In this document: one piece after another, positions 1 through 61,987 of the stretch
How positions within the stretch are numbered: position 1 is the first letter of the stretch
Layout of the letters: the number at the start of each line of letters is the position of its first letter
From: Thermoplasmata archaeon
GTDB taxonomy: Archaea > Thermoplasmatota > Thermoplasmata > RBG-16-68-12 > JAFNFQ01
DNA length: 61,987 bases
Direction: 5' to 3'
NCBI GenBank assembly: GCA_041489255.1
Contig: JBGPQV010000015.1
Span: forward strand, 1 to 61,987
Notes under the pieces: model-generated
Told to the model about the DNA's origin: nothing
Seen by the model: the letters and a program-made list of their open reading frames with translations, nothing else
Databases searched by the model: none
Made by a program: the position numbers and the translations under genes

Positions 1-140
1 ACCTTCTGTATGCTGGCTATCCTGGAGACCGGTTCCCCTTTCTCCATCTCCCGGATGATCCACTTCACCTTCTTCTCGTTCAGTTTGGCCATCCTGACCC
101 CTGCGAGGGGAGATATGGAAAGTGAATTCAGGATAGCGCA
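1..140 (-). mobile_element. 5' end of a probable IS481-family insertion sequence (transposase N-terminus 92->1, runs off the window)
   Basis: Minus-strand ATG at 92 gives MAKLNEKKVKWIIREMEKGEPVSRIASIQK, resembling the HTH N-termini of archaeal IS481 transposases; a putative terminal IR TGCGCTATCCTGAATTCAC starts at 140. Confidence 0.5.
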
Positions 141-207
141 GGTCAGCAGGCCTTTCGAAAGCCTCTAAATACGTCCGGGCGATTCGCCGGCACAAGGCGG
201 GGACAAG

Positions 208-1365
208 ATGTTGGACAGAGACGAGATCATCCGCTTGCTCGACGGCTACAAGAAGGAAGACATCAAGATCGGCATGATCGCGTCGCACTCGGCGCTGGAC
301 GTCTGCGACGGGGCCGTCGAGGAGGGCTTCTTCACCGTGGCGGTTTGCGAGGGGGGCCGGGACGAACCCTACACTCGCTACTTCAAGGCGTTCCGCGACA
401 AGAGGGGCAAGGCGTACAGGGGCATGGTCGACCAGACCCTCGTCCTCGACAAGTTCGGCGAGGTCATGAGCGACAGGGTGCAGCAGTTCCTCCGCAGCGA
501 GAACGTCGTCTTCGTGCCGAACAGGTCGTTCAGCTCCTACTGCGACATTGGGGACATCGAGGACAAGTTCAGCGTGCCCCTCTACGGCAGCAGGAACCTG
601 CTCAGGACGGAGGAGCGCGGGGAGAAGAGGAACTACTACTGGCTCCTCGAGAAGGCGGGCATACCGTTCCCGGAGGAGGTCGAGGACCCGGACGACATCG
701 ACGGGCTCGTCATGGTCAAGCTCCCGCACAAGGTCAAGAGGCTCGAGCGGGGCTTCTTCACCGCCGCGACCGCGAAGGAGTTCAGGCAGAAGTCGGAGGA
801 GCTGATCAAGCAGGACGTCATCTCCCGCAAGGACCTGAAGGCGGCGAGGATAGAGAAGTACGTCATAGGGCCGGTGTTCAACTTCGATTTCTTCTACTCG
901 CCTCTGGCTGGGCACGAGGAGGGGATCGAGCTGCTCGGCATCGACTGGCGGTTCGAAACATCCCTGGACGGGCACGTGCGGCTCCCCGCCTCGCAGCAGC
1001 TCACCCTCAACGAGAAGCAGAAGAACCCCGTGTACATCGTGATAGGGCACAACGCGGCGACGTTGCGGGAGAGCAGCCTCAACAAGATATTCCCCATAGC
1101 GGAGAAGTTCGTGAAGGCGACCCAGGAGCACTACCCGCCGGGCATCATAGGGCCGTTCACCCTGCAGACGTGCGTCGGCGCCGACGAGGAGTTCTGCGTG
1201 TTCGACGTCGCCCCGAGGATCGGCGGCGGGACGAACGTGCACATGTGGGTCGGTCATCCTTACGGGAACAGCCTCTGGCGGACGACGATGAGCACGGGCA
1301 GGCGGGTGGCGCGCGAGATCAGGCGCGGCATCGATGACAACAGGCTGGACGAGCTGGTCACGTAG
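208..1365 (+). CDS. purP: PurP-family ATP-grasp FAICAR synthetase (formate-dependent AICAR formyltransferase)
   Basis: SHSALD..GA.EEGF, PNRSF, YGSRNLLR.EER, ERGFF, GIIGPFTLQ and RIGGGTN motifs; 385 aa. Confidence 0.85.
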   Translation: MLDRDEIIRLLDGYKKEDIKIGMIASHSALDVCDGAVEEGFFTVAVCEGGRDEPYTRYFKAFRDKRGKAYRGMVDQTLVLDKFGEVMSDRVQQFLRSENVVFVPNRSFSSYCDIGDIEDKFSVPLYGSRNLLRTEERGEKRNYYWLLEKAGIPFPEEVEDPDDIDGLVMVKLPHKVKRLERGFFTAATAKEFRQKSEELIKQDVISRKDLKAARIEKYVIGPVFNFDFFYSPLAGHEEGIELLGIDWRFETSLDGHVRLPASQQLTLNEKQKNPVYIVIGHNAATLRESSLNKIFPIAEKFVKATQEHYPPGIIGPFTLQTCVGADEEFCVFDVAPRIGGGTNVHMWVGHPYGNSLWRTTMSTGRRVAREIRRGIDDNRLDELVT

Positions 1366-1426
1366 GTCGTCAATATTAATTACCCGGGCACCGATGGTGG
1401 GCCCAGTCAGAAGGGCGATTCTCGGG

Positions 1427-2455
1427 ATGGCGGACCTTTACGTCCTAGCTTGGGCAGGAGCGATAGTCTTGGGCTTCCTCGTGCTCAACCAGGGGGCCAA
1501 GCTGCTCACCGACAACGCGGTCTACGTGGCCCGCAAGTTCGGGCAGTCGCGGTTCGTCGTCGGCGTCCTCTTGGTGTCAACGCTTGCGGCGCTGCCCGAG
1601 GTCCTGGTGTCCGTGCTCGCCCTCAGGGAGGGGAGCCCCAGCATCGCCCTGGGCAACGCGCTCTCCTCCTGCGTCGTGACCGTGGGCTTCGTCATCGGCC
1701 TCGCGGCGATCATCAAGCCGGTGAAGACCACGAGGGAGATCGCCCTCCGCGACGCGGTGTTCCTCGCGACGTTCACGATCGTGGCCTCCGCGCTGCTCCT
1801 GGACGGGCACCTCACCGCCTACGAGGGACTGGTCCTGATCGCGCTTTTCATACCGTACACGGTCAACCTCTACATCTCGCAGAAGGATGCGTCAAGGGAC
1901 GAAGTGGAAGAGATCGTGAGGGACATCAAGATCGAGCTGGCGATGACGGGGTGGCTCTTCGGGAGGCGGGTCGAGATAAGGGCGGGCCCGAGGTGGCTGG
2001 TCTTCGGGGTCCTCTGGGCGGTGATGGGGGCGCAGTTCATCGTCCAGGGCGCGATTCAGCTCTCTCGACCGGAGCAGCTCGGGATAGACCCGTGGCTCCT
2101 CGCGATAACGGTCGTGGCCTTCGGCACCTCCCTGCCGGATATCGCCGCGAGCTATCACGCGAGCAAGAAAGGCTACTCGGACCTCGCGCTCGGCGAGGGC
2201 ATCGGCGCGAGCATAGTCACCCTCCTCCTCACGCTCGGCATCATGGGCCTCATGACCCCGATGACGTACGATGTCGTGAGGATATTGCCGATGATAGTCG
2301 GCGTGGTGGGCTCGTCCTTCATGATCCTCGTCTTCATGCTCAGCGGCCGGATGATGGGCAAGAAGGCCGGCATCGCTCTCATGATCTTCTACGTCGTGAT
2401 CGTGGTCGTGAACGTCGTCCTCTTCGGGTACGGTGGCGGGAATCCGTTTACCTGA
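1427..2455 (+). CDS. Sodium:calcium antiporter (CaCA/YrbG family)
   Basis: Two alpha-repeats (STLAALPE...ALGNALSS; AFGTSLPD...ALGEGIGAS) and about 10 TM segments; start placed at ATG 1427, downstream of an AT-rich TATA at 1374-1382. Confidence 0.85.
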   Translation: MADLYVLAWAGAIVLGFLVLNQGAKLLTDNAVYVARKFGQSRFVVGVLLVSTLAALPEVLVSVLALREGSPSIALGNALSSCVVTVGFVIGLAAIIKPVKTTREIALRDAVFLATFTIVASALLLDGHLTAYEGLVLIALFIPYTVNLYISQKDASRDEVEEIVRDIKIELAMTGWLFGRRVEIRAGPRWLVFGVLWAVMGAQFIVQGAIQLSRPEQLGIDPWLLAITVVAFGTSLPDIAASYHASKKGYSDLALGEGIGASIVTLLLTLGIMGLMTPMTYDVVRILPMIVGVVGSSFMILVFMLSGRMMGKKAGIALMIFYVVIVVVNVVLFGYGGGNPFT

Positions 2456-2464
2456 GCGTAAGTC

Positions 2465-3247
2465 TCAGTAGACCAGTCCGCAGCGGACGCAGGTCATCTT
2501 CCCGTCTCCTCGCGGCTGGAGCTCCCCGCCGCAGGAGCTGCAGAACCTGGTCGGGGGCTTCAGCTGGCCCTTCTCGTCCCACTGGTGCTGCGGCCACTGG
2601 CCCTGGGGCGGCTGTCCCTGGCCGGGCTGCCACGCGCCCTGCGGCCCCGAAGGCCAACCACCAGGCGGGGGCTGCGTCGTCGGCTGCTGGGAGCCCGGCG
2701 GTGCCTGCTGCTGACCGGGCTGTCCCCACGCCCCTGGCGCGACGGTCGGGTGCGGGGGGATGTGCTGCATCTGCCTGAACTGCTCCTCCGCGTACGCCTG
2801 CGCGTCGTTCCTCACGACCACGGTGTTCGCGATCCTGTCCATGAACTTCTGGCGCGGGTCGCCTTCGGTGACCAGCCCCAGGAGGACATCTAACCACAGG
2901 AATGGGAAGAGCAGCTTGAAGAAGCTCCGCATGACGATCGCCCCGATGCCGAGAGGCTGCCCGGTCGTTGTCACGACCTGCAGGTTCACGATCTTCTTGC
3001 CTATGGAACCCTGCATGACCATCTCGAGTATCACGAAATAGAGGAAGATGAAGATGCCATCAAAGAGCCACCAGAACCATCCGAACGCCCATCCCCAACC
3101 CAAGAAGAAACTAAAGAAGATGAATTGGTGGATGATGAATAGAGGAATCCATATGATTGCGAAATCGATGATAGCGGCGAAGAATCTCTTGATCCAATGT
3201 TCCTGCAGCGCCTTGTTGCTTCCGAGAATGTTGAAACCTGTGACCAT
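2465..3247 (-). CDS. RDD-family membrane protein with Pro/Gln-rich linker and C-terminal zinc ribbon
   Basis: KRFFAAIID, QGSIGKKIVNLQV, RQKFMDRIANTVV; C-terminal CSSCG...CVRCG. Confidence 0.85.
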   Translation of the reverse strand: MVTGFNILGSNKALQEHWIKRFFAAIIDFAIIWIPLFIIHQFIFFSFFLGWGWAFGWFWWLFDGIFIFLYFVILEMVMQGSIGKKIVNLQVVTTTGQPLGIGAIVMRSFFKLLFPFLWLDVLLGLVTEGDPRQKFMDRIANTVVVRNDAQAYAEEQFRQMQHIPPHPTVAPGAWGQPGQQQAPPGSQQPTTQPPPGGWPSGPQGAWQPGQGQPPQGQWPQHQWDEKGQLKPPTRFCSSCGGELQPRGDGKMTCVRCGLVY

Positions 3248-3373
3248 TTCATCACATTCCTTGGGGGGAGTTGAAAACAGATAGCATCCGTAATCATTAT
3301 ACTTTCGTTTTACCGCAAATGGGCGGATGGAACGCGATTTCCTTCCCGCCAGAGAGTGGAAATCTCCCGCCAA

Positions 3374-4057
3374 TCACTCCGTGTCGTCGGGGGAGAGCTC
3401 CTCCTCCGCCTTCTCCATCAAGCTGACGTCGTAGCGAGAGAGGAACTCCGCCGGCATCTCCTTTGTCGTGTAGACGGTCTTGCCCGCCTTCATTATGACG
3501 ACGCCCTGCTCCACAGCCTTCTTCGCCGCGACGGCGAGGATGACAGGGTTCTCCACCCTCACCTTCCCCGCCTCCATCGCCGCGGCAGGCGTCGCGCTGA
3601 GGTGCACCATCTTCCTGTCCAAGGGCACCAGCCCCGCCCCGAGAAGGACGTTGCACTCCTCGGTCGTGGTGGGGTAGTACAGGGTCTCGGGTATGTCGTG
3701 GGTCGGCAGGTCGAGTTCCACCTCGAGGCTGTGACCGTAGGTCGCGCGGATCTTCCCCTCCCTGTGCTGGTACCTGCCCTTCGCGTCAGTCTCGACGAGG
3801 CCGATGATGTGATGCGGCTTGATGAACTTTAACCGCCTGTTCTTGATGGAGAGGGCGGTGATGAAGTCCCCCATGTCGATCCAGCCCTGCTTGTCCATCT
3901 CGACCCCGAACCTCTCGGGGAAGTGCCTCAGGACCCCCGCCATCGTCCTCACGAGGAACTCGACCTCCTGGTCGTTGAGGAGGAACCTGGACTCGCTGCC
4001 GCAGATGGGGCAGAGTTCCCCGCGGAAATAGCCGTGGGAGTTGCATTCTTTCAACAT
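3374..4057 (-). CDS. kptA: RNA 2'-phosphotransferase (Tpt1/KptA)
   Basis: N-terminal zinc knuckle (C..HGYFRG..CPIC), VLRHFP, IRATYGHS, RKMVHLS. Confidence 0.92.
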   Translation of the reverse strand: MLKECNSHGYFRGELCPICGSESRFLLNDQEVEFLVRTMAGVLRHFPERFGVEMDKQGWIDMGDFITALSIKNRRLKFIKPHHIIGLVETDAKGRYQHREGKIRATYGHSLEVELDLPTHDIPETLYYPTTTEECNVLLGAGLVPLDRKMVHLSATPAAAMEAGKVRVENPVILAVAAKKAVEQGVVIMKAGKTVYTTKEMPAEFLSRYDVSLMEKAEEELSPDDTE

Positions 4058-4163
4058 GGATTTCTCCAGCCCAACCTAACGAGCAATAACTGGCGCACCA
4101 TTAGAAGCTTTTCATGTCTCCGCAGGTCTGCGCTGACCGCGAAATCGTTCGGAGCGGACGGAG

Positions 4164-4229
4164 AGTAGAGCAGGAGCAGAGTGAAAGCAGAGCATAAGTA
4201 GCGCAAAAGCAGAGCAAAGGTAGACCATC
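4164..4229. repeat. Intergenic 11-bp tandem repeat, 5-6 units, consensus AGYAGAGCAAA
   Basis: agtagagcagg / agcagagtgaa / agcagagcata / agtagcgcaaa / agcagagcaaa / ggtagaccatc. Confidence 0.75.
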
Positions 4230-4281
4230 TCTCCCTTACGGATGTGTGTTCATTCCGGAATGACTGAACGTCTATAACGGA

Positions 4282-5103
4282 TCAGAGCGGCGGGAGGTCC
4301 TCCTCTCTGACGACCTTGATCCCCCGCCCCGAGAACCAGTCCTCCAGCCTCCTGAGCATCGGCTTGCCGATCGCCTTGCGGTGGAAGTAGACGAACTCGG
4401 CGTTGGCGGTCTGGGACAGGGCGTTCTCCAATATCGACTCGTCAAACTCGTCGAGGACGTATGAGGGGATCATGTGGCCGAAGCAGACGTCTCGGGTAAG
4501 AGCGACATCTGTTATCCTCGGCATGTAGTGACCGCCGCCAACACCGATGCCAACTCGACCGCGTGCGGGAGTTGCTCTGAGCACCGCATTCGCGAGTGCC
4601 TCTCCCGCCTTGTCGTCAGACCACGCGGTCTCGTCGCTCCCCGCCTCGATGAAGAAGGTAGGCGTTTTCAGGAAGGGGCCGTGGTGCGTCGCCTCGAAGC
4701 TCACCGTGTAGTCGAGGCCTTTCGCGGTTTCCTTCAGTGCTCTGAGCGCGCCTGTCATGTGTGCGGGAGCGGAGGGCACGAGGGTCCGCGGCTTCCCGCC
4801 AAAGTCCGCCTGGCGGTGGTTGCCGATCGGGTGGACCGTGAGGCTCCTGAGGCCGCTTTCGCTCCTGTGGCGGGAGAGATAGACGAGCACCTCCGGCTTC
4901 TCGCCGAAGAAGGAGGAAGCGCTCTCGTCCAGTTCGTCACGGTAGAGGTGCTCCTGGCCGATGATGATGAGCTTCATGTCCGCACGGCTGTAGGTCGGCT
5001 TGCCCTCGAAGGGCTCTCCCTCCCGCCAGTCCGCGAGCGCGAGCAGCTTGTCGCGCATGTTGACGCTGGCCGCGTCCTTCTCCGAGCAGACGAGCAGGCG
5101 CAT
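4282..5103 (-). CDS. dtdA: Archaeal D-aminoacyl-tRNA deacylase
   Basis: S.KD.AS.N, SRHRS, LTVHPIGN, FEATHHGP, FIEAGS, GGGHY and FGHMIP motifs. Confidence 0.92.
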   Translation of the reverse strand: MRLLVCSEKDAASVNMRDKLLALADWREGEPFEGKPTYSRADMKLIIIGQEHLYRDELDESASSFFGEKPEVLVYLSRHRSESGLRSLTVHPIGNHRQADFGGKPRTLVPSAPAHMTGALRALKETAKGLDYTVSFEATHHGPFLKTPTFFIEAGSDETAWSDDKAGEALANAVLRATPARGRVGIGVGGGHYMPRITDVALTRDVCFGHMIPSYVLDEFDESILENALSQTANAEFVYFHRKAIGKPMLRRLEDWFSGRGIKVVREEDLPPL

Positions 5104-5560
5104 GCGGGGGCGTTTCGACAACCCGTGATATAAACGTGTCGAGCGACCAGTGATGCGCGGTCGGGTCAAGGCATTCTGGGGGCTTGCTTTTCTTCATCTG
5201 GCGCTTGCCAATCTTCTGCCTCATGGCCCCAAGCCGGACTATGACGTGACTGCGAAGGTGTCGTCAGCCAGGTCGAAGAGAAGCTAAACGAATTGCCGCC
5301 GCACGCCTTTGAGCTGTGGGCCGATCTGAACTACAGGCTTGGACGGGACCCGAGCGTGCACGGTGGAGCGGAGCACCTGTTGTACGTCGGCAGGAAGCCG
5401 ATGTGACTTTGAGGAAAGCGGCTGCATGCGGGATGACTTCGCTGTTATCGGAACAGGCATCATTATCAGACGAGATAGCATCGCTGACCGCGCATGGCGG
5501 GACAAACGTTTATTTGCGACGCCTCCCTCGCTCGACTTGCGGAAACGCAGGCGTTCCTCC

Positions 5561-5857
5561 ATGACCGACGTGACTTTCGTGACCTCCCTGCAGGGGCGGC
5601 AGGCAGAGCGTGTCAAGGAGGTATCCATCGGTCTAAGGGAGAAAAGGTCCGAGATCAAGGTCGAGATCCTCGAGGCGGAGCAGCACAAGGACCTCCTGGC
5701 CAAGTTCAAGCTCAAGTACGGCCCGTGCGTGATGATCGACGGCAAGATGCAGTTCGTCGGCATCCCTAGCTTGCGTCAGCTCGTCGAGAAAATCGACATG
5801 CTCGCGAAGGCGGCAGAGGCGAAACCGCCAGAGCCAGCGCCCGCGCAGACGAAGTGA
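5561..5857 (+). CDS. Thioredoxin/glutaredoxin-fold protein lacking CxxC
   Basis: KFKLKYGPCVMIDGKMQFVGIPS (cis-Pro loop); SLQG occupies the position where CxxC is expected. Confidence 0.6.
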   Translation: MTDVTFVTSLQGRQAERVKEVSIGLREKRSEIKVEILEAEQHKDLLAKFKLKYGPCVMIDGKMQFVGIPSLRQLVEKIDMLAKAAEAKPPEPAPAQTK

Positions 5858-5881
5858 CTGGCAGTTGCGTCAGCGGGGAAG

Positions 5882-6009
5882 TTTATTATACCCTACTCGT
5901 CAATTACTCACATGGAGGAGGGTCGGTTGGCCCGCCACTGGGTGGCCTTCTGGGTTACCAGTGAAATGGGTCGAAGACTACCTTCGGCGGCAAGGGGAAA
6001 GGAGATACA
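5882..6009 (+). promoter_or_regulatory. TATA box and ~100-nt structured 5' leader of hsp20
   Basis: TTTATTATA at 5882-5890; stems CACTGG/CCAGTG (5936-5963) and GTCGAAG/CTTCGGC (5970-5988); purine-rich SD before ATG 6010. Confidence 0.5.
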
Positions 6010-6441
6010 ATGGGGATCGAGGACGATTTTGCGGAGCTCAGGAAAGCTCTCGACAGGATGCTCAAGGAGGCCTGGGACGGCCGGACAGGCGTGTTCAAGG
6101 ACGGAAGCGGAAAGGCACGCCGGATGGACAAGCCCAAGGACATGGAAGTAGCGGGTCTCCAGCACCTGGAGACCGGCGAGATACTGATCGAGGAGCCCCG
6201 CATAGAGATACAGGAGGATCGGGACAGGGTCTACGTCACGATCGAGTTCCCGCCAGGCTCGGACAACGAGCTGTCGCTCGAGGTCGAGGCCAGGCGCGTC
6301 ACCGTCGAGACCAACGGCGGCAAGGTGCGCAAGATGTGGGAGCTACCGGAGGACGTCGAGACCACATCGTTCACGGAGTCGTACAACAACGGCGTGCTGG
6401 ACCTCATCCTGATCAAGAGAGTGACGGCCGAAGCGGCCTGA
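6010..6441 (+). CDS. Small heat-shock protein (Hsp20/alpha-crystallin)
   Basis: VYVTIEFPPG, ELPEDV and SYNNGVLDLIL motifs. Confidence 0.8.
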   Translation: MGIEDDFAELRKALDRMLKEAWDGRTGVFKDGSGKARRMDKPKDMEVAGLQHLETGEILIEEPRIEIQEDRDRVYVTIEFPPGSDNELSLEVEARRVTVETNGGKVRKMWELPEDVETTSFTESYNNGVLDLILIKRVTAEAA

Positions 6442-6515
6442 TGCATCAGAGGTTTTAAGCGGTCACACCTCTGTGCACCCTCACCTATCAGGCGAGGCGC
6501 GGGAGGCAGAGGCCA

Positions 6516-6740
6516 ATGGCCGACACTCACAACATCGACCTCAAGCTGAAAAGGTTGAGGGTAATAGATGGCGACTACCGCTCTGCGATAAAGAGGGCGG
6601 AGCACGACTGCGAGAATAACTTCATCTCCCGAGAGAAGATGCTGAAGATCAAGAAGAAGTACGAGGCGAAGATCGACAAGGTGGCGCCCAAGCTCCGCAA
6701 GCTCCAGCACCTGAGGAACGAGATGAAGTCGAGGGGCTGA
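6516..6740 (+). CDS. Small basic helical hypothetical protein
   Basis: 74 aa, host-like codon usage, GGAGG SD and TTTTAA box upstream. Confidence 0.65.
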   Translation: MADTHNIDLKLKRLRVIDGDYRSAIKRAEHDCENNFISREKMLKIKKKYEAKIDKVAPKLRKLQHLRNEMKSRG

Positions 6741-6786
6741 GCCGGAAGCGAACGGATTTAGGCAAGCAGTTCTCTCGGTCAGGTGC

Positions 6787-7791
6787 ATGAGCAGTCTCGA
6801 GGGCATCGCCCGCGAGGTCAAGAGGTGCCGCAGGTGCCGGCTCGGTCACATCAGGAAGAATGCTGTCCCTGGAGAGGGGCCCTCGCGCGCGAAGATGTTC
6901 TTTATCGGTGAGGCTCCAGGTCGGGACGAGGACACATCAGGCCGTCCGTTCGTAGGGCAGTCGGGCAAGGTCCTCACCGCGATCCTGAAGTCCGCTCATG
7001 TCCGCAGAGAAGATGTCTTCATCACGAGCGTCAACAAGTGCAGGCCTCCGGGCAACAGGAAGCCAAAGGCGGACGAGGTGGCGGCATGCAGGACGTACCT
7101 CATGCGTCAGATCGACCTCGTGCGGCCAAGGGTCATAGTCGCACTCGGCCTGCACAGCCTCTCTGCGCTGACCACGTTCAGAGGCAGCATGTCCAAGGCG
7201 AGGAAGTACCAGTTCGTCTACCACGGAATCCCCCTCATCGCGACTTATCATCCGGCGGCGGTGCTCTACAACCGACCGGTGCGGGTGACTATCCGGAAGG
7301 ACATCGCCCTCGCTGCGCAGATCGCCAGGACGACGAAGCCGAGGCAGGGCGGCATCGATCCTGTACCTGGCATCCCATTCAGGAAACGCGTCTCCTCGGG
7401 CGGCGTGCCCTGGGACGGGGGTTCGAAGTTCCTCCTTATCAGGCGGATGGACGAGGGCCTCTGGGGCATCCCGAAAGGAGGAGTCGAGGAGGGGGAGACG
7501 CTCGAGCAGACAGCGCTGCGCGAACTCAAGGAGGAGGCAGGCCTGAAGGGCAAGACCGTGTGCCCGATCAAGCGCATCAGGTACCGCTTCTACGACTCGG
7601 GAAGCGAGATGAACTTCGACAAGACCGTTCACTATTTCCTCGTGAGAGTGCGCAGGGGCAAGGTCAGGCTCGAGAGAGGATTCGAGGATTACCGCTGGTG
7701 CACCTACGAGGAGGCGTGCAGGATTCTCCACTACGCCAACGACAGGAGCGTCATGATAGCGGCAAGGCTGGCGGTGCGCCGGCTATCTTGA
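6787..7791 (+). CDS. Family-4 uracil-DNA glycosylase fused to a C-terminal NUDIX hydrolase
   Basis: C..C.L, IGEAPG, GRPFVG.SG, KCRPP.NRKP and TYHPAA, followed by an intact NUDIX box GGVEEGETLEQTALRELKEEAG. Confidence 0.9.
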   Translation: MSSLEGIAREVKRCRRCRLGHIRKNAVPGEGPSRAKMFFIGEAPGRDEDTSGRPFVGQSGKVLTAILKSAHVRREDVFITSVNKCRPPGNRKPKADEVAACRTYLMRQIDLVRPRVIVALGLHSLSALTTFRGSMSKARKYQFVYHGIPLIATYHPAAVLYNRPVRVTIRKDIALAAQIARTTKPRQGGIDPVPGIPFRKRVSSGGVPWDGGSKFLLIRRMDEGLWGIPKGGVEEGETLEQTALRELKEEAGLKGKTVCPIKRIRYRFYDSGSEMNFDKTVHYFLVRVRRGKVRLERGFEDYRWCTYEEACRILHYANDRSVMIAARLAVRRLS

Positions 7792-9489
7792 GAGGAACTC
7801 CCTCACCCTCTCGTACGGCCAGCAGTTGACGACGTCATCAGGCTCAAGCCAGCCCCTCCTCGCCGTCCCGACGCCGAAGCGCATGTACGCGAGGTGGTCG
7901 ACGGAATGAGAGTCAGTGTCGATGACAAGCTTCGCCCCCTTCTCCTTCGCCAGCCTCGCCTGCGGGCCGGAGAGGTCGAGCCTGTCGGGGAAGGCGTTTA
8001 TCTCCAGCGCGGTGCCCCTCTCCGCTGCCTCCTCAGCCACCCTCTCGAGGTCGAGCTGGATCGGCTCTCTGCGCTGGACCATGCCGGTGAAGGGGTGGGC
8101 GAGGATGTTCACGTACGGATGGTTCACCGCCGCGAGCACCCTGTCGGTCATCTCCGCGATCTGCATGTTGAACCTCGAGTGCACCGAGGCGATGACGTAA
8201 TCGAGCTCCTTCAGCACATCGTCGGGGTAGTCGAGGCCGCCGTTGGCCAGTATCTCGCACTCGGTCCCCAGGAGAATCCTGAAGTCACCTGAAGTCTGAT
8301 TGATGACGCGGATCTCGTCTCTCCTCCTCATGAGGTCGTCCACGCTCACCCCGCGCGCGACCTTCAGCGACATCGAGTGATCCGAGATGCCCACATAGGC
8401 GTAACCCCTCGCGCGGGCCGCGTCGATAATCGCCTCCAGGGTATCACCGCCATCGCTCAGGCTCGTGTGCACGTGGAAGTCTCCGAGGATGTCCGCCATC
8501 GTGAGCAGCTTCGGTAGCCGCCCCTCCTGCGCCGCCTCTATCTCGCCCGCGTCCTCGCGCATCTCCGGCTCGATGTACTGCATCCCGAGCGACCTGTACA
8601 CGCCCTCCTCTGTGGCCCCAGCGATCCGCTCCTCCCCCCTGAAAACGCCGTACTCGCTCAGCTTGAGGCCCTGCCTCTGCGCGATCGTCCTCAGGTGGAC
8701 GTTGTGGTCCTTGCTGCCGGTGAAGTACTGCAGCCCCGAGCCCCAGCTGCCCTCGTCGAGCACGCGCAGGTCCGCCTGGATCCCTGAATCGAGGATGACC
8801 GTGGCTTTGGTGTCCCCCGCCACGACGACCTCCCTGACGAATGGCATCGAGGTGAAAGCGCGCACGACCTCCTCTCGCTTCGACGAAACCGCGAGGAAAT
8901 CGAGGTCGCCGACGGTCTCCCTCATCCTCCGCAGGCTCCCCGCGTAGCTCATGTTGATGACAGGCGCGCTAGCCCTGACGAGTCGGACTATCTCCTCGGC
9001 GAGGGGCAATGCGACGCCGATCGGGGTGCGCTTCTTCGCTTCCGCGAGGAACTCGATGCCCCTTAGGATCTTCGTCTCCTTCTTCTCGCCGAAGCCCTTG
9101 AGCTTCAGGAGTCTGTGCTCCTGCACGGCCTTCCTGAGTCCCTCGACATCGGTGATGCCCAGTTCCTTCCAGACGAGGCCTGCGGTCTTCGGTCCGACGC
9201 CGGGTATCTCGAGCATGTACACGACCCCCTGCGGTATCTCCTTCCTCAGCTCATCGAGGACCGCCACCTTCCCGGTCTTCAGGTACTCAGTCGTCTTCTC
9301 CGCGATCGCCTCGCCGATGCCCGAGACGTCCTTCAGCTTCTGTCCCGCCGCGAGGACCTCGATGTCCTCCTCCATCATCTCCATCACGCGCGCGGCCCTG
9401 CGGTAGGCGTTCGGCTTGAACTCCTCCCCCTTGATGTCGAGGAGATCGGCAATCATGTAGAGGAGGGCGGCGAGCTCTTTGTTCCTCAT
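7783..9489 (-). CDS. polX: DNA polymerase X / PHP 3'-5' exonuclease
   Basis: AYRRAA, GIGEAIAEK, AGSLRR..ETVGDLD and YFTGSK.HN; PHP domain with DFHVHT, ISDHS, ASVHS, LAHP and DTDSH. Confidence 0.95.
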   Translation of the reverse strand: MRNKELAALLYMIADLLDIKGEEFKPNAYRRAARVMEMMEEDIEVLAAGQKLKDVSGIGEAIAEKTTEYLKTGKVAVLDELRKEIPQGVVYMLEIPGVGPKTAGLVWKELGITDVEGLRKAVQEHRLLKLKGFGEKKETKILRGIEFLAEAKKRTPIGVALPLAEEIVRLVRASAPVINMSYAGSLRRMRETVGDLDFLAVSSKREEVVRAFTSMPFVREVVVAGDTKATVILDSGIQADLRVLDEGSWGSGLQYFTGSKDHNVHLRTIAQRQGLKLSEYGVFRGEERIAGATEEGVYRSLGMQYIEPEMREDAGEIEAAQEGRLPKLLTMADILGDFHVHTSLSDGGDTLEAIIDAARARGYAYVGISDHSMSLKVARGVSVDDLMRRRDEIRVINQTSGDFRILLGTECEILANGGLDYPDDVLKELDYVIASVHSRFNMQIAEMTDRVLAAVNHPYVNILAHPFTGMVQRREPIQLDLERVAEEAAERGTALEINAFPDRLDLSGPQARLAKEKGAKLVIDTDSHSVDHLAYMRFGVGTARRGWLEPDDVVNCWPYERVREFLSR

Positions 9490-9627
9490 CGGCGGAAAGA
9501 AGCGGTCCTGACGCTATTAGACTTTCCCGCCATGGACCGGTTGTGGACGTTCATCCACAACCGTGCTGCCTCGGTCCGCCCCGCCGCGACCCAAAACTTA
9601 TAGGCGGGGTGAGGGAATCGCGCCACC

Positions 9628-10353
9628 GTGATGTTTGTAGGGACTTGCGGCTTCCCGAAGTCGAAGGCAGAGTTCTTCGGCAGGCTGCAGGCGGTCGAGA
9701 TCCAAGACAGCTTCCACAAGCACGTCGACCCCGCCATCGCGAAGAGGTGGCGGCGGGACTCGCCCAAAGGCTTCCTCTTCTCGGTCAAGGCCTCGCAGCT
9801 TATCACCCATGACCCGTCGTCGCCCACCTACCGCAAGAGCGACATCACGTTGGACTCGAGGTCTGCCGCCATGTACGGCTCGTTCAAGCCGACCAGGGAG
9901 GTCGTTGCGGCATGGAGGAAGACGGAGGAGACGTGCAGGATCCTCGACGCGAGGGCGGTCCTCTTTCAGACCCCCGCATCGTTCGGACCGACGGAGGCGA
10001 ACATCGAGAACGTCGGGAAGTTCATGCAGAGGGCCGAGACGAAGATGATCAGGGCATGGGAGCCGCGCGGCGGCTGGCCCCGGGAGTACGTCGAGGAGAT
10101 ATGCTCCCGCCACAGGCTCATCCACTGCATCGACCCGTTCGCCGGGGAACCGGTGACAACAAAGGTCGCCTACTTTCACCTCCACGGCAAGCCCCCAGGC
10201 GGCCGCAACTATTACTACACTTACAGCGACCAGGAGCTCTCCTCCCTCCGCGACAAGTGCGCTGCCTTCGACGAGGTCTACGTCTTCTTCAACAACATCT
10301 CCATGTTCGAGGACGCCGTCAGGTTCAGGGGGCTCTCCGGTGTTCAGGGATAG
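9628..10353 (+). CDS. DUF72-domain protein
   Basis: VGTCGF, VEIQDSF, FSVKASQLITH, LFQTPASF, WEPRG, YFHLHG, YVFFNN. Confidence 0.9.
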   Translation: MMFVGTCGFPKSKAEFFGRLQAVEIQDSFHKHVDPAIAKRWRRDSPKGFLFSVKASQLITHDPSSPTYRKSDITLDSRSAAMYGSFKPTREVVAAWRKTEETCRILDARAVLFQTPASFGPTEANIENVGKFMQRAETKMIRAWEPRGGWPREYVEEICSRHRLIHCIDPFAGEPVTTKVAYFHLHGKPPGGRNYYYTYSDQELSSLRDKCAAFDEVYVFFNNISMFEDAVRFRGLSGVQG

Positions 10354-10987
10354 GGAGCACGCGGGCGAGATGCTCTCTCGGGTCCTCAAGAGGTACCAGG
10401 GCGCGCACGCCGCGGTCGTCGCCGTGCCGAGGGGAGGCATCCCCGTCGGCTTCTCCATTGCCAGGAGCCTGCAGGTCCCCCTTGACGTCGTGATCCCCCG
10501 GAAGCTGCCGATACCCGAGGAGCCCGAGGCTGGTTTCGGCGCCGTCACCGCTGACGGGAGCATCGTCCTGAACGACAGGCTCGTGGCGCAGCTCAACCTG
10601 CCCCCCAAGACGATAGACGCGATAGTCAAGGAGGTGCGGCGGGAGGTCGAGAGGCGCGAGGCTGTCTACCGCCAGGCCGGTCCGCGCGTCGACCTGAGCG
10701 GGAGGACCGTTGTGCTCGTCGACGACGGCCTCGCGTCGGGGTACACCATGCTCGCGGCGATCAAGTCAGTCAGGAATGGCGGCCCGAAGAAGGTCGTCGT
10801 GGCGGTGCCGTGCTCGCCTACCAGGTCGGTCGACCTCGTGACCCCGCATGTCGACGAGATCTACTGCCTGATAAGGAGCGATGAGCCGATCTTCGCCGTC
10901 GCCTCCTACTACGAGGATTTCGCCGACCTCTCCGACGAGCAGGTGCTCGATTACCTGAGAAAGGCGGCGAGCCTTCTGCGTGGATGA
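10340..10987 (+). CDS. Phosphoribosyltransferase family protein
   Basis: FRDR..AG, VPRGGIPVG and the PRPP-binding motif VLVDDGLASGYT. Confidence 0.9.
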   Translation: MFRDREHAGEMLSRVLKRYQGAHAAVVAVPRGGIPVGFSIARSLQVPLDVVIPRKLPIPEEPEAGFGAVTADGSIVLNDRLVAQLNLPPKTIDAIVKEVRREVERREAVYRQAGPRVDLSGRTVVLVDDGLASGYTMLAAIKSVRNGGPKKVVVAVPCSPTRSVDLVTPHVDEIYCLIRSDEPIFAVASYYEDFADLSDEQVLDYLRKAASLLRG

Positions 10988-11064
10988 GGCCTGCTATCGG
11001 AAACGATAACTATGGGCAAAGATATTCATCCGCCGCTCCGAGTGAGGAAGCAGGGATTTCTTTG

Positions 11065-12666
11065 TTGGCGAAAAAGGGCATTCCAGCAGAAGTGCTAAAG
11101 TTCTTCCAGACGCCCGGCGGGCACTCCGTCATCGTCAAGGGCTCCGCGGGCACGGGGAAGACCACGTTCGCCCTGCAGCTCACGGAGGAGCTCGGCGGCA
11201 TCAACTCGAGCTATTACATGAGCACGAGGGTCTCCGACACGACGCTGTACAACCAGTTCCCGTGGCTCAAGGACCGCGTCAGGGCGGGCGAGAACATGGT
11301 CGCCGGCCGTCACTACTCGAGGATGCTCGGGCAGGAGCAGGTCCTGGTCGAAGCGGGGACGCAAATCTCCCTGGAGATGAGGATCCTCGGGGAGAAGACG
11401 CAGTCCAAGGCTGTCAACGCAAGCGGGAAGAAGGTGGACAGGACGGAGCTTCAGAAGCTCGAGGGCCGAATCGAGATGGGCGAGGAAGGGGAGGACGAGG
11501 AGTACAAGGGGGTCGGCGAGGGCGAAGTGAAGGAGGACAGCCTGATATTCGACCTCGGCTCGGACCTGCCGGAGATCGACATGGCCTACGACGCCGTCGA
11601 GAAGAACCTCCCCGAGAGGACCCTCGTCGTGATCGACAGCATAGACGCCCTGAGCGAGAGGTACGGCCTTTCATCTTCCAAACTGATCAACGTTCTCCAG
11701 AAGGACCTCGTCGAGAGCTCGATGGCGAACGTCCTCTACGTCCTGGAGAACAGCGGGGAGACGAAGCTGGACTACCTCGGAGACGGCGTGATAATGTTCA
11801 GGAGCGACGAGTACGGGGGGCGCAGGCTCAGGACGATGTCGATCGAGAAGCTGCGCGGGAGCGAGGTCAGGCAGCACAAGTACATCTACACCCTGGATGG
11901 CGGGAGGCTGAGGGCATTCGAGTCGTCTCGTCACAGCCGCCCCGCGGAGACGTCGAATTGGTCCGCGGTCCCTGACCCCTCGAAGGAATGCGTGTCGACG
12001 GGGCACGTCGCGATCGATGCGCTGATCGGCGGGCTCAGGGAAGGTGGACTGGGCGCCCTTGAGATCGGGGCGAACGTCCCGACAGAGTTCGTCGACGAGC
12101 TGAGGACGGGCCTGATATGCAACTTCGCGACCATGGGCCGCGGAGTCGCGCACGTTCCGCCGGGGAAGGCCGGCGCGGAAAGCGTCAAACAGATGGCGGG
12201 CAGGTACCTCGCCGAGGGCGTCTTCGACAAGCGAGTCCGCGTGTTCGAGTCGACGCCGATGGGCACGCTCGAGGAGTCGAAGAGCGCGATACACGTCGAG
12301 GGGTCGAACATAGACACCGACCTGAAGTGGAACAACGTCGAGTACCACCTCCCGAGCGCGAAGCACCCGTTCCTCTCTCTCATGGCCTTCGACACCCTCG
12401 AGTCGGTCTACGGCCCGAGCGTCCTGGAGGGAATGTCCGGACACATAGCCGCAGTGCGCAGGAGCAAGGACATCTTCATCGGGACAAGCACCGCCACGAC
12501 CGCCTCGAACCAGAAGCTCGCGGACCTCGCGAGCGTGCACATCAAGCTGCAGATCGTGGCGGGCACCGTCCTGCTCTACTGCGAGAAGCCCTACACGGAG
12601 ATCTACCACTTGGCGTTCGATTACTCCGGTGGATTCCCGCAGGTCGTGCTCACGCCGCTCGTGTAG
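11065..12666 (+). CDS. GvpD-like / KaiC-RAD55 superfamily ATPase with two RecA-fold domains, the second degenerate
   Basis: GHSVIVKGSAGTGKTTFAL, MSTRVS....QFPW, VVIDS, LDYLGDGVI, IEKLRG; TTG start inferred. Confidence 0.8.
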   Translation: MAKKGIPAEVLKFFQTPGGHSVIVKGSAGTGKTTFALQLTEELGGINSSYYMSTRVSDTTLYNQFPWLKDRVRAGENMVAGRHYSRMLGQEQVLVEAGTQISLEMRILGEKTQSKAVNASGKKVDRTELQKLEGRIEMGEEGEDEEYKGVGEGEVKEDSLIFDLGSDLPEIDMAYDAVEKNLPERTLVVIDSIDALSERYGLSSSKLINVLQKDLVESSMANVLYVLENSGETKLDYLGDGVIMFRSDEYGGRRLRTMSIEKLRGSEVRQHKYIYTLDGGRLRAFESSRHSRPAETSNWSAVPDPSKECVSTGHVAIDALIGGLREGGLGALEIGANVPTEFVDELRTGLICNFATMGRGVAHVPPGKAGAESVKQMAGRYLAEGVFDKRVRVFESTPMGTLEESKSAIHVEGSNIDTDLKWNNVEYHLPSAKHPFLSLMAFDTLESVYGPSVLEGMSGHIAAVRRSKDIFIGTSTATTASNQKLADLASVHIKLQIVAGTVLLYCEKPYTEIYHLAFDYSGGFPQVVLTPLV

Positions 12667-12782
12667 CCTCCATGACTGCCCCGCCGCACCGACATCCTAT
12701 GGAGAAAATCGGCATGGCGAGTTCTATCAGCCCCGATAACCGTATCCAAAAGACCTTTAATAGCCAGGCGAATCTGAACCAG

Positions 12783-13127
12783 ATGAGGGAGAAACACATT
12801 TCGCGTCTCCTCACCGATGAGTACGCTGAGCGAATCCTCGTCGCGACGCACGACCGCCCGAGGTCGGTCCAGGATGTCAGCAACAAGGACGACATCCCCA
12901 TCGCCGCTTGCTACCGCAAGGTGCACGAGCTAGAGGAGCTGGGCCTGCTGCATTGCGCCGAGATCGTCACGACGCCGAAGGGCAAGACGATGAAGCTGTA
13001 CAGGTCGCAGCTCAAGACCGCCACGCTGATCTACGAGAAAGGCGTCTTCAAGGTCCGCCTTGAGTTCAACTACGACCGGGACATAAACGGGAAATGGATC
13101 GAGCTCAACCCCGTTGTCACGGTGTGA
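12783..13127 (+). CDS. Winged-helix (ArsR-like) transcriptional regulator, paralog 1
   Basis: LLTDEYAERIL...IPIAACYRKVHELEELGLL; TTTAATA box upstream. Confidence 0.85.
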   Translation: MREKHISRLLTDEYAERILVATHDRPRSVQDVSNKDDIPIAACYRKVHELEELGLLHCAEIVTTPKGKTMKLYRSQLKTATLIYEKGVFKVRLEFNYDRDINGKWIELNPVVTV

Positions 13128-13153
13128 TAATCAAGCCCAATACTGTTTTCGCG

Positions 13154-13183
13154 CCGTGATAATCACGGGAGATAATTTATATA
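13154..13183 (+). promoter_or_regulatory. Perfect palindrome CCGTGAT-A-ATCACGG next to TATA box TTTATATA
   Basis: Palindrome at 13154-13168, TATA at 13176-13183; a second GTGATAATCA at 13124-13133. Confidence 0.6.
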
Positions 13184-13234
13184 GCCGCTGAGGCCATTTT
13201 ATCCTCAGCAGTCGAGGATGAGCGGGGAATCACC

Positions 13235-13597
13235 TTGGAGGACGCAAAACTAACCCCATTGGAAGCGTCGCAATTGTTGACTGACGAGTACAGCGCCAAG
13301 ATCCTTTTGGCGACGTACAAGCGCAGGATATCAGCGCAGGAGATCAGCCAGCGCTACGGGATCCCGATAGCGGCGTGCTACCGCAAGATCAGGGTCCTGG
13401 AGCAGGTAGGGCTGATCGAGTGCGTCGACAGGATCCTGACGCAGAAGGGGAAGAGGAAGAACCTCTACACCTCCCGCCTCAAGAACGCCTACGTGTTCTT
13501 CGAAAACGGGCACCTCCGTGCGAGGTTCCAGCTCGCCACGGGCATCGTCAAGGACTTCGGCGGGGACTGGAACGGCCTGGAGCTCCTAAGGCAGTAG
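13235..13597 (+). CDS. Winged-helix (ArsR-like) transcriptional regulator, paralog 2
   Basis: LLTDEYSAKIL...IPIAACYRKIRVLEQVGLI; clearly paralogous to 12783-13127. Confidence 0.88.
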   Translation: MEDAKLTPLEASQLLTDEYSAKILLATYKRRISAQEISQRYGIPIAACYRKIRVLEQVGLIECVDRILTQKGKRKNLYTSRLKNAYVFFENGHLRARFQLATGIVKDFGGDWNGLELLRQ

Positions 13598-13637
13598 GCC
13601 GCCTGAAGCGGAATCCGCGCAACGAGGTTCATTCGGC

Positions 13638-13659
13638 CGATTATCATGGAGGATAATCG
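13638..13659. promoter_or_regulatory. Inverted repeat CGATTATC-N6-GATAATCG (candidate operator)
   Basis: Same GATAATC half-site as at 13124-13168; lies upstream of a TTTATTA box and a small ORF. Confidence 0.45.
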
Positions 13660-13707
13660 CCGCCCATTCTTTATTAGATTCGCGGACCAGTCTACTCCGG
13701 CTCCACC

Positions 13708-13845
13708 ATGAAAATCCGGTTCCACAAGATTCTGTCTGAGGGGAGAAGCGTCCGCTACGAGCCAAAGCAGGGGGACAAGGACGAGATCCTCGACCTCAAC
13801 ATAATCGTCTCAAAAGAGAACCTCACGAGGAAGGGGAAGATCTAG
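13708..13845 (+). CDS. Small protein, 45 aa (below the ORF-track cutoff)
   Basis: MKIRFHKILSEGRSVRYEPKQGDKDEILDLNIIVSKENLTRKGKI; host-like G/C third positions; TATA-like box upstream. Confidence 0.5.
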   Translation: MKIRFHKILSEGRSVRYEPKQGDKDEILDLNIIVSKENLTRKGKI

Positions 13846-14210
13846 GCCCGCCCTGGAAACATCCTTGCGCTGGTCCACACGTTCTTCAGCGACGCAAGAA
13901 TCAGGCCGATCCCTGTGAGCGCCAGCGGATATGCCAGCCACGACGGCGACAGGGAACCGAGGGGCCACGTGAGGGAAAGGGCGTAGAGGATCAAGCCGAC
14001 CATCAGGAGCAAGCTCGATGTCGTGCTGCGCGCCCGCAGATGACCCCCTGCCCTGCGTCCCGCGCGGCTCAGGCCATTGGTGTTGCCCGTGCGCTTCCCC
14101 GCATCTCGCGCGGCCAGAGGCCGTTCCTGCGATGTGAGCGCTGAGGTTGACGAAGACAACATGTGAGTGAGGCACTCTTGCCCGCAAGCACTTTTCGGAG
14201 CAATTATCAT
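13842..14210 (-). CDS. Small two-TM membrane protein (start uncertain)
   Basis: Hydrophobic segments LLLMVGLILYALSLTW and WLAYPLALTGIGLILASL. Confidence 0.4.
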   Translation of the reverse strand: MIIAPKSACGQECLTHMLSSSTSALTSQERPLAARDAGKRTGNTNGLSRAGRRAGGHLRARSTTSSLLLMVGLILYALSLTWPLGSLSPSWLAYPLALTGIGLILASLKNVWTSARMFPGRA

Positions 14211-14268
14211 TCATGAGAAGCTCAACCTGTTCGATGATTTTATCATTGAAGCTGTCCTTCCCTCCGCG

Positions 14269-15525
14269 ATGGCCGATGTCGTGGTCCCCTGGCTGCAGCT
14301 GACCATCCTGCTGACAGTCGCGACCGCGAGCCACTTCGCCTTCAAGCGCTTCCAGCTGCCCACGATCGTCGGCGAGATTCTCATCGGGATCATCCTCGGA
14401 CCGAGCCTGCTCGGCCAGCTCCTCGCCCCCGGAAACGGCGGGTACTTCTTCGATCCGATGTTCACGGGCATCTTCGCCGCCCTGGGCGCGATCGTCCTGC
14501 TCTTCATCATCGGCCTCGACTCGGACATCACGGCAATCTACTCGAGGAGGAACATCGCGATCGCGGCGGGCGGCGTCATCCTCCCTTGGCTGAGCGGATA
14601 CTTCCTCACTGACTTCATGCTGCCGAACGAGTCGTTCGCGGCGAAGGTGTTCATCGGGGCGATGCTCGTCGCGACGAGCGTTGCCGTGACGGCGGCGGTG
14701 CTGCTGGAGATGAACGCATTGAAGACGGACGTGGCGAAGACGCTCATCGGGGCCGCCGTGGTCGACGACGTCCTCGGCCTGATCGTCCTCTCGGTGTCCA
14801 TAGGCCTATCCAGAGGGACGTTCAGCGCGGTCAACGTCGTGCTGCTCGTCGCCGGCGCGCTGCTGTTCATCGGCGTCGGCGCCTTCGTGGGGATCAGGTA
14901 TTCGACTCGGCTCGTGAACTGGGCGGAGCGCAGGGGGCAGAGGTCCGGCCTGAAGCACACGGGCTTCACGCTCGGGCTCGGCCTCACCTTCCTCTACGCC
15001 TTCTTGGCCAACTACGCAGGACTACATCCGATCGTGGGGGCGTTCCTGGCGGGGGCCGCGTTCTCCAAGTCCGCGGTGACCGAGGACTTCAAGCAGGGCG
15101 CGGAGTACCTCGGCGCCATCTTCACGCCGATATTCTTCGTGTCCATCGGCATCCAGGTGAACCTAGTCACTCTGTGGGACCAGCTGACTCGCGACTCGAG
15201 CCTTCTCATCTTCGGCCTCGCGCTCACGGCCGTGGCGATCGCGAGCAAGGTCATCGGGTGTTGGATACCCGCCGAGCTGGGCAAGATGTCCCGCGGCAAG
15301 AGCATCGCCATCGGGGTCGGCATGGCTCCGAGGGGAGAGGTCGGCCTGGTGATAGCGGCCACTGCCATTAGCCTCGCGGTGATATCCCCCGCGCTCTACA
15401 GCATCGCGGTGCTCGTCATCGTGCTGACCACTGTGCTCCCGCCGCCCGTCTTCCGGCGCTGTCTCAGGCGTTGCTTGAAAGAGGAACTGCAGGCGCAACT
15501 CGCAAGCATGGAAAAGTCGACCTAA
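14269..15525 (+). CDS. Cation:proton antiporter (CPA2/KefB-NapA type)
   Basis: P.IVGEIL.GIILGPS, ATSVAVT, AAVVDDVLG, IVGAFLAG, GMAPRGEVG. Confidence 0.92.
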   Translation: MADVVVPWLQLTILLTVATASHFAFKRFQLPTIVGEILIGIILGPSLLGQLLAPGNGGYFFDPMFTGIFAALGAIVLLFIIGLDSDITAIYSRRNIAIAAGGVILPWLSGYFLTDFMLPNESFAAKVFIGAMLVATSVAVTAAVLLEMNALKTDVAKTLIGAAVVDDVLGLIVLSVSIGLSRGTFSAVNVVLLVAGALLFIGVGAFVGIRYSTRLVNWAERRGQRSGLKHTGFTLGLGLTFLYAFLANYAGLHPIVGAFLAGAAFSKSAVTEDFKQGAEYLGAIFTPIFFVSIGIQVNLVTLWDQLTRDSSLLIFGLALTAVAIASKVIGCWIPAELGKMSRGKSIAIGVGMAPRGEVGLVIAATAISLAVISPALYSIAVLVIVLTTVLPPPVFRRCLRRCLKEELQAQLASMEKST

Positions 15526-16088
15526 ATCTGCACTTCGACGACCTCGCCGTCCACGACGTCGACCCCTATCAGCGTCTTGATCCGCACGCCAAGCTCGCTC
15601 TCGAGCTCGCGCTTTCTCCTCGTCTTCTCGAAGACGATGACGATGTCGTGTATCTCGGCCCCGATCCCGCGGAGCGCCTTGACCACCGCCCTCAGGCTCC
15701 CGCCGGTGCTGACCACGTCGTCCACGAAGGTCACCCTGTCCCCCTTCCCGATGTTGTTGATGTACAGCTTCTTCTCCGAGTAGCCGGTGACCTGCTGGAC
15801 CGAGACCTCGCCCGGCAGGCCGTACTGCCTCTTGCGGATGAAAACGTATGGCACCCCTGTCTCCACGGAGAGCAGCGCCGCCAGAGGGAAACCCATCGAC
15901 TCGATCGTGATTATCTTGTCGCACCTGAAGTCGCCGACCCTGCGCATCTCGTCCACGACCTCCGAGAGCATCTTCGGGTCGCCCAGCGGGATGCCGTCGG
16001 TGATCGGGTGCACGAAGTAGTTGTACTCGCCGAATTTCACGACAGGGCAGTCCTTGAGACTCGCCCTCAGCCTGCCCAGTCTATCCAT
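15522..16088 (-). CDS. hpt: Archaeal hypoxanthine/guanine phosphoribosyltransferase
   Basis: YNYFVHPITDGIP, IESMGFP, IRKRQYGLPGE, TGYS, VDDVVSTGGS. Confidence 0.85.
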   Translation of the reverse strand: MDRLGRLRASLKDCPVVKFGEYNYFVHPITDGIPLGDPKMLSEVVDEMRRVGDFRCDKIITIESMGFPLAALLSVETGVPYVFIRKRQYGLPGEVSVQQVTGYSEKKLYINNIGKGDRVTFVDDVVSTGGSLRAVVKALRGIGAEIHDIVIVFEKTRRKRELESELGVRIKTLIGVDVVDGEVVEVQI

Positions 16089-17346
16089 GAGATGCCCTCC
16101 TCGCCACGTCGAGTGCGGCAGATGAGGCCTTCTCCAGAATCTCCTCCTCTCCCTCGACTTGTCTATTCATCATGAGAACCTTGCCATCGCAGATGAGAGT
16201 GTCAACGCAATCTCCGGACGCCGCGTAGACCAGGTTGGAGTAGAGATCGTGATTCGGCACCATGAACGCCCTGCGCAGGTCCACCAGGATCAGGTCGGCG
16301 AGCGCCCCCTCCTCGACCCTCCCGCAATCGAGCCCGAGCGCTCTCGCGCCGCCGAGCGTCCCCATGTCCCAGACTTCCTTCGCAGGCGCGGCGGTCTGGT
16401 CATTTGATGCGAACTTATGGAGGAGCGAGGCGAACTTGAGCGTCTGGAACATGTCCAGGCTGTTGTTCGATGCCGCGCCATCGGTGCCGAGGGATAGGGG
16501 CACACCCGCGCGCCTCAGCTCCGCATAGGGCATCGCCTTCCCCACCGCGAGCTTCATGTTCGAGATTGGGTTGTGGACCACGTTCGCCCTTGTCCTGGCC
16601 AGCGCGGCGATCTCCGTGGAGTCGAGCCAGACGCCGTGCGCCATCACGCACCTGTCGTTCAGGAATCCGAGGTCCTCGAGGTACTTGGCGGGGGACTTCC
16701 CCGTCTCTGCCTTGCATTCCTCGACCTCCTTCTGCGTCTCGCTCAGGTGCATGTGCAACAGGTAGCCCGTCTCGTCGGAGAGCTGCTTGAGCGCCCTCAG
16801 GGACTCCTGCGACACGGTGTAGACTGCGTGAGGGCCCCAGGCGGGGACGATCCTCGTGCAGCGCATCGCGGCGATCTTCTCCGTCACCGCCTTCGTCTTC
16901 TTCAGTTCCTCCCCGCTCGCCTCTCTGTCCCTCATGTCGATGAAGCCCTCCGACAGCACGGCGCGCAACCCAATCTCCTGCACCGCCTTCGCCGCCATGT
17001 CCATGTGGAAGTACATGTCGTTGAAGCACGTCGTGCCGGACTTGATCATCTCCAGACAGGCGAGCTTCGTGCCCCAGTAGATGTCCTCCGGCCTGAGCTT
17101 CGCCTCGGCCGGCCAGATATTCGTCTGCAGCCAGTCCTGGAGCTTCATGTCGTCCGCGTAGCTCCTGAACAGCGTCATCGCGGCATGCGTGTGGACGTTG
17201 ACCAGGCCGGGGAGCAGAGCCTTGTTCTTTCCATCGATGACTGTGTCCGCCTCGACCTTCTTGCCGATCTCCCTGATGCGCTCCCCCTCGATGTAGACCG
17301 ACTCGACCCTGCCGTCGAGCAGCGCGTCTTTGATCAGGATGCTCAA
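16081..17346 (-). CDS. mtaD: MTA/SAH (5'-deoxyadenosine) deaminase, amidohydrolase family
   Basis: PGLVNVHTHAAM, GTTCFNDMY, GPHAVYT, HMHLSET, HNPISNMKLA, LGTDGAASNN. Confidence 0.88.
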   Translation of the reverse strand: MSILIKDALLDGRVESVYIEGERIREIGKKVEADTVIDGKNKALLPGLVNVHTHAAMTLFRSYADDMKLQDWLQTNIWPAEAKLRPEDIYWGTKLACLEMIKSGTTCFNDMYFHMDMAAKAVQEIGLRAVLSEGFIDMRDREASGEELKKTKAVTEKIAAMRCTRIVPAWGPHAVYTVSQESLRALKQLSDETGYLLHMHLSETQKEVEECKAETGKSPAKYLEDLGFLNDRCVMAHGVWLDSTEIAALARTRANVVHNPISNMKLAVGKAMPYAELRRAGVPLSLGTDGAASNNSLDMFQTLKFASLLHKFASNDQTAAPAKEVWDMGTLGGARALGLDCGRVEEGALADLILVDLRRAFMVPNHDLYSNLVYAASGDCVDTLICDGKVLMMNRQVEGEEEILEKASSAALDVARRASHG

Positions 17347-18065
17347 GCCAACATCTCCACCGCGGCGCGCATCGCGCGATCCAGCCTGCCCGCGTTCTCC
17401 TTCTGCCGGCGGACTATCTCCTCGTAGGTGAGGACCTCGGACGTTATGCCGTTGCAGTAGTTATCGACCGTGCAGAGAGACGCATATCCGATGTCGACCT
17501 CGCAGGCGAGCGTCGCCTCGGAGGCCATCGTCATCCCGAGCACGTCCCCGTAGTCCTTGAAGAACCTGATCTCCGCCCTCGTCTCCAGGCGCGGACCTGA
17601 GGTCTGTATGTAGGTCCCGCCGTCGTGGACGGTCGCGCCCGCCTTTGCGGCCGTTGTCTTCAGGACCCGCCTGAGCCCCGCGTCGAGCACCGGCGTCGCG
17701 TGGTGCACATCCTGTCTGAGCGTGGGTATGTTCCAGAATCCGAGGAAATCGTCCGGGACGACGAACTCGCCAGGCCTGATGTTCTTCTTCAGGGACCCGG
17801 TCGAGGACGAGGCGAGGATGTGCGAGACGCCCTCCCTCTTCAGCGCATGGATGTTCGCCTTGTGGTTGATCAGGTTTGCGGGGATGGTGTGCTTCCTCCC
17901 GTGGCGGGGGATGAAGGCGACGCGAAGCTCGTCGACCTCGCCTATCTGCAGACGGTCGGACGGCTCGCCGAAGGGCGTCCTCATGATCTTCTCGCTCACC
18001 TTGTCGAAGAATGAAGCCTCGTATAGCCCAGAGCCGCCGAGGATCCCCAGGACCTTGACCTTCAC
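17343..18065 (-). CDS. MTAP/MTIP-family purine nucleoside phosphorylase
   Basis: GILGGSG, TPFG.PS, PRHG..HTIP, GPRLET.AE, GMTMASEA, VDNYCNG; in an operon with mtaD and hpt. Confidence 0.88.
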   Translation of the reverse strand: MKVKVLGILGGSGLYEASFFDKVSEKIMRTPFGEPSDRLQIGEVDELRVAFIPRHGRKHTIPANLINHKANIHALKREGVSHILASSSTGSLKKNIRPGEFVVPDDFLGFWNIPTLRQDVHHATPVLDAGLRRVLKTTAAKAGATVHDGGTYIQTSGPRLETRAEIRFFKDYGDVLGMTMASEATLACEVDIGYASLCTVDNYCNGITSEVLTYEEIVRRQKENAGRLDRAMRAAVEMLA

Positions 18066-18229
18066 GCGCGCTGCAAGGCCCTGTTTTGTCATAAATCTTT
18101 GCGGGGACCGAGGGAGCGTTCCCTGACACGAAGCCAGTTCTCCCGTTCTATGGAGTGCTCGATATCAGCCTCGATTCTGTTCGCGATACGTATATGTGGC
18201 AAACTGGGGTAGTTCAGAGCTGACAAAGC

Positions 18230-18763
18230 ATGATGCCGTTCCTCCTCCTCGTCGCAGGCGAGGATGAGCTATTCCAATCGTTGCTATTCGGGCGCCGCAA
18301 GGAGCCGGAGGAGGGCAGGTCGTACATCATCAAGGAGAGGAAGCCCGACGGCGCGATGAGCCACTTCGTCAAGATGATCGGGCGCGGCTATTCTGGCCTG
18401 GTAATCACCCGCCAGCACCCCGATAACGTGCTGAGGAAGTACAACCTCAATGGAGTGCGGCTGGTGTGGCTCTCGACCACGCTGGGGAAGGACTACATCG
18501 ACCCGCACAACCTGAGCAGCATAACGAACGTGGCCGGGCTCTTCCTGCAGGACAGCGGCAAGAGCGCGATGCTCCTCGACGGCATCGAGTACCTCATGGT
18601 CCACAATGACTTCGGGCGCGTGCTCAAGTTCGTGGAGTACCTGAACGAGCTGGTGATGCAGCGTCAGGCGGTCCTCTTCATATCCCTGGACGACAGGGCA
18701 TTCGAGCCGCGGCAGATCGCCCTCCTCGAACGAAACGCGGCGGTGCTCGACACAGTAAGTTGA
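18230..18763 (+). CDS. DUF835-domain protein (inactive KaiC-like fold)
   Basis: SYIIKE, GLVITRQHP, VWLS, LLDGIEYLMVHNDF, IALLER. Confidence 0.85.
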   Translation: MMPFLLLVAGEDELFQSLLFGRRKEPEEGRSYIIKERKPDGAMSHFVKMIGRGYSGLVITRQHPDNVLRKYNLNGVRLVWLSTTLGKDYIDPHNLSSITNVAGLFLQDSGKSAMLLDGIEYLMVHNDFGRVLKFVEYLNELVMQRQAVLFISLDDRAFEPRQIALLERNAAVLDTVS

Positions 18764-18891
18764 ACGGAGCCGGGTCGCATCGTTCTCATTGGCACGCATC
18801 ATCTCGCAACACTTATATACGGCACCCTTATACGCAAGAAATCGAGCGCGCTCCGGGGACGTGGTGGCAAAGTCTCTCGGGAGGAAAAACG

Positions 18892-19059
18892 ATGGAAGAG
18901 TCGCTTGTAAACGTCGAGTTCCTGAAGAGTTCGAACAACTTCATCGCCCGCATCCAGAGCGAGCTGGGCGGCCTCAGGGAGTACAAGGCAGGCAACTTCG
19001 AGGAGGTCCTGGAGCAGGTCATCATCGACCTCCAGGAAGAGTTCGAGGGTTCCGGCTGA
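18892..19059 (+). CDS. Small conserved-looking hypothetical protein (55 aa)
   Basis: GGAGG SD, TTATATA box upstream, host-like codons; MEESLVNVEF...LQEEFEGSG. Confidence 0.65.
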   Translation: MEESLVNVEFLKSSNNFIARIQSELGGLREYKAGNFEEVLEQVIIDLQEEFEGSG

Positions 19060-19110
19060 GGAGAGCTTCTCCCCGCCAAAGCTAATTATCACCGAGCATG
19101 TAGCGGCGCC

Positions 19111-20010
19111 GTGCGTTCTTCGCCCTACGCCGCAATCGCGGTGGCGATCGTCGCGGTCTCCTTCGCGTCCATTTTCATCAGGCTCTCCGAGTCGTCACCT
19201 TTGGTGATCGCGGCATACCGCCTGATGTTCGCGACAATCATGGTGGCTCCGTTCGCCCTGGCCCGCCAGAGGCAGGAACTAAGCAAGCTGGGGACGCGCG
19301 ACATACTCCTGATGATCGGGATCGGGGGCGTCCTCGCGACCCACTTCGCGCTCTGGATCACGTCTCTGAAGGTCGAGGGCGTGAGCGTCGCGAGCTCGGT
19401 CGTGCTCGTCACATCGCACCCGATTCTCGTGGCGGTTGTCTCGCACATGGTGCTCAAGGAGAGGGTGAACTCCGTCACCGCGGCGGGGATTGCCATCGGT
19501 CTGGCGGGGGTGACCCTGATCGCCGTCGGTGACTACGGTCTGTCCGCGTCGACACTTGGCGGGGACCTGCTCGCTTTCGGCGGCGGTATCATGGCGGGTG
19601 TCTACCTCCTGGCGGGGAGGCGCTTCCGCCAGCGCATCTCCCTCCTCACCTATGTCTTCGTGGTGTACGCATCCGCTGCGTTTTTCCTCATCGTGGCGGC
19701 ATTCGTCACCGACGACATGAGGCCGAGCGGCGACCTCTGGCGGGAGCTGGCCCTCTTCGCAGCCATGGCCCTCGTCTCCCAGATCGGCGGGCACACCCTC
19801 TACAACTGGGCTCTCAAGTACGTCACCGCTCCTGTTGTCTCTGTCAGCCTCGTCGGCGAGCCGATCGGCGCGTCGATACTCGCCTGGCTCGTGCTCAGCG
19901 AGACGCCTGGTGTTCTCGTCGTGTTCGGCGGGCTCGCGGCAGTGTGTGGGATCTATCTGACCGTGAGGGGCCAATCGAAGATTCTGCGGAAGACCGCCGT
20001 CACCACCTAA
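19111..20010 (+). CDS. EamA/DMT-family transporter
   Basis: About 10 TM segments in a duplicated EamA pattern; GHTLYNWAL and GEPIGA. Confidence 0.9.
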   Translation: MRSSPYAAIAVAIVAVSFASIFIRLSESSPLVIAAYRLMFATIMVAPFALARQRQELSKLGTRDILLMIGIGGVLATHFALWITSLKVEGVSVASSVVLVTSHPILVAVVSHMVLKERVNSVTAAGIAIGLAGVTLIAVGDYGLSASTLGGDLLAFGGGIMAGVYLLAGRRFRQRISLLTYVFVVYASAAFFLIVAAFVTDDMRPSGDLWRELALFAAMALVSQIGGHTLYNWALKYVTAPVVSVSLVGEPIGASILAWLVLSETPGVLVVFGGLAAVCGIYLTVRGQSKILRKTAVTT

Positions 20011-21653
20011 GGCTCCGCCACGCGCCCCTTCCTCTCGAACTGCTTCTCATACGTCTGCCTCAGGCGGTCGAGCGTGTCCGCGTCTCGCGGGCCCTTGTCC
20101 TCCCTTATGCGCTTGACGCGCGCGAACCTCAGGGCGAACCCCGACTCGTACCGCGGGCTCTTCTGTATCTCGTTGTAGTCGACCTCGACGACGAGCTCCG
20201 GCCTGACGTGCACGCCCCAGCGCTCTTCTGAGGTCATCATGCCCTGAAGCTTCTTCGTCATCCACTCGAACTCCTGGTCCGTCAGACCTTTGAACGTCTT
20301 CCCGATCATCGCGAAGCCCTCTCCGTCCCTGACCGCGAGGTGGTAGTTGCTCAACCATCCCCGCCTGCGCCCGTACCCCCATTCAGCCGCCACGATCACC
20401 ACGTCGATCGTCTCAACGGGCTTGATCTTGAGCCATAGCTTGCCGCGCTTCCCCGGCGTGTACCTGCCGTCCAGCCGCTTCGCCATCAGGCCCTCGTGCC
20501 CCTCCTCGAGAGCCCGCCTGAGAAAGGCCTCGATCTCCTCCGTCCTTTCGCTGATCAATCGCTCGACCAGCAGGTCCGAGGGGGCGACGGATGCGAGCGT
20601 GGCCCAGCGCGACTCGTAGGTCTCGCCGATCAAGAGCCCCCCGTCCAGATACAAGATGTCGAATAGGTGCAGTTCCAGCGGAATCTCCGCCATCGCTGCC
20701 TCGATGTCGTGCACCCTCCCGAAACGGCGCATGAGGTCCTGGAACGGCAATGGTCTCCCGCCGCGGTCAACGGCGACCACCTCGCCCTCGACCAGCAACG
20801 AGTCCCCCTTGAAATTGCGCGCGAGAGCCACGATCTCCGGGACGCTCTCGGTCACGTCGGAGAGCCTCCTGCTGAAAACCCTGACCTCCCCTGCACGCTT
20901 GTGAATCTGTATCCTCGCGCCATCGAGCTTGAACTCCACGGCGGTCCTCCCGCCATGCTCCTTGAGCGCGCCTACGAAGTCCCCGCCCGTGTCCTCCGCG
21001 AGCATCGGTTTGATCGGGGTGAAGAGCGTCAGTCCTATCTCCCGCAAGCCCTCCGCCCCTCGCGTCAGCGCGACCTCGGCGACCAGGCCGATGTCCCCGC
21101 ACAGCATGTTCGCCGTCCTGACGCTCTCCTTGTCAGCCCCGGACGCGTCGGCGAGAGCCTCGAGCATCACGCCCTCGTTCACCCCGTGCCTCATCTCCCC
21201 GAAGATGTTCTGGAGGATGACGTCCCTCTCCTCGTCCGAGGCCCGCCCTAGGAGGCTGTCCAGGATGCGCCTCTTCGCCTTCATCGACTCGGCGCCGGAG
21301 GATGCGGCGATGCGCTTGAGCGCTTCCTGCACCTCGAGGATCGTGAGGGGGGACATCTCGAGAGTCGCCTGACGAGTGCCGCCAAGGCTCTTCTTGATCG
21401 TCGCCCACCCGAGATTGAGCGCCTTCCTGTCCGTCTCGGGGAACATCCTCCCGACGATGAGCAATGTTGCGGCCGAGACCTCGTCGCTCTTCAGCCCCCT
21501 GAGGAAGTCGGCGATGATCGCCCTCTTCTCCAACCTCTTCGACGTCGCCCTGAGCGCCGAGCAGACCGCCGCGAGCCGGGAGAACCTGGCCCCCTCTGCC
21601 ACCGCCGGCGAGTCCGCACGCCCTTTCCCCTGCAAACCACCGTCGTTATTCAC
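20007..21653 (-). CDS. lig: ATP-dependent DNA ligase
   Basis: Motif I EFKLDGARIQIH, EGEVV, FDILY, EGLMAK, WLKIK, ALRFAR..RIREDK; the true start may be slightly downstream. Confidence 0.95.
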   Translation of the reverse strand: MNNDGGLQGKGRADSPAVAEGARFSRLAAVCSALRATSKRLEKRAIIADFLRGLKSDEVSAATLLIVGRMFPETDRKALNLGWATIKKSLGGTRQATLEMSPLTILEVQEALKRIAASSGAESMKAKRRILDSLLGRASDEERDVILQNIFGEMRHGVNEGVMLEALADASGADKESVRTANMLCGDIGLVAEVALTRGAEGLREIGLTLFTPIKPMLAEDTGGDFVGALKEHGGRTAVEFKLDGARIQIHKRAGEVRVFSRRLSDVTESVPEIVALARNFKGDSLLVEGEVVAVDRGGRPLPFQDLMRRFGRVHDIEAAMAEIPLELHLFDILYLDGGLLIGETYESRWATLASVAPSDLLVERLISERTEEIEAFLRRALEEGHEGLMAKRLDGRYTPGKRGKLWLKIKPVETIDVVIVAAEWGYGRRRGWLSNYHLAVRDGEGFAMIGKTFKGLTDQEFEWMTKKLQGMMTSEERWGVHVRPELVVEVDYNEIQKSPRYESGFALRFARVKRIREDKGPRDADTLDRLRQTYEKQFERKGRVAEP

Positions 21654-21766
21654 GCGGATGACAACTCACACAACAATCTTTTTAAAACTACCGCTCATTT
21701 GGACGGTCGCACGGCCCGAAAAGGGGTGGAAACCCCTGAACAGGGGCGATGTGCTCGGTGAGGTCG

Positions 21767-22381
21767 GTGACCAAGAAGCAGGCCGGGAAAGCGAGCGCGA
21801 AGAAGCCCGCCAAGAAGGAGACGAGGGCGAGCGATCCGTCTGCAAGGCGACCGAACAGGGAATTCTCCACCGCCAGGGACATGTTCCGCAACGGCAACTT
21901 CGTGGCCGCGGCATCTGTCCTCGAAAGCATCGTGCGCAGGGAGCCTGGCAACTTCGAGGCGCTGATATTCCTCGCCTCTTGCTACTCTTTCCAGGGGAGG
22001 TACGACGAGGCGGTCAGGTGCCACGAGGCGGCGGTGGACGCGGACCCGTCAGACGCGCAGAGGTGGCACAACCTGGCGTCTGACCTCCTCAACCTGGGCG
22101 ACCTGGAGCGGGCTGAGAAGGCGATGAAGGAGGCGATCAAGCTCGACGGGAAGAGCGGCTTCAGCCAGTACGGGCTCGCGCGCATCTTCGCTCGCAGGGG
22201 CGAGCACGACGAGGCGCTCTCGATACTGAAGAAAGCGGTGGAGCTCCAGCCGGGCCTCAAGGAGAACCTCAGCGACCAGCCCGACTTCGCCGCTTTGGCG
22301 GGAGACAATAGGTTTAAAGAACTCCTCGGTTTGAAGAAGGACGAATTCGACTATCCGTTCTTCGAACGCGGGGAGACGTGA
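21767..22381 (+). CDS. TPR-repeat protein
   Basis: Several TPR helices and a C-terminal DPDF-like cap (DQPDFAALAGDNRF); GTG start after GAGGT. Confidence 0.8.
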   Translation: MTKKQAGKASAKKPAKKETRASDPSARRPNREFSTARDMFRNGNFVAAASVLESIVRREPGNFEALIFLASCYSFQGRYDEAVRCHEAAVDADPSDAQRWHNLASDLLNLGDLERAEKAMKEAIKLDGKSGFSQYGLARIFARRGEHDEALSILKKAVELQPGLKENLSDQPDFAALAGDNRFKELLGLKKDEFDYPFFERGET

Positions 22382-22384
22382 ACA

Positions 22385-23359
22385 ATGCCGACGATGAACA
22401 TCGTGCAGGCGGTGAACAGCGCTCTGCGCGAGGAGATGAGGAGGGACGAGCGAGTCGTCGTTCTTGGCGAGGACGTCGGCAGGAACGGCGGTGTCTTCAG
22501 GTGCACGGAAGGCCTGCTGGACGAGTTCGGGCCGAAGAGGGTCATGGACACGCCCCTGGCCGAGTCGGCGATCATCGGTGCGGCGATCGGCATGGCGCTC
22601 AAGGGCATGAGGCCCGTGGCGGAGATTCAATTCCTGGACTTCATCTATCCCGCTTTCGACCAGATCGTGAACGAGGCTGCGAAGATGCGGTACCGATCTG
22701 GCGGGACGTATTCGGTCCCCATGGTCATCCGCGCGCCCTTCGGCGGCGGCATCAAGGGCGGGCTCTATCACTCGCAGAGCAGCGAGACATATTTCTGCCA
22801 CACGCCCGGGCTGAAGGTGGTCGTGCCCAGCACGCCCGCGGACACGAAGGGGTTGCTCGTCTCCTCAATCCGCGACCCGGACCCCGTGATGTTCCTGGAG
22901 CCCAAGAGGATCTACCGCGCGTTCAAGGAGGAGGTCCCTGAGGGCGACTACACAGTCCCCCTGAGCTCCGCGGCGGTCAGGAGAGAGGGGAAGGATGTCA
23001 GCGTGTTCTCCTACGGGTACATGTCCCGCGTCTGCCTCGATGCGGCGGCGAAGGCCGCGGAGAAAGGCTGGGACGCCGAGGTCGTCGACCTCAGGACTCT
23101 CGTACCTCTCGATATAGATGCCGTGCTCAAGTCAGTGAAGAAGACCGGCAGGGTAATCGTGGTCTACGAGGCGCCGAAGTTCCTCGGGTATGGGGCGGAG
23201 ATCGCGGCGATAGTCGCGGAGAAGGCGGTGGAGTACCTGCGCGGGCCGGTGATCAGGGTGGCGGGGCTGGATACGCCGTTCCCCTACACGCTCGAGGGGC
23301 TGTACATGCCCGGAGCGGACCAGGTGCTCGCGGCGATCGAGAAGCTGATGGCCTATTGA
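22385..23359 (+). CDS. pdhB: 2-oxoacid dehydrogenase E1 beta subunit
   Basis: GEDVG..GGVFR.T.GL, DTPLAES, EIQF.DF, HSQS.E, EVVDLRTLVPLD. Confidence 0.93.
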   Translation: MPTMNIVQAVNSALREEMRRDERVVVLGEDVGRNGGVFRCTEGLLDEFGPKRVMDTPLAESAIIGAAIGMALKGMRPVAEIQFLDFIYPAFDQIVNEAAKMRYRSGGTYSVPMVIRAPFGGGIKGGLYHSQSSETYFCHTPGLKVVVPSTPADTKGLLVSSIRDPDPVMFLEPKRIYRAFKEEVPEGDYTVPLSSAAVRREGKDVSVFSYGYMSRVCLDAAAKAAEKGWDAEVVDLRTLVPLDIDAVLKSVKKTGRVIVVYEAPKFLGYGAEIAAIVAEKAVEYLRGPVIRVAGLDTPFPYTLEGLYMPGADQVLAAIEKLMAY

Positions 23360-23385
23360 TTGATTGACTGTGAAAAGAGGAAGGT

Positions 23386-23412
23386 GGAGTGAGGAGGCAC
23401 TCTCCCCACTCC
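23386..23412. terminator. Hairpin between convergent pdhB and the surface-protein gene
   Basis: GGAGTG-A-GGAG...CTCC-C-CACTCC, with a T-rich run after it on the minus strand. Confidence 0.45.
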
Positions 23413-23422
23413 TTTGAACGCT

Positions 23423-25669
23423 CTATGCCGACCCGTACGGTGGCTGCTGAGGCGGGTACTGCTGCGGCGGTGGCGGAGCCTGAGGTGGCGGCGCGGGCGA
23501 CTCGGGCGCTCTCATCTTCGGTTTTCGCATCGACATCACCAGTGACAGTATCGAGACTATCAGCACGACGATCACCAGAATCATGAGCAGGTTCTGAGTG
23601 CTTGCCAGATCGTTCTTCGTCGCCATCTGATCCTTGACGGTGCCCATGTCATCGGAGAGCTGAGTGTTCATTTCGTCGATCGCGGTCTGGACGCTCGTCA
23701 GCGTCGTCTGCATGTTCGTTATGCTTGTCTGGAGGGAGGTTATCTGGGTCTGCATGCTGTTTATGTTGGTCTGCAGCGCGTTGATATTGTTCTGGGTCGT
23801 CGCGTTCATGCCGTCGACGAACGTCTGCAGGAGACTCACTTGACTCTGCAGGCCACTAACCGAGGTCTGCAGATTCGCTACCGCAGTCTGCAGGTTGCTG
23901 ATTTCCGTCTGGACGGTCGAAATCTGGGACATGAGGTTAGTGATGTTGTTCTGTAGCTGGTCGATCCTGGTCTGCAGGTTTGTCTCAACGTTCGTCAGTT
24001 GGGTCTGGAGGTTCGAGATCTCTGTCTCAAGCTGGTCGATTCTGTTCTGCAGCGTCGTGTTCATTCCGTTCATCGAGTCCTGGAGGGCAGCTATCTGGGC
24101 CTGCAGAGCCGCGATCATGTCCACGACCGTCGGGCCGACCGTGAACCTCACATAGGTCGGGCTGGACTCATATCCGGCTATGGTGGTCGTGGTGATGGCG
24201 AAGACGTAATCGCCGTTCGCGAGTCCAGTCAAATCAAAGGATGTCTGGGACGGAGAGACGGTGGCCACGAGAGCGGGACTCTCCGGGTTGCATGTCGCAT
24301 CCCAGATCAAGTAGCTCGCCAGGTCGCTCTCGCTGTTCGAATCCCACGTGAGTTGCACCGAGCCCGGTGCAGGCAGCGGCGTTGCAATGAGGTTCTTGAC
24401 TGGATTGGTCGGTCGGTCAATCCATATCGCGTATGCCTCATATCCGTTGGGAGCGCCTTCGTCGCGGGTGTACGACGCGAAGATCGTGTTGTCTGGAGCG
24501 GCGGCCAGTGTCGGCATAATCCCCGAATCCGGAGATAGCGGAACCTCTCGACCGAAGGTTGACCCCCAGTCGGGTGATCTCGCAATCTTCAGTTCAAATG
24601 GTACCGGTGGTGCGTCGAACCAAGCGACATAGACCTCACCGAGGTCGTTCGCAACGATGGTCGGCTTGGTCAAGGTCAAGTCGACATTGTCGTCCAGCCT
24701 GACCTCCATGGCAATGCTCGCGCCATGGTCGAATGAGCGCGTGTAGTATATGCCGCCATTCGTGTTATCCCGCCAAGCGACATGAAGTGTTTCGTGCACG
24801 TCGACATAGAGTGCAGCGTACATCACCTGGTGGTCCGTCTTGGGAACCTTGATGTTGCCCAGCCAGGTCGCGCCACCGTCTCTCGATATGTCCATTAGCA
24901 TTGTCAGACTGTTTTGGTCAAACCAAGATACGTAGACTGTTCCGAGGCTGTCGCACGCGATTGATGGGATGGCCTGCATCACCGTCAAGTCTGTGTTCAC
25001 ACCGTAGCTCGGGCCCCATGTCGTTCCGTTATCAGTCGATGCGCCGAAGTAGATGTCGAGCGTTCCAACGATGCTGTCTGACCACGTGGCGTAGATGTTG
25101 CCGTTGGGGGCCATCGCGATTTCCACAAACACTTCCATGTTCGCGCCAGCAGTGGTGCTGACCCTGGAGCTCGGGCCGAAGGTCGATCCGCCGTCGGTGC
25201 TTCTGGCGATCCGGATATCGCGGCCATTCGTTGCGGCGTCCCTGGTGTCGCTCCATGCGATGTAGATGTCACCGTTCGAAGCAACCAGCATGGCCACCGT
25301 ATGGTAACCGGCCCAGTCATTGTAAACGAATGCACCGCCATCGTTGACGAGGGTATGCCTCGTGAACACGGGGGCTCCTTCCGGGTAAAGCCCGTTGTCG
25401 TCAACCGCCAAGTACAGGTTGCCGTCAGCGCCGGTGTTTCTGAAGTAGGCAACGTATATCTGGCCTTTCGGTCCGACCGCCACGCGGGCGCCAACCTCGT
25501 TGTCTGTCGTACCCTCGCTTGCCCTCACCGGATATGTCGGGGGGTAGGCCATCGTTCCCGGGCTGAACATGGCAAGCACAAAGGCGACCATGAACAGTCC
25601 GCTCACAATGGCACGGAATCGTGCCGATCTGATTGCACTGGTTTCGGACTCGCGTCTGACTGCATCCAT
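23423..25669 (-). CDS. Secreted/membrane-anchored protein: BNR (Asp-box) beta-propeller + FN3 + long coiled-coil + TM + Pro/Gln tail (paralog 1)
   Basis: Signal peptide; repeated S.D.G.TF/W Asp-boxes; LTWDSNSESDLASY (FN3); heptad stalk; TM; ends PPQQPPYGSA. Confidence 0.85.
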   Translation of the reverse strand: MDAVRRESETSAIRSARFRAIVSGLFMVAFVLAMFSPGTMAYPPTYPVRASEGTTDNEVGARVAVGPKGQIYVAYFRNTGADGNLYLAVDDNGLYPEGAPVFTRHTLVNDGGAFVYNDWAGYHTVAMLVASNGDIYIAWSDTRDAATNGRDIRIARSTDGGSTFGPSSRVSTTAGANMEVFVEIAMAPNGNIYATWSDSIVGTLDIYFGASTDNGTTWGPSYGVNTDLTVMQAIPSIACDSLGTVYVSWFDQNSLTMLMDISRDGGATWLGNIKVPKTDHQVMYAALYVDVHETLHVAWRDNTNGGIYYTRSFDHGASIAMEVRLDDNVDLTLTKPTIVANDLGEVYVAWFDAPPVPFELKIARSPDWGSTFGREVPLSPDSGIMPTLAAAPDNTIFASYTRDEGAPNGYEAYAIWIDRPTNPVKNLIATPLPAPGSVQLTWDSNSESDLASYLIWDATCNPESPALVATVSPSQTSFDLTGLANGDYVFAITTTTIAGYESSPTYVRFTVGPTVVDMIAALQAQIAALQDSMNGMNTTLQNRIDQLETEISNLQTQLTNVETNLQTRIDQLQNNITNLMSQISTVQTEISNLQTAVANLQTSVSGLQSQVSLLQTFVDGMNATTQNNINALQTNINSMQTQITSLQTSITNMQTTLTSVQTAIDEMNTQLSDDMGTVKDQMATKNDLASTQNLLMILVIVVLIVSILSLVMSMRKPKMRAPESPAPPPQAPPPPQQYPPQQPPYGSA

Positions 25670-25818
25670 ATTTGAACACCAACCTCAGGGGCGTGCGGGA
25701 ACCTCCCACCCGCCTTGACGCGCCCACATGCCATCCCGACGATAAGTATTGCTCGGAGTATTCCCGCTCATGAAGGAAACGATGGGTCAACCTGGGACAG
25801 GTACAGATCCGCAGGATT

Positions 25819-25841
25819 GAGGAGGAGGTATCCTCCTCCTC
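25819..25841. terminator. Perfect 10-bp hairpin GAGGAGGAGG-TAT-CCTCCTCCTC downstream of paralog 2
   Basis: Seen directly in sequence. Confidence 0.5.
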
Positions 25842-25849
25842 GTGGACTC

Positions 25850-27763
25850 CTATGCCGACCCGTACGGTGGCTGCTGCGGCGGGTACTGTTGCGGCGGTGG
25901 CGGCTGCTGGTACTGCTGGGGCGGCGGGGGCTGGGCGGCGGGAGACGGCGCGGGCTCCGGCGCCTTCACCTTCGGCCTCCTTGCCGCGAGCGCCATCGTG
26001 ACGATCAGCAGGACGATGACCACTATCATCAGCATCATGTTCAGGTTCTGCGAGCTCGCGAGGTCGTTCTTCGTGTTCGTCAGTTGGTCCTGTAGTGCAG
26101 CGTTCTGATCCCCGAGGTCCTGCAGGTCTCCCTGCAGGCCGGTTATCGCGTCGTGCATGGAAGTGTTGAGCTGGTCAAACCGGTCCTGCAGGTCGTTGAA
26201 CTGGTCGTTGATCTGATCCTGCAAGGTGGGCCCCACGGTGAACGCCGCGAACGCGGGCTCGGAATTCTGCCCGGCGATGTCGACCGCCATCACAGCATAC
26301 GAGTACTCGCCGTTCGCGAGCCCAGTCAGATCGTACGTCGTCTGGGTCGATGGGACGATGGCGACTAGCCCGTAGTACATCTGCCCGTCGATGATCGCTA
26401 TCTCGTAGGCGGCGATGTCCCGCTCCGCATTGGGGAGCCACGAGATCCGGACCGAGCCGGGCGTCGCTAACGGCGTCGCCATGAGGTTCTTCACGGGCCG
26501 CGGCTCCGCGTCATCGAACAGCATGAACGCCTCGTCGTTGTCGGGCGCGCCCATGTTCCGCGTCCAAGCCCATATGACATTGTTGTTGTTGTCGACAGCG
26601 ACCGTCGGGGTGGCCGAAGGGTTCGAAGTGTACTGATACTCGGAGTTCCAGTCGAGGCCCCAGTCATAGGCACGGACGTACCTGGCATAAGGAGTCCCGC
26701 CGACCCTGTCTTCCCAGGTCACCAGGATATTGCCGTCGTCCGTTGAGGCTATCCTCGGGGACGGGTCCCCGTAGTCGCGCCCGTCGTCCAGCCTTACCGG
26801 CATGGACCATGTCAGGCCGCGGTCGAAGGAGTGCCTGTACCAGATGCCTTGGGTGTCGTAGTCCTGCCAGACGGCATGGACCATGTCGTGCGTGTCCACC
26901 GCGATATCCGGCAGGCCCGTCATGGTCCCCATCACGCCCAGTTCCGCGTTGCCGTTCCACGTCGCTCCGTTGTCGCGGGTGAAGTCGTAGTACGCGCTGA
27001 CGGGTCCCGCCCTCCAGTCCGACCAGGCGACGTACACAGACCCTGTGCTGTCGGTGGCGATCTTCGAGAACCATCTGCTGTTGGTTGTAACCTGGTTCAC
27101 CACGATGTTCGAGCTCCAGCTGGCACCGGCGTCAGTGGACCTCGAGACCATGATGTCCCAGTTGCCGCTGCGGTCGTCGGCCCAGGCGACCCAGGCGTCC
27201 CCGTTAGGGGCGACCGCGATGCTCGGGTAGTCCTCGGAGTTGACACCGTTGAAGTCGCTGATCTTCACGCTCGCGCCGAATGTGGCCCCGCTGTCGGTGC
27301 TCCTGGCAACCCTGATGTCCGTGCCCATCGTGGCCGAATCCCTGTCATCAATCCAGGCCCCGTAGACGTCCCCGTTCGGTGCCACCGCGAGCGCGGCGCT
27401 CCAGAACGGCGAGGTCTGCACATTCGCCCCGCCATCATTCATCTGCGTGTGCGTCGTGAAGACCGGCCCGCCCTCGGGGTAGATGCCGTCCGGGTCCACG
27501 GCCAGCACGTAGTTGGTGCCGCCAACGCCCCCGTCCCAGTACGCGACGTAGATCTCGCCGTTGGGTCCTGCGCCCGCCATCGCGCCGTATTCGACGTTGG
27601 GCGTCAGGTTGCTCGCCCTCGTGTCTCCCCAATTGAACGGCGCGATTCCGCCGGGCGTGAACATCACGGCCAGCATCGCGACCGCGAGGAGCGCGCCAAC
27701 GAGGAGGCTCCAATGCCTCTGCCCATTCGGTCTTGATACATGCTCACCTAGAATCTTTGACAC
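25850..27763 (-). CDS. BNR propeller + FN3 + short coiled-coil + TM + Pro/Gln tail surface protein (paralog 2)
   Basis: Colinear with paralog 1; GTG start at 27763 chosen by alignment of upstream context and signal length; identical C-terminus. Confidence 0.85.
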   Translation of the reverse strand: MSKILGEHVSRPNGQRHWSLLVGALLAVAMLAVMFTPGGIAPFNWGDTRASNLTPNVEYGAMAGAGPNGEIYVAYWDGGVGGTNYVLAVDPDGIYPEGGPVFTTHTQMNDGGANVQTSPFWSAALAVAPNGDVYGAWIDDRDSATMGTDIRVARSTDSGATFGASVKISDFNGVNSEDYPSIAVAPNGDAWVAWADDRSGNWDIMVSRSTDAGASWSSNIVVNQVTTNSRWFSKIATDSTGSVYVAWSDWRAGPVSAYYDFTRDNGATWNGNAELGVMGTMTGLPDIAVDTHDMVHAVWQDYDTQGIWYRHSFDRGLTWSMPVRLDDGRDYGDPSPRIASTDDGNILVTWEDRVGGTPYARYVRAYDWGLDWNSEYQYTSNPSATPTVAVDNNNNVIWAWTRNMGAPDNDEAFMLFDDAEPRPVKNLMATPLATPGSVRISWLPNAERDIAAYEIAIIDGQMYYGLVAIVPSTQTTYDLTGLANGEYSYAVMAVDIAGQNSEPAFAAFTVGPTLQDQINDQFNDLQDRFDQLNTSMHDAITGLQGDLQDLGDQNAALQDQLTNTKNDLASSQNLNMMLMIVVIVLLIVTMALAARRPKVKAPEPAPSPAAQPPPPQQYQQPPPPQQYPPQQPPYGSA

Positions 27764-27979
27764 TTGAAACACCATCCCTGCGGGCATTCGTCCTGCCCAT
27801 CCGCCCGCATTGATGCCGAATAGCTTGCACAGATATAAAACCGAGTCATTCCGAGAGAAGATTGCACGCTCCCCGCGACGATGGAGCGCTTGCGACGCTC
27901 GCTCTTGCAAACGGTTATTAGTTCGCGATTGTTTCAAGACACCCGAGCCTGCCAGCGCCCGCCGAGGGGAGTGTTCATC

Positions 27980-29272
27980 GTGAAAGAGTTCAAGCTTCCG
28001 GACATCGGAGAAGGTGTGCACGAAGGAGAGATCGTCAAGTGGATGGTGAAGGAGGGCGACGCCATCAAGGAGAACGACCCGATGGTCGAGGTGATGACGG
28101 ACAAGGTGACCGTCGAGATCCCCTCTCCGTTCACGGGCAAGGTCCTCAAGATCCTCGCGAAGGAGGGCGAGACTGTCAATGTCGGCTCGGTCATCATCTC
28201 CGTCGGCGAGGAAGGCGAGGCAGCGCCGGCGCCGGCACAGATTGAGGCAGCAGCGCCAAAGCCTGAAGCACCGCCGCCACCGCCGCCGGAGCCGACCGCG
28301 CTTGGCATGGTTCTCGCGACCCCCGCCATCAGGAAGATCGCGAGGGATATGGGCGTCGACATCAGCAAGGTCAGAGGCACGGGGCCGATGGGCCGGGTGA
28401 CCGAGGACGACATCAAGCAGTTCTCTGTAAAGCCCGCAGCACCGCCAACCGCCGCGGAGGCTCCACCGCCGATTCTTGCGTCTGCACCGCCAGCTCCCGC
28501 AATTGCACCGCCAATTCCCTCACCAGCACCGCCAGTCCCGTCACCGCCAGAGGAGAAACCCGCCGCCGCAAACGAGGAGCGCATCCCCCTCCGCGGGATC
28601 AGGAAGCGGATAGCGGAGAAGATGCACAAGTCCGTGACCACCGCCGCGCACTTCGGCTACGCGGACGAGGTCGACATGACGAACATCGTGCACCTGCGCG
28701 AGCGGCTCGAAGAGATGGCCGAGAGGAAGAAGGTCAGGCTGACCTACCTCCCGTTCGTCATCAAGGCGGTCACCGCCGCGTTGAAGGAATATCCGATTCT
28801 CAATTCATCGCTTGACGACGAGAGACAGGAGATAGTCATCAAGAAGTACTGCAACGTCGGCGTCGCGACCGCGACGGACCAGGGGCTCGTCGTGCCTGTG
28901 ATCAAGGACGCGGACAAGAAGGACATCTGGCAGCTCGCGAAGGAGATAGAGCAGCTCGCGGGGGACGCGCGCTCGGGGAAGCTCAAGCTGGAGGACGTCA
29001 CGGGCGGGACGATAACAATCACATCTCTCGGGGCTCAGGCGGGCGTGATAGCCTCCCCCGTCATCAACTGGCCCGAGGCGGCGATCATCAGCGTCAACAA
29101 GATAGAGAAGAGGCCTGTCGTGGTGAACGACCAGGTCGTCATCAGGCAGATGATGTACCTGTCGCTGTCGTTCGACCATAGGATCGTCGACGGGCATGTC
29201 GGCGCCGCATTCACTTCGGTGATGATCAAGTACCTGGAGCACCCGGCGCTGCTGTTCGTCGGGATGGAGTGA
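27980..29272 (+). CDS. pdhC: 2-oxoacid dehydrogenase E2 (dihydrolipoamide acyltransferase)
   Basis: FKLPDIGEG, lipoyl motif EVMTDKV, E3-binding ATPAIRK..GTG..GRV, catalytic DHRIVDG. Confidence 0.95.
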   Translation: MKEFKLPDIGEGVHEGEIVKWMVKEGDAIKENDPMVEVMTDKVTVEIPSPFTGKVLKILAKEGETVNVGSVIISVGEEGEAAPAPAQIEAAAPKPEAPPPPPPEPTALGMVLATPAIRKIARDMGVDISKVRGTGPMGRVTEDDIKQFSVKPAAPPTAAEAPPPILASAPPAPAIAPPIPSPAPPVPSPPEEKPAAANEERIPLRGIRKRIAEKMHKSVTTAAHFGYADEVDMTNIVHLRERLEEMAERKKVRLTYLPFVIKAVTAALKEYPILNSSLDDERQEIVIKKYCNVGVATATDQGLVVPVIKDADKKDIWQLAKEIEQLAGDARSGKLKLEDVTGGTITITSLGAQAGVIASPVINWPEAAIISVNKIEKRPVVVNDQVVIRQMMYLSLSFDHRIVDGHVGAAFTSVMIKYLEHPALLFVGME

Positions 29273-29897
29273 GCTGGAAGGAGACAACACTGCTCCCCAA
29301 GGTTCTTGTCCCAATGTCAAATGTTGCTCCCGTTGGCAGGACAAGTCCCTCGCGGAAGTCGGCATAGTCAGTAGGTGCTCACGAGGAGCGTCAAGGGGCA
29401 TTTCTTGAATTGCGCGGCGACGGACGATGTCATTGGCGGAAAGCACGGAACCATCGCACCCAAGACGGGTGCGACCACAAGCGAGAAAAGGCTCCTTGAT
29501 CTCTCACATGATGCGGCAAGAGGTGAACTAGGAAGGTGATCGTTGGACAGCGAAACCAGACAACGATGGCCGAGCGAAAACTCGGCTATTCTTCGTCTCT
29601 TGGACTCCCCTTTCCATGAGGGATCTCAAGAACAAGTCCCCACTTGTCCCTCAAATCGGCAGAGGTTTTCTCTTCTTGCTTCTTCGGTGGAAGGGTCTTT
29701 CTGGGACTCTCAATCGTGAGCAATTGATGGCCTGACAACGTATAACTGCCTCCGAACTTCACGCCCCAGGTATAGGTTTCCATGCTCCTAATCATTGATG
29801 CGCGCTCCCTTACTTAGCTGTTGCGCTATCATAATCAAAAGCCCTTCCAATACGAGAACTCCCGTTTGTCGAACAGGCTGGCACCAGACATGACCGG

Positions 29898-30038
29898 CAG
29901 GCCCTGGAGCTGAAGAGGATACCAAAAAGGGTCGAGATAGCATTCTTCGAGAGCATCCAGGCGATCAGCGGCGCACTGAAGAGGAAAGCGGATCGCTTCA
30001 TTCCTCTGGAACCGATAATCAACAAGATCGGCACCTAG
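29898..30038 (+). pseudogene. C-terminal remnant of a NYN/LabA-domain gene
   Basis: Translates QALELKRIPKRVEIAFFESIQAISGALKRKADRFIPLEPII, matching the NYN C-terminal pattern (krVe..f...S..L...aD.Fi.l); no N-terminus. Confidence 0.5.
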
Positions 30039-30298
30039 TGTTTAGAAGTAGTTATTTCACCAGGTCGCCGAGGAGATACCCGAAAGCGTCTCCCCGCCAG
30101 GGCATGTTGGTTCCGCCGACCTGTTAAGTTGTTTCACCACCCTTATGACTCCCGAGTATCTTAAGCTCTTTCCTGGCATCATCTTGAAGGTGTGCTACAC
30201 GGGAAATCGCGGACCGGATTGAGTACGCCGTCGGAGCTGTCCCCTGATGCCCCGCCAGAACTTCGACGAAGAGAGGTTGCCGAGGCTGAGACGATGGG

Positions 30299-30598
30299 TC
30301 ATCCACCGCCACGAGGACGGTTGGGCACTCCCCGCGCGAACGGGTTGGCATAGAACACCCAGATGCATTCTTCGGCTGTGACGAATTCGAAGGTCACCCA
30401 TTCCGGGTCGCCGAGCTTGCGTATCCGCGAGAGGAGCGTTTCAAAGTCCTCATCGGAGTCGATTACCTTCCGGTTCTTCACCGCGATGTAGCGGTCGCCG
30501 AACTTCTTGCGCAGGGTCGGCAGGGACTTGTCGATCCATATCGAGTTCCGCTGTTCTCTTCGAATCGACCGGAGTATCTCCGCCTGGTTCACATTCAT
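30299..30598 (-). CDS. DUF5678-like small protein, followed by a probable aspartyl-protease remnant
   Basis: W.....L.KKFGDRYIAVKNRKVIDSDED...L pattern; GGAGG SD before ATG 30598. Confidence 0.65.
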   Translation of the reverse strand: MNVNQAEILRSIRREQRNSIWIDKSLPTLRKKFGDRYIAVKNRKVIDSDEDFETLLSRIRKLGDPEWVTFEFVTAEECIWVFYANPFARGVPNRPRGGG

Positions 30599-30754
30599 AT
30601 CCACCCTCCGATTCACCGGCAAGGCAATAAAGTATGGTCTTTCCATCATCAATTGCCCCTAATTCCTGTCGCTGACTGTTCGGCAGGTTTCGCACAAGGC
30701 TGCCCGCGGGCGAAATCGGGCGCTTTTTCCAACAATTCGACATCATTGAGAGGG

Positions 30755-31270
30755 AAGTCGGGGCAATCGGGAGAGATTCTCGAACAATTGAGAGGATGTC
30801 CGGAACAACCGGAATGGAACTCGGGACGATCGATGTGCACCCCCGAAAGGGTCTCCTTGACCTCGGACAATTGGGACGGACTCCGGCGCAATTGTCCCAA
30901 AGTCTGTAGCGATTGCGAAGGGTTCCGGGACATTCGTCCGGGCTTTGCGGGCAATCGGGGCGGGTTTCCGAACAACTGCGCCGAGGCTCGGGACAATAGG
31001 GATGCTCATTCGGACAAATGTATTGAATATACTCGCACCGGGACGGACGTCGGAACAATCGGGAGGGGTCCGCGCGCAATCGTCCCCACAGCCGGAGCAA
31101 CCGGGATGGACATCGGAGCAATCGAGAAGGGTCCACGGACATTCGTTCCGGGTTCCGGAGCAATTGCCCCAAGAGGCGTTCAGATCGGGATGGAAGCACG
31201 TCCGTATGGGGTGGACACGCCTTCAATCCGATTTAGGTTGCTTCAAGCTGAATATCGCCCGCTTCAAAAT
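30755..31270. repeat. 21-bp-period degenerate array A, about 20 clear units plus a decaying tail; core CGGRRCAATYG (+ strand)
   Basis: CAAT-type cores at 30764, 30785, 30806, 30827, 30868, 30889, 30910, 30931, 30952, 30973, 30994, 31015, 31056, 31077, 31098, 31119, 31140, 31161 and 31224. Confidence 0.85.
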
Positions 31271-31465
31271 GCGTTGCTGTCGACGCTTGTCTCCGGCGGC
31301 ATAGGTCCGGTCGGTTTGACCTCTGCCGGTGTGTGACGACGAGCGGCGCTGTTGATGCGGGATACCGTCAAGATCGAGCCGCGATTGGCGGGAATTTTCT
31401 TTGATATCGTTCATCCCGGGACAGTAACGCCCCCGTATGAACCGTCATCAGATTCGATCGGCATT

Positions 31466-31513
31466 CGAAAAAAGAAAAAATGGCGGGAGTCTGCCGCGAC
31501 CCCCGCCTTGTGG
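31466..31513 (-). terminator. Hairpin + T-tract terminator of helical gene A
   Basis: Minus strand: CAAGGCGGGGGTC-GCGGCA-GACTCCCGCC-ATTTTTTCTTTTTTCG. Confidence 0.75.
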
Positions 31514-31550
31514 ACTTAGGGTATTCCCCCTGACGTATCGCTTGTCGCGA

Positions 31551-31931
31551 TCACTCCGTCTTCATCGGGACGGGCTGAACGGCCGGGGACTCCACGTAGT
31601 CCGACCTGCGGATCCTGCTCCTGAGCCTCCGGATGTTCTTCGCCGCCGGCGACGACTTCTCGACCGCCGTCATCAGGGCGTCGACTCCTCCGGACGTCAG
31701 GTTGTAGAGGCGCTTCAGCCCATCGTTGAGCTGCTTCGTCTTGTCCTTCAGTTGCCTCTTCAGGTCTTCCTGGTCCGCGCCCAAGGCAACGACCTCGTCG
31801 TGGAGCCGCTTCAGGTTCCTCTGCATCGCGTCGGGGTCGTAACCGGCTGTTCTGAGCGCAGCGCCCTCCTCCAGGAAGGTCTTCTGCACGGTCGAAGAGA
31901 AACCGAGCGTCTGTGTTTCGGAAAGGGTCAT
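31551..31931 (-). CDS. Array-associated all-helical protein A (126 aa), function unknown
   Basis: Strong SD GAGGAGGTGA before ATG 31931; ungapped homology to 44163-44531. Confidence 0.8.
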   Translation of the reverse strand: MTLSETQTLGFSSTVQKTFLEEGAALRTAGYDPDAMQRNLKRLHDEVVALGADQEDLKRQLKDKTKQLNDGLKRLYNLTSGGVDALMTAVEKSSPAAKNIRRLRSRIRRSDYVESPAVQPVPMKTE

Positions 31932-32035
31932 CCTTTTTTTCACCTCCTCTTTTTTTCCTTCTCCGCGGAGGGTTCTCGCTTCCCCCGCGGGGAGTGAGTA
32001 AGACGTTGACTGGCGGGTACTTGAAATGGCCCCGT

Positions 32036-32079
32036 CCATCCAAAATGCATGCAGATTGCATCCAATATGCATCCAACAA
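32036..32079. repeat. Four 11-bp tandem repeats, consensus GCATCCAAWAT
   Basis: ccatccaaaat / gcatgcagatt / gcatccaatat / gcatccaacaa. Confidence 0.7.
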
Positions 32080-32160
32080 CGCGCCTGTCCTGATCTCGGC
32101 CGACCGAGCCGACGCAATGGAGAAAAGGCGACCACGCCATGCGGGAAGTGGCGCAGACGA

Positions 32161-32580
32161 CTACTCGGGCGGGCTCTGGGTGTGCATCGGGGGTCCAGAC
32201 GGGGCCTTCGGTCGATTCTCGTTCGTGAGCAGTTCCATCTTCATCAACCAGTCCAGTTGCGCGTCTTCGCAGTTCACGGACTTCGCCCCCAGGTCGATGC
32301 CCGATGTCTCCGCGAGGATCTCCGCGAGGTCCCGCCCCGCCGGGGTGAGCTTGTAGACCTGCCTCTTCCCCTTCTCCCCCTTGACCCAGTCGCTCCTGAC
32401 CTCGACGTACCCCTCGAGCACGAGCCTGTTCAGCTCGATCCCGGCGTGGTTCCTTCGAATCCCGAGGACCCGCGAGACGCCGAGCTGAGTCATCTCTATG
32501 GGGAAGACCCTGTCCTCGTTATGGCGGCGGGTGTCGTACAGGTGCAGAACAATCTTGCTGCCGATGGTAAGGGCATCCAA
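32161..32580 (-). CDS. Stand-alone winged-helix DNA-binding protein
   Basis: MTQLGVSRVLGIRRNHAGIELNRL...KRQVYKLTPAG (wHTH with a Y.LT..G wing). Confidence 0.75.
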   Translation of the reverse strand: MDALTIGSKIVLHLYDTRRHNEDRVFPIEMTQLGVSRVLGIRRNHAGIELNRLVLEGYVEVRSDWVKGEKGKRQVYKLTPAGRDLAEILAETSGIDLGAKSVNCEDAQLDWLMKMELLTNENRPKAPSGPPMHTQSPPE

Positions 32581-32873
32581 AACAAGTATCCTCGCGTGAG
32601 ATATTCGCGAGGGAGTATTTGAAAAGATTGGAGGGGTGTGCAGGTGAACCGGAGAGTCTCAGAATCGATAGCGTGAATGAGAGGTTTTCGCCGTGCGATT
32701 GGCAAACACGACGCCAATGGTGTCATTATCAATAACGTCTCGATCGTGCTCAGGCTGGAGGAGGAGGCTATGACCGTTGCGAGCCGTCAGGTCACCTTCC
32801 TCTGCGGCGAGGCTCGATTTCCCAGTTGGTCAAACGTTCTGGCGGAGCATCCTGCCATTGGGGGGATCTGGTT

Positions 32874-33347
32874 TCAACCTTCCTCGAGTTCCTTGGCGCT
32901 CGCGGGCGCAACAATTGTTGCCGAGTTGATTATGTACATCGGGTTTCCCTCTTGGTCGAATTGTTTCGGAATCCTGAACACCGACGAGACCACGACCTTT
33001 GTCTTGAGACGTTTTGGCTCTTCCACACCCTTCAACCGGTAGATGTTCCATCCTTCACGCTCCGTTACAACGTCTACCTCATCTTTTTTCAGGCGCTGCA
33101 GCTCTTCGAGGGGCACGGGAGTCGGATTGGGCTTCCCCCTATCCCCTGGGCTTGCGGTCACTACATTGAGCTGATGAAAGACGAAGTTGAGCGCGACCCT
33201 ACCTTGTTTCGGCATTTTCTTCGGTCCCATGACCTTCATGAGTATGGTCCGGCTGCGCAACAGAGTGCCATCCTCCAGGTCATAAGAACTCCAGATCTCG
33301 CGGATTATGTCGAATTCCTTTTCAACCAAAGGTTCTGGCCCTAGCAC
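32874..33347 (-). CDS. Hypothetical protein with an internally duplicated beta-rich domain
   Basis: REIWSSYDLEDG..LRSRTIL vs REGWNIYRLKG...LKTKVVV; starts 1 nt after the PIN gene stop. Confidence 0.7.
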   Translation of the reverse strand: MLGPEPLVEKEFDIIREIWSSYDLEDGTLLRSRTILMKVMGPKKMPKQGRVALNFVFHQLNVVTASPGDRGKPNPTPVPLEELQRLKKDEVDVVTEREGWNIYRLKGVEEPKRLKTKVVVSSVFRIPKQFDQEGNPMYIINSATIVAPASAKELEEG

Positions 33348-33348
33348 A

Positions 33349-33924
33349 TCAGGTCCCCCTTAGCAGATTGAGTGAAACGGTGGATTTCATGCTTCGAAAG
33401 CCCTCGTCATGCGTCGCAAGTTCATGGCAGCCCGAGCGTTCTGCGAATAGTATGTGGAGAATGTCAGCCCCGCCGGTGGTCCTCCAGTCTGGTTGTCCAT
33501 TTCGTCCCGGCCTCGAGGATTTGACGGGAAATGTGGATAACGCAGACTGCATCACGCGCGAAAAGAGGTCTGCATCTCCCTCTTCGGATTGACTCAGTTT
33601 GTCGGCATCCTGCAATTCAATCCCCGCTGCTCGAATAAACTTCTCTATCCGTGTGCTTATTCCCTGAAGCTGTTCAGCTGAAGGTGTTTTCCCGTCCCGC
33701 TGCGCGTATCCGACAGCGAGCACAGTAATGCATTCCGCCAAAGTAAACGTGCTCACGACGCCAACCATGTCGCCGTTGATGATCTTTTGCAGGAACCTCT
33801 GATTCCTAGCAAATGTGATGCCAGTCGCAGTCCCTAGCTCGTATGCAAGAATCATGGTATCAAGATAGACCCGGCGACGATTACTGGCAGTGCGGCCAGC
33901 AGACGGAGTATGTCCCTCGGCCAG
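33349..33924 (-). CDS. PIN-domain (VapC-like) RNase, probable CTG start
   Basis: RVYLDT (upstream of the track's ATG), STFTLAE, GGADILH, LATHDEGF. Confidence 0.75.
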   Translation of the reverse strand: MAEGHTPSAGRTASNRRRVYLDTMILAYELGTATGITFARNQRFLQKIINGDMVGVVSTFTLAECITVLAVGYAQRDGKTPSAEQLQGISTRIEKFIRAAGIELQDADKLSQSEEGDADLFSRVMQSALSTFPVKSSRPGRNGQPDWRTTGGADILHILFAERSGCHELATHDEGFRSMKSTVSLNLLRGT

Positions 33925-33925
33925 T

Positions 33926-34270
33926 CTAATCCCTCTTGCGTATCTTCTTCATAGCTTCGTCTATTTCCTTGACTCTCAGCGGGGAACCCGGAAAGACTTC
34001 TGACATTATGCCCCTATAGCGCTTAAGAACGTCAGCCTCCGCCTTTTTCGCCGGAATGACAACCGAGCGCCTGCGGTGGAATTGCCGATATGGGGGTCGC
34101 TCACCGGCGGATTCGGACTGGTCAAATATTAGCTCCACCGTCAAGCCATGCCCGATCGACGTCGCACTTTGTTCTGGGAAAGACGTTTTCTTGACCAGCA
34201 AAAAAGACCTTTCCGTGCCTATGTCGCTCGGTACTTGGCGTAACATATCCCAGTGGACTTGTACTGACAT
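33926..34270 (-). CDS. Putative antitoxin upstream of the PIN gene
   Basis: Coupled to the PIN gene; C-terminus LKRYRGIM...EIDEAMKKIR resembles VapB-like antitoxins. Confidence 0.5.
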   Translation of the reverse strand: MSVQVHWDMLRQVPSDIGTERSFLLVKKTSFPEQSATSIGHGLTVELIFDQSESAGERPPYRQFHRRRSVVIPAKKAEADVLKRYRGIMSEVFPGSPLRVKEIDEAMKKIRKRD

Positions 34271-34367
34271 ACTTCCCCTTGCACTCTATCGGCTCATGGG
34301 TATATGAATATGATGCGCGGAAGTTGCTTACTTGATAAGAGCGACGCTCCCGGCACGTGACTCCGCA

Positions 34368-34502
34368 TCGCTTCTGAGAACGACGGTCGCGATCCCATCC
34401 AGGCACAGCGGCGACAGCTTCCCTTCCGAGCCCTCGTGGATGCACGTCTGCTTCAGGTCGCACTCGGGGCAGAACCGCACGCGGATCTCGCTCTCATCCA
34501 GC
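34368..34502 (-). pseudogene. HNH gene 3' fragment (duplicate of 35461-35594)
   Basis: ESEIRVRFCPECDLKQTCIHEGSEGKLSPLCLDGIAT; near-identical DNA to the 35.5-kb copy. Confidence 0.85.
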
Positions 34503-34512
34503 CGAATCTGAT

Positions 34513-35133
34513 TCACTTCTCCGGTATGGGTTTTCCTTCCTCCATATCCTGGAAAATGCTGGTCAAGTCAACACGCTCGTCGACGGTGTCGAAGAGCTCC
34601 GGCGCCACCGAAGTTTCTCGTGTTTTGACATAGAACAGTCTCACGATTGCTCCAGCGTCTCTCGCAGCCATGACGGCCGCGACATAATCGCCGTCGCCGC
34701 CGACAAGGCCTATGTGCAGTGCCTCCTTCGACCAAGCTATCTTCGTCATCTCCACAGCCAAGAGCACGTCGACCATCTTCTGCTCTATAGTCACGACCTG
34801 TGTCATTGCTGACTGGAATCCCCCATCCTTGAGATAGCCAGATACGGTTGTCTGCTTGCAGTACCCCTTGCGTACCGTGAACCGCTCGAGACGGTCGATG
34901 GCACGCAACTCCTCCTCTTTCTTGCGATACTTCTCCTGCTGCAAGTTCGAAGGATTGTTCCTGTCCTTGAAGGGAAGTGCGTCGAAATAGTACGTGCGGA
35001 ACCGCCAGTGATATCTCGGGACGAGTCGGTTGGCGAAGGATTGCAGATCCCACTTGGCGTCAGAGACGAACCCATGGCGGGCCTTCTCCAGCCACCCGCC
35101 ATCGATGAGGCTGATGGACCTGGATTTGTCCAT
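34513..35133 (-). CDS. NYN/LabA-domain (PIN-like) RNase
   Basis: LIDGGWL, RTYYFDA, EQKMVDVLLAVEM, VGGDGDYV, DTVDER. Confidence 0.9.
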   Translation of the reverse strand: MDKSRSISLIDGGWLEKARHGFVSDAKWDLQSFANRLVPRYHWRFRTYYFDALPFKDRNNPSNLQQEKYRKKEEELRAIDRLERFTVRKGYCKQTTVSGYLKDGGFQSAMTQVVTIEQKMVDVLLAVEMTKIAWSKEALHIGLVGGDGDYVAAVMAARDAGAIVRLFYVKTRETSVAPELFDTVDERVDLTSIFQDMEEGKPIPEK

Positions 35134-35289
35134 CAGGTAGCCTCCACGGGGAGGAAATCAACAGAATCGGTCGGCCGTATTGGGGCCTCGGCGGCCCAGA
35201 GGGTCCCGAGGCGTGTAATCGATGTGGTTGTGGGTTCCGCGATTCCGGAACCGTGTAATCCGAAATCAAATGGGTTCATGGGTATTTAA
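35134..35289 (-). ncRNA. Candidate structured leader/RNA: TATA followed by two GATTACAC+hairpin units upstream of the NYN gene
   Basis: TTAAATA at 35289-35283; GATTACAC at 35260 and 35220, each followed by a 7-bp stem. Confidence 0.45.
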
Positions 35290-35449
35290 CAACATTGGAC
35301 TCGGTAATCAAGGTCGCTCGTTGGTGTAGCTTGCCGACGAGTTGCTCGGTGAGATTTCTGTGATCACGAGTCGAATCATCGGGGCATAGGAATTGCAGGC
35401 GCGAGATTCCTCAGCCTGGATTGCGCGGGTCGTTCCGGATCTTGGTGTC

Positions 35450-35839
35450 TCACTCCGACTTCGCTCTCAGGATGATTGTCGCGATCCCGTCCAGGCACAG
35501 CGGTGACAGCTTCCCCTCCGAGCCCTCGCGGATGCACGTCTGCTTCAGGTCGCACTCGGGGCAGAACCGCACGCGGATCTCGCTCTCCTCCAGCTCTAGG
35601 AGGCCCGCCCGATCGAACATCTCGTGCAGGAGCTTCAGGTACTTGCCCTCGGCTATTCGCGGCACGTCGTACTTCGCCGCCTTCAGCCCCCCGCGCGCGG
35701 TCCAGTACTCGTAGAGCCGCCGCGCGCCCTTGGAGCTGTTGCACGGGGCGCAGACCCAGACGGCGTTCTTCTCGTCCTGGGGCCCGTGGAGCGCCCTCGG
35801 GATGAGGTGGTCCAGGGTGAGGTCGGCGCTGGGCAGCAT
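35450..35839 (-). CDS. HNH endonuclease lacking its N-terminal domain
   Basis: LTLDHLIPR..HG....NAVWVCAPCNSSKG, PRIAEGKYLK, C-terminal CPEC; its start context matches those at 38771 and 46257. Confidence 0.75.
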   Translation of the reverse strand: MLPSADLTLDHLIPRALHGPQDEKNAVWVCAPCNSSKGARRLYEYWTARGGLKAAKYDVPRIAEGKYLKLLHEMFDRAGLLELEESEIRVRFCPECDLKQTCIREGSEGKLSPLCLDGIATIILRAKSE

Positions 35840-36147
35840 GGTCTCTCTCAGATTCATGATGATAGTGGGATTGCCATGTTGAATTTCCGTGCCATCGCAG
35901 AAGGCTCGGAGCGTTGCTCTGAATCACCAGGGAGCCACGAACGATCGAGGCTCGCGAGAAATGGCGGACCGGTGGCGCAAGGGGACGGCTGCGTGAATAA
36001 TCTCCGGCAATACGAAATGGGTGGAAGCGATTCTTCTGTTCGTTGCAGGCAGTCGAGGAAATCTCACCGCCAAAACGCATTTATATGCACTTCTCCATCC
36101 TGGCATGAGGACCTGATGCTAGGTCCGAGGAGATCGGAGGTAGGAGG

Positions 36148-38490
36148 ATGAATTCTGAGAGATATCGTGTGAATGCGAGATTGATTGGAGCGATGGTGAT
36201 TGCGGGAGCGCTGAGTCTCGGCCCTTTATTTGGGATGCCGGCCAGTGCGGAAGGCGTGCCTGACAACTACGCATCTCTCGTGTGGCAGAGCGACAAGATG
36301 GGGACCGGATTGTACGGAGCGATGGCAGCAGATGTAGACGATGACGGCATGGTCGAGATTATCACCGGGAACACAGAAGGCTTCGTGAAGACATTCGATG
36401 GAGTCACAAAGCAACTCGAGTGGACGAGCGCCTATCTAGGAAGCAGCGTGCATTCGATCGCCGTTGACGACTTGGACGGCGACGGCTCGACGGAAGTCGT
36501 GACCGACAGCATGGTGAGCCTCGACGAAGGTTACGTCCATGTCTTGAGCGGCACAACGGGAATGTTGGAATGGAAGAGCGGTTCCCTGGGCGGGGCAATA
36601 CAGACCGTGCTGGTCGCGGATCCGGACAATGACGGTGTCAAGGAGATACTGGCGGGCCAAAACCATGGCTACCTGTTCGTGATCAATGGAGTCACGCACG
36701 AAATCGAATGGAGCATTGGCGACATAGGCTCTCATCAAATAGGCATGGCGGTCGCTGATGTGGATGACGATGGGACTCCCGAGATACTCATTCAGACTAA
36801 TTACGTGCAGATACTCGTCCTCGACGGGATAACGAAGGCAGAGGAGTGGCGGACATCCGACCTCGGCGAATACATCTTCGGTATCGCCGTCGGAGATATC
36901 GACAATGATGGAACAAAGGAGATAGTCGCGGGGGAATACTCCGAAGGCTATCTCTGGGTAATCGACGGCATGACTCACTCGGAAAAATGGATATGGAGAC
37001 ACGGCGCGACTGTTGGCAACTGGCAGAGCGTCGTTCTTCGAGACTGGGATCTTGATGGTGGCGTGGAGATACTCGTCGGGACTCAAGACGGTTATGTGTA
37101 CGTCTTTGACGGCGTCACCGAATTGGAGGAATGGCATAGCGACGATCTTGGCTCGAACGCCTACGGGCTGGATGTCAAAGACGTCAATGCGGATGGCAGG
37201 GATGAAATCCTGATCGGTACCTATGAAGGCGAGCTGTTCCTCTTCGCCTCTCCATTGCCTGTCTGCGGCTGGGAGAGAAGGGCGCCGATGCTCACCGGTA
37301 GCGCAGGCATCTATTCGGCCACCGCCACGAATGAAGGCAAGGTCTACGTCATCGGTGGCTACAACGGTTCAGTCGGGCCGTACCTATCGCGCCTTGACGT
37401 CTATAATCCCGCCACAGATACATGGACCCGTCTTGCCGACCTCCCGTACGCCCGCGGTGCGTTGGAAGCCGTCGCCTTGAACGGCAAGATCTACGCGATC
37501 GGAGGTTTTGCAGGAGGGCCAATCAACCGCGTCGACATCTATGATCCAGTATTGAACACTTGGACGCCGGGTCCCCCCAATCTCTTTCCAAGAGTCGACT
37601 CGGCCGCAGCCGTTCTTGATGGCAAGATCTACGTCATTGGAGGCGCGCGAGGCGGGAAGTTTACGACTGAAGTCTTCGATCCAAACACGAACACCTGGTC
37701 CTGGGGACCTCCCCTCATTCGGCCCAGAGCGTTCCTCACCGCTCAGGCAGTCAACGGCAAGATTTACGCTATAGGCGGCATAGACGTCGATGCCTCGGAT
37801 ACGGTATGGCGTACGGTCGAGGAATACAGCCCGACATCCGGGCCTGGATGGGTTGAGAAGGCGGGCATGGCTGTGCCCAGAATAGCGATGCCGTCAGCCC
37901 TGGTCGGAGGCCGGATTTTCGTCTTCGGCGGAGAGTCCATCGCCGGAGGACGACCGAGGATAATACCGCTCTCAAGCATCGAGGTATACGATCCGAGCGC
38001 CAACTCCTGGTCGTTCGTTTCCTGCGCTCTGCCCGTCCCAACGGTGGCGGGGGGAGCCGCCTCAGTCGACGGAATGCTCTTCTTCTTCGGAGGCGGGCCT
38101 GAGATGACGCCGTTCTCAACAAACCAGCGACTGCTATTTCCACCGAGAGTCTCCATAGACATCAAGCCCGGCAGCTATCCCAACACGATCAACATGAAGG
38201 AGAGGGGAACGGTCCCCGTGGCGATACTCTCAACGCCTTTGTTCGATGCGCCCAGTTCGGTGAAGCGTGATTCCCTCACCTTCGGGCACTCGGGTGCTGA
38301 GCGGAGCCTCGATTTCTGCTCGCCCGGGCCCAAAGACGTGAATTCCGATGGCTTGCTCGACCTCGTCTGTCACTTCACCGTGCGGAAGACAGGATTCGTG
38401 ACCGGCGATATCGAGGGCATCCTTCGCGGACAGACTCTTGATGGAGTGAAGTTCGAAGGGCGAGACTCGGTGAGAATCATCGGAGGATAG
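36148..38490 (+). CDS. Secreted FG-GAP/VCBS repeat + Kelch propeller protein
   Basis: Signal peptide; about 7 D.D.DG..EI repeats; 6 Kelch repeats (GKIY.IGG...YDP..NTW); C-terminal IDIKPGS.PN.IN domain. Confidence 0.9.
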   Translation: MNSERYRVNARLIGAMVIAGALSLGPLFGMPASAEGVPDNYASLVWQSDKMGTGLYGAMAADVDDDGMVEIITGNTEGFVKTFDGVTKQLEWTSAYLGSSVHSIAVDDLDGDGSTEVVTDSMVSLDEGYVHVLSGTTGMLEWKSGSLGGAIQTVLVADPDNDGVKEILAGQNHGYLFVINGVTHEIEWSIGDIGSHQIGMAVADVDDDGTPEILIQTNYVQILVLDGITKAEEWRTSDLGEYIFGIAVGDIDNDGTKEIVAGEYSEGYLWVIDGMTHSEKWIWRHGATVGNWQSVVLRDWDLDGGVEILVGTQDGYVYVFDGVTELEEWHSDDLGSNAYGLDVKDVNADGRDEILIGTYEGELFLFASPLPVCGWERRAPMLTGSAGIYSATATNEGKVYVIGGYNGSVGPYLSRLDVYNPATDTWTRLADLPYARGALEAVALNGKIYAIGGFAGGPINRVDIYDPVLNTWTPGPPNLFPRVDSAAAVLDGKIYVIGGARGGKFTTEVFDPNTNTWSWGPPLIRPRAFLTAQAVNGKIYAIGGIDVDASDTVWRTVEEYSPTSGPGWVEKAGMAVPRIAMPSALVGGRIFVFGGESIAGGRPRIIPLSSIEVYDPSANSWSFVSCALPVPTVAGGAASVDGMLFFFGGGPEMTPFSTNQRLLFPPRVSIDIKPGSYPNTINMKERGTVPVAILSTPLFDAPSSVKRDSLTFGHSGAERSLDFCSPGPKDVNSDGLLDLVCHFTVRKTGFVTGDIEGILRGQTLDGVKFEGRDSVRIIGG

Positions 38491-38577
38491 AATAAGAATC
38501 GGTATCTCCCGCACTGTCGTGTGGCGCGGCCCGCTCACCCCGTCCAGCTGCAGGCCTTCTCTCCTCTCCTTGCAGAG

Positions 38578-38771
38578 CAGCGGCGGGTGTCCTCCCGCTC
38601 CTTCACGTACTCCCTGATCGAGTCCCACGCGATCTCCCCCGACTGGAGCTTCTTGAAGCGGTCCATGACGAAGGGCCACTGGCGCTTGCCCATCCTGGCC
38701 GACTCCGTGATGATCTTGGCGTACTGCCAGTACATGAGGTCGTTGAGCGTCCGGACGGCGGCGGGTGGCAT
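38578..38771 (-). pseudogene. HNH gene 5' fragment
   Basis: MPPAAVRTLNDLMYWQYAKII...IREYVKEREDTRRC, broken at the first zinc-knuckle Cys. Confidence 0.75.
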
Positions 38772-38993
38772 AATCTCTCTCTGATCCGTGATGAAAACGG
38801 GGTAATGGCCTTAAAGCCTCGTCCCGCTCTCACTGAAGGAGGATACGGATAGGATACACCACATGGGCTGGTCGATGGTGGGCAAAGCGAGGAGGGAAAA
38901 GATGGTCGTGATGAGTCTGGAGAATAACGGGTCCAAGGCCACGTCCCCAGGCGAGGATAGAAGGCCATTGCCGAACCCGCCAGAGAGGACTGT

Positions 38994-39158
38994 ATGAGGC
39001 GCTTGGAGCTAGTCAAGAGGAAGCACAACCGGGAAAAGTTGCATGGCGGGGTCGAATAGAAGACGCCCTCCGTGGTCTACAACGATAAAAAAGCTGATGA
39101 GGAAGGCCGCAATCAAGCGTTGAGGGCTGCCATATGTCCTACCACCCTACGATTAACA
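38994..39158 (+). mobile_element. Remnant 3' end of an IS481/IS3-type transposase
   Basis: KHNREKLHGGVE*KTPSVVY (yN..r.H..l..kTP..vy motif) with an in-frame stop; ends in ...ACA. Confidence 0.4.
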
Positions 39159-39617
39159 TCGAAGAGTTGACACAGACACATCGAGGAAGACAAGTATGGG
39201 AGCTGATATTCCGCGCAAGAACCAGGAAAGAATGTTGAGTCAGATGCTGGAGGAGCGAGAGTCTCGGATGTCGTACTCAAATGACGCCCGCTCGGTGATT
39301 CATACCATGCGAATTGCAGCATGCTCTCTTAGCCAGGAAATTGGCTGACAATAGTGCCGCCTCTAGGACGGGCGGAGCTCTTGATTCTCACGGCATGGCT
39401 GAGTTCAACATAATTGCCTCACACGCAATGGATTCGATTTCGGGCAGATTCTGTGAATCCGAAGATGATACCGCGAACAGTTACCGATCCGAGTGTGGCA
39501 AGGCGGAAATCTGAAAAACAACGAATCATCTGAACAAGGGTGCATTGAATGTGCGGATGATATATTGACGCGAAGGTTTAATATCAACTTACGTGATTTC
39601 GCCCAAGAGGTGAAAAG

Positions 39618-39797
39618 ACGCCCACTGTGGCAATCAGTGAGTCTTCTAAAGACTACCTCCAGACGCTGCGCAAGAAGATATCCAGCAAGTCCATCCCCAC
39701 GACAAAAGAAGCGTTGGAGCAGAGCCTTGCGTTCATAAAGGAGAATGAGAAAAAGTTTATGAATTGGATGCGACATCGCAGGAAGGGGGCGGAGTAA
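39618..39797 (+). CDS. Small ribbon-helix-helix-like protein (missed by the ORF track)
   Basis: (T)PTVAISESSKDYLQTLRKK...TTKEALEQSLAF; SD GAGGTGA at 39607, ACG at 39618 or GTG at 39627; TTTAATAT box upstream. Confidence 0.55.
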   Translation, partial: TPTVAISESSKDYLQTLRKKISSKSIPTTKEALEQSLAFIKENEKKFMNWMRHRRKGAE

Positions 39798-39835
39798 ACG
39801 ACGCTAGTCGTCAGACATGCTCTTGGTGACAGGAT

Positions 39836-40930
39836 ATGACAGCACCTGAAATGAATTTGACTGATGAACAAATAATCAGGTTTCTTGTTTGCGAGATTCA
39901 CCGTCTCGCTGAGAGTGATGTGTCAAATTCGGCGGTGCGGAAGTCGCTGTTCCTCCTTACGAGAGACCTTCCAAAGGAGAATAGAATACGAAAAGCTATT
40001 CCATTTTATTGGTTCTATCGTGGGCCAATCTCTGATCCTCTTGACCTCGTGCATTATTCTATGGAGAAAGAGGGCAAGATCCAGAGAGTCACCACGAGCG
40101 AAGAGGCGAATCTATACCGTTGTATTGTCGAACCCGATCTCGTAGTTCAGAAACTGTTTAGCGATGAAGTAAAGGATTTGTCGAAGATTGTAAGGGACTA
40201 CAATGTCGGCGCTCCAAATGGTTTGGAGAGATTAATGGAGAAGTGTTATGAGCGGGCGCCCCCCTTCAGTAAATGCTACAACATCGATTTTCGGAGGAAA
40301 TATCGTGGTCTGTACATGGCTCTTTTGTTCGTTGAAGACCAAAAGACTTGGCGGCAACTCATCGATGAGTCAATAGCTAGCCTCTCTGAATGTGAAAGAG
40401 CACTCCCAACCTATGACGAGTTCAAGACATTCAATGCCTATTTCTCCATATTCGTTCGATGTTACAAGCAAGCATTCTACTCAGAAAGGATGAAAAATGA
40501 TGCTGACGCCCGAAGGATATTCGCCGCCCACACGCGGGAACTAAGGGATGACATCTGGAAGACTTTCGAAGAGATTTTCCGTACGTGCGATGACGGTCAT
40601 GATCCTGGATATGAGGAAAAAATGCGGGAATGGATCCTGTATGCGAACGATACAATAATACTTCTGGGACAATACATCGCGTTTTATATGAACTATGTGC
40701 AAAGGAATTTCGGTCAGGGTCCTGAGCTTCGAGATACCTTGGATATCATGCCCGTCAAATCTGCCGAAGAACATCCATCACTAACGGTAATACGAATGAT
40801 CGCGGAGGGGAGACAATTACCAGAGCAAATGGCTGCAGCTGAACGACACGTTGAGTCTGGATGCATGGTGTGCAAAGCCAATCTTGAAATATACCGGAAG
40901 CTGGGCAAATCGCGCCCCATTTCCGCCTGA
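39836..40930 (+). CDS. SocA/DUF4065 (Panacea)-like N-terminal domain protein with a C-terminal zf-HC2-like motif
   Basis: KSLFLL...IPFYWFYRGPISD; C-terminus HPSL...ERHVESGCMVC. Confidence 0.55.
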   Translation: MTAPEMNLTDEQIIRFLVCEIHRLAESDVSNSAVRKSLFLLTRDLPKENRIRKAIPFYWFYRGPISDPLDLVHYSMEKEGKIQRVTTSEEANLYRCIVEPDLVVQKLFSDEVKDLSKIVRDYNVGAPNGLERLMEKCYERAPPFSKCYNIDFRRKYRGLYMALLFVEDQKTWRQLIDESIASLSECERALPTYDEFKTFNAYFSIFVRCYKQAFYSERMKNDADARRIFAAHTRELRDDIWKTFEEIFRTCDDGHDPGYEEKMREWILYANDTIILLGQYIAFYMNYVQRNFGQGPELRDTLDIMPVKSAEEHPSLTVIRMIAEGRQLPEQMAAAERHVESGCMVCKANLEIYRKLGKSRPISA

Positions 40931-40965
40931 GCTTTTCAAGTGGGGGTGGTTCCTCGTCGTTCAAC

Positions 40966-42228
40966 GTGGTTCATTTTGGCGCCGGCGCTTTCGGACTCGG
41001 GTTTGTGGGTGACCTGCTCTCGGGTCGTGGGGAAAACGGGTTGACTATCGTTTCGCACAAGCCTTCTGATGTCTCCGAATCGCTCGGCAAGCATTGCTGT
41101 TATGATGTCCTATATCGTGATATTGGGCAGAAGCGTCGGGTCAGAATTCGCGGGGCGATTACTGCGACATCCGACAACTCCTCTGACCTTGACGGCCTTC
41201 TTGAAGATGAAAGGACAGTCTTGATCACGACGGCAGTCCAGCCATCCAACTTATGCAGAACAGCGCCTGTCATGTATCGCGGGCTCAAGAAACGGCTCTC
41301 TAAAATTCCAACATCCCCATTGCTGATTTTGGCGTGTGAAAACATGACGAACAATAGCACCGCGCTGGAGCGAGAAATACGCAAATACGCCGCCATAAAA
41401 GGTGATTTCGATTTCGGGACTCAATTAGGACACTCTGCCATCCGGTTTAGCGATACAGTCGTCGATAGGATCTGCCATAAGCCCGCTGTGTCCGACCAAG
41501 GAACCGTTGAGGTCGAGGCAGAGGATTACTATGGGTGGGTGCTTGATGTTTCCGGGGTACAGGACGTTCATCGCAAGGTACTGAGCGAGTTGCTACCATC
41601 CGGTGCGATACTGGAGAACTCACGAAACCGGTTCGACGGACACTCAGACATAAAGTACTGGCTTTTTAACGGCATCCATCACGCGGTCGCCATAGAGTCG
41701 CACGTGTGGAACTTAGCCAACGTAAGTGATGCGCTCGCCAACCCGGATGTACACGCATTGATACTTCAGTTGCAGACGGAATTCGCCAAGGCATTTATGA
41801 CCAAGCACAAAGACATAGCTGGAAGCCCGCCCTTTGACCAACCTTCGCTGGACCTAGTGAATTCGCAGTTCATTCGGCGCGTCATCACGTCGAATGACCT
41901 AGCAGACAGAATTCTACACGACCTTCTATCGTTTGGAAAGATCGGTGGATATCAACCGAATGCGTTAATCGAACATGCCATGACAACCTTTGACCGCGAC
42001 GCTGAGGGTGTGCGTTCTAGCCTTCTTTCGGCCCTGGGCGAGCTTTTGCGTAGGGAAGCCTCATTTTTCGTGAAGCTCAGGGAGCGACTTCTCGATCCGA
42101 TTAAGTTATTGACAGATCACGGTGAAGGGATTCGCTGGATTCCCATCCTTATTCGCACATTGCTAGAGGTCGACAAGCTCATCGATCTCAGGGCTGCATA
42201 TTGGAATGAAGCCCTGCCCACCAACTAG
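40966..42228 (+). CDS. Mannitol-1-phosphate 5-dehydrogenase-like (MtlD-fold) oxidoreductase
   Basis: VHFGAGAFGLGF, ITTAV, ILACENM, FSDTVVDRI, EDYYGWV, KYWLFNGIH. Confidence 0.75.
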   Translation: MVHFGAGAFGLGFVGDLLSGRGENGLTIVSHKPSDVSESLGKHCCYDVLYRDIGQKRRVRIRGAITATSDNSSDLDGLLEDERTVLITTAVQPSNLCRTAPVMYRGLKKRLSKIPTSPLLILACENMTNNSTALEREIRKYAAIKGDFDFGTQLGHSAIRFSDTVVDRICHKPAVSDQGTVEVEAEDYYGWVLDVSGVQDVHRKVLSELLPSGAILENSRNRFDGHSDIKYWLFNGIHHAVAIESHVWNLANVSDALANPDVHALILQLQTEFAKAFMTKHKDIAGSPPFDQPSLDLVNSQFIRRVITSNDLADRILHDLLSFGKIGGYQPNALIEHAMTTFDRDAEGVRSSLLSALGELLRREASFFVKLRERLLDPIKLLTDHGEGIRWIPILIRTLLEVDKLIDLRAAYWNEALPTN

Positions 42229-42985
42229 TCGGAAGTCTCCAAAACGGTGGGATTACCTTCGTTGGGTGTCGGATCACATCCATTTTGGGAGTGAGTCATG
42301 GCTGTATTGTATCAGGTTTTGTGGCCGCCTGAGTTATCAGGACTGATGTCCGCCCTAGCGGTAATCTTCGATGGTCGGGGAGGACATGAGGAGGCTGGTC
42401 GCCAGGATGATGCAGCTCATGTTGTTTTATGAAATGAGGCTCGAGTACACGGTGGCGCTGACCCTCTTGCTGACTCCCGAGTACCTCCAATCCCAATGGC
42501 TGCGGACAAAAACGACGAACCATCTGGAGGGGCTATTGAATCCGCGTTACGGGCGCTCTCGGCGGGAGTTCGTCCTTGGCAGCGAGTACATCCATGTCGA
42601 GAAGGCGCTCTCCGGCCATTTCGTGAGATACCTCCCCGAGAGGGGGATGTCGCGCTTGAAACAGGGCCGGAAGTCCAGTCAGGCGCGCTGGGAGCGAACC
42701 TACTCGTGCGCGGAGTTCGCGGCATTGGCGGAACGCGTCGCGATATGGGATTCTGCCTGAATCCTTGGGAGGACGGTGGAGAAGGCGGAGACCGGGGCCT
42801 ACATCAGGGGCGAGTCCTTGGATGATGCGGAGACAAGGCGGGCTAACCGCGGAAAGCCATCGAATCTCTGGCTTCTCGACATAGAGGGATATTATTCACC
42901 GCAGCCGCGTTGATGATCGAAACAGACGATATGACGGTTGTCATTGTGAAGCGTAATGCTCTAGATCGGTGACTTCGTGTCGCCA

Positions 42986-43075
42986 CTGAGGATTACAGTC
43001 GCGATCCCGTCCAGGCACAGCGGCGACAGCTTCCCCTCCGAGCTCTCGTGGATGCACGTCTCCTTCAGGTCGCAC
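42986..43075 (-). pseudogene. HNH gene 3' fragment
   Basis: gtcgcgatcccgtccaggcacagcggcgacagcttcccctccgagc... nearly identical to 35478-35555. Confidence 0.85.
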
Positions 43076-43116
43076 CCAGAATGGAACCCTTGCCGCATCT
43101 CGACTTGCTTTGAGAA

Positions 43117-43941
43117 TCATCGGGGCGCTAGGAACTCGGCTGTAATTTTGGCAATCTCCTTTTCCTTCTTGCCCCGTGGATGCGGAGCCAATATCCAGTG
43201 CCTGCCTTCGCGGTCTTTTCCCCAGATTACACCATAAGTCCTCGACTCGACCTTCTTGCTTTCCAAGACGTCTATGCCAAAATACTCAGCAAAACTACCG
43301 GATGGTGGATTTCCGGGATCTCCGAAGAATTCTTCGCCCGCCAAAACTACAATGGCTTCTGGGTCGAGCTTTCCGATTTCCATTCGCAGAACGGCCGCAG
43401 ACCTATTCCCGGTCTGTTGATATTCTCTCAACTTCCCAGATGGATTCCCGCTTTTGACTTGCGATTCCTTGTCCTGTGGGTCCATGGTCGGCGATACCTT
43501 GTAGAGGTTAGTCCAATAAATCGTACTCCAGCCATCATAGTCCCTCCAATGGACGTCTTGATGCTCGGAGTTCCTGCGTATATCAATGACCTTTCTAATC
43601 GTGCGCCAGAATTGTGATTTATATACTTTCCATTTCTTCTCCTTGGTGGGCATCGTGTGGATTTCCTCTCTCAGCCAATCCATTCGATTGCCCTCAGAGT
43701 AACCTTGGCTCTTGTCAACGAAGGATTTGACATCACTCTTCAACGCATATACGGTGCTATTCACCACCCAACCATTCACGGCCCTTCCGACAATCATCAG
43801 TCCATTCCTATAATTCCGACCGCGCATGGGCCAGAAGTACGTAAGTTTAATTTCTTCGTCCAACTGATTGGCGAGGTACCCTAAGAGCTCGATGTATGCT
43901 TCCCTGTAGGCATTTCCCAGCAAGCAAGAGTCGGATTCCAT
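43117..43941 (-). CDS. Uracil-DNA-glycosylase-fold hypothetical protein
   Basis: LMIVGRAVNGW, SQFWR, IYWTNLYKVSP, LRMEI..LDP.AIVVLAG, ILAPHP. Confidence 0.6.
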   Translation of the reverse strand: MESDSCLLGNAYREAYIELLGYLANQLDEEIKLTYFWPMRGRNYRNGLMIVGRAVNGWVVNSTVYALKSDVKSFVDKSQGYSEGNRMDWLREEIHTMPTKEKKWKVYKSQFWRTIRKVIDIRRNSEHQDVHWRDYDGWSTIYWTNLYKVSPTMDPQDKESQVKSGNPSGKLREYQQTGNRSAAVLRMEIGKLDPEAIVVLAGEEFFGDPGNPPSGSFAEYFGIDVLESKKVESRTYGVIWGKDREGRHWILAPHPRGKKEKEIAKITAEFLAPR

Positions 43942-44162
43942 AGGGATTCAGATATCGCATCATCTAATTATATTTCTTCGCTCCGTCCCTGCCGAGCATC
44001 GCTTTATCACGCGGGTAGTCTTCCCCGCCTACGATTTCTTTCGCAGATACATCGGTGAGATACCCATAAGCCACCTCCCACCAACATCAGTCACGTGGTC
44101 GAACAAGGGTCGCGATGCGGAGGGAAAATGCCTTTCTGTAGGTCTCAGGGGGTGAACATGCG

Positions 44163-44531
44163 ATGCTGACAGATGCCGACGCGATCGCCTTTGTCAAGAA
44201 GGTAATCGAACTTCTGGAGGGCGAGCGCAAGGCACTGAAAGCAGCCGGTCTCGATGTGGACTTCATGCTGAGCACCCTGACAAACCTGCTAGAGCAGGCA
44301 GCCGCCACGGAGCAGCAGCAGGAGGCCGCAAAGAGGCAGACCAGGGCGTCGACGGAGTCCTGGCTGGCCCTCAAGCGGAAGTCGTACGTCACCGCGTCCG
44401 GTTATCTGGACATGGCGATGGCGGCGGTCTCGAAGGACAGCGCCACGGCGAAGAACTTTCGGCTGATCAGGAGCGCCATGCACCGCCCGATGAAGGGCGA
44501 GGCGCCGATCATCACGCCCGCGAAGGTGTAG
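44163..44531 (+). CDS. Array-associated all-helical protein B (122 aa), function unknown
   Basis: SD GGGGTGA; paralog of 31551-31931 sharing AL..AG.D.D.M, QE..KRQ, Y...SG..D..M.AV.K.S..AKN.R..RS. Confidence 0.8.
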   Translation: MLTDADAIAFVKKVIELLEGERKALKAAGLDVDFMLSTLTNLLEQAAATEQQQEAAKRQTRASTESWLALKRKSYVTASGYLDMAMAAVSKDSATAKNFRLIRSAMHRPMKGEAPIITPAKV

Positions 44532-44562
44532 ACGAGCGCTCCACCCAGAACGGGTTGAAGCC

Positions 44563-44606
44563 CAAGGCCCCCGCAAGGAGGCCACTTTTTCTTTTTTCGT
44601 TTTTCT
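44563..44606 (+). terminator. Hairpin + T-tract terminator of helical gene B
   Basis: CAAGGCCCCC-GCAA-GGAGGCC-ACTTTTTCTTTTTTCG; same flanks as the gene A terminator. Confidence 0.75.
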
Positions 44607-44662
44607 AGTGCTTCATGAATTCTCTGAATTGGCGGGAACACCGCACGACATGGATTGGTGCC

Positions 44663-44977
44663 CGCCACATTCGCCCTAATTGCCTCCACAAGTGGCGGTG
44701 AATGTTCTGCATGTGGAGGAGGTTGCTCCACATGTTGCGGATTTTCCTCCACATGTAGCAGTGGTTCCTCCATATGTCGCGCAGGTACCGCCACGTGTTT
44801 CCGACTCTCCTCCGCATGTTGCAGAGTCAGTCCTGCATGCGGCGGAGGGACCTCCACGTGTTGCGCAAGTCCCGCCATATGTTCACAACTCACCTCCACG
44901 TGTGGGGGAAGTAGCTCCACATGTTCCCGAAGTCAATCTGAATGTTGCGGGAAGACCGCTATATGGAGTGCGTCTTG
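44663..44977. repeat. 21-bp-period array B, 15 units, core CTCCACATGT + 11-bp variable linker
   Basis: Units in exact 21-bp register from 44663 (cgccacattc) to 44957 (cgctatatgg). Confidence 0.9.
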
Positions 44978-45095
44978 ATGAGACAGCTTGAATCCTGTGC
45001 CCGAACGCATCGCAAGTGTTTCAAACACAGAGCCTTGCTGGTTTCCGACCGCTTGATGTTACATGAATAGTCCTAAGTATTGATCCCGGATATCG

Positions 45096-46061
45096 GTGTC
45101 GGGGATAAACTTGGGAGACCTCTTTCGAATTGGTCGTTCTGGTGAGCTTGAACCCATTCCATCGAGTCCGTTTGCTGACGAAACAAACGACCTGGAAGAG
45201 TTCGTGAAGAGACATCCTCACTTATTCGGCGACCTTGAAATACTTGAGAGCCAAGTGAGGGGGGCATCAGGCAATAAAATCATTGATATACTGGCCCTTG
45301 ACACAAAGGGGGCTGGTCAGGTTGTTGTGATGGAATTGAAGAACATCTCAGTGGAGAAGGAGGTATTGACCCAAGCCCTCGACTACGCAGTCTTCTTGAA
45401 ACATCATCCGGACTACTTGCGATCACGTGCGGAGAAATGGATTCGCGACCATCCCGATTCTCCACTGAAAGCCAAGAATGTTGAGTTGAGTCCAAGAGCC
45501 ATGATTATAGGTCCAGAAATCTCGCAGGATGCGGTTCTGATAGCTTCTGAAATCAGCATCCCATTCTCTTTCGTGACGCTCAATCGCTACAAACTCGGTG
45601 AGGAAACGTACTGCGTTACAGAGTACATCGAACCTGAAGAATCCAAGATTCCCGCAATCACCGCCCGCGTTGATTGGACGTGGGAGGGTTATATCGAGCA
45701 GATGGAGCGTCCAAAGGAGCAGGTCGAAATTGCGAAATCGGTCGCAGAAAGGCTCGACGCACTCATATTGGAGCGGCGCTGGGAATTGAACGCGAAATTC
45801 AATAAGGGCTATGTCGCCTACAAACATGGCTCACGCATCGTGCTCTGGCTAGACTTGACATACTATGCGAAAGACGTGCGTCTAGGCGCGTACTTGGATC
45901 GTGAACCATCTCGACAAGACTTAGACAGCGTCACGGGAAAGTATGAAAACCGTTGGAGTCCTGATGGCGAATTCTGGTACGTTCGGATCACTTCTACGGA
46001 TTTCGACCCGACATCAATAGCGGATTTGTTGTCCAAATCGTATCAGTTCATAGTCGGCTAG
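45096..46061 (+). CDS. NucS/EndoMS-like PD-(D/E)XK nuclease with a DUF5655-like C-terminal domain
   Basis: DLEEFV...P, IDILALD, VVMELKN, QALDYA; C-terminal NKGYVAYK. Confidence 0.75.
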   Translation: MSGINLGDLFRIGRSGELEPIPSSPFADETNDLEEFVKRHPHLFGDLEILESQVRGASGNKIIDILALDTKGAGQVVVMELKNISVEKEVLTQALDYAVFLKHHPDYLRSRAEKWIRDHPDSPLKAKNVELSPRAMIIGPEISQDAVLIASEISIPFSFVTLNRYKLGEETYCVTEYIEPEESKIPAITARVDWTWEGYIEQMERPKEQVEIAKSVAERLDALILERRWELNAKFNKGYVAYKHGSRIVLWLDLTYYAKDVRLGAYLDREPSRQDLDSVTGKYENRWSPDGEFWYVRITSTDFDPTSIADLLSKSYQFIVG

Positions 46062-46102
46062 TTGCATGAATGAGGTAGTCAATCAAGGACTCCTGCCTAC
46101 GT

Positions 46103-46257
46103 ATCGAGTCCTAGGCGATCTCCCCCGACTGGAGCTTCTTGAAGCGGTCCATGACGAAGGGCCACTGGCGCTTGCCCATCCTGGCCGACTCCGCGATGAT
46201 CTTGGCGTACTGCCAGTACATGAGGTCGTTGAGAGTGCGGACGGCGGCGGGCGGCAT
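46103..46257 (-). pseudogene. HNH gene 5' fragment (second copy)
   Basis: Near-identical to 38617-38771 (MPPAAVRTLNDLMYWQYAKIIAESARMGKRQWPFVMDRFKKLQSGEIA*). Confidence 0.85.
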
Positions 46258-46611
46258 GGTCTCCCCCTGATTAGTATCGAATCCCGGATCGTGGACTTAA
46301 ATCCTTGTCCCGCACTCGATGAGGGAGGGGACGGAAAGGGCATACCTCACAGAATATTCGGAGGCAGGGAAGGCGAGGAGCGGCACGACGGTGGTGGTGA
46401 GCCTGGGGACGGGGTCGCCGGGGATAGTCTCAATAGGGGAGGAACGGAGCGCGATGGCAAGTCCGCCGTGAGAGACATCACATGTGAGAGGGGAAGCTGC
46501 TGCGCTTCCAGGCCTAGGGACAGACGGACATGTGATTGACGATAAGGAAGAAGCTGTTTCCGAGTTAGAATCGGTATCTCGCAGCAACTCAATCATCTGA
46601 ATCAAGGCGGA

Positions 46612-47655
46612 ATGTTTAAGCGGTTAGGGAGGGTTACTGGCACTGCAATGGCATTGCCTCTTCCACCGGAATGGCGGTATCAAGAACTTCAGGCCGAAAC
46701 GACGAGCCTCGCAGCCAAGTTCGGAGCGAACTATTCGCCTGCGGCTCCAACGACTGGACCTGAACAGTGGCTCTCGCGCAAGCGAGCCCAAGTGAGATCG
46801 TCCCTCCTCGAAGCCCGGTACGAACACATAGTCCAAAGACGACTCAGCCTTATTCCGGAGAGACTGCCTTTCCCGGTGGATGACATCGTCAATCGACTTA
46901 AGGAGAATGACGAGGAATCTCCATTTCACAATGAGCAATCCAAGCTGCTTGAGCTGGAAACCGATAGGGTGCTGCTGGAATACAATGTGGTGCACCAGAC
47001 TCGAGATGCTGCGCAGAAGCGCAACCGCCTCCGGCGGCGACTTGACGACATTTGGGAGTATCTCGTGGTTCAGGCCAAGTTCATCGATGGGATTGGGAGT
47101 CACAGGCAGGCGAGGTTTGGTCATAATATACATCTGTTCCTTCGCTCCGACATCCCATCATCTTATCTCATCGATATGGGACAGAGCACGCAATGGGAGG
47201 TGGGGGCGCAGGCCGTCGTCCTAAGGGCCGAAGGGAAGCGGCTTGCCGGACTATTGACCGGACGGTCTGCTGAAAAGGTCTCTAGGTCGGAGTTCCTTGG
47301 GGCTAAGCCCTCGCTTCAAAAGATAGACGAAGCGTTCCGCCAATACGTCCAGAAGGTCGGAACGATGATGCAACTCTCTGACACGATCATGGAGTGGCGT
47401 GATGCGTTCGAATATTATGTCGATTTGTTCACCGCGCGAGGATTGCCAGAGTTCCGTCAGCCACATCCAATCAGCTTCGATTCGCTGAATCCTGAGACAA
47501 TCAGACGCCTTTCTTCCGGCCTACAAGGGGCCACCAAGAATGTGAGGCGGACCCTTGTTCGGGACTATCCCGGGGAACTCTCCGCAGTCCATTGGCTCCC
47601 CGACGATGATCCTTTCGCCACGGGCTTCCTGCGATTAGAACTCGAAACCACGTAG
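46612..47655 (+). CDS. Hypothetical helical protein (347 aa)
   Basis: Long ORF ending 9 nt before a PIN gene. Confidence 0.65.
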   Translation: MFKRLGRVTGTAMALPLPPEWRYQELQAETTSLAAKFGANYSPAAPTTGPEQWLSRKRAQVRSSLLEARYEHIVQRRLSLIPERLPFPVDDIVNRLKENDEESPFHNEQSKLLELETDRVLLEYNVVHQTRDAAQKRNRLRRRLDDIWEYLVVQAKFIDGIGSHRQARFGHNIHLFLRSDIPSSYLIDMGQSTQWEVGAQAVVLRAEGKRLAGLLTGRSAEKVSRSEFLGAKPSLQKIDEAFRQYVQKVGTMMQLSDTIMEWRDAFEYYVDLFTARGLPEFRQPHPISFDSLNPETIRRLSSGLQGATKNVRRTLVRDYPGELSAVHWLPDDDPFATGFLRLELETT

Positions 47656-47664
47656 GCTGATTCG

Positions 47665-48384
47665 ATGGCAGTCTTGGTTCTTCTGGACACAAACGTCATT
47701 CTGGCTGCATGCCTGCCGCCCTCCATGGATTCAAAGGGTGGCATGGCCGAGCGATTATTTCGGATTCTGAAGAAGAATGAGATTCGCCCCATGATAACGG
47801 AGACGGTGAAAGAGGAGTTCGAGAAGAAGCTGTACGAAAGAATTGGGTGGATTCTTGACACTCTGCGCTCGCTGTACTCAGGGCCGATGAAGCCCGCGCT
47901 GACCGACGATGTCAACTCTTTGGATATCCTTGAAGGGATTTTCGCGCGGTTGCGGACGGAAACTAAGGAGGCCCTAGGAGCGCTTCAGCTACTTGAAACC
48001 GAAATGGCGGCGAGCATGGAGGAAAAGGAGTCGACAGAGTCTGAGCAATGGGACAATCTGGTTCTGTCACTTACGGCAAAGACGACGATATTGCACGCAG
48101 AAGTCATGAGGCGGTTCGACGCGGCTGGCATCGAGGTCATAGCGAAGCAGCCCTTATCGGACCCAGGGCGGTTCGAGGGGTCTGTCCCCAAGAGCGATGC
48201 GCCGCACATTGCAGCTGCTGAGGCGGTAGCCAAAGCCAAGAGTCGCAAAGTGATCTTCGTGACACTTGACGGTGAGCTTCACGCGAAGAGAGATGAGATC
48301 CATGGAATCGCCTCGGATGTTGTGGTGACGACCCCGCCGTTTCTTCAGAGGCAGATAGAACGGCTCAGTAGCCTCCACCCGTGA
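47665..48384 (+). CDS. PIN-domain protein
   Basis: VLLDTNVI, ITETVKEEF, SDAPHIAAA, FVTLDGEL. Confidence 0.85.
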   Translation: MAVLVLLDTNVILAACLPPSMDSKGGMAERLFRILKKNEIRPMITETVKEEFEKKLYERIGWILDTLRSLYSGPMKPALTDDVNSLDILEGIFARLRTETKEALGALQLLETEMAASMEEKESTESEQWDNLVLSLTAKTTILHAEVMRRFDAAGIEVIAKQPLSDPGRFEGSVPKSDAPHIAAAEAVAKAKSRKVIFVTLDGELHAKRDEIHGIASDVVVTTPPFLQRQIERLSSLHP

Positions 48385-48511
48385 ACTCGGTGGATTTGAA
48401 CATACAGCGCTGCCAATTCGATAGGGATTGCGATGATCCGCCGTCCTCTCATTCAATCCCGTGAGCGATGGTTGACTAACTCCGCGGGAGAGTGCCCCCG
48501 ATTCTCTATGC

Positions 48512-48805
48512 TGCTGCAGATATCCTTCGGTGAGCATCGGCATGACGTTCTTCCCCAAGCGGGTCTCGCCATCGCGAGGGGGACTTGACCAACACCCCCT
48601 ACACCACTATCAGCTGTTTGGCAAGTCCCCCTTTCCCATCTCAAGCCTTGTCACAGCAGGCATGCATCCGCCGCTAATCCCAGAAAACGTCAAGATCAGC
48701 CTCCCATCATACTTCCCGGAGATGCTGATGTCGAACAGGGACGAGACGGCGAGTATTCCTCAAGCTTGGATGGTGCCCCCCGGGGGTTTCACCGAGTGGG
48801 ATCGG
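48512..48805. repeat. ~300-bp dispersed direct repeat R, copy 1
   Basis: Shares gtcacagcaggcatgcatccg, ctaatcccagaaaacgt and tgctgatgtcgaacagggacgagacggcg with 50970-51259. Confidence 0.85.
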
Positions 48806-49181
48806 GGGACGCGCGGGCGCGACACGATCCGAGGAAGAGGTAGAGACGCCCGAGTCGTTAATGAAGTGCGCATCGAAATATTCGCTGTGTGGCCGAAGCA
48901 GGAGTCACCCGATGTCTGGATCGCTTTACACTGAAGAATAACGCGAGCATCGTCGAGGACCGAGGTTCGTCGCTCCTCTTTTCATCGCAATGCCTATGCC
49001 TGATGTAGTGCAATCTCGAATAGTAGGGCTAAAGAGCTTATCTCCTGCTTACCGTTCAACTAGGTAGGCTGGAGAAAGATGCCAAACGTGTATTTTCGCG
49101 ATGAACTCACTCGGGCCAAGGAGGAAATAAAAGTATACCCTGAGAACTCAATTCGCGAGTTACTCCTCAGAACGGCACGGA

Positions 49182-49496
49182 TCATAGTCCAAGGTTGCGC
49201 AGCTTTTTTATGATTTCCTCGCACCCTTTCTCTGACTTTATCCCCAGCAGTTCAACAATGCGCTTTCGATCTTCCTCTCGGGCAATATTGGGCGGCGGCG
49301 AGACGTCCTGTCCCGGATAGCGCTTCTTCAATTCCTCCTTTTCGTCTTTCAGATATAGCCTTCTGAAATGAACATTCCCCTTCGTGTTCGTAGGGTCCCA
49401 GACCGGAATCGCGCGGTTGTCCAGAAGAAACTTGAGAGCTTCGACATCCGTTGTCGGCGTTTTCAATCTCTTCGTCTTCAATTTCACTTTAGCCAT
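49182..49496 (-). CDS. Basic hypothetical protein
   Basis: MAKVKLK... 104 aa, TTAAATATA box upstream. Confidence 0.55.
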   Translation of the reverse strand: MAKVKLKTKRLKTPTTDVEALKFLLDNRAIPVWDPTNTKGNVHFRRLYLKDEKEELKKRYPGQDVSPPPNIAREEDRKRIVELLGIKSEKGCEEIIKKLRNLGL

Positions 49497-49546
49497 CTCT
49501 TGCACCCGCTTCCGACGAAGCGATGACTGCATCCATTGGCCTATAT

Positions 49547-49738
49547 TTAACGGAATGCGGAAAAAGCGAAGATTGACACGACGTCGGCGGTGAGCTTCAG
49601 GACGTAATCGCCGGGGATAGTCTCAATAGGGGAGGAACGGAGCTCCAGTTCGACGGGTAAGCGCGCGGGCGGCCCCGGCTTGGCGTGAGCTTCGGCCTGC
49701 CGTCTGGCCCCCTTCGCCTTCTTAGGCTGCACCGCCAC
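49547..49738 (-). pseudogene. Small, probably truncated gene 'X'; further fragments at ~46350-46470 and ~38870-38925
   Basis: LRSSPIETIPGDYVLKLT here; LRSSPIETIPGDPVPRLT at 46.4 kb, with a shared 36-nt DNA tract. Confidence 0.55.
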
Positions 49739-49750
49739 GACCTAGCCCGC

Positions 49751-50839
49751 CTACTTGCTGAATTCCGTTAATGTCCGCTGGAGCTTCAGACCCGAATCCC
49801 AATCCAAAGTGTCGCCCTCGAACTCGCACCGATAGAGGCCTTGCAGGTTCGAAGGAACCTCAATGCGCTTATCCCAAAGCAGGATGACCTTCTTCTTGTA
49901 AAGAACTGTCGCCGCGCCAATCTCGATCAGGACGTTGTCGTTGATTTTGTAGACCTCAATGCCTTCAGCATCCTTCACCTTTTCGTCTGCGCTGACGATG
50001 GTGATGCCCGCTTGGCACTGGTGCATGTCCGCAATTACCTTCTCTGGAACAGGAATCGCAGTCGCCTCGCGCTCCTGGGACACTACGGCGTTGAACTTTC
50101 CGAACTCCACAATCTGCTTGACTTGGTCGAGGAGGCGCCGATTCTTTCCATGGGCGATGAACACCGAGTGGACGGCGGTGGGCGGAGGGGGAGTAGCGGG
50201 AGAGGGGGGCGTCAACGGTGGCTTCTCCTTTGCGCCCGCGCCGGTGTCTTCTTCCTCCTCACCTCCGAGCTCTGTCAGGACTGGAGGCGGAGCGGCCTCG
50301 CTGGACAACCACTTACCCGTTTGGGCGGTTCGAACCAGCCCCACAAATTCCATGTTTGCTGTGAATATCTCGACGCACTGTGCGGCATGCTCGCGCGGGA
50401 CCTCGAACTCCCTGACGATGGTATTTTGGAGGAAGGATGGGTCCGGTAGTTTCTTTCCCTTCAGGTACTCATATATTCGCCTGAAGGTGGGAGGTGTGAA
50501 GGCGGCGGCAACAAGAGCTTGCTTCTTGGCCTCTTCACTGGTCGGCTCCACAATGTTGCGGCCGTTGTCCTTGATTGCGATTCTGTCCGCCTGGTAGCTT
50601 CCAGTCGTCAGACCGTACTTCAGAGAAGAGGCCAAAATGATCCGGAATCCGGATCCGCCAGGGCTCACTCCGATGGCAATCGCCGTGTCCGTGGGCGGAA
50701 GAGGCTGCCCGCCATTTTTATCCTGCACAGCCTTCGCGACCTTCAGTGCCTCCTGGAGTGTGTGCTTCGGGAAATCGCTCTTGACCTTGCCTCTCAGTCC
50801 ACCGCCGCCCGTTCGAGCTGCCACTCCTTTCTTCTGCAT
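49751..50839 (-). CDS. TIR-like (CAP12/Pycsar-effector type) domain protein with a putative DNA-binding N-terminal domain
   Basis: VFIAHGKN, EKV...M.QCQAGI, NDNVLIEIG (catalytic Glu), VPSNLQG; Pro-rich linker. Confidence 0.8.
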   Translation of the reverse strand: MQKKGVAARTGGGGLRGKVKSDFPKHTLQEALKVAKAVQDKNGGQPLPPTDTAIAIGVSPGGSGFRIILASSLKYGLTTGSYQADRIAIKDNGRNIVEPTSEEAKKQALVAAAFTPPTFRRIYEYLKGKKLPDPSFLQNTIVREFEVPREHAAQCVEIFTANMEFVGLVRTAQTGKWLSSEAAPPPVLTELGGEEEEDTGAGAKEKPPLTPPSPATPPPPTAVHSVFIAHGKNRRLLDQVKQIVEFGKFNAVVSQEREATAIPVPEKVIADMHQCQAGITIVSADEKVKDAEGIEVYKINDNVLIEIGAATVLYKKKVILLWDKRIEVPSNLQGLYRCEFEGDTLDWDSGLKLQRTLTEFSK

Positions 50840-50969
50840 CAACACACCCCTCTTGGGGACATCCTACATGAAGCCTGGGATAATAAAGCTGCGCCAGGAG
50901 AGCTTCAGTGCGGAAATCTCCCGCTGGGCCCCCAAGACATCCTCGATCGGCAGGCCCTGGTGTTGCAGG

Positions 50970-51259
50970 GCAGCTTGGTCCCTCGGCGACCGTCAGGGTG
51001 CCGTTCTTCCCCAATCGGCTACCGCCATCACGATGTAGGCCTGGCAGGCGCCAATGCGTCGTCACCAGACATCTGGCAAGTCCCCCTATCAGATCTCAAC
51101 TTCGTCACAGCAGGCATGCATCCGCTGCTAATCCCAGAAAACGTTAGGACCAGCCTCCCATCATGCTCCCCGGAGTTGCTGATGTCGAACAGGGACGAGA
51201 CGGCGGGTATTCCTCAGGCTAGGATGATGCCCCTCGGAGGTTTCACCGGGTGGGATCGG
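50970..51259. repeat. ~300-bp dispersed direct repeat R, copy 2
   Basis: See copy 1. Confidence 0.85.
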
Positions 51260-51267
51260 CAGCCCTC

Positions 51268-52371
51268 TCAACCTCCAAGCCAACCCAAGAAAGCAGCGGT
51301 CAAGATTGAAAGCATCTCACCGATGGATATTCCACCAAGAGCCACGAGTGCCGCTCTCGCGGCAGATGCAGGCCGACGCGAGCGGCCTATCCACACGCGC
51401 GTCACGATTTTCTCACTGAGGTAACCATAGATAAAAAGGGCGAGCAATCCTGCAGAAAAAACGAAGCCGAACAGGGCTTGTTCCAAGGAGACGGAAGAAA
51501 TAAACTTCCGAACCACAACCGCCATGATGATTCCAGCAGAAACGAAAGCAGCGATACATAATAATGCCAAGAGCCATTGATGTTGAGCGAGAACATCTGG
51601 ATTTGAATGTGACTCGAAGAATCTTTCCAGCCGCTTTTTCTTCGACGAAACCCAGAGCGGCGGGCCACTCAGCGTGACTGTCGATTTGTTTGATCTTGAA
51701 AGTCTCACCTGCGCCTCTGGCGGTCCTCTATAAGTGGAAATCCCGAAAGTGTCGAATTCCGAAGGAAGGGTCGGATCCTCAAGAAGACGGTCTAGACTTT
51801 CCTCGCTAAGGGTGACATTTCCGCTCGAAGCGCTTAGCCGGACATTACGTAATAGAAGTCCTTCGCTGCCCTCTTCCGGCGCCATCAACGAGGCTACTAG
51901 ATCTCGGAGGTCATTCGCAGCCAACTCGCAGGCGGGAATAGGAAGAGTCTCGTCCATCCTCATCGTCTTCTTCCGTTCAGCTTTCATGTCGTGTTGGGTA
52001 ATTGCAGCCCGATATTGTTCGTTGAAGAAGGTCTCGAATGCTGGTTTCATGGCGACGGCGATCTTTTCGGGACCATCAAACTCAAATGATGCAATCGAAC
52101 TGGAAAGGTAGACTGTACCTCTCACCTCGAATCTTGGACCTGAGAATATGATGATGATTATGTCAATATCCTCCAGATTTTGCCTACTTTCCAGAAATTC
52201 TTCAGGAGTGAATCGCCATTTGACACCGGCTGCCTCGACTGAGATGCTTGCGATATTGCAGTCTGACTTCAATTTCTCCCTAGTCGCTTTAAAGAAGTCG
52301 AGGAATGCAGTCACGAATTCTTGTGATGCTCTGAACGGTGGAACAGTTGCTTCGACGCGCAATTGTTCCAT
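51268..52371 (-). CDS. Hypothetical protein with a soluble N-terminal region and three C-terminal TM helices
   Basis: 367-aa ORF with hydrophobic segments after about residue 265. Confidence 0.7.
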   Translation of the reverse strand: MEQLRVEATVPPFRASQEFVTAFLDFFKATREKLKSDCNIASISVEAAGVKWRFTPEEFLESRQNLEDIDIIIIIFSGPRFEVRGTVYLSSSIASFEFDGPEKIAVAMKPAFETFFNEQYRAAITQHDMKAERKKTMRMDETLPIPACELAANDLRDLVASLMAPEEGSEGLLLRNVRLSASSGNVTLSEESLDRLLEDPTLPSEFDTFGISTYRGPPEAQVRLSRSNKSTVTLSGPPLWVSSKKKRLERFFESHSNPDVLAQHQWLLALLCIAAFVSAGIIMAVVVRKFISSVSLEQALFGFVFSAGLLALFIYGYLSEKIVTRVWIGRSRRPASAARAALVALGGISIGEMLSILTAAFLGWLGG

Positions 52372-52923
52372 TATTTGATTTCATCGATATATTGTTTTCG
52401 GAGTGGCGGGCGTTGTCAAATCTCTAGGGATGAAATGCCCCAGAAGGAAGGCTTTCCGCACTTGGCCTATGGAGAACGGAGCACACGATAGGCCACTTCC
52501 GCAGCAGAATATCTCTAACTTCTTGACAATCTCGAAGTTGCGGGCTTCCACTCTCAGTTGGTTGGCTCGAGAATCGGAGTCATTGACAGTTGTATTCCGT
52601 TTGTGGATTCTGTTCTGGATGTACTTGTGTCCGGGGGTAGATGCTCGCGCGTATCAATGTCGCCACCGTACAGCCGATTTCGTCTAATTCGATGTCTTCA
52701 CCAATCATGTGGTCAAGTGCGTCACCCTACACTTAGCAATCTCGGCAGTACTTTCAGAGTGATCTTCAATGGAGAAAGACCGGGCAGCATTCAAGTTATG
52801 TCCGCCTCTTTAGTCTGTAGTATGCACTGCCCATGTGATACGCCGACTGACTAGTCCTGTGACTTGAGACTTGAGAGCCTTGGAATGGTGAAAAAGAGTG
52901 CTGGATCAAGGCACTTGTTTCTC

Positions 52924-54348
52924 TCAGGTGGTTCTCCTTCTGCGATTGCTCTTGGGTCTGCCGTCCTTCGCTGACTTCTCTCGCTCATGTCGAATGCGCT
53001 CCAGCAAAACCGAAGCTGGTTCGTCGTTCAGATCTTGCTCCACCAATTCCCCGCGGAACGCCTTCGCGAGCACCGCTTGGTCGAGCCGGTCGAGCCGTTG
53101 CCGGGCGACTCGGGCCATGGCCTCGACGGCGGAGGCGTGGGAGAAGAGGGACTCGATGTGGGAGACTATGCGACGCTGTTCATGAATGGGCGCAAGAGGT
53201 ATCGGAAAACCCCGAACTTTCTGAGCGTTCACGTTAGACTGAGTTACTGCGGTGGCACATTGTCCGAGCAGCATCTGTCCGTACTGCGACAGCAGATACA
53301 AAAGAACATATCTTGGATACACCGACTCTCTGGATAAGCGAAAGCGGATGACGTAGGCGCTGGGTACCGCTGGTTCGCTTATGCCCTCGAAAATCGCACA
53401 CTTTCCTATGCTCCCACTCCTGGTAACCAAAATATCTCCTTCTTGAAGTCCAACATGCTCAATCTGTTGAGGATCCAGTTGAATGCGGGGAGGATCTTTG
53501 AGTACGATATTACCTCTATCATCCATGTCTGTTGTCCTAATCGTTATGACTCCTTCGGCTCGGTAATCTTCCTTTGCGAATCTGGGTCCATAGAACGTAC
53601 TCTCTGTGAGTTCGCCGATATGTGTCCACGTCCAACCGTCTACCAATTCCCAGGGAGCCTCGACGGTGTTTGACGAGGTTCTTGATCGGTGCTTCTTCCG
53701 ACCTTGTTCTTGGTGTCTTCGTATCCTTTCCAGCAACTTCTCAGCGGGGTCATCACCTTCTTCCCTCTCCGTCAACTCACCCGTGAACGCCTCCGCCAGT
53801 ACCGCCTGCCGGAACCGCTTCATCAGCACCGGCACACGGTCCAACGCTTCGCGGGCGGCTCGGCTCTTCTCGAAGAGCGTCTCGATCTTGGCGATGATGC
53901 GACGTTGCTCTTCTATCGGTGGAACCGGCAGGAGGGAGGCCAGAAAAGGCCCTCTCGTAATGTGTTGCATCCCGGTCCCGTGGACCTGTTCCTTAAGAGA
54001 GCGCAAGACAAACTTGAACGCGTAATACAGGAACCTCTTATCGATATAGGGAAGCACCTTGAAGATGTGCTGATTGAGCACACCTTCTGGCCGATTCCAG
54101 ATGAATGCGTCAAGAGTGGCAGACCACGAGACAAGTAAATCGCCAAGTTTGACGAGGTATTTTCCCTCGATAGCTTTCGAGTAGTAGTGAATCTCTCGCG
54201 TCGACCCAGTCAGATTTTGAATTCTGATTATCGGGCGTCCGGAATCCTCCCATTCCACTGGCTTGAAAGCTCTTCCATTTATGTATTGAGCCACGTCTCC
54301 CAGTTTTGCCCACCCCCATCCCTCAGGCAGTTCCCGTGGCCCCTCCAC
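52924..54348 (-). CDS. hsdS: Type I R-M specificity subunit
   Basis: ELPEGWGW..LGD; two TRDs, each followed by P..EQRRI...IE.LF and QAVLA.AF.GEL conserved repeats. Confidence 0.95.
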   Translation of the reverse strand: MEGPRELPEGWGWAKLGDVAQYINGRAFKPVEWEDSGRPIIRIQNLTGSTREIHYYSKAIEGKYLVKLGDLLVSWSATLDAFIWNRPEGVLNQHIFKVLPYIDKRFLYYAFKFVLRSLKEQVHGTGMQHITRGPFLASLLPVPPIEEQRRIIAKIETLFEKSRAAREALDRVPVLMKRFRQAVLAEAFTGELTEREEGDDPAEKLLERIRRHQEQGRKKHRSRTSSNTVEAPWELVDGWTWTHIGELTESTFYGPRFAKEDYRAEGVITIRTTDMDDRGNIVLKDPPRIQLDPQQIEHVGLQEGDILVTRSGSIGKCAIFEGISEPAVPSAYVIRFRLSRESVYPRYVLLYLLSQYGQMLLGQCATAVTQSNVNAQKVRGFPIPLAPIHEQRRIVSHIESLFSHASAVEAMARVARQRLDRLDQAVLAKAFRGELVEQDLNDEPASVLLERIRHEREKSAKDGRPKSNRRRRTT

Positions 54349-54350
54349 GG

Positions 54351-55766
54351 CTATCGCCCCTTGTTGTTGTTCCCCAGCGCTAGGATCATTTCCTCCAGCG
54401 CATCCTGCGCTGCCTGGAGGTGGGTCCGCGCCTCGCTGGCGAGATCTTCCGGGTCGGGGAGGTTTTCAGAGTCTTCGAGGCTCTCGTCCTTGAGCCAGAA
54501 GATGTCGAGATTGTCACCTCGCTCCTCGATTTGCTTCCGAGTGAAGCGCCGGAATCGTTCGGTATCCTTCCGCCCCCTTTTCGGATGGCCGTTAGGGTTT
54601 GGGCCGTAGGCGTTCTCGAACTCCTTGAAGTAGTCGGTGGTCAAGGGGTGGCCTTTGGTGATCTTCTCGACGTTTGTCCGGAAGTCGTAGACCCAGACCT
54701 CCTCGGTGGACATTCCTTTGCGGAAGAATATTATGTCGGCCTTGACCCCGGGGCTGTAGGGAGTAAAGGTGCCGATGGGGAGGCGGAGAATTGTGTGTAG
54801 GTCGCAATCCTTCATAAGAATCCTCCGAACGTCCCTACCTGCATGCTCCTCGAAAAGAACATTGTCAGGAACCACTATGGCGGCGCGACCACCAGGTTTC
54901 AGGATGTTCATCACGTGCTGCACGAAATTGAGTTGCTTGTTTGCAGTTGGAACAGTGAAATCCCCGCGAGTGGGCACTTCACCAGCTCCTTTTGAGCCGA
55001 ACGGAGGGTTCGTCATCACGCAATCATGGCGGCGGCCAGCGTGTGGTCCCTCCGCCAGAGAATCACCGTAGTAGATATCTACCTCGATTTCATGCAGGTA
55101 GAGGTTCATCAGCGCCAGCCGACGTGTCTCCAGCACGATTTCCCCGCCAGAAAACGTTCGTTTCCTGAGCCTTTCCTTATCTCCGATGGACAGGTCAGCC
55201 CCTTCATGCGTCTGAGTCAACATCCATTCGTACGCACCTATGAGGAATCCCGCAGTACCACAAGCAGGGTCGTGCACGGCGAAATCCGGATGGATCCGGA
55301 TGTCTGGCTTCATGCATCGAACGACGCTCCTGATAGCCTCGCGAGGGGTGAAGTACTGCCCCGCACCTTTCTGCTCGGCGGCATACTTCTGCAACAGACC
55401 CTCGTAAGCCTGAGCTTTCAGATCCACGTCAAGGGCGCCCCAATCCTCATCATCTATCAATCCAACAAGCCGCTTGAGGTTCACCGGCTCCCGGAATTTG
55501 GACAGCGAACCTGCAAAGATGTCTCTAAGCATCCCAGCTTCCTTGGAGAGACGACGTAAGGCGTCATTATAGTGGTCAAGCAGGTCAGTTCCAGACTTGG
55601 ACTTCAATGAGGTCCAATCATATCCCTTCGGGATGGGCACGCCTTTCTCGTCTGCGAGCTTGAGAAACAGCAGATACGTCAATTGCTCGATGTAATCTCC
55701 ATAGCCGATGCCGTCGTGTCGAAGCGTGTTGCAGAAACCCCACAGCTTGCCTACTACGTCCGTCAT
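54351..55766 (-). CDS. hsdM: Type I R-M N6-adenine methyltransferase
   Basis: GAGQYFTPR, DPACGTAGF, TNPPFG, GGRAAIVVPDNVLF. Confidence 0.96.
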   Translation of the reverse strand: MTDVVGKLWGFCNTLRHDGIGYGDYIEQLTYLLFLKLADEKGVPIPKGYDWTSLKSKSGTDLLDHYNDALRRLSKEAGMLRDIFAGSLSKFREPVNLKRLVGLIDDEDWGALDVDLKAQAYEGLLQKYAAEQKGAGQYFTPREAIRSVVRCMKPDIRIHPDFAVHDPACGTAGFLIGAYEWMLTQTHEGADLSIGDKERLRKRTFSGGEIVLETRRLALMNLYLHEIEVDIYYGDSLAEGPHAGRRHDCVMTNPPFGSKGAGEVPTRGDFTVPTANKQLNFVQHVMNILKPGGRAAIVVPDNVLFEEHAGRDVRRILMKDCDLHTILRLPIGTFTPYSPGVKADIIFFRKGMSTEEVWVYDFRTNVEKITKGHPLTTDYFKEFENAYGPNPNGHPKRGRKDTERFRRFTRKQIEERGDNLDIFWLKDESLEDSENLPDPEDLASEARTHLQAAQDALEEMILALGNNNKGR

Positions 55767-58414
55767 TCTACCACCGCATAATTGATTTCAGCGAGCAGCG
55801 ACTCAAGAGTCCCGTCGAAGTCAGCATTCGCCGTCTTCCATCCGCCATGCCTTGAGAAGGGGATATCCTCGAAGTGCTGAGGTTCGATGAGCAGGTTTGT
55901 CATGAGATGGTAGCGGATCATCTGAAGCCAGGCCTCTTGCGGTGGTGTGAAGTTCTTGCCGGCTTTCACCTTTGCGATTGCTTTGTCGATGCGTTCCCCG
56001 GGAAGCATGAACGGTTCACCGTTTGCGGCATGGCGGATTATTGTTATGATGTCGGCAAGTTCCTGATGATACGCTCTTCTCAGGTTCTCCTCGGTGAATC
56101 TCTCCGGCTTCTCAGCCAGCTTTCTGCGGAGTTCTCCGAGAACTTTCGTGTTGAAGTCCCGAGGACGCTCCAGGAGGATCGCCAGAGCATCGATTCTGTC
56201 GGGGTTCTCCCGCACGAATCTCTCGAACGCCTGCAGATAGTCTTCTGGTTTGAGCTCGCGACCATCAGCAGTCCTGAAGAAATAGGTCGAGGCCACCCTG
56301 TCTTCAACCGTGGAAGCCACCACGAATGTGCGTCCAGCCCGCGGATAGTCCTCGAGGAGCTGCTGGAAAGCTTCGTTCTTCAGCACCGCCATGGTGCCAG
56401 TCCAATCCTCTTCGAGCGACTTCTCCAGACGGCGGGCAAATGCGCTTATGTCCCCGTCGGGAATGAAGGCACCGAATCGGTCCCGACCTTCTCGGGACAC
56501 ATCCTTAGCTATGCGTTGAAACCGTCTCTCCAGGACAATAACGTTGTATTCCCGGTCTTGATTGTTGTCTACCGCCCGTATCACGTCTCCGAACGATCGA
56601 GAGGGCTTGTCAGGAGGTTCTGCCGTGAAATCGCTTGCGTGCTTGAAGTAGGAGAGCACACCGACCGCGTCAAAGACCATAAAGTGGGTCTTATGGAGGT
56701 CCTCGCACCTGCGCGTGCCGCGACCTAACATCTGCTCAAACAGGATTCGGGACTTGACCGGTCTTATGAAGAGCAGGGCCTCGGCCTTGGGTATGTCCAC
56801 GCCTGTCGTGAGCATGTCCACGGTGACGGCAATCGCAGGCTCATCCCGATTCCTGAACTCACGTATCCTTCGCAAAGGCCTGTCAACCGTCGGGCTCCCG
56901 GTGATCTTGACGACGTAGCTGTCTCCTCGGCCACACTTGTCTCTAAGGATATTCATCAACTGGTCTGCATGTGACGTGTGGGGAAGGTCGTTCACCGCGA
57001 AGACTATTGTTTTCGGGAATCGTCCGAACCTTCGCTCGTGTTCGCGAGCGTGTTTGAGGAACTCATCGACTATCTTGCGGTTGCTGTCCGGGGAGGTCAC
57101 CCTTCTCTCGACATCGGAAGCGTCGAATTCCCTCTCGTCCTCAAGTACATCGTAATATCGACCGCCAGTCACGGTGTCTATCAATTGTATCTCCTCGCCC
57201 GGCGCGAGGAAGACTCCGTTCATCCGGATGTCGGATTCGATGATCACAGGGTCGTAATCGACCAAGTAGCCTTCCCGCACAGCCCTTTCATATTCGTAGC
57301 GGAAAACGATGTCCTGGAAGTATGCCTTCGTGTGCGCCGCCGGGGTAGCTGTCAGCCCTATCTTGACGGCATCGAAGTGTTCGAGAACCTCCCGCCACTT
57401 GCTCTCCTCAGCAGACGTGTAGCCTCTATGGCACTCGTCTGCAACTATGCAGTCGAATGCATGGATTGGTATGTTGAGATGTTCCGCTTCAATGTCTTCG
57501 TCTAGATCACCAGATGAGGCGGAAGGCTCCGCGGGCAACCCGAACAGGTTGATTCTCATGCGCTGTATGGTGCAAATGTAGACGAACGCATGTCCCGGTT
57601 CAGGATTGGTCAGATATTCGTTAGGAAGGACTTTCGGATCGAACTTCTGGTCTTCCCCCAGGTCTTCCCTCTGGAAGCGCTGAGTGTAGACCTCGTAGGT
57701 ACGGTCAAACTTGAGACCCGGCTCGGCTTCAAATGCAGCCATCTCTCCAGCAGCCTGCGCGGCCAAAGCACGGCGGTCGACGAGCCAGAGGATTCTTCTC
57801 GCGTACCCCGACTTGAGCAGCCGATAAATAAGTGCAATCGTGGTGACTGTCTTTCCTGTGCCTGTGGCCATTGCCACGAGCATCCTCCTCTTATCTTCCA
57901 TCAGGGAATCTTCGACGCTCTGGATGGCGTCTTTCTGGTAGGGTCTCAGCCATGGATGATCAACGGGATGATAACGCAGCCAACCTTTCGTTGTCTCGAT
58001 GTCTCTTCCCATCATTTCCTTCAGGGCAGATGGGGTGTGAAATCCTGCGACTTGCCTGGACCTGCTGGTGCTTTCCCGCAGATCTCTGAACCAGAAGGAG
58101 ACACCGTTGGTCGAGTAGGCGAAAGGAAGATGGTAGCCGCCAAAGTCGAAGGGACTGTCTTCGAAATCGCGCGAGTACCGTTGAGCTTGACTCAGGACAT
58201 TCTGTGGCCCGAGAGCCACTCTTTTCCCCTCGACTGCGGCCAAGGGAACCCCGTCATGAATCAGGACATAGTCTGCCGGACCTGAAGCCGTCGGATATTC
58301 CTCAACTGCTCCGTGCTGATATGACTCTCCGCTGACGTATGGGACGATTGGCCCCCAGCCCGCATCCGTCAATGCCTTATCGATAAGGTTCTTTCTCGTG
58401 GTCGCCTCGTCCAT
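55763..58414 (-). CDS. hsdR: Type I R-M restriction subunit
   Basis: PADYVL...VEGKR nuclease motif, MATGTGKT, DECHRG, GLTATP, LTTGVD, QMLGRGTR; ATGA overlap with hsdM. Confidence 0.95.
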   Translation of the reverse strand: MDEATTRKNLIDKALTDAGWGPIVPYVSGESYQHGAVEEYPTASGPADYVLIHDGVPLAAVEGKRVALGPQNVLSQAQRYSRDFEDSPFDFGGYHLPFAYSTNGVSFWFRDLRESTSRSRQVAGFHTPSALKEMMGRDIETTKGWLRYHPVDHPWLRPYQKDAIQSVEDSLMEDKRRMLVAMATGTGKTVTTIALIYRLLKSGYARRILWLVDRRALAAQAAGEMAAFEAEPGLKFDRTYEVYTQRFQREDLGEDQKFDPKVLPNEYLTNPEPGHAFVYICTIQRMRINLFGLPAEPSASSGDLDEDIEAEHLNIPIHAFDCIVADECHRGYTSAEESKWREVLEHFDAVKIGLTATPAAHTKAYFQDIVFRYEYERAVREGYLVDYDPVIIESDIRMNGVFLAPGEEIQLIDTVTGGRYYDVLEDEREFDASDVERRVTSPDSNRKIVDEFLKHAREHERRFGRFPKTIVFAVNDLPHTSHADQLMNILRDKCGRGDSYVVKITGSPTVDRPLRRIREFRNRDEPAIAVTVDMLTTGVDIPKAEALLFIRPVKSRILFEQMLGRGTRRCEDLHKTHFMVFDAVGVLSYFKHASDFTAEPPDKPSRSFGDVIRAVDNNQDREYNVIVLERRFQRIAKDVSREGRDRFGAFIPDGDISAFARRLEKSLEEDWTGTMAVLKNEAFQQLLEDYPRAGRTFVVASTVEDRVASTYFFRTADGRELKPEDYLQAFERFVRENPDRIDALAILLERPRDFNTKVLGELRRKLAEKPERFTEENLRRAYHQELADIITIIRHAANGEPFMLPGERIDKAIAKVKAGKNFTPPQEAWLQMIRYHLMTNLLIEPQHFEDIPFSRHGGWKTANADFDGTLESLLAEINYAVVE

Positions 58415-58623
58415 TTTTCCCCACACGGTAATTGCCTAGATACCCCGACTCCTTATAAATTGTTAATTCCCGCCGGAGTTCGTATCATTACGGCGGGAAA
58501 GGTACGAGGAGAAAATTAGGCAAATTGCAGCGATTGGCCACTAGATGGGGAAGGCCCTGTGGCGAAGCGGAACGGAATGATGGACCCATGAATCCGGGCG
58601 GGGGCGTGAAGCGCTTGGCGGCA

Positions 58624-59733
58624 CTACGAATATCTACAAGCTTCCCCAATGGCCACATCAACAGATGTGAAATTCGAATCTCCAAATCGCGTCTCCAATG
58701 TCGTGACTTTCCCCTTAAACCCTTTTAGCTTCGGCACAATATCCCGTGCGTGCGGGTGAACTAGGACTAGCTGAGTATCCTTGCGACTGTTGGCGAAAAA
58801 GATGTCACGGATGATGCGGTCACCGAAAGAGTAGCCCAAAACCAACCAGACCTTGCCCATATCGAGCTCTCTGTTGAGCCTGAGATACAGGGTCTGGAAT
58901 GGTTCGACGTGCAGCGCTTTCTCTTCAATCGGATAGATCATCAAGCGACCCGAAAAACTGCGAGCATAGGAAGTGGTCATCCCGCTTGGGGCAGACTCCT
59001 GTTCGGTGAGTCCCCAATAGTCATGCTGAAACCATGTCACCGATCCGTGCAACTTGTATAAACGCAGGGTGTCTTCTCTATGGAGAAGTTCAGGATCATA
59101 CCGGAGCATTTTCGCGGGCGCGTGGTAGCCGAAGCCAGTGTTTAAACCAATCTTGACCGTATCGATCCAATAGCTTTCCAAGACTGCATCGTAGTTTGTG
59201 GTGAACAAAGGCCAGTTGTTCATGACATACTTGCCGTCGCGTCCCGTGGGTGCACCACCCACAACGCTTCCGACGCGCGCGAAGAAGTCCCTGTATACGG
59301 TCTCGATTCTCTCCTTCTGACCACTATTTATTTGGCAGACATCTTGGATGAAAGCCTCGAAATCGGAGCGAAGCGCATCTGCGACCTTGACTTCGCTTTC
59401 GTCGGGCGGCGCAATTCCGGCCTCATTGCCCCCGGAGGTTACGGGAGCGGATTGGGTCTTGGACGATTTCGATATGTGGTAGAGGGCGGCCAAACCCATT
59501 TTCTCAGGGGACCATTCAACGATGGAGTCCACTATTGTGAAGACTGATTCGAGGTCAACAGGCCTGCCGAGGTTGGAATCAAGGAAATCGCGGATTGACT
59601 GATAGAGTCTGCGCTCGTCCCCCTTTGCGATGCCATCGAGCTTCTCCTCGAACATCCTGACCATCTCTTGCATTGTTGGGATACCGAATGGGGCGGATGC
59701 GCCAGCCCCGAAGAAGAACACGATGTTGACCAT
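58624..59733 (-). CDS. SIR2-like (SIR2_2) protein
   Basis: FFGAGAS..FGIPTM, FTTNYD, LYKLHGS, VLGYSFGD. Confidence 0.9.
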   Translation of the reverse strand: MVNIVFFFGAGASAPFGIPTMQEMVRMFEEKLDGIAKGDERRLYQSIRDFLDSNLGRPVDLESVFTIVDSIVEWSPEKMGLAALYHISKSSKTQSAPVTSGGNEAGIAPPDESEVKVADALRSDFEAFIQDVCQINSGQKERIETVYRDFFARVGSVVGGAPTGRDGKYVMNNWPLFTTNYDAVLESYWIDTVKIGLNTGFGYHAPAKMLRYDPELLHREDTLRLYKLHGSVTWFQHDYWGLTEQESAPSGMTTSYARSFSGRLMIYPIEEKALHVEPFQTLYLRLNRELDMGKVWLVLGYSFGDRIIRDIFFANSRKDTQLVLVHPHARDIVPKLKGFKGKVTTLETRFGDSNFTSVDVAIGEACRYS

Positions 59734-59844
59734 CGCATCTAGCGAGCGCCTTTCCCCATCTTAAACCAATCGACGTTTCAAGAGAATCAGAGGGAGGTCG
59801 AGGACATCATCGCGGAGGAGTAGCTGAACTGGAACAATAACACC

Positions 59845-60333
59845 TCAGCCGTTGCATGTGCAGCTCGTGACCTGAAGAGTTGTGGGGAACTCTGGTCTAC
59901 TCCAATGCCATTGTAATGTGGTTCTGTAGTCATAGTCTGGCGGGAAATCCCCACTGAGATTGAACGTTTGATGCTCCCAGTATTTCGACCCGTTCTGAAA
60001 ACCGAAGGTGAAGTTGACCGTGAAATTGGTGCACTGCTGATTCCGAAGAGTCTGTATATTCTCATACATGAAGGTGACATTGAGGGAAATCCAGACACCT
60101 CCATGCCCATCTAGGGTTGGGACTGGAGGGTCGTAGCTCAGACATCCCTCGGGGCAGGAGTGTCGACCGGAGGGTGTTGCTCTCTTGAGGGTTGACAGGT
60201 AGAATGCCACGGCGAGGATGACGACGGCGATGATCATCAGTGCTAGTAGAGCAAGCCACTGCTTTCGCTTACGCTTCTCTTCAGCTTCCCTTTCCTTGTG
60301 CAAGCGCCCTCGGGATTTCATAGACGCATTCAT
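59845..60333 (-). CDS. Single-TM hypothetical protein with an extracellular Cys-containing domain
   Basis: Basic N-terminus, one TM, NxT/S sequons, several Cys. Confidence 0.6.
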   Translation of the reverse strand: MNASMKSRGRLHKEREAEEKRKRKQWLALLALMIIAVVILAVAFYLSTLKRATPSGRHSCPEGCLSYDPPVPTLDGHGGVWISLNVTFMYENIQTLRNQQCTNFTVNFTFGFQNGSKYWEHQTFNLSGDFPPDYDYRTTLQWHWSRPEFPTTLQVTSCTCNG

Positions 60334-60565
60334 TCTTCATATCAGGGGCGATGATAAAGATGTGGGTGAGGACGGAGAATGTGGTGTTGGCTGTGAAATC
60401 GCTCAAGTAGGAATTGGAAAGGTGCCCCGCCCTCGGGAGTGGCCTAAGACGACGGCGTGCGGTTGGTTGAGGGGCCCGTCGTCTCGCACTACCCATAGAC
60501 TTTCATTCCATGGTGTTAGTCCGGCAAAACAGTTTTAAGGCTGCCGCCACCTCTCTCCATTGCCG

Positions 60566-61138
60566 ATGTCAGAACTCACCGACTTGGGGCTGGTGGCGGC
60601 GACGATCGTCGTGGCCTTCGCCACGGCGGTACTCGCGACGTTCACATGGCTGCTGTGGCGGACGAACAAGCAGCTCGCGAAGGTCGAGGAGCGCCGAGCG
60701 GCTATCGAAGCGCGGCGGCGCCGGTACATGCGGATCGCCTGGAAGGTCGAGCTCGCGGAACGGATATTGAAGGAGGATCGGGCGCGCTTCCTCCCGACTG
60801 TGGACAAGGCGAGCGGAGGAGGTTGGTATCGAGCCGAACTGAATTCGACCCCTACCGGAGCCCCCTGGTTGAGGCACTTCGCACGCCTAGTCGACCCCCA
60901 AGACGGAATTTCCGCCAGCACATTAACCGCACTCTTGGAGGTTCTCGACGCGATGAACCATGAGGGGACCTCGATCGATGAGGACAACATGGAGAGAAAA
61001 TTCTTCACGCCGTTGCAGGTCTTGCGCGACGGCATCTACAATCGACCTGAAGGCGGGGGCGATAACCTACTGACGAAGTGGCGCGCGGAGATGGACAAGC
61101 TCGCCGCGGGCGAGGAAGTGCCGCCGCCAATCAAGTAA
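60566..61138 (+). CDS. N-terminally anchored hypothetical protein
   Basis: TM (LVAATIVVAFATAVLATFTWLLW) followed by a helical domain. Confidence 0.7.
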   Translation: MSELTDLGLVAATIVVAFATAVLATFTWLLWRTNKQLAKVEERRAAIEARRRRYMRIAWKVELAERILKEDRARFLPTVDKASGGGWYRAELNSTPTGAPWLRHFARLVDPQDGISASTLTALLEVLDAMNHEGTSIDEDNMERKFFTPLQVLRDGIYNRPEGGGDNLLTKWRAEMDKLAAGEEVPPPIK

Positions 61139-61438
61139 CCAGGTCGCAAGAGGACGGAGGGAAGCTGGAAGTGCCCTCCCGATGCGACTCGCCGTCGGGC
61201 TGTTCGAAAAAAGGTAAGGGTGCCCCCGCCCGTCAGAGCTGAGGCTTCACGCGGGGGACAGTTTGAGGAAGTGCGACTCCTATGGAGCGGTCAGGATTTT
61301 CGGAGCCTTATAGGGATTTAAGAAGAACTTTTCAGAGCTTGTAAGGTGTCTTGATCAAAGGTTCGATTTCTCGCAGAACTTCAGAAACCAGCTCCTCGAC
61401 CCCGCGTTCAGCCTTCGCGACTTCCTCAGTCAGGCGGC

Positions 61439-61987
61439 CTAGGGCATGAACGGGACGACCCAGTTCGCCGCAGAGTCAACATATATCCAGTAGCCGCTTC
61501 CGCCCGACAAGATGTCCGAAGGGCCGAGCCGTCTGAGGTAGTATGGCCCAGCAAACGAGTCGTAGCCCTCGATGGCCCTGAAGTTGCCGCCAAGACCGGC
61601 CACCGCGTCGGCGACGGCGCGTGGCAGGGTAGACGGAAAGCCGACGAAGTTCCAGCCTGGTTTCAACTGCACGATTGTTGATGGCTCTATCGGGCCGGCC
61701 ACGGTCAGCAGACTCGAGCTCGTGATGCCGATCCAGAAAGCCTGGAATGGCGTGAACGTGTCAAAGTCGTTGTATTGGCGACTCGGAGCGTACGACTGCC
61801 ACGGATCTGGGAGACCGAGCTCATAAGTCCTGATGTGGTTGAAAGCGACGCCTCTCAAGACGATGCTCAATGAGTAATCAGCCAACGGAACTGGTATCGA
61901 GACAAGATGCTCGCCGGGCACCAGTTGGCTGACGAACTTCACCGCCTGCGCGATGCTTCTGATCACCCCGGTTGTCCCGTTCGTCTG
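61439..61987 (-). CDS. C-terminal part of a large surface protein (truncated by the window end)
   Basis: Repeated L.PG..LVS.P / LKPGWNFVGFP ... GSGYWI motifs. Confidence 0.65.
   Translation of the reverse strand, partial: QTNGTTGVIRSIAQAVKFVSQLVPGEHLVSIPVPLADYSLSIVLRGVAFNHIRTYELGLPDPWQSYAPSRQYNDFDTFTPFQAFWIGITSSSLLTVAGPIEPSTIVQLKPGWNFVGFPSTLPRAVADAVAGLGGNFRAIEGYDSFAGPYYLRRLGPSDILSGGSGYWIYVDSAANWVVPFMP

Follow-up and report, generated by a model that had tools for sequence, protein, structure and literature searches.

The window, that is, the whole stretch of 61,987 nucleotides that was analysed, contains a gene for a small protein (gene A) followed by a terminator, a spacer and an array of short repeats with a spacing close to 21 bp (Table 1). 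Gene, terminator and array had all been claimed in an earlier note on this DNA and were recovered in the present analysis. The strong Shine-Dalgarno sequence of gene A, GGAGGTGA, ends 8 nt before the ATG, and the promoter region further upstream carries a motif (AAGTACCCGCC...CCAACGTC) that is common to the C9 and C3 loci. The terminator stem is formed by 10 pairs, eight of them G-C (minus strand, 31507 to 31482), with ATTTTTTCTT placed directly after it, and similar hairpin and T-run sequences are located 3' of the paralogues. The spacer shows about 90% identity in the alignment with a second species of the genus (G201) and a weak lag-42 signal.

Table 1. Features of the small-protein loci A and B (positions in the 61,987-nt window).
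Feature	Position	Strand	Remarks
Array A	30734..31193	not assigned	21 units, mean step 20.90 bp
Spacer, terminator A to array A	31194..31471	minus	~290 bp; within conserved module
Terminator A, G+C-rich hairpin then T-run	31472..31507	minus	
Small protein gene A	31551..31931	minus	126 aa; member of unnamed family
5' end of conserved module A: proximal promoter and leader with Shine-Dalgarno GGAGGTGA	31932..32024	minus	
About four tandem 11-bp repeats (TTGGATGCAnn on gene strand)	32037..32076	minus	Tandem Repeats Finder period 11, 3.6 copies
Winged-helix (PadR-like) regulator gene	32161..32580	minus	139 aa; Pfam PadR E 3.4e-4, below curated cut-off
Small protein gene B, paralogue of A	44163..44531	plus	122 aa
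Imperfect G+C-rich hairpin and long T-rich run 3' of gene B	44564..44606	plus	
Array B	44668..44961	not assigned	14 units of 21 bp, core CCTCCACATGTTGCGG

The periodicity of array A is well above the background, with a lag-21 self-match of 0.445 compared with 0.261 ± 0.021 in 1000 shuffles (z 8.6; highest shuffle 0.344). When the units are read on the minus strand from 31193 to 30734, positions 7–12 spell C-g-A-T-T-G, with C7 present in 21 of 21 units. This dyad-symmetric core, around CGATTG/CAATTG, is the reverse complement of the CGGRRCAATYG described previously. The end of the array lies near 30734 instead of 30755, and the two 1-bp slips reported for it are found where they had been indicated, as a 20-bp step (31046 to 31026) and a 41-bp step (30879 to 30838). 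The succession of EQ, then DN, then AI that these slips were said to produce is likewise visible in the open reading frame (ORF) 30653..31336, which runs across the array. Tandem Repeats Finder did not detect array A at all and reported merely 4.2 copies in array B, because the units are too divergent.

Proteins A and B are 33% identical over 118 residues (E 2e-16). The proposal that the layout of locus A recurs at copy B holds for the paralogous gene, for the T-rich run behind it (44586–44606, where Tandem Repeats Finder lists TTTTTCT x3) and for an array with a different core, CCTCCACATGT, but the hairpin after gene B was not called as a terminator by the pattern scan. Array B runs through its 14 units with zero slips and has a lag-21 self-match of 0.531 versus 0.253 ± 0.025 in shuffles (z 11.3); degenerate units start near 44620. 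A third 21-bp-periodic region of the window (23471–24206) was rejected as an array of this kind, since it encodes the coiled-coil stalk of a 748-aa surface protein and is a true coding coiled coil.

A closer inspection of the region upstream of gene A revealed the winged-helix regulator gene and the 11-bp repeats, both overlooked in the earlier note. In the genome from which the window comes (G000), such a gene is found directly upstream of the small-protein gene at 7 of 17 loci, locus A included, and each of these seven loci has its own tandem 11-bp repeats, four to six in number, in the interval that separates the regulator gene from the small-protein promoter. These repeats are likely an operator for the winged-helix protein; those of locus A lie outside the block conserved in G201. 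The winged-helix family was the only recurrent neighbour within 1 kb and 5 kb of the loci. The partner was seen only in this genus (G000 and G201) and at none of the loci of the other family or class; therefore, the pair that is conserved across lineages consists of the small protein and the array.

The small protein showed nothing above cut-off in Pfam, PHROGs, NCBIfam, PADLOC or the PDB sequences, and its description as helical is based on composition and on weak, sub-threshold coiled-coil matches in Pfam. A profile built from the paralogues retrieved 328 cluster representatives (E<=1e-3) among 1.84 billion proteins, whose names, where present, are hypothetical or clearly spurious. Several residues are nearly invariant in the family, including Gln54, Thr65, Ser80, Asp84, Lys92 and Arg104 of protein A, and the most conserved part is the basic, arginine-rich C-terminal stretch (AAKNIRRLRSRIRR). 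Tandem fusions of two copies are seen among distant homologues, which gives a hint, at the level of sequence, that the protein may act as a dimer. The genome G000 (2.74 Mb, 41 contigs) holds 12 full-length and about five partial copies of the family, and G201 gives 17 matches. One other family of the order has 2–5 matches per genome in four of four genomes, the family gene was found in none of the 35 genomes from five further families of the order, and two of 200 other genomes sampled from the phylum gave a match, one of them strong. An origin in a mobile element was considered and dropped, as no relatives were found in viral contigs, in the plasmid collection or in phages. The stretch covered by the window is present in sediment metagenome runs.

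A blind scan of G000 for lag-21 self-match returned 52 regions, which add up to 27.4 kb or 1.0% of the genome. For 16 of the 17 family copies the kilobase downstream contains such a region, the remaining copy having a periodic region upstream only. At the loci of five other genomes an array follows the gene in 19 of the 26 that could be evaluated (at least 600 bp of downstream sequence; five loci were too short), the exceptions being L024, L030, L031, L045, L049, L050 and L051. The 43 non-redundant metagenome loci comprise 25 with a downstream array, seven without and 11 that are too short; upstream arrays were seen at four of 30, versus downstream arrays at 25 of the 32 evaluable. Array-less loci belong mostly to more distant homologues. 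The succession of gene, terminator and array is shared by distinct families of the order and by one genome belonging to another class. Gene and array thus belong together, as had been suspected, and they are found to move between genomes in a block of 1.27 kb. The predicted co-variation of core motif and protein clade was also observed, in that, over 47 gene-array pairs, arrays tend to be more alike the more identical their proteins are (Spearman rho 0.22, a value reached by none of 300 Mantel permutations), a correlation that co-inheritance alone would give as well. This trend is seen only above about 60–70% protein identity. In the clade of B-like proteins, a CATG-centred core is kept in 10 of 11 metagenome arrays. 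The gene-plus-array module is real and strongly supported. It is apparently undescribed, no description of such arrays having been found in the literature, supplementary files aside.

The arrays outnumber the genes. Thirty clearly non-coding arrays, falling into about ten core types, could be distinguished in G000. Thirteen of them have no adjacent family gene, and in 11 of these 13 the type is shared with a gene-linked array; the core type of array A recurs at four or five other places in the genome. The idea that each protein has a cognate array is supported insofar as array type tracks the protein clade, but the pairing is not one-to-one. Matches to the core motifs sit in arrays, and outside them they stay at the level of column-permuted controls for all six types tested. 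Therefore, the sites act as arrays, and probably not in cis alone but also in trans. Three other roles were considered. A dispersed regulon of single sites was not found, the core matches outside arrays being at control level. Autoregulation through the array motif was dropped, since the cognate core is not enriched in the promoter of its own gene (rank 3 to 17 among 17 position weight matrices at 12 loci). A link to the 70 large surface-protein genes, which lie within 5 kb of 9 of the 17 loci versus about 0.36 expected per locus, was dropped as not convincing.

Comparison with G201 shows how the module travels. The block from 32024 to 30760, which comprises gene A and its array, aligns at 92% with copy L033 of the sister species, whereas the flanks are unrelated and the homology begins sharply at 32024. 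About 7 of the 381 bases of gene A differ between the two species, and 8–10% of the non-coding part. In G201 the block is placed behind a winged-helix gene that in G000 belongs to the paralogous C9 locus. The gene-plus-array cassette has thus changed places between loci.

The spacing of the units deviates from an integer in a consistent manner. In 63 non-coding arrays, 97 slips of -1 were counted versus 11 of +1 (binomial p 2e-18; some of the arrays are not independent of each other). Steps average 20.92 bp, and the spectral peak has its median at 20.85 bp (IQR 20.76–20.98). The helical repeat of B-DNA in solution is 10.4–10.5 bp, and the array period of about 20.9 bp is two turns of this helix, a rare case in which the helical repeat of DNA can be read directly from natural sequence. 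Deletion-biased mutation could account for part of the excess of -1 slips. The consensus unit is, in addition, dyad-symmetric, with z above 0 in all 17 arrays when compared with column-permuted versions of the same unit (mean z 2.6; p<0.05 in 11 of 17). Dyad-symmetric consensus units are also found in other genomes, for example CCCCCGATCGAGGG, TGCCAnnTGGCA and CACATGTG.

Taken with the gene linkage described above, these features suggest that a symmetric binder, most probably the small protein of the neighbouring gene, recognises the arrays as helically phased sites in duplex DNA, a reading predicted from sequence to which a probability of about one half is given. Each array would offer a run of 10–30 binding sites in double-stranded DNA which, being spaced by two helical turns, would all face one side of the helix, so that a symmetric, presumably dimeric protein could bind them cooperatively and form a nucleoprotein filament. 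Of the possible binders, the small protein from the gene immediately upstream would be the likeliest, as no other partner is conserved across lineages. Against this reading, it is the C-terminal part of the protein that is most conserved while the cores vary from one paralogue to another, so that specificity would have to reside in the variable N-terminal half; the weak constraint on single sites, the array-less loci (7 of 26 and 7 of 32 evaluable), the cognate core not being enriched in the gene's own promoter and the two RNA-library contigs described below also speak against it. The terminator may prevent transcription of the gene from entering the array, the protein could bind other chromosomal arrays of matching core type in trans, and about ten separate protein/array specificities would mark about thirty loci. 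Where a winged-helix gene is present, at a subset of loci, its product would regulate the small-protein gene by way of its own set of 11-bp repeats. As to function, the analysis leans towards a landmark role in chromosome organisation, or a centromere-like or barrier function.

A broader proposal, possible but put forward tentatively, is that of an archaeal chromosomal 'address' system, in which small proteins of one family, having diverged to some ten DNA specificities, would form filaments on their own phased arrays at some thirty landmark loci, and whose cassette would spread and be swapped as a unit. If this is true, such a motor-less system could serve chromosome folding, pairing or segregation, and would bear on the manner in which archaea lacking the known partition machines arrange and distribute their chromosomes. 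Helically phased protein/array pairs would then represent a new principle for archaeal chromosome organisation and a ready-made toolbox of non-cross-reacting DNA tags.

The closest parallels to this layout are found in plasmid centromeres. The sopC site of the F plasmid is described as a set of 12 repeats of 43 bp, and in each of them a single SopB dimer occupies an inverted repeat of 16 bp (PMC2910045). The loci resemble sopC/SopB in having tandem short-dyad repeats beside the gene of a putative binder, but differ from it in the unit of 21 bp instead of 43 bp, in the lack of a gene for a SopA-like NTPase and in the number of arrays, about 30 of about ten types per chromosome versus one per plasmid. 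The small protein has no similarity to ParB or SopB, and the plasmid collection gave no match. In plasmid R1, two sets of five 11-bp iterons surround the par promoter in parC and bind about one ParR dimer per iteron, and the small dimeric ParR also represses a promoter (PMC2241845). For Clostridium perfringens plasmids, ParR/parC families that differ in specificity have been described (PMC9426499). The tandem repeats in phase with the helix are shared with parC/ParR, and it is the 11-bp repeats upstream of gene A that resemble parC; unlike in parC/ParR, no ParM-like gene is present and the arrays are placed downstream, behind a terminator, with a two-turn period. Repeats beside the gene of the putative binder are present here, with dyad-symmetric units within 1 kb downstream at 16 of 17 loci. 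No partition motor gene of the ParA, ParM or TubZ type was found in the neighbour clusters (1 kb and 5 kb) or among the Pfam matches of 15 ORFs of the window, and for the small protein no Pfam, NCBIfam or PDB-sequence match to a ribbon-helix-helix, ParB-HTH or winged-helix binder fold was found. By analogy, then, the layout would work like a plasmid centromere, yet membership in the partition systems fails, because a motor gene, similarity to the known binders and plasmid relatives are all lacking and about 30 arrays occur per chromosome. Plasmid iterons are direct repeats of about 17–22 bp with roughly two-turn spacing beside the gene of their Rep binder, in short sets of few copies that mark one origin per replicon. 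The arrays differ from them by their 10–30 units and their number of about 30, and no Rep-like protein was found.

A different reading, considered unlikely but not negligible, is that the array is transcribed into a repeat RNA that would sequester the small protein or be sequestered by it in a sponge-like manner, or that would be cut into units of about 21 nt. The array lies on the gene strand just past the terminator, where read-through could make a transcript, and the arginine-rich C-terminal stretch of the protein would suit this reading. Two contigs from the metatranscriptome run X24 fall inside array A, one of 254 nt (30891–31138, 10 differences, word depth 11.9) and one of 151 nt (31120–31267, 14 differences). 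They represent a weak hint for RNA only, because contigs are blind to strand, carry-over of DNA into an RNA library is possible, and about five arrays of the A type are present in the genome, so that multi-copy DNA could yield them. The body of gene A is represented by no contig in this run, an absence that contigs make uninformative. The gene strand of array A folds somewhat better than its shuffles (z -2.87, compared with -1.56 for the other strand), but no consistent bias with respect to the gene strand, either in composition or in folding energy, was seen over 17 arrays, and the excess of G-U over A-C cells on the gene strand (238 vs 199) is only slight. Covariation in single units was absent, with Watson-Crick pairs in 973 of 2104 cells, the level of column shuffles, and 154 double-change cells versus 151 expected; an independent pair-counting in array B gave 53.8% paired positions versus 57.6% in shuffles. 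On these grounds hairpin RNA units were dropped. A palindromic consensus whose half-sites deviate independently is what is seen in a protein site on duplex DNA, not in a hairpin. No promoter-like element is conserved between terminator and array; a TTTAAA located 3' of the terminator of one paralogue is missing in the G201 orthologue. Rfam gave no match at gathering score in the window and none at E<=1 in array A, and the three matches in array B are at chance level (best E 0.016, far below gathering scores). Neither the period of 20.9 bp nor the dyad-symmetric consensus has an obvious meaning for RNA. From the two options left by the earlier note, phased DNA sites are therefore favoured and the reading as RNA repeat-spacer units is less favoured.

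Other known systems with comparable repeat arrays differ in several respects, and the earlier statement that the locus matches neither CRISPR nor TIGR-Tas proved right in unit length, in the lack of cas genes and in the lack of a Nop match. CRISPR repeats measure roughly 23–50 nt and alternate with unique spacers of similar length, unlike the arrays described here, in which the whole unit is 21 bp and its variable part 7–10 bp. No cas genes were found among the scanned neighbours in the window, and four locus proteins had no PADLOC match above noise. TIGR-Tas loci are similar in that weakly conserved tandem units, with conserved and variable stretches, are placed beside the gene of a small, largely helical protein, but the units here are of 21 bp, with locus-specific cores that lack common box motifs; no Nop family appears for the small protein, at sequence level, among the Pfam matches at E<=1. 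In type III toxin-antitoxin systems of the ToxIN kind the array is placed upstream of the gene of an endoribonuclease toxin, with a terminator in between, unlike the order gene, terminator, array seen here, where no match to a toxin family was found.

A rather improbable reading is that of selfish or neutral tandem repeats which owe their uniformity to slippage and gene conversion and are carried along with the gene, with no interaction between protein and array. Orthologous arrays have changed at 59 of 637 core positions (9.3%) and at 80 of 699 linker positions (11.4%; p 0.21), so that the core changes almost as fast as the linker and the constraint on each site is weak. Whole units are duplicated and lost rapidly, and arrays remain beside decayed gene fragments and by themselves. 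Nevertheless, at another locus compared between G000 and G201, where units have been duplicated and reshuffled between flanks that are 92–95% identical, the core and the period are kept; both the period and the dyad-symmetric core thus survive the turnover of units. The constant order of gene, terminator and array in distinct families and in another class (one genome), together with the joint transfer of gene and array as a sharp-ended block, also argues against neutral repeats.

Another possibility, to which a low probability is assigned, keeps the arrays as phased duplex-DNA sites but assigns them to a binder encoded elsewhere, the small protein acting, for example, as an adaptor. It would fit with a conserved protein region that is shared by all paralogues although their cores differ, with the existence of arrays that have no adjacent family gene, and with the many winged-helix proteins of the genome, some of them fused to large proteins. 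It is opposed by the fact that no other gene is conserved beside the arrays across lineages and that array type tracks the clade of the small protein. The winged-helix partner of the locus was itself dropped as array binder, as it has its own, different 11-bp repeats and occurs in one genus only.

A protein-coding heptad (7-residue) repeat has almost no probability left, for although seven codons span 21 bp, arrays A and B are traversed by long ORFs in several frames, the homologue P0095 was read through into its array by gene callers and true coding 21-bp heptads exist in surface proteins of the same genome, a terminator separates gene and array and 1-bp slips abound. Steps of 20 or 41 bp are present in 11 of the 17 arrays of G000, and the 63 non-coding arrays contain 108 slips in total; in eight control regions of G000 that do code for heptads, slips are absent. 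Substitutions between orthologous arrays show no position-mod-3 bias, and the conserved positions form one contiguous block of 11–14 bp regardless of codon phase, so that neither the single frame nor the third-position variation of a coding heptad is found. Thus the earlier conclusion that the array is not maintained as protein is borne out by both slips and substitutions. Whatever its function, the family escapes repeat finders and is wrongly annotated as ORFs, and its arrays explain many assembly breaks and spurious heptad 'proteins' in bins of sediment archaea. About 17 of the 52 periodic regions of G000 lie inside large ORFs, and at least one of these is an artefact, the ORF having been extended over an intergenic array.

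Two partial copies of the family gene, which encodes the small protein linked to the 21-bp-period arrays, match only the C-terminal 35–45 residues of that protein and lie immediately past the arrays of two intact loci. Such a C-terminal fragment, without the full gene, also precedes four other arrays. This placement of the fragments next to arrays suggests recombination inside the conserved 3′ part of the family gene.

The arrays also seem to leave traces in sequence databases and assemblies. The homologue P0095 (425 aa) contains two family domains and a Pro-rich linker, followed by a tail with a seven-residue period (RTxVWNI-like) that looks like read-through by the gene caller into the array downstream, and gene sets derived from metagenomes may hold many spurious heptad "proteins" of this kind. 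In the genome studied here, two A-type arrays (core around CGATTG/CAATTG) lie at contig ends, and many of the public contigs that carry homologues have a length of about 1 kb; short-read assemblies are probably broken by the arrays.

True 21-bp heptads that encode protein are present in the window as well, in two adjoining genes for large surface-type proteins, where they specify a coiled-coil stalk. Both proteins carry BNR-like repeats, a membrane anchor and a Pro/Gln-rich tail, and they have about 70 relatives in the genome, representing about 9% of its length.

The small genes around locus A include those for a DUF5678 protein and a nuclease-like NYN-domain protein, and no family was found for most of the other neighbours; the 29–46 kb region of the window has the appearance of a variable small-gene island. 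Between the PadR-like winged-helix gene and the small-protein promoter there are 4–6 tandem 11-bp repeats per locus, of a sequence distinct at each of the seven loci, and these repeats and the winged-helix genes appear to form their own set of separate regulator/operator pairs. The winged-helix domain is also found at the N-terminus of far larger proteins (430–870 aa) elsewhere in the genome.

Coordinates of the features (C, contigs of the same genome)
Feature	Location	Strand or remark
Family gene, C-terminal fragments	C2:253083-253223, C36:7484-7588	outside window
Arrays, A core type	C9:1-919, C16:1-569	contig starts
Surface-type protein, 748 aa	window 23423-25669	(-)
Surface-type protein, 723 aa	window 25850-28021	(-)
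Small genes near locus A	window 30299-30652, 33349-33855, 34513-35133	all (-)
Tandem 11-bp repeats	window 32037-32076	equivalent positions at six further loci of the genome
Larger proteins starting with winged-helix domain	C12:62232-64838, C20:31513-33441, C1:119436-120728	and others

Follow-up and report, generated by a model that had tools for sequence, protein, structure and literature searches.

Helical-protein genes linked to 21-bp non-coding arrays in a Thermoplasmata archaeon: a putative protein-plus-binding-array module

Introduction

What is the function of a tandem array of 21-bp units that stands directly behind a small gene of no annotated family, separated from it by a terminator-like hairpin? 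The question is raised by a locus, here called copy B, in a window of 61,987 nucleotides (the whole stretch of DNA analysed) from an uncultured sediment archaeon (Thermoplasmata), which also contains a second locus of the same build, copy A (Table 1). A first-pass annotation of this DNA had described the two as copies of a candidate new system consisting of a helical protein, a shared terminator and an array whose core differs between the copies, had suggested that protein and array co-evolve, and had placed copy B among nuclease genes, hinting at mobility or defence. A literature search of main texts gave no earlier description of such modules, and the gene together with its array looks like an undescribed protein-plus-binding-array module in which the binding is putative.

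Table 1. Coordinates of the features of copies A and B in the window
Feature	Position	Strand	Description
Short repeat 5' of gene B	44045..44065	+	AGATACATC..GAGATACCC; ~100-120 bp 5' of copy B start codon; read directly
Gene of protein B	44163..44531	+	ORF; 122 aa, all-helical, TAG stop, unannotated family
Hairpin of copy B	44566..44604	+	GC-rich hairpin (GGCCCCCGCAAGGAGGCC) then TTTTTCTTTTTTCGTTTTT; terminator-like, paralog-conserved; from sequence
Array B, non-coding	44653..44967		15 units, core CCTCCACATGT(TGCGG); degenerate units out to ~44615 and ~44977
11-bp-period repeat 5' of gene A	32037..32076	-	short repeat, TGGATGCA-like; TRF
Gene of protein A	31551..31931	-	paralog of B, 126 aa
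Hairpin of copy A	31466..31507	-	(GGCGGGGGTC..GACTCCCGCC) + T-run; from sequence
Array A	30747..31164		core CCCGATTGTTCCGG; 18-20 units of 21 bp; 17 steps of 21, 2 of 20
Module A, block conserved with same-genus genome	30757..32024	-	leader ~93 bp 5' of ATG to last array units

Results

The protein and its family

We found that protein B aligns with protein A without gaps from residue 3 to 120, with 39 identities in 118 columns (33.05%; tblastn against the whole genome, E 1.6e-11), which reproduces the paralogy first counted by hand. The 2.74-Mb genome of this archaeon holds 20 family matches, 12 of them full length, and a library of 1.84 billion proteins yields 331 representatives at E ≤ 1e-3. 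Protein B has no match in Pfam or in NCBIfam, where the top E-value (0.0021) belongs to an unrelated SDR family; sequence search of the PDB (all E ≥ 0.5) and Foldseek against the PDB and BFVD (E ≥ 1.3) also returned no match, and the best hit of a wide VIA search (Z 7.0) is within the generic helical range by the tool's own note, the matches being generic helical proteins such as Mediator, kinetochore, Snf7 and CdvA. In the ESM Atlas, unnamed clusters of 118–126 aa (score 0.96) carry bacterial labels (Acidobacteriota, Myxococcota). A link of the frequent TAG stops to methanogenesis or pyrrolysine was rejected, as no McrA was found and no PylS match reached the cut-off.

The AF2 model of protein B (pLDDT 94.6) contains three helices, at residues 4–27, 32–88 and 94–106, and no strands. 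The homodimer prediction scored 0.64, compared with 0.00 for the best of three controls, with at least 71% contact agreement between runs and a partner pLDDT of at least 73; the mark set for homodimers is reached by 20 of 30 proteins solved as one-chain pairs, against 1 of 23 whose solved structure is a single chain. The predicted contacts (39–78, 42–74, 35–81 and 14–78) would make the long helices antiparallel, with the dyad near residue 58, so that the protein is predicted to be an antiparallel homodimer carrying a basic helix at either end. By arithmetic rather than by measurement on the model, these helix ends would be ~88 Å apart (~30 residues x 1.5 Å x 2), the same order as the 71 Å of 21 bp. 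Basic charge is confined to residues 91–112 (+3 to +8), the remainder being neutral or acidic. The basic helix, (A)KNFRRIRS+I+R, is nearly invariant in paralogs whose cores are unrelated, e.g. C17, C3 and C34; therefore it cannot carry specificity, and the variable N-terminal helices would have to do so.

Structure of the arrays

Chain analysis with a position weight matrix showed that all 14 steps in array B are exactly 21 bp, as the first description of 15 units in strict register had it, with the consensus GCgGAggtaCCTCCACATGTt. TRF alone recovered just 44710–44798 (period 21, 4.2 copies, 72% matches). The core of array A, (C)CCGATTG(TTCCGG), is unrelated to that of array B, again in agreement with the early reading. 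When a periodic segment is defined as a 168-bp window with a self-match of at least 52%, the genome contains 26 segments at lag 21 and 18 at the harmonic lag 42, and at most 5 at each other lag from 9 to 45; the self-match of array B peaks at 0.62–0.66. The arrays of the modules comprise 15–30 units and have 55–65% G+C. Each unit consists of a degenerate 8–12-bp core and a linker of ~10 bp, and the consensus units are inverted repeats, such as GGACAATTGTCC, TCACCATGGTGA, GTCCCGACCGGGAC and TTCGCC-n4-GGCGAA. The specificity of a single unit is low, as between 46 and 32,369 sites in the genome reach the score of a typical unit; hence, phasing would have to carry specificity. Contigs from four of the six listed sediment DNA runs are identical to the window, with neither variants nor joints, and are uninformative on expression and population variation.

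Linkage of gene and array

An array or lag-21 signal lies 3' of 16 of the 20 family matches in the genome, and the module of protein, hairpin with T-run and array with a copy-specific core is real and recurrent. Across 33 loci from this genome, related genomes and metagenomic DNA, the signal is downstream in 29 and upstream in 4, and the linkage thus extends to other genomes: it is downstream at 12/12 loci of the own genome, 9/9 of the same genus, 4/4 from metagenomes and 4/8 in a more distant family of the order, where 2 loci have it upstream instead. The genomic background of this signal is 10% (256 of 2468 tiles of 1.1 kb). The array is absent at the divergent paralog C13:53324 and at three C-terminal fragments. 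In addition, the matrices of gene-linked arrays are matched by ten arrays that are orphans (z 14–26). All five copies of the C13 class have the array, but truncation of the gene varies between them, the 5' ends lying at full length and, counted from the stop codon, at -169, -128, +34 and +100 nt. With protein B as the query, no homolog was found by tblastn in phage or plasmid collections, and no related locus in genome contigs; a paralog as the query gave one such locus, L042, and neither query found a close relative in viral contigs. Arrays terminate contigs in two assemblies; since they break assemblies, the family is probably under-sampled in metagenome bins.

The supposed HNH context of copy B is not supported. 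The sole HNH match in the window (PF01844, 35720–35827) is ~8 kb away, so a position between HNH fragments is not confirmed, and the flanking ORFs at 43117–43941 (-) and 42371–42760 (+) have no Pfam match. The 321-aa ORF downstream matches DUF5655 (E 3.8e-4) and NucS_C (E 0.093) weakly, both under the curated cut-offs. Fourteen other loci of the same genome adjoin unrelated housekeeping genes, e.g. those of TBP, ribosomal protein L1, Alba and OMP decarboxylase. At these loci, 81 flanking ORFs were searched with Pfam, which gave no common neighbour and no recurring nuclease, helicase or cas-like partner; a conserved ATPase, nuclease or integrase neighbour was rejected on the same scan.

Hairpins and upstream repeats

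The sequence GCCAYTTTTTCTTTTTTCG occurs exactly twice in the window, at 44581–44599 (+) and 31466–31484 (-), each time after the GC-rich hairpin, and in 0 of 100 shuffles, which confirms the terminator common to both copies. An element of the type CAAGGCCCCC-loop-GGGGGCCAC-T-run follows most of the 16 family genes examined. GAAGATACATCC motifs related to the short repeat 5' of gene B are located 5' of the closest paralogs of copy B and of an ortholog. The repeat upstream of gene A differs from that of its 98%-identical ortholog (G1_C4), so upstream repeats are not tied to protein identity. By eye, no convincing match was seen between the upstream 11-bp repeats and the core of another module, and cross-regulation of this kind was rejected.

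Divergence of genes, arrays and cores

Each paralog has a private core, which orthologs of at least 80% identity retain. The protein pairs that share a core are A/G1_C4 (98%), C3/G1_C52 (97%), C2a/C36 (87%), C2b/G1_C86 (86%) and B/L037 (80%); at 79% or less the cores differ. The gene is passed on and duplicated together with its array, as a single block. Module A is a 1.27-kb block with 92% identity to a same-genus genome, in which the flanks on either side are unrelated or just 71% identical, and identity at one syntenic site is 76% in the module as against 93% in the flank. The pattern of protein and array is co-divergence. Of the co-evolution suggested earlier, block inheritance and the tracking of protein identity by the cores stand, but the basic helix remains near-invariant while the cores differ.

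Compared with their own genes, the arrays are less conserved (A 89% vs 99%, C3 91% vs 98%). Between B and L037, identity is 74% in core columns (122/165), 61% in linkers (92/150) and 65% at four-fold sites of the gene (32/49); the whole array, at 68%, is close to the latter, and single units thus change near the neutral rate. The two arrays are colinear, unit for unit, and their turnover is therefore slow. Gap runs between orthologous arrays measure 21, 21, 21, 42, 42 and 21 bp, besides small ones of 1, 2 and 17 bp.

Discussion

Alternative explanations

The arrays are non-coding. A heptad-repeat peptide encoded by the array, e.g. PPHVAxV or S-T-C-C-G-x-S in copy B, is barely credible, although plus-strand ORFs of 103 and 107 aa span array B and the information within it is lowest at third positions of the PPHV frame in 4 of 7 codons. 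The per-position substitution check proposed in the first-pass annotation shows no codon-phase pattern in five of six ortholog pairs (e.g. 124/140, 125/139, 123/139), and the exception is B/L037 itself (79/105, 73/104, 61/104), a weak bias that leaves third positions of the PPHV frame least conserved. Across the arrays, there is no frame that is consistently open; in those of C3, C7, C2b and C13, all sense frames are interrupted by stops, and the longest open six-frame stretch in C3 covers at most 59% of the array. Steps of 20 or 22 bp occur within 13 of 19 arrays, and such 1-nt slips change the frame, so that no conserved heptad protein is encoded; the halves of array A read the same DNA core in different frames. 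Of the two outcomes that the first-pass annotation named as refuting the module, neither a translated heptad protein nor a loss of linkage in other genomes was thus seen. In array B, the frame opens at a TTG just past a TAA without a Shine–Dalgarno sequence, and core changes in the PPHV frame are non-conservative (His, Tyr, Arg). Defence against viruses or plasmids, with the linkers as short spacers of a CRISPR-like memory, is very unlikely. The window does contain a CAP12/Pycsar-type TIR protein (49754–50845), a PIN protein and a NYN protein besides the HNH match, and some modules diverge faster than their flanks. However, the housekeeping surroundings of the other 14 loci, without a common neighbour or a recurring nuclease, helicase or cas-like partner, and the lack of homologs in the phage and plasmid collections and, by the close-relative search, in the viral contigs leave the defence context first proposed without support, and the ~10-nt linkers are colinear and ~61% conserved between orthologs, as slow drift predicts, with no polarised gain seen.

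An RNA-level module is unlikely, but it accounts for several features. In such a module, the array would be transcribed, by read-through of the hairpin and T-run or from its own promoter, into tandem short hairpins bound by the arginine-rich helix, acting as a ribonucleoprotein, a sponge or an autoregulatory 3' region with a logic loosely like that of type III toxin–antitoxin RNA repeats or CsrB-type sponges. Arginine-rich helices are classical RNA-binding elements, and here the helix is the one invariant part of the family, which fits recognition of shape rather than sequence. The position of the array on the 3' side of the gene (29/33 loci) also suits this reading. The dyad symmetry of the unit at a period of 21 lets the half-cores on either side of the variable linker pair and leave the linker as a loop, and array B folds better than shuffled sequence on both strands (z -3.8 and -4.1). 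Nevertheless, the two strands fold equally well, as any DNA palindrome would, and the fold of lowest energy for array B lacks a regular hairpin-per-unit pattern. Among mismatches at symmetric positions on the sense strand, the raw excess of G.T (148) over A.C (90) would suit a sense-strand RNA and speaks against a DNA reading, but it vanishes once column composition is controlled; wobble-allowing scores are alike on both strands (combined z 3.07 vs 3.29), and in 15 of 19 arrays Watson–Crick pairing does not exceed what column composition would give (|z| < 2; array B, z -1.0), i.e., no compensatory covariation. Moreover, a strong hairpin with a T-run separates gene and array in nearly all copies, ToxIN-type gene order is the reverse, and no Rfam family matched in the window. 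The possibility that the modules are a selfish or neutral satellite, a duplicating gene–array block homogenised by slippage and unequal exchange while the protein acts elsewhere or for the element only, is also one that we think improbable; the periodicity would then reflect the homogenising mechanism, and the idea is compatible with binding. It draws on the discrete block of module A between unrelated flanks, the five C13-class copies that lose 5' ends and keep their arrays, the ten orphan arrays, the whole-unit indels, the syntenic site at which the module is less conserved than its flank, the contig-ending arrays and the near-neutral evolution per site. Pure slippage, however, would homogenise whole units, while here the 8–12-bp core is kept and the linker is free, and the slow turnover of the B/L037 arrays does not fit either. 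The period, the dyad symmetry and the position behind the gene are kept among paralogs of 32–40% identity and in two families of the order, which needs selection. Pfam scans of flanking ORFs detected no integrase or transposase family, and searches of phage, plasmid and viral collections gave no copies. The 5'-truncated copies had suggested retro-mobility, which was rejected because no reverse transcriptase (RVT_1, PF00078) was found in the 96%-complete assembly.

A proposed protein-binding DNA array

We prefer the explanation, with a probability of roughly 0.4, that each array is a set of cognate sites in double-stranded DNA which the protein encoded next to it binds and coats. The module would then combine a small, dimeric, rod-like helical protein with a private, non-coding stretch of double-stranded DNA whose weak, dyad-symmetric sites recur every two helical turns (21 bp). 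In favour of this reading are the linkage, the non-coding nature and dyad symmetry of the arrays, the private cores that orthologs keep, the whole-unit indels and the predicted dimer with its basic ends. The antiparallel coiled-coil dimer would present its arginine-rich C-terminal helices at opposite ends of the rod, and dimers may bind cooperatively along one face of the array, with neighbours meeting at each palindromic core. The coated array could form a nucleoprotein filament, or arrays of the same class could be bridged; specificity would derive from many phased weak sites rather than from one strong site, and a single intact gene may act in trans on further arrays of its class, for which the orphan arrays and the copies with truncated genes speak. 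In the cell, the module may be a chromosome-organising, centromere-like, insulating or roadblock element. Several observations count against binding to DNA: Pfam, the PDB, Foldseek and VIA give no recognisable DNA-binding fold, and the neutral-to-acidic body of the rod disfavours lying along DNA. The basic helix shared by paralogs with unrelated cores, the near-neutral units, the arrays being less conserved than the genes, the linkage at 4 of 8 loci in the distant family, and the array-less C13:53324 and C-terminal fragments are counted on the same side.

Comparison with known systems

In plasmid centromere systems, such as ParR–parC (R1, pSK41), SopB–sopC (F), the omega protein with heptad arrays, and TubR–tubC, the gene of a small dimeric protein stands beside tandem sites for that protein, which are short and often dyad-symmetric, sopC being located directly 3' of sopB in the F plasmid. 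Many weak, helix-phased sites are coated cooperatively with a specificity private to the system. The present modules resemble them in the gene of a small, predicted dimer adjoining a phased, dyad-symmetric array with a private core, to which binding is putative, but there are differences. No ParA, ParM or TubZ NTPase gene lies beside the 14 loci scanned, and Pfam detected no ParA, CbiA or actin-like family in the 81 flanking ORFs or among the neighbours in the window. The predicted fold lacks the ribbon-helix-helix strand of ParR, ParG and omega (AF2, Pfam), and neither Pfam nor NCBIfam finds the ParB/Srx domain or helix-turn-helix of ParB and SopB. Furthermore, a dozen chromosomal copies exist per genome instead of one per replicon, the host is an archaeon, and the period is 21 bp over 15–30 units. 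Compared with iteron origins, no Rep-type family was detected near the modules, and the arrays, at 55–65% G+C, are not AT-rich.

CRISPR arrays consist of near-identical 23–50-bp repeats with unique spacers of similar length and accompanying cas genes; here, the period is 21 bp with a degenerate 8–12-bp core and a ~10-bp linker, orthologs are colinear, and no cas family was detected in the neighbourhood. ToxIN loci place 2–6 repeats of ~36 nt, which function as RNA, in front of the gene of an endoribonuclease toxin. The modules share with these loci a protein gene and a short tandem array parted by a terminator, with family-specific repeats, but have 15–30 repeats of 21 bp 3' of the gene, no covariation and a plain helical rod. 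In eukaryotes, centromeric satellites evolve with fast-changing binding proteins ("centromere drive"), and H-NS-like proteins bridge DNA. By analogy, the array consensus here appears to turn over in concert while the linked protein diverges, and the predicted antiparallel coiled coil, with a putative nucleic-acid-binding end on each side, recalls H-NS-like bridgers; there is no homology to either, the scale is hundreds of bp, and the likeness is analogy only. KfrA of plasmid RA3 is a 345-aa, alpha-helical coiled-coil autoregulator with an N-terminal helix-turn-helix that self-associates and, in dimeric or oligomeric form, binds five 9-bp repeats which overlap the promoter of its own gene; it works with KorB/IncC (PMC7783346). 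The family resembles KfrA in its long alpha-helical protein, self-associating by model, and in the short 11-bp-period repeats 5' of genes; however, the protein has ~125 aa and no helix-turn-helix detected by Pfam, and the large array is 3' of the gene.

Implications

Even as a selfish satellite, the modules would be an unusual gene-linked, dispersed and non-coding satellite family for a prokaryote. If the proteins bind their arrays, the modules would introduce a novel DNA-recognition fold and a novel type of archaeal chromosomal element, with many orthogonal protein–satellite pairs, diverged together, in one small genome. The broadest version, which we consider doubtful, is a new class of archaeal chromatin element with a dozen or more orthogonal rod-dimer specificities per genome, each reading its own 21-bp-phased palindromic satellite and turning over with it as in centromere drive, the arrays serving as landmarks for chromosome pairing, segregation or insulation. 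In that case, the family would also supply natural orthogonal protein–array pairs usable as DNA tags. Binding, if true, would bear on the organisation and segregation of archaeal chromosomes and would let the family serve as a natural experiment on how repeats and the proteins that bind them evolve together.

Organization of Modules A and B

The window is a complete contig of a 2.74-Mb assembly (41 contigs, G+C ~59%), referred to here as the host genome, and its DNA is present in sediment metagenome runs. The host SSU rRNA scored 1487 bits with the archaeal Rfam model vs. 1076 bits with the bacterial model; the genome gave no match to McrA and none above the cut-off to PylS. Periodicity downstream of gene B begins at ~44615. 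With PWM and chaining, all 14 unit steps of array B are exactly 21 bp, which bears out the fifteen units in exact register described by the first-pass annotation; Tandem Repeats Finder alone recovered only 4.2 copies (44710-44798). The gapless A-B identity counted there as 39/118 also held in our alignment (33% over 118 columns), as did the motif common to both terminators, with two matches in the window and 0 in 100 shuffles, and the difference in cores, that of A being unrelated to that of B.

Features of modules A and B in the window
Feature	Coordinates	Strand	Basis
Gene B, 122 aa	44163-44531	+	ORF
GC-rich hairpin, 3' of gene B	44566-44583	+	
T-run TTTTTCTTTTTTCGTTTTT after the hairpin of copy B	44586-44604	+	
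Array B, 15 units, consensus GCgGAggtaCCTCCACATGTt	44653-44967		PWM + chaining
Gene A (copy A)	31931-31551	-	
GCCAYTTTTTCTTTTTTCG motif of copy A, common to copy B	31484-31466	-	
Array A, 21-bp, core CCCGATTG(TTCCGG)	~31164-30747	-	

Many family genes carry 3-5 short repeats with an 11-bp period 60-130 bp upstream (window 32037-32076; loci L001-L008), and these differ per paralog, such as GTGAATTCACC, CAAGTTCCGCA, TGCAAGCACCC, and CACAGTGTTTT. Gene A and its 98%-identical ortholog have different upstream repeats, that of the ortholog being the repeat of paralog C9; this suggests recombination at the leader. The conserved leader common to distant paralogs (e.g., window 31932-32024, minus strand) comprises CCAAYGTC, a hairpin of the CCCCTCCGGAGGAGGGG type containing GGAGG, a purine-rich stretch, and the ATG, and may be a translational control element. 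The stop codon is TAG in 13 of 16 family genes vs. 39% (303/785) of the genome ORFs of at least 350 aa.

Distribution of the Family and Its Linkage to the Array

A profile of the paralogs found 20 family matches in the host genome, 12 of them full length, 17 in a same-genus genome, and 2-5 in each of four genomes from one other family of the order; the 34 genomes from the five other sampled families had none, and a 400-genome sample of the phylum contained the family in just one further genome. Among 1.84 billion representative proteins, a profile search returned 331 at E<=1e-3, all unnamed or "hypothetical". The metagenomic proteins P0061, P0067, P0130, P0150 (234-264 aa), and P0115 (425 aa) have two matched stretches each and represent tandem duplications or fusions of the 125-aa unit. 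In the ESM Atlas, the feature-space clusters nearest to protein B (score 0.96) consist of unnamed 118-126-aa proteins with the labels Acidobacteriota and Myxococcota, and the family may extend to bacteria.

The proposed linkage of array and protein family holds in other genomes. Among all loci with enough flank, 29 of 33 show a lag-21 signal downstream (12/12 in the host genome, 9/9 in the same-genus genome, 4/8 in the other family of the order, and 4/4 in the metagenome, L039 being left out as a duplicate of L038) and 4 of 33 upstream, vs. a genomic background of 10% (256/2468 tiles). Each of the 16 host loci inspected, 12 with a full gene and 4 with a gene fragment, reaches a lag-21 signal of at least 0.45 in the 1.1 kb downstream of it, two being marginal at 0.48 (C17 and C6); the remaining four matches, without an array, are the divergent paralog C13:53324 and three short C-terminal fragments, which themselves stand after an array. 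The whole host genome contains 26 periodic segments at lag 21 and at most 5 at every other lag from 9 to 45, the harmonic at 42 excepted. Thirteen of the 26 adjoin family genes, 10 are orphan arrays of the same kind, lacking a family gene, and 3 lie within long real ORFs. One of these three (23603-24015) is a genuine coding heptad periodicity in a 748-aa ORF (window 23423-25669, minus strand) with many coiled-coil Pfam matches and a BNR_2 match. At L025 (G006) and L018 (G021), both from the more distant archaeal family, it is the upstream side of the gene that carries the 21-bp signal (0.62 and 0.54), not the downstream side; this signal may belong to a neighbouring fragment. Arrays occupy contig ends (G000 C9:130-468 and C16:179-464; also L016, L043, and L044), and in the related genome several contigs stop directly behind a family gene; short-read assembly seems to break at the arrays, which makes the copy numbers lower bounds.

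Predicted Structure of the Protein

The family has no match in Pfam, NCBIfam, or PDB sequences. The AlphaFold2 model of protein B, built on a 105-sequence alignment, has high confidence (pLDDT 94.6) and contains helices 4-27, 32-88, and 94-106 with a proline-rich tail; Foldseek and VIA searches returned generic helical matches only. The conserved part, and the sole basic one (+3 to +8), is the last helix, (A)KNFRRIRS+I+R; the remainder is neutral or acidic. The two-copy prediction scored 0.64, compared with 0.00 for the best of three controls, and its runs share at least 71% of their contacts, with a partner pLDDT of at least 73, which supports a modelled homodimer; the mark was attained by 20 of the 30 proteins whose solved structure is a pair of one chain, compared with 1 of the 23 whose solved structure is a single chain. 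From the predicted contacts (39-78, 42-74, 35-81, and 14-78), the long helices would lie antiparallel about a dyad near residue 58, which would put one basic helix at each end of a rod of ~88 Å, an arithmetic estimate rather than a measurement on a model, and a length of similar order to two turns of DNA (71 Å).

Evolution of Gene and Array

The cores are the same when the proteins are at least 80% identical (host modules paired with the same-genus G1 genome or with each other: A/G1_C4 98%, C3/G1_C52 97%, C2a/C36 87%, C2b/G1_C86 86%; B and its metagenomic ortholog L037, 80%), similar in C1/G1_C68 (76%), and different or only related in the other pairs at 79% or below. Arrays B and L037 are colinear at the level of single units apart from one whole-unit indel, and are 74% identical in core columns and 61% in linker columns, compared with 65% at 4-fold degenerate gene sites; single units change at an almost neutral rate with the consensus kept. 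Two genes are far better conserved than their own arrays between orthologs (gene A 370/375 vs. array A 372/418; gene C3 358/366 vs. array C3 302/333). The flanking DNA between the two genomes is ~92-95% identical, and modules C2b (76%, vs. 93% for its flank) and C1 (76%) have diverged much faster than their flanks. Module A is conserved as a block that starts ~93 bp before the ATG and ends with the last units of the array (window 32024-30757), between flanks that are unrelated or 71% identical.

Duplicated copies in the host genome retain the array, with the gene cut back to varying extents. The orphan arrays match the matrices of gene-linked arrays (z 14-26), so one intact gene may, by this match, correspond to 3-5 arrays. 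At G000 C2:253074-253223 and C36:7481-7588, the array of an intact module is directly followed by a short C-terminal piece of another family gene; modules can thus lie in tandem or insert beside one another. Pfam scans of the flanking ORFs at all loci found no integrase or transposase families, and the assembly gave no reverse transcriptase match. Each locus has different neighbours, among them TBP, ribosomal protein L1, Alba, and OMP decarboxylase.

Proposed Level at Which the Array Acts

The outcome that the first-pass annotation set against its own proposal, a translated heptad protein, was checked, and the array proved non-coding by frames, register, indels, and codon phase. No frame on either strand is open through all arrays; array C3 is open over 59% at the longest, whichever frame is read, and in several arrays every sense frame is interrupted by stops. 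Within 13 of 19 arrays, steps of 20 or 22 bp shift the frame with the DNA core still aligned, and the two halves of array A read the identical core in different frames. The gap runs between orthologous arrays are 21, 21, 21, 42, 42, and 21 bp, besides small ones of 1, 2, and 17 bp, so the arrays change mostly by whole units. Substitutions are even over the three codon phases in 5 of 6 ortholog pairs; the exception, B vs. L037 (79/105, 73/104, and 61/104; chi-square p ~0.02 before correction for six tests), points to a PPHV frame that starts at a TTG immediately after a TAA without a ribosome-binding site, and we treated this bias as chance. Translation into a heptad-repeat peptide is highly improbable. 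The consensus unit is an inverted repeat in nearly every array (CCNCCACATGTNGCGG in array B; elsewhere GGACAATTGTCC, TCACCATGGTGA, GTCCCGACCGGGAC, CCAGAC-n4-GTCTGG, or TTCGCC-n4-GGCGAA), which together with the 21-bp period places one dyad axis in the core of each unit and a second one in the linker. Were the array to act as RNA, the excess of G.T (148) over A.C (90) in raw counts at preselected pairs of the sense strand, where T is slightly more frequent than A, would fit. Array B folds better than its shuffles on both strands (z -3.8 and -4.1), as expected of any palindrome, and its predicted fold is not one hairpin per unit. However, Watson-Crick complementarity within units does not exceed the column-composition expectation in 15 of 19 arrays. 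All arrays combined show a small excess (z 3.2), which is inflated because the best of 52 registers was chosen and which, with G.U wobble allowed, is the same on sense (3.07) and antisense (3.29). On balance, the symmetry is a property of the consensus that individual pairs do not maintain, as predicted for a double-stranded DNA site of a symmetric protein and not for a structured RNA, and an RNA-level module is unlikely.

The best-supported reading, at a probability of roughly 0.4, is that protein and array form a cognate pair which works on double-stranded DNA through putative binding. Symmetric dimers would sit on the array at an in-phase spacing of 21 bp, each meeting its neighbours at the palindromic cores. 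Such a pair would explain why the period is 21 bp, why each unit has two dyads and a free linker, why single sites are weak (each matrix matches the genome 46 to >30,000 times), why the cores are private, and why arrays are retained without genes. Its weak points are that an invariant basic helix cannot explain different specificities, that the rod body is not basic, and that the units evolve almost neutrally. A selfish or neutral satellite, which is compatible with binding, is as unlikely as an RNA-level module. A defence system is very unlikely: the part of the window with TIR, PIN, and NYN proteins and an HNH match resembles a variable or defence-type island, but the other repeat modules lie outside islands of this kind. 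The TIR domain is of the CAP12/Pycsar-effector type (E 1.9e-19) in a 364-aa protein (49754-50845, minus strand), with a PIN protein (47665-48384), a NYN protein (34516-35133), and an HNH match (35720-35827) near it.

Comparison with Known Systems

Plasmid centromeres with their binding proteins, such as ParR-parC, SopB-sopC, omega, and TubR-tubC, have a logic similar to that of the module. So does KfrA, a protein with a repeat operator (PMC7783346). In contrast to these, no ribbon-helix-helix, ParB, or HTH domain was detected in the family, and its setting is chromosomal, multi-paralog, and archaeal; compared with the plasmid centromeres, the module also lacks a partner NTPase. A CRISPR array, an iteron origin, and a ToxIN-type locus were rejected as identities of the module. 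A full-text literature search covering main texts gave no description of such modules. In a survey of prokaryotic satellites, non-coding satellite families that are dispersed and have long repeats are reported to be rare (PMC6749651). Since the defining features of known systems are missing and no description was found, we rate the module, whose function we infer, as outside the known kinds.
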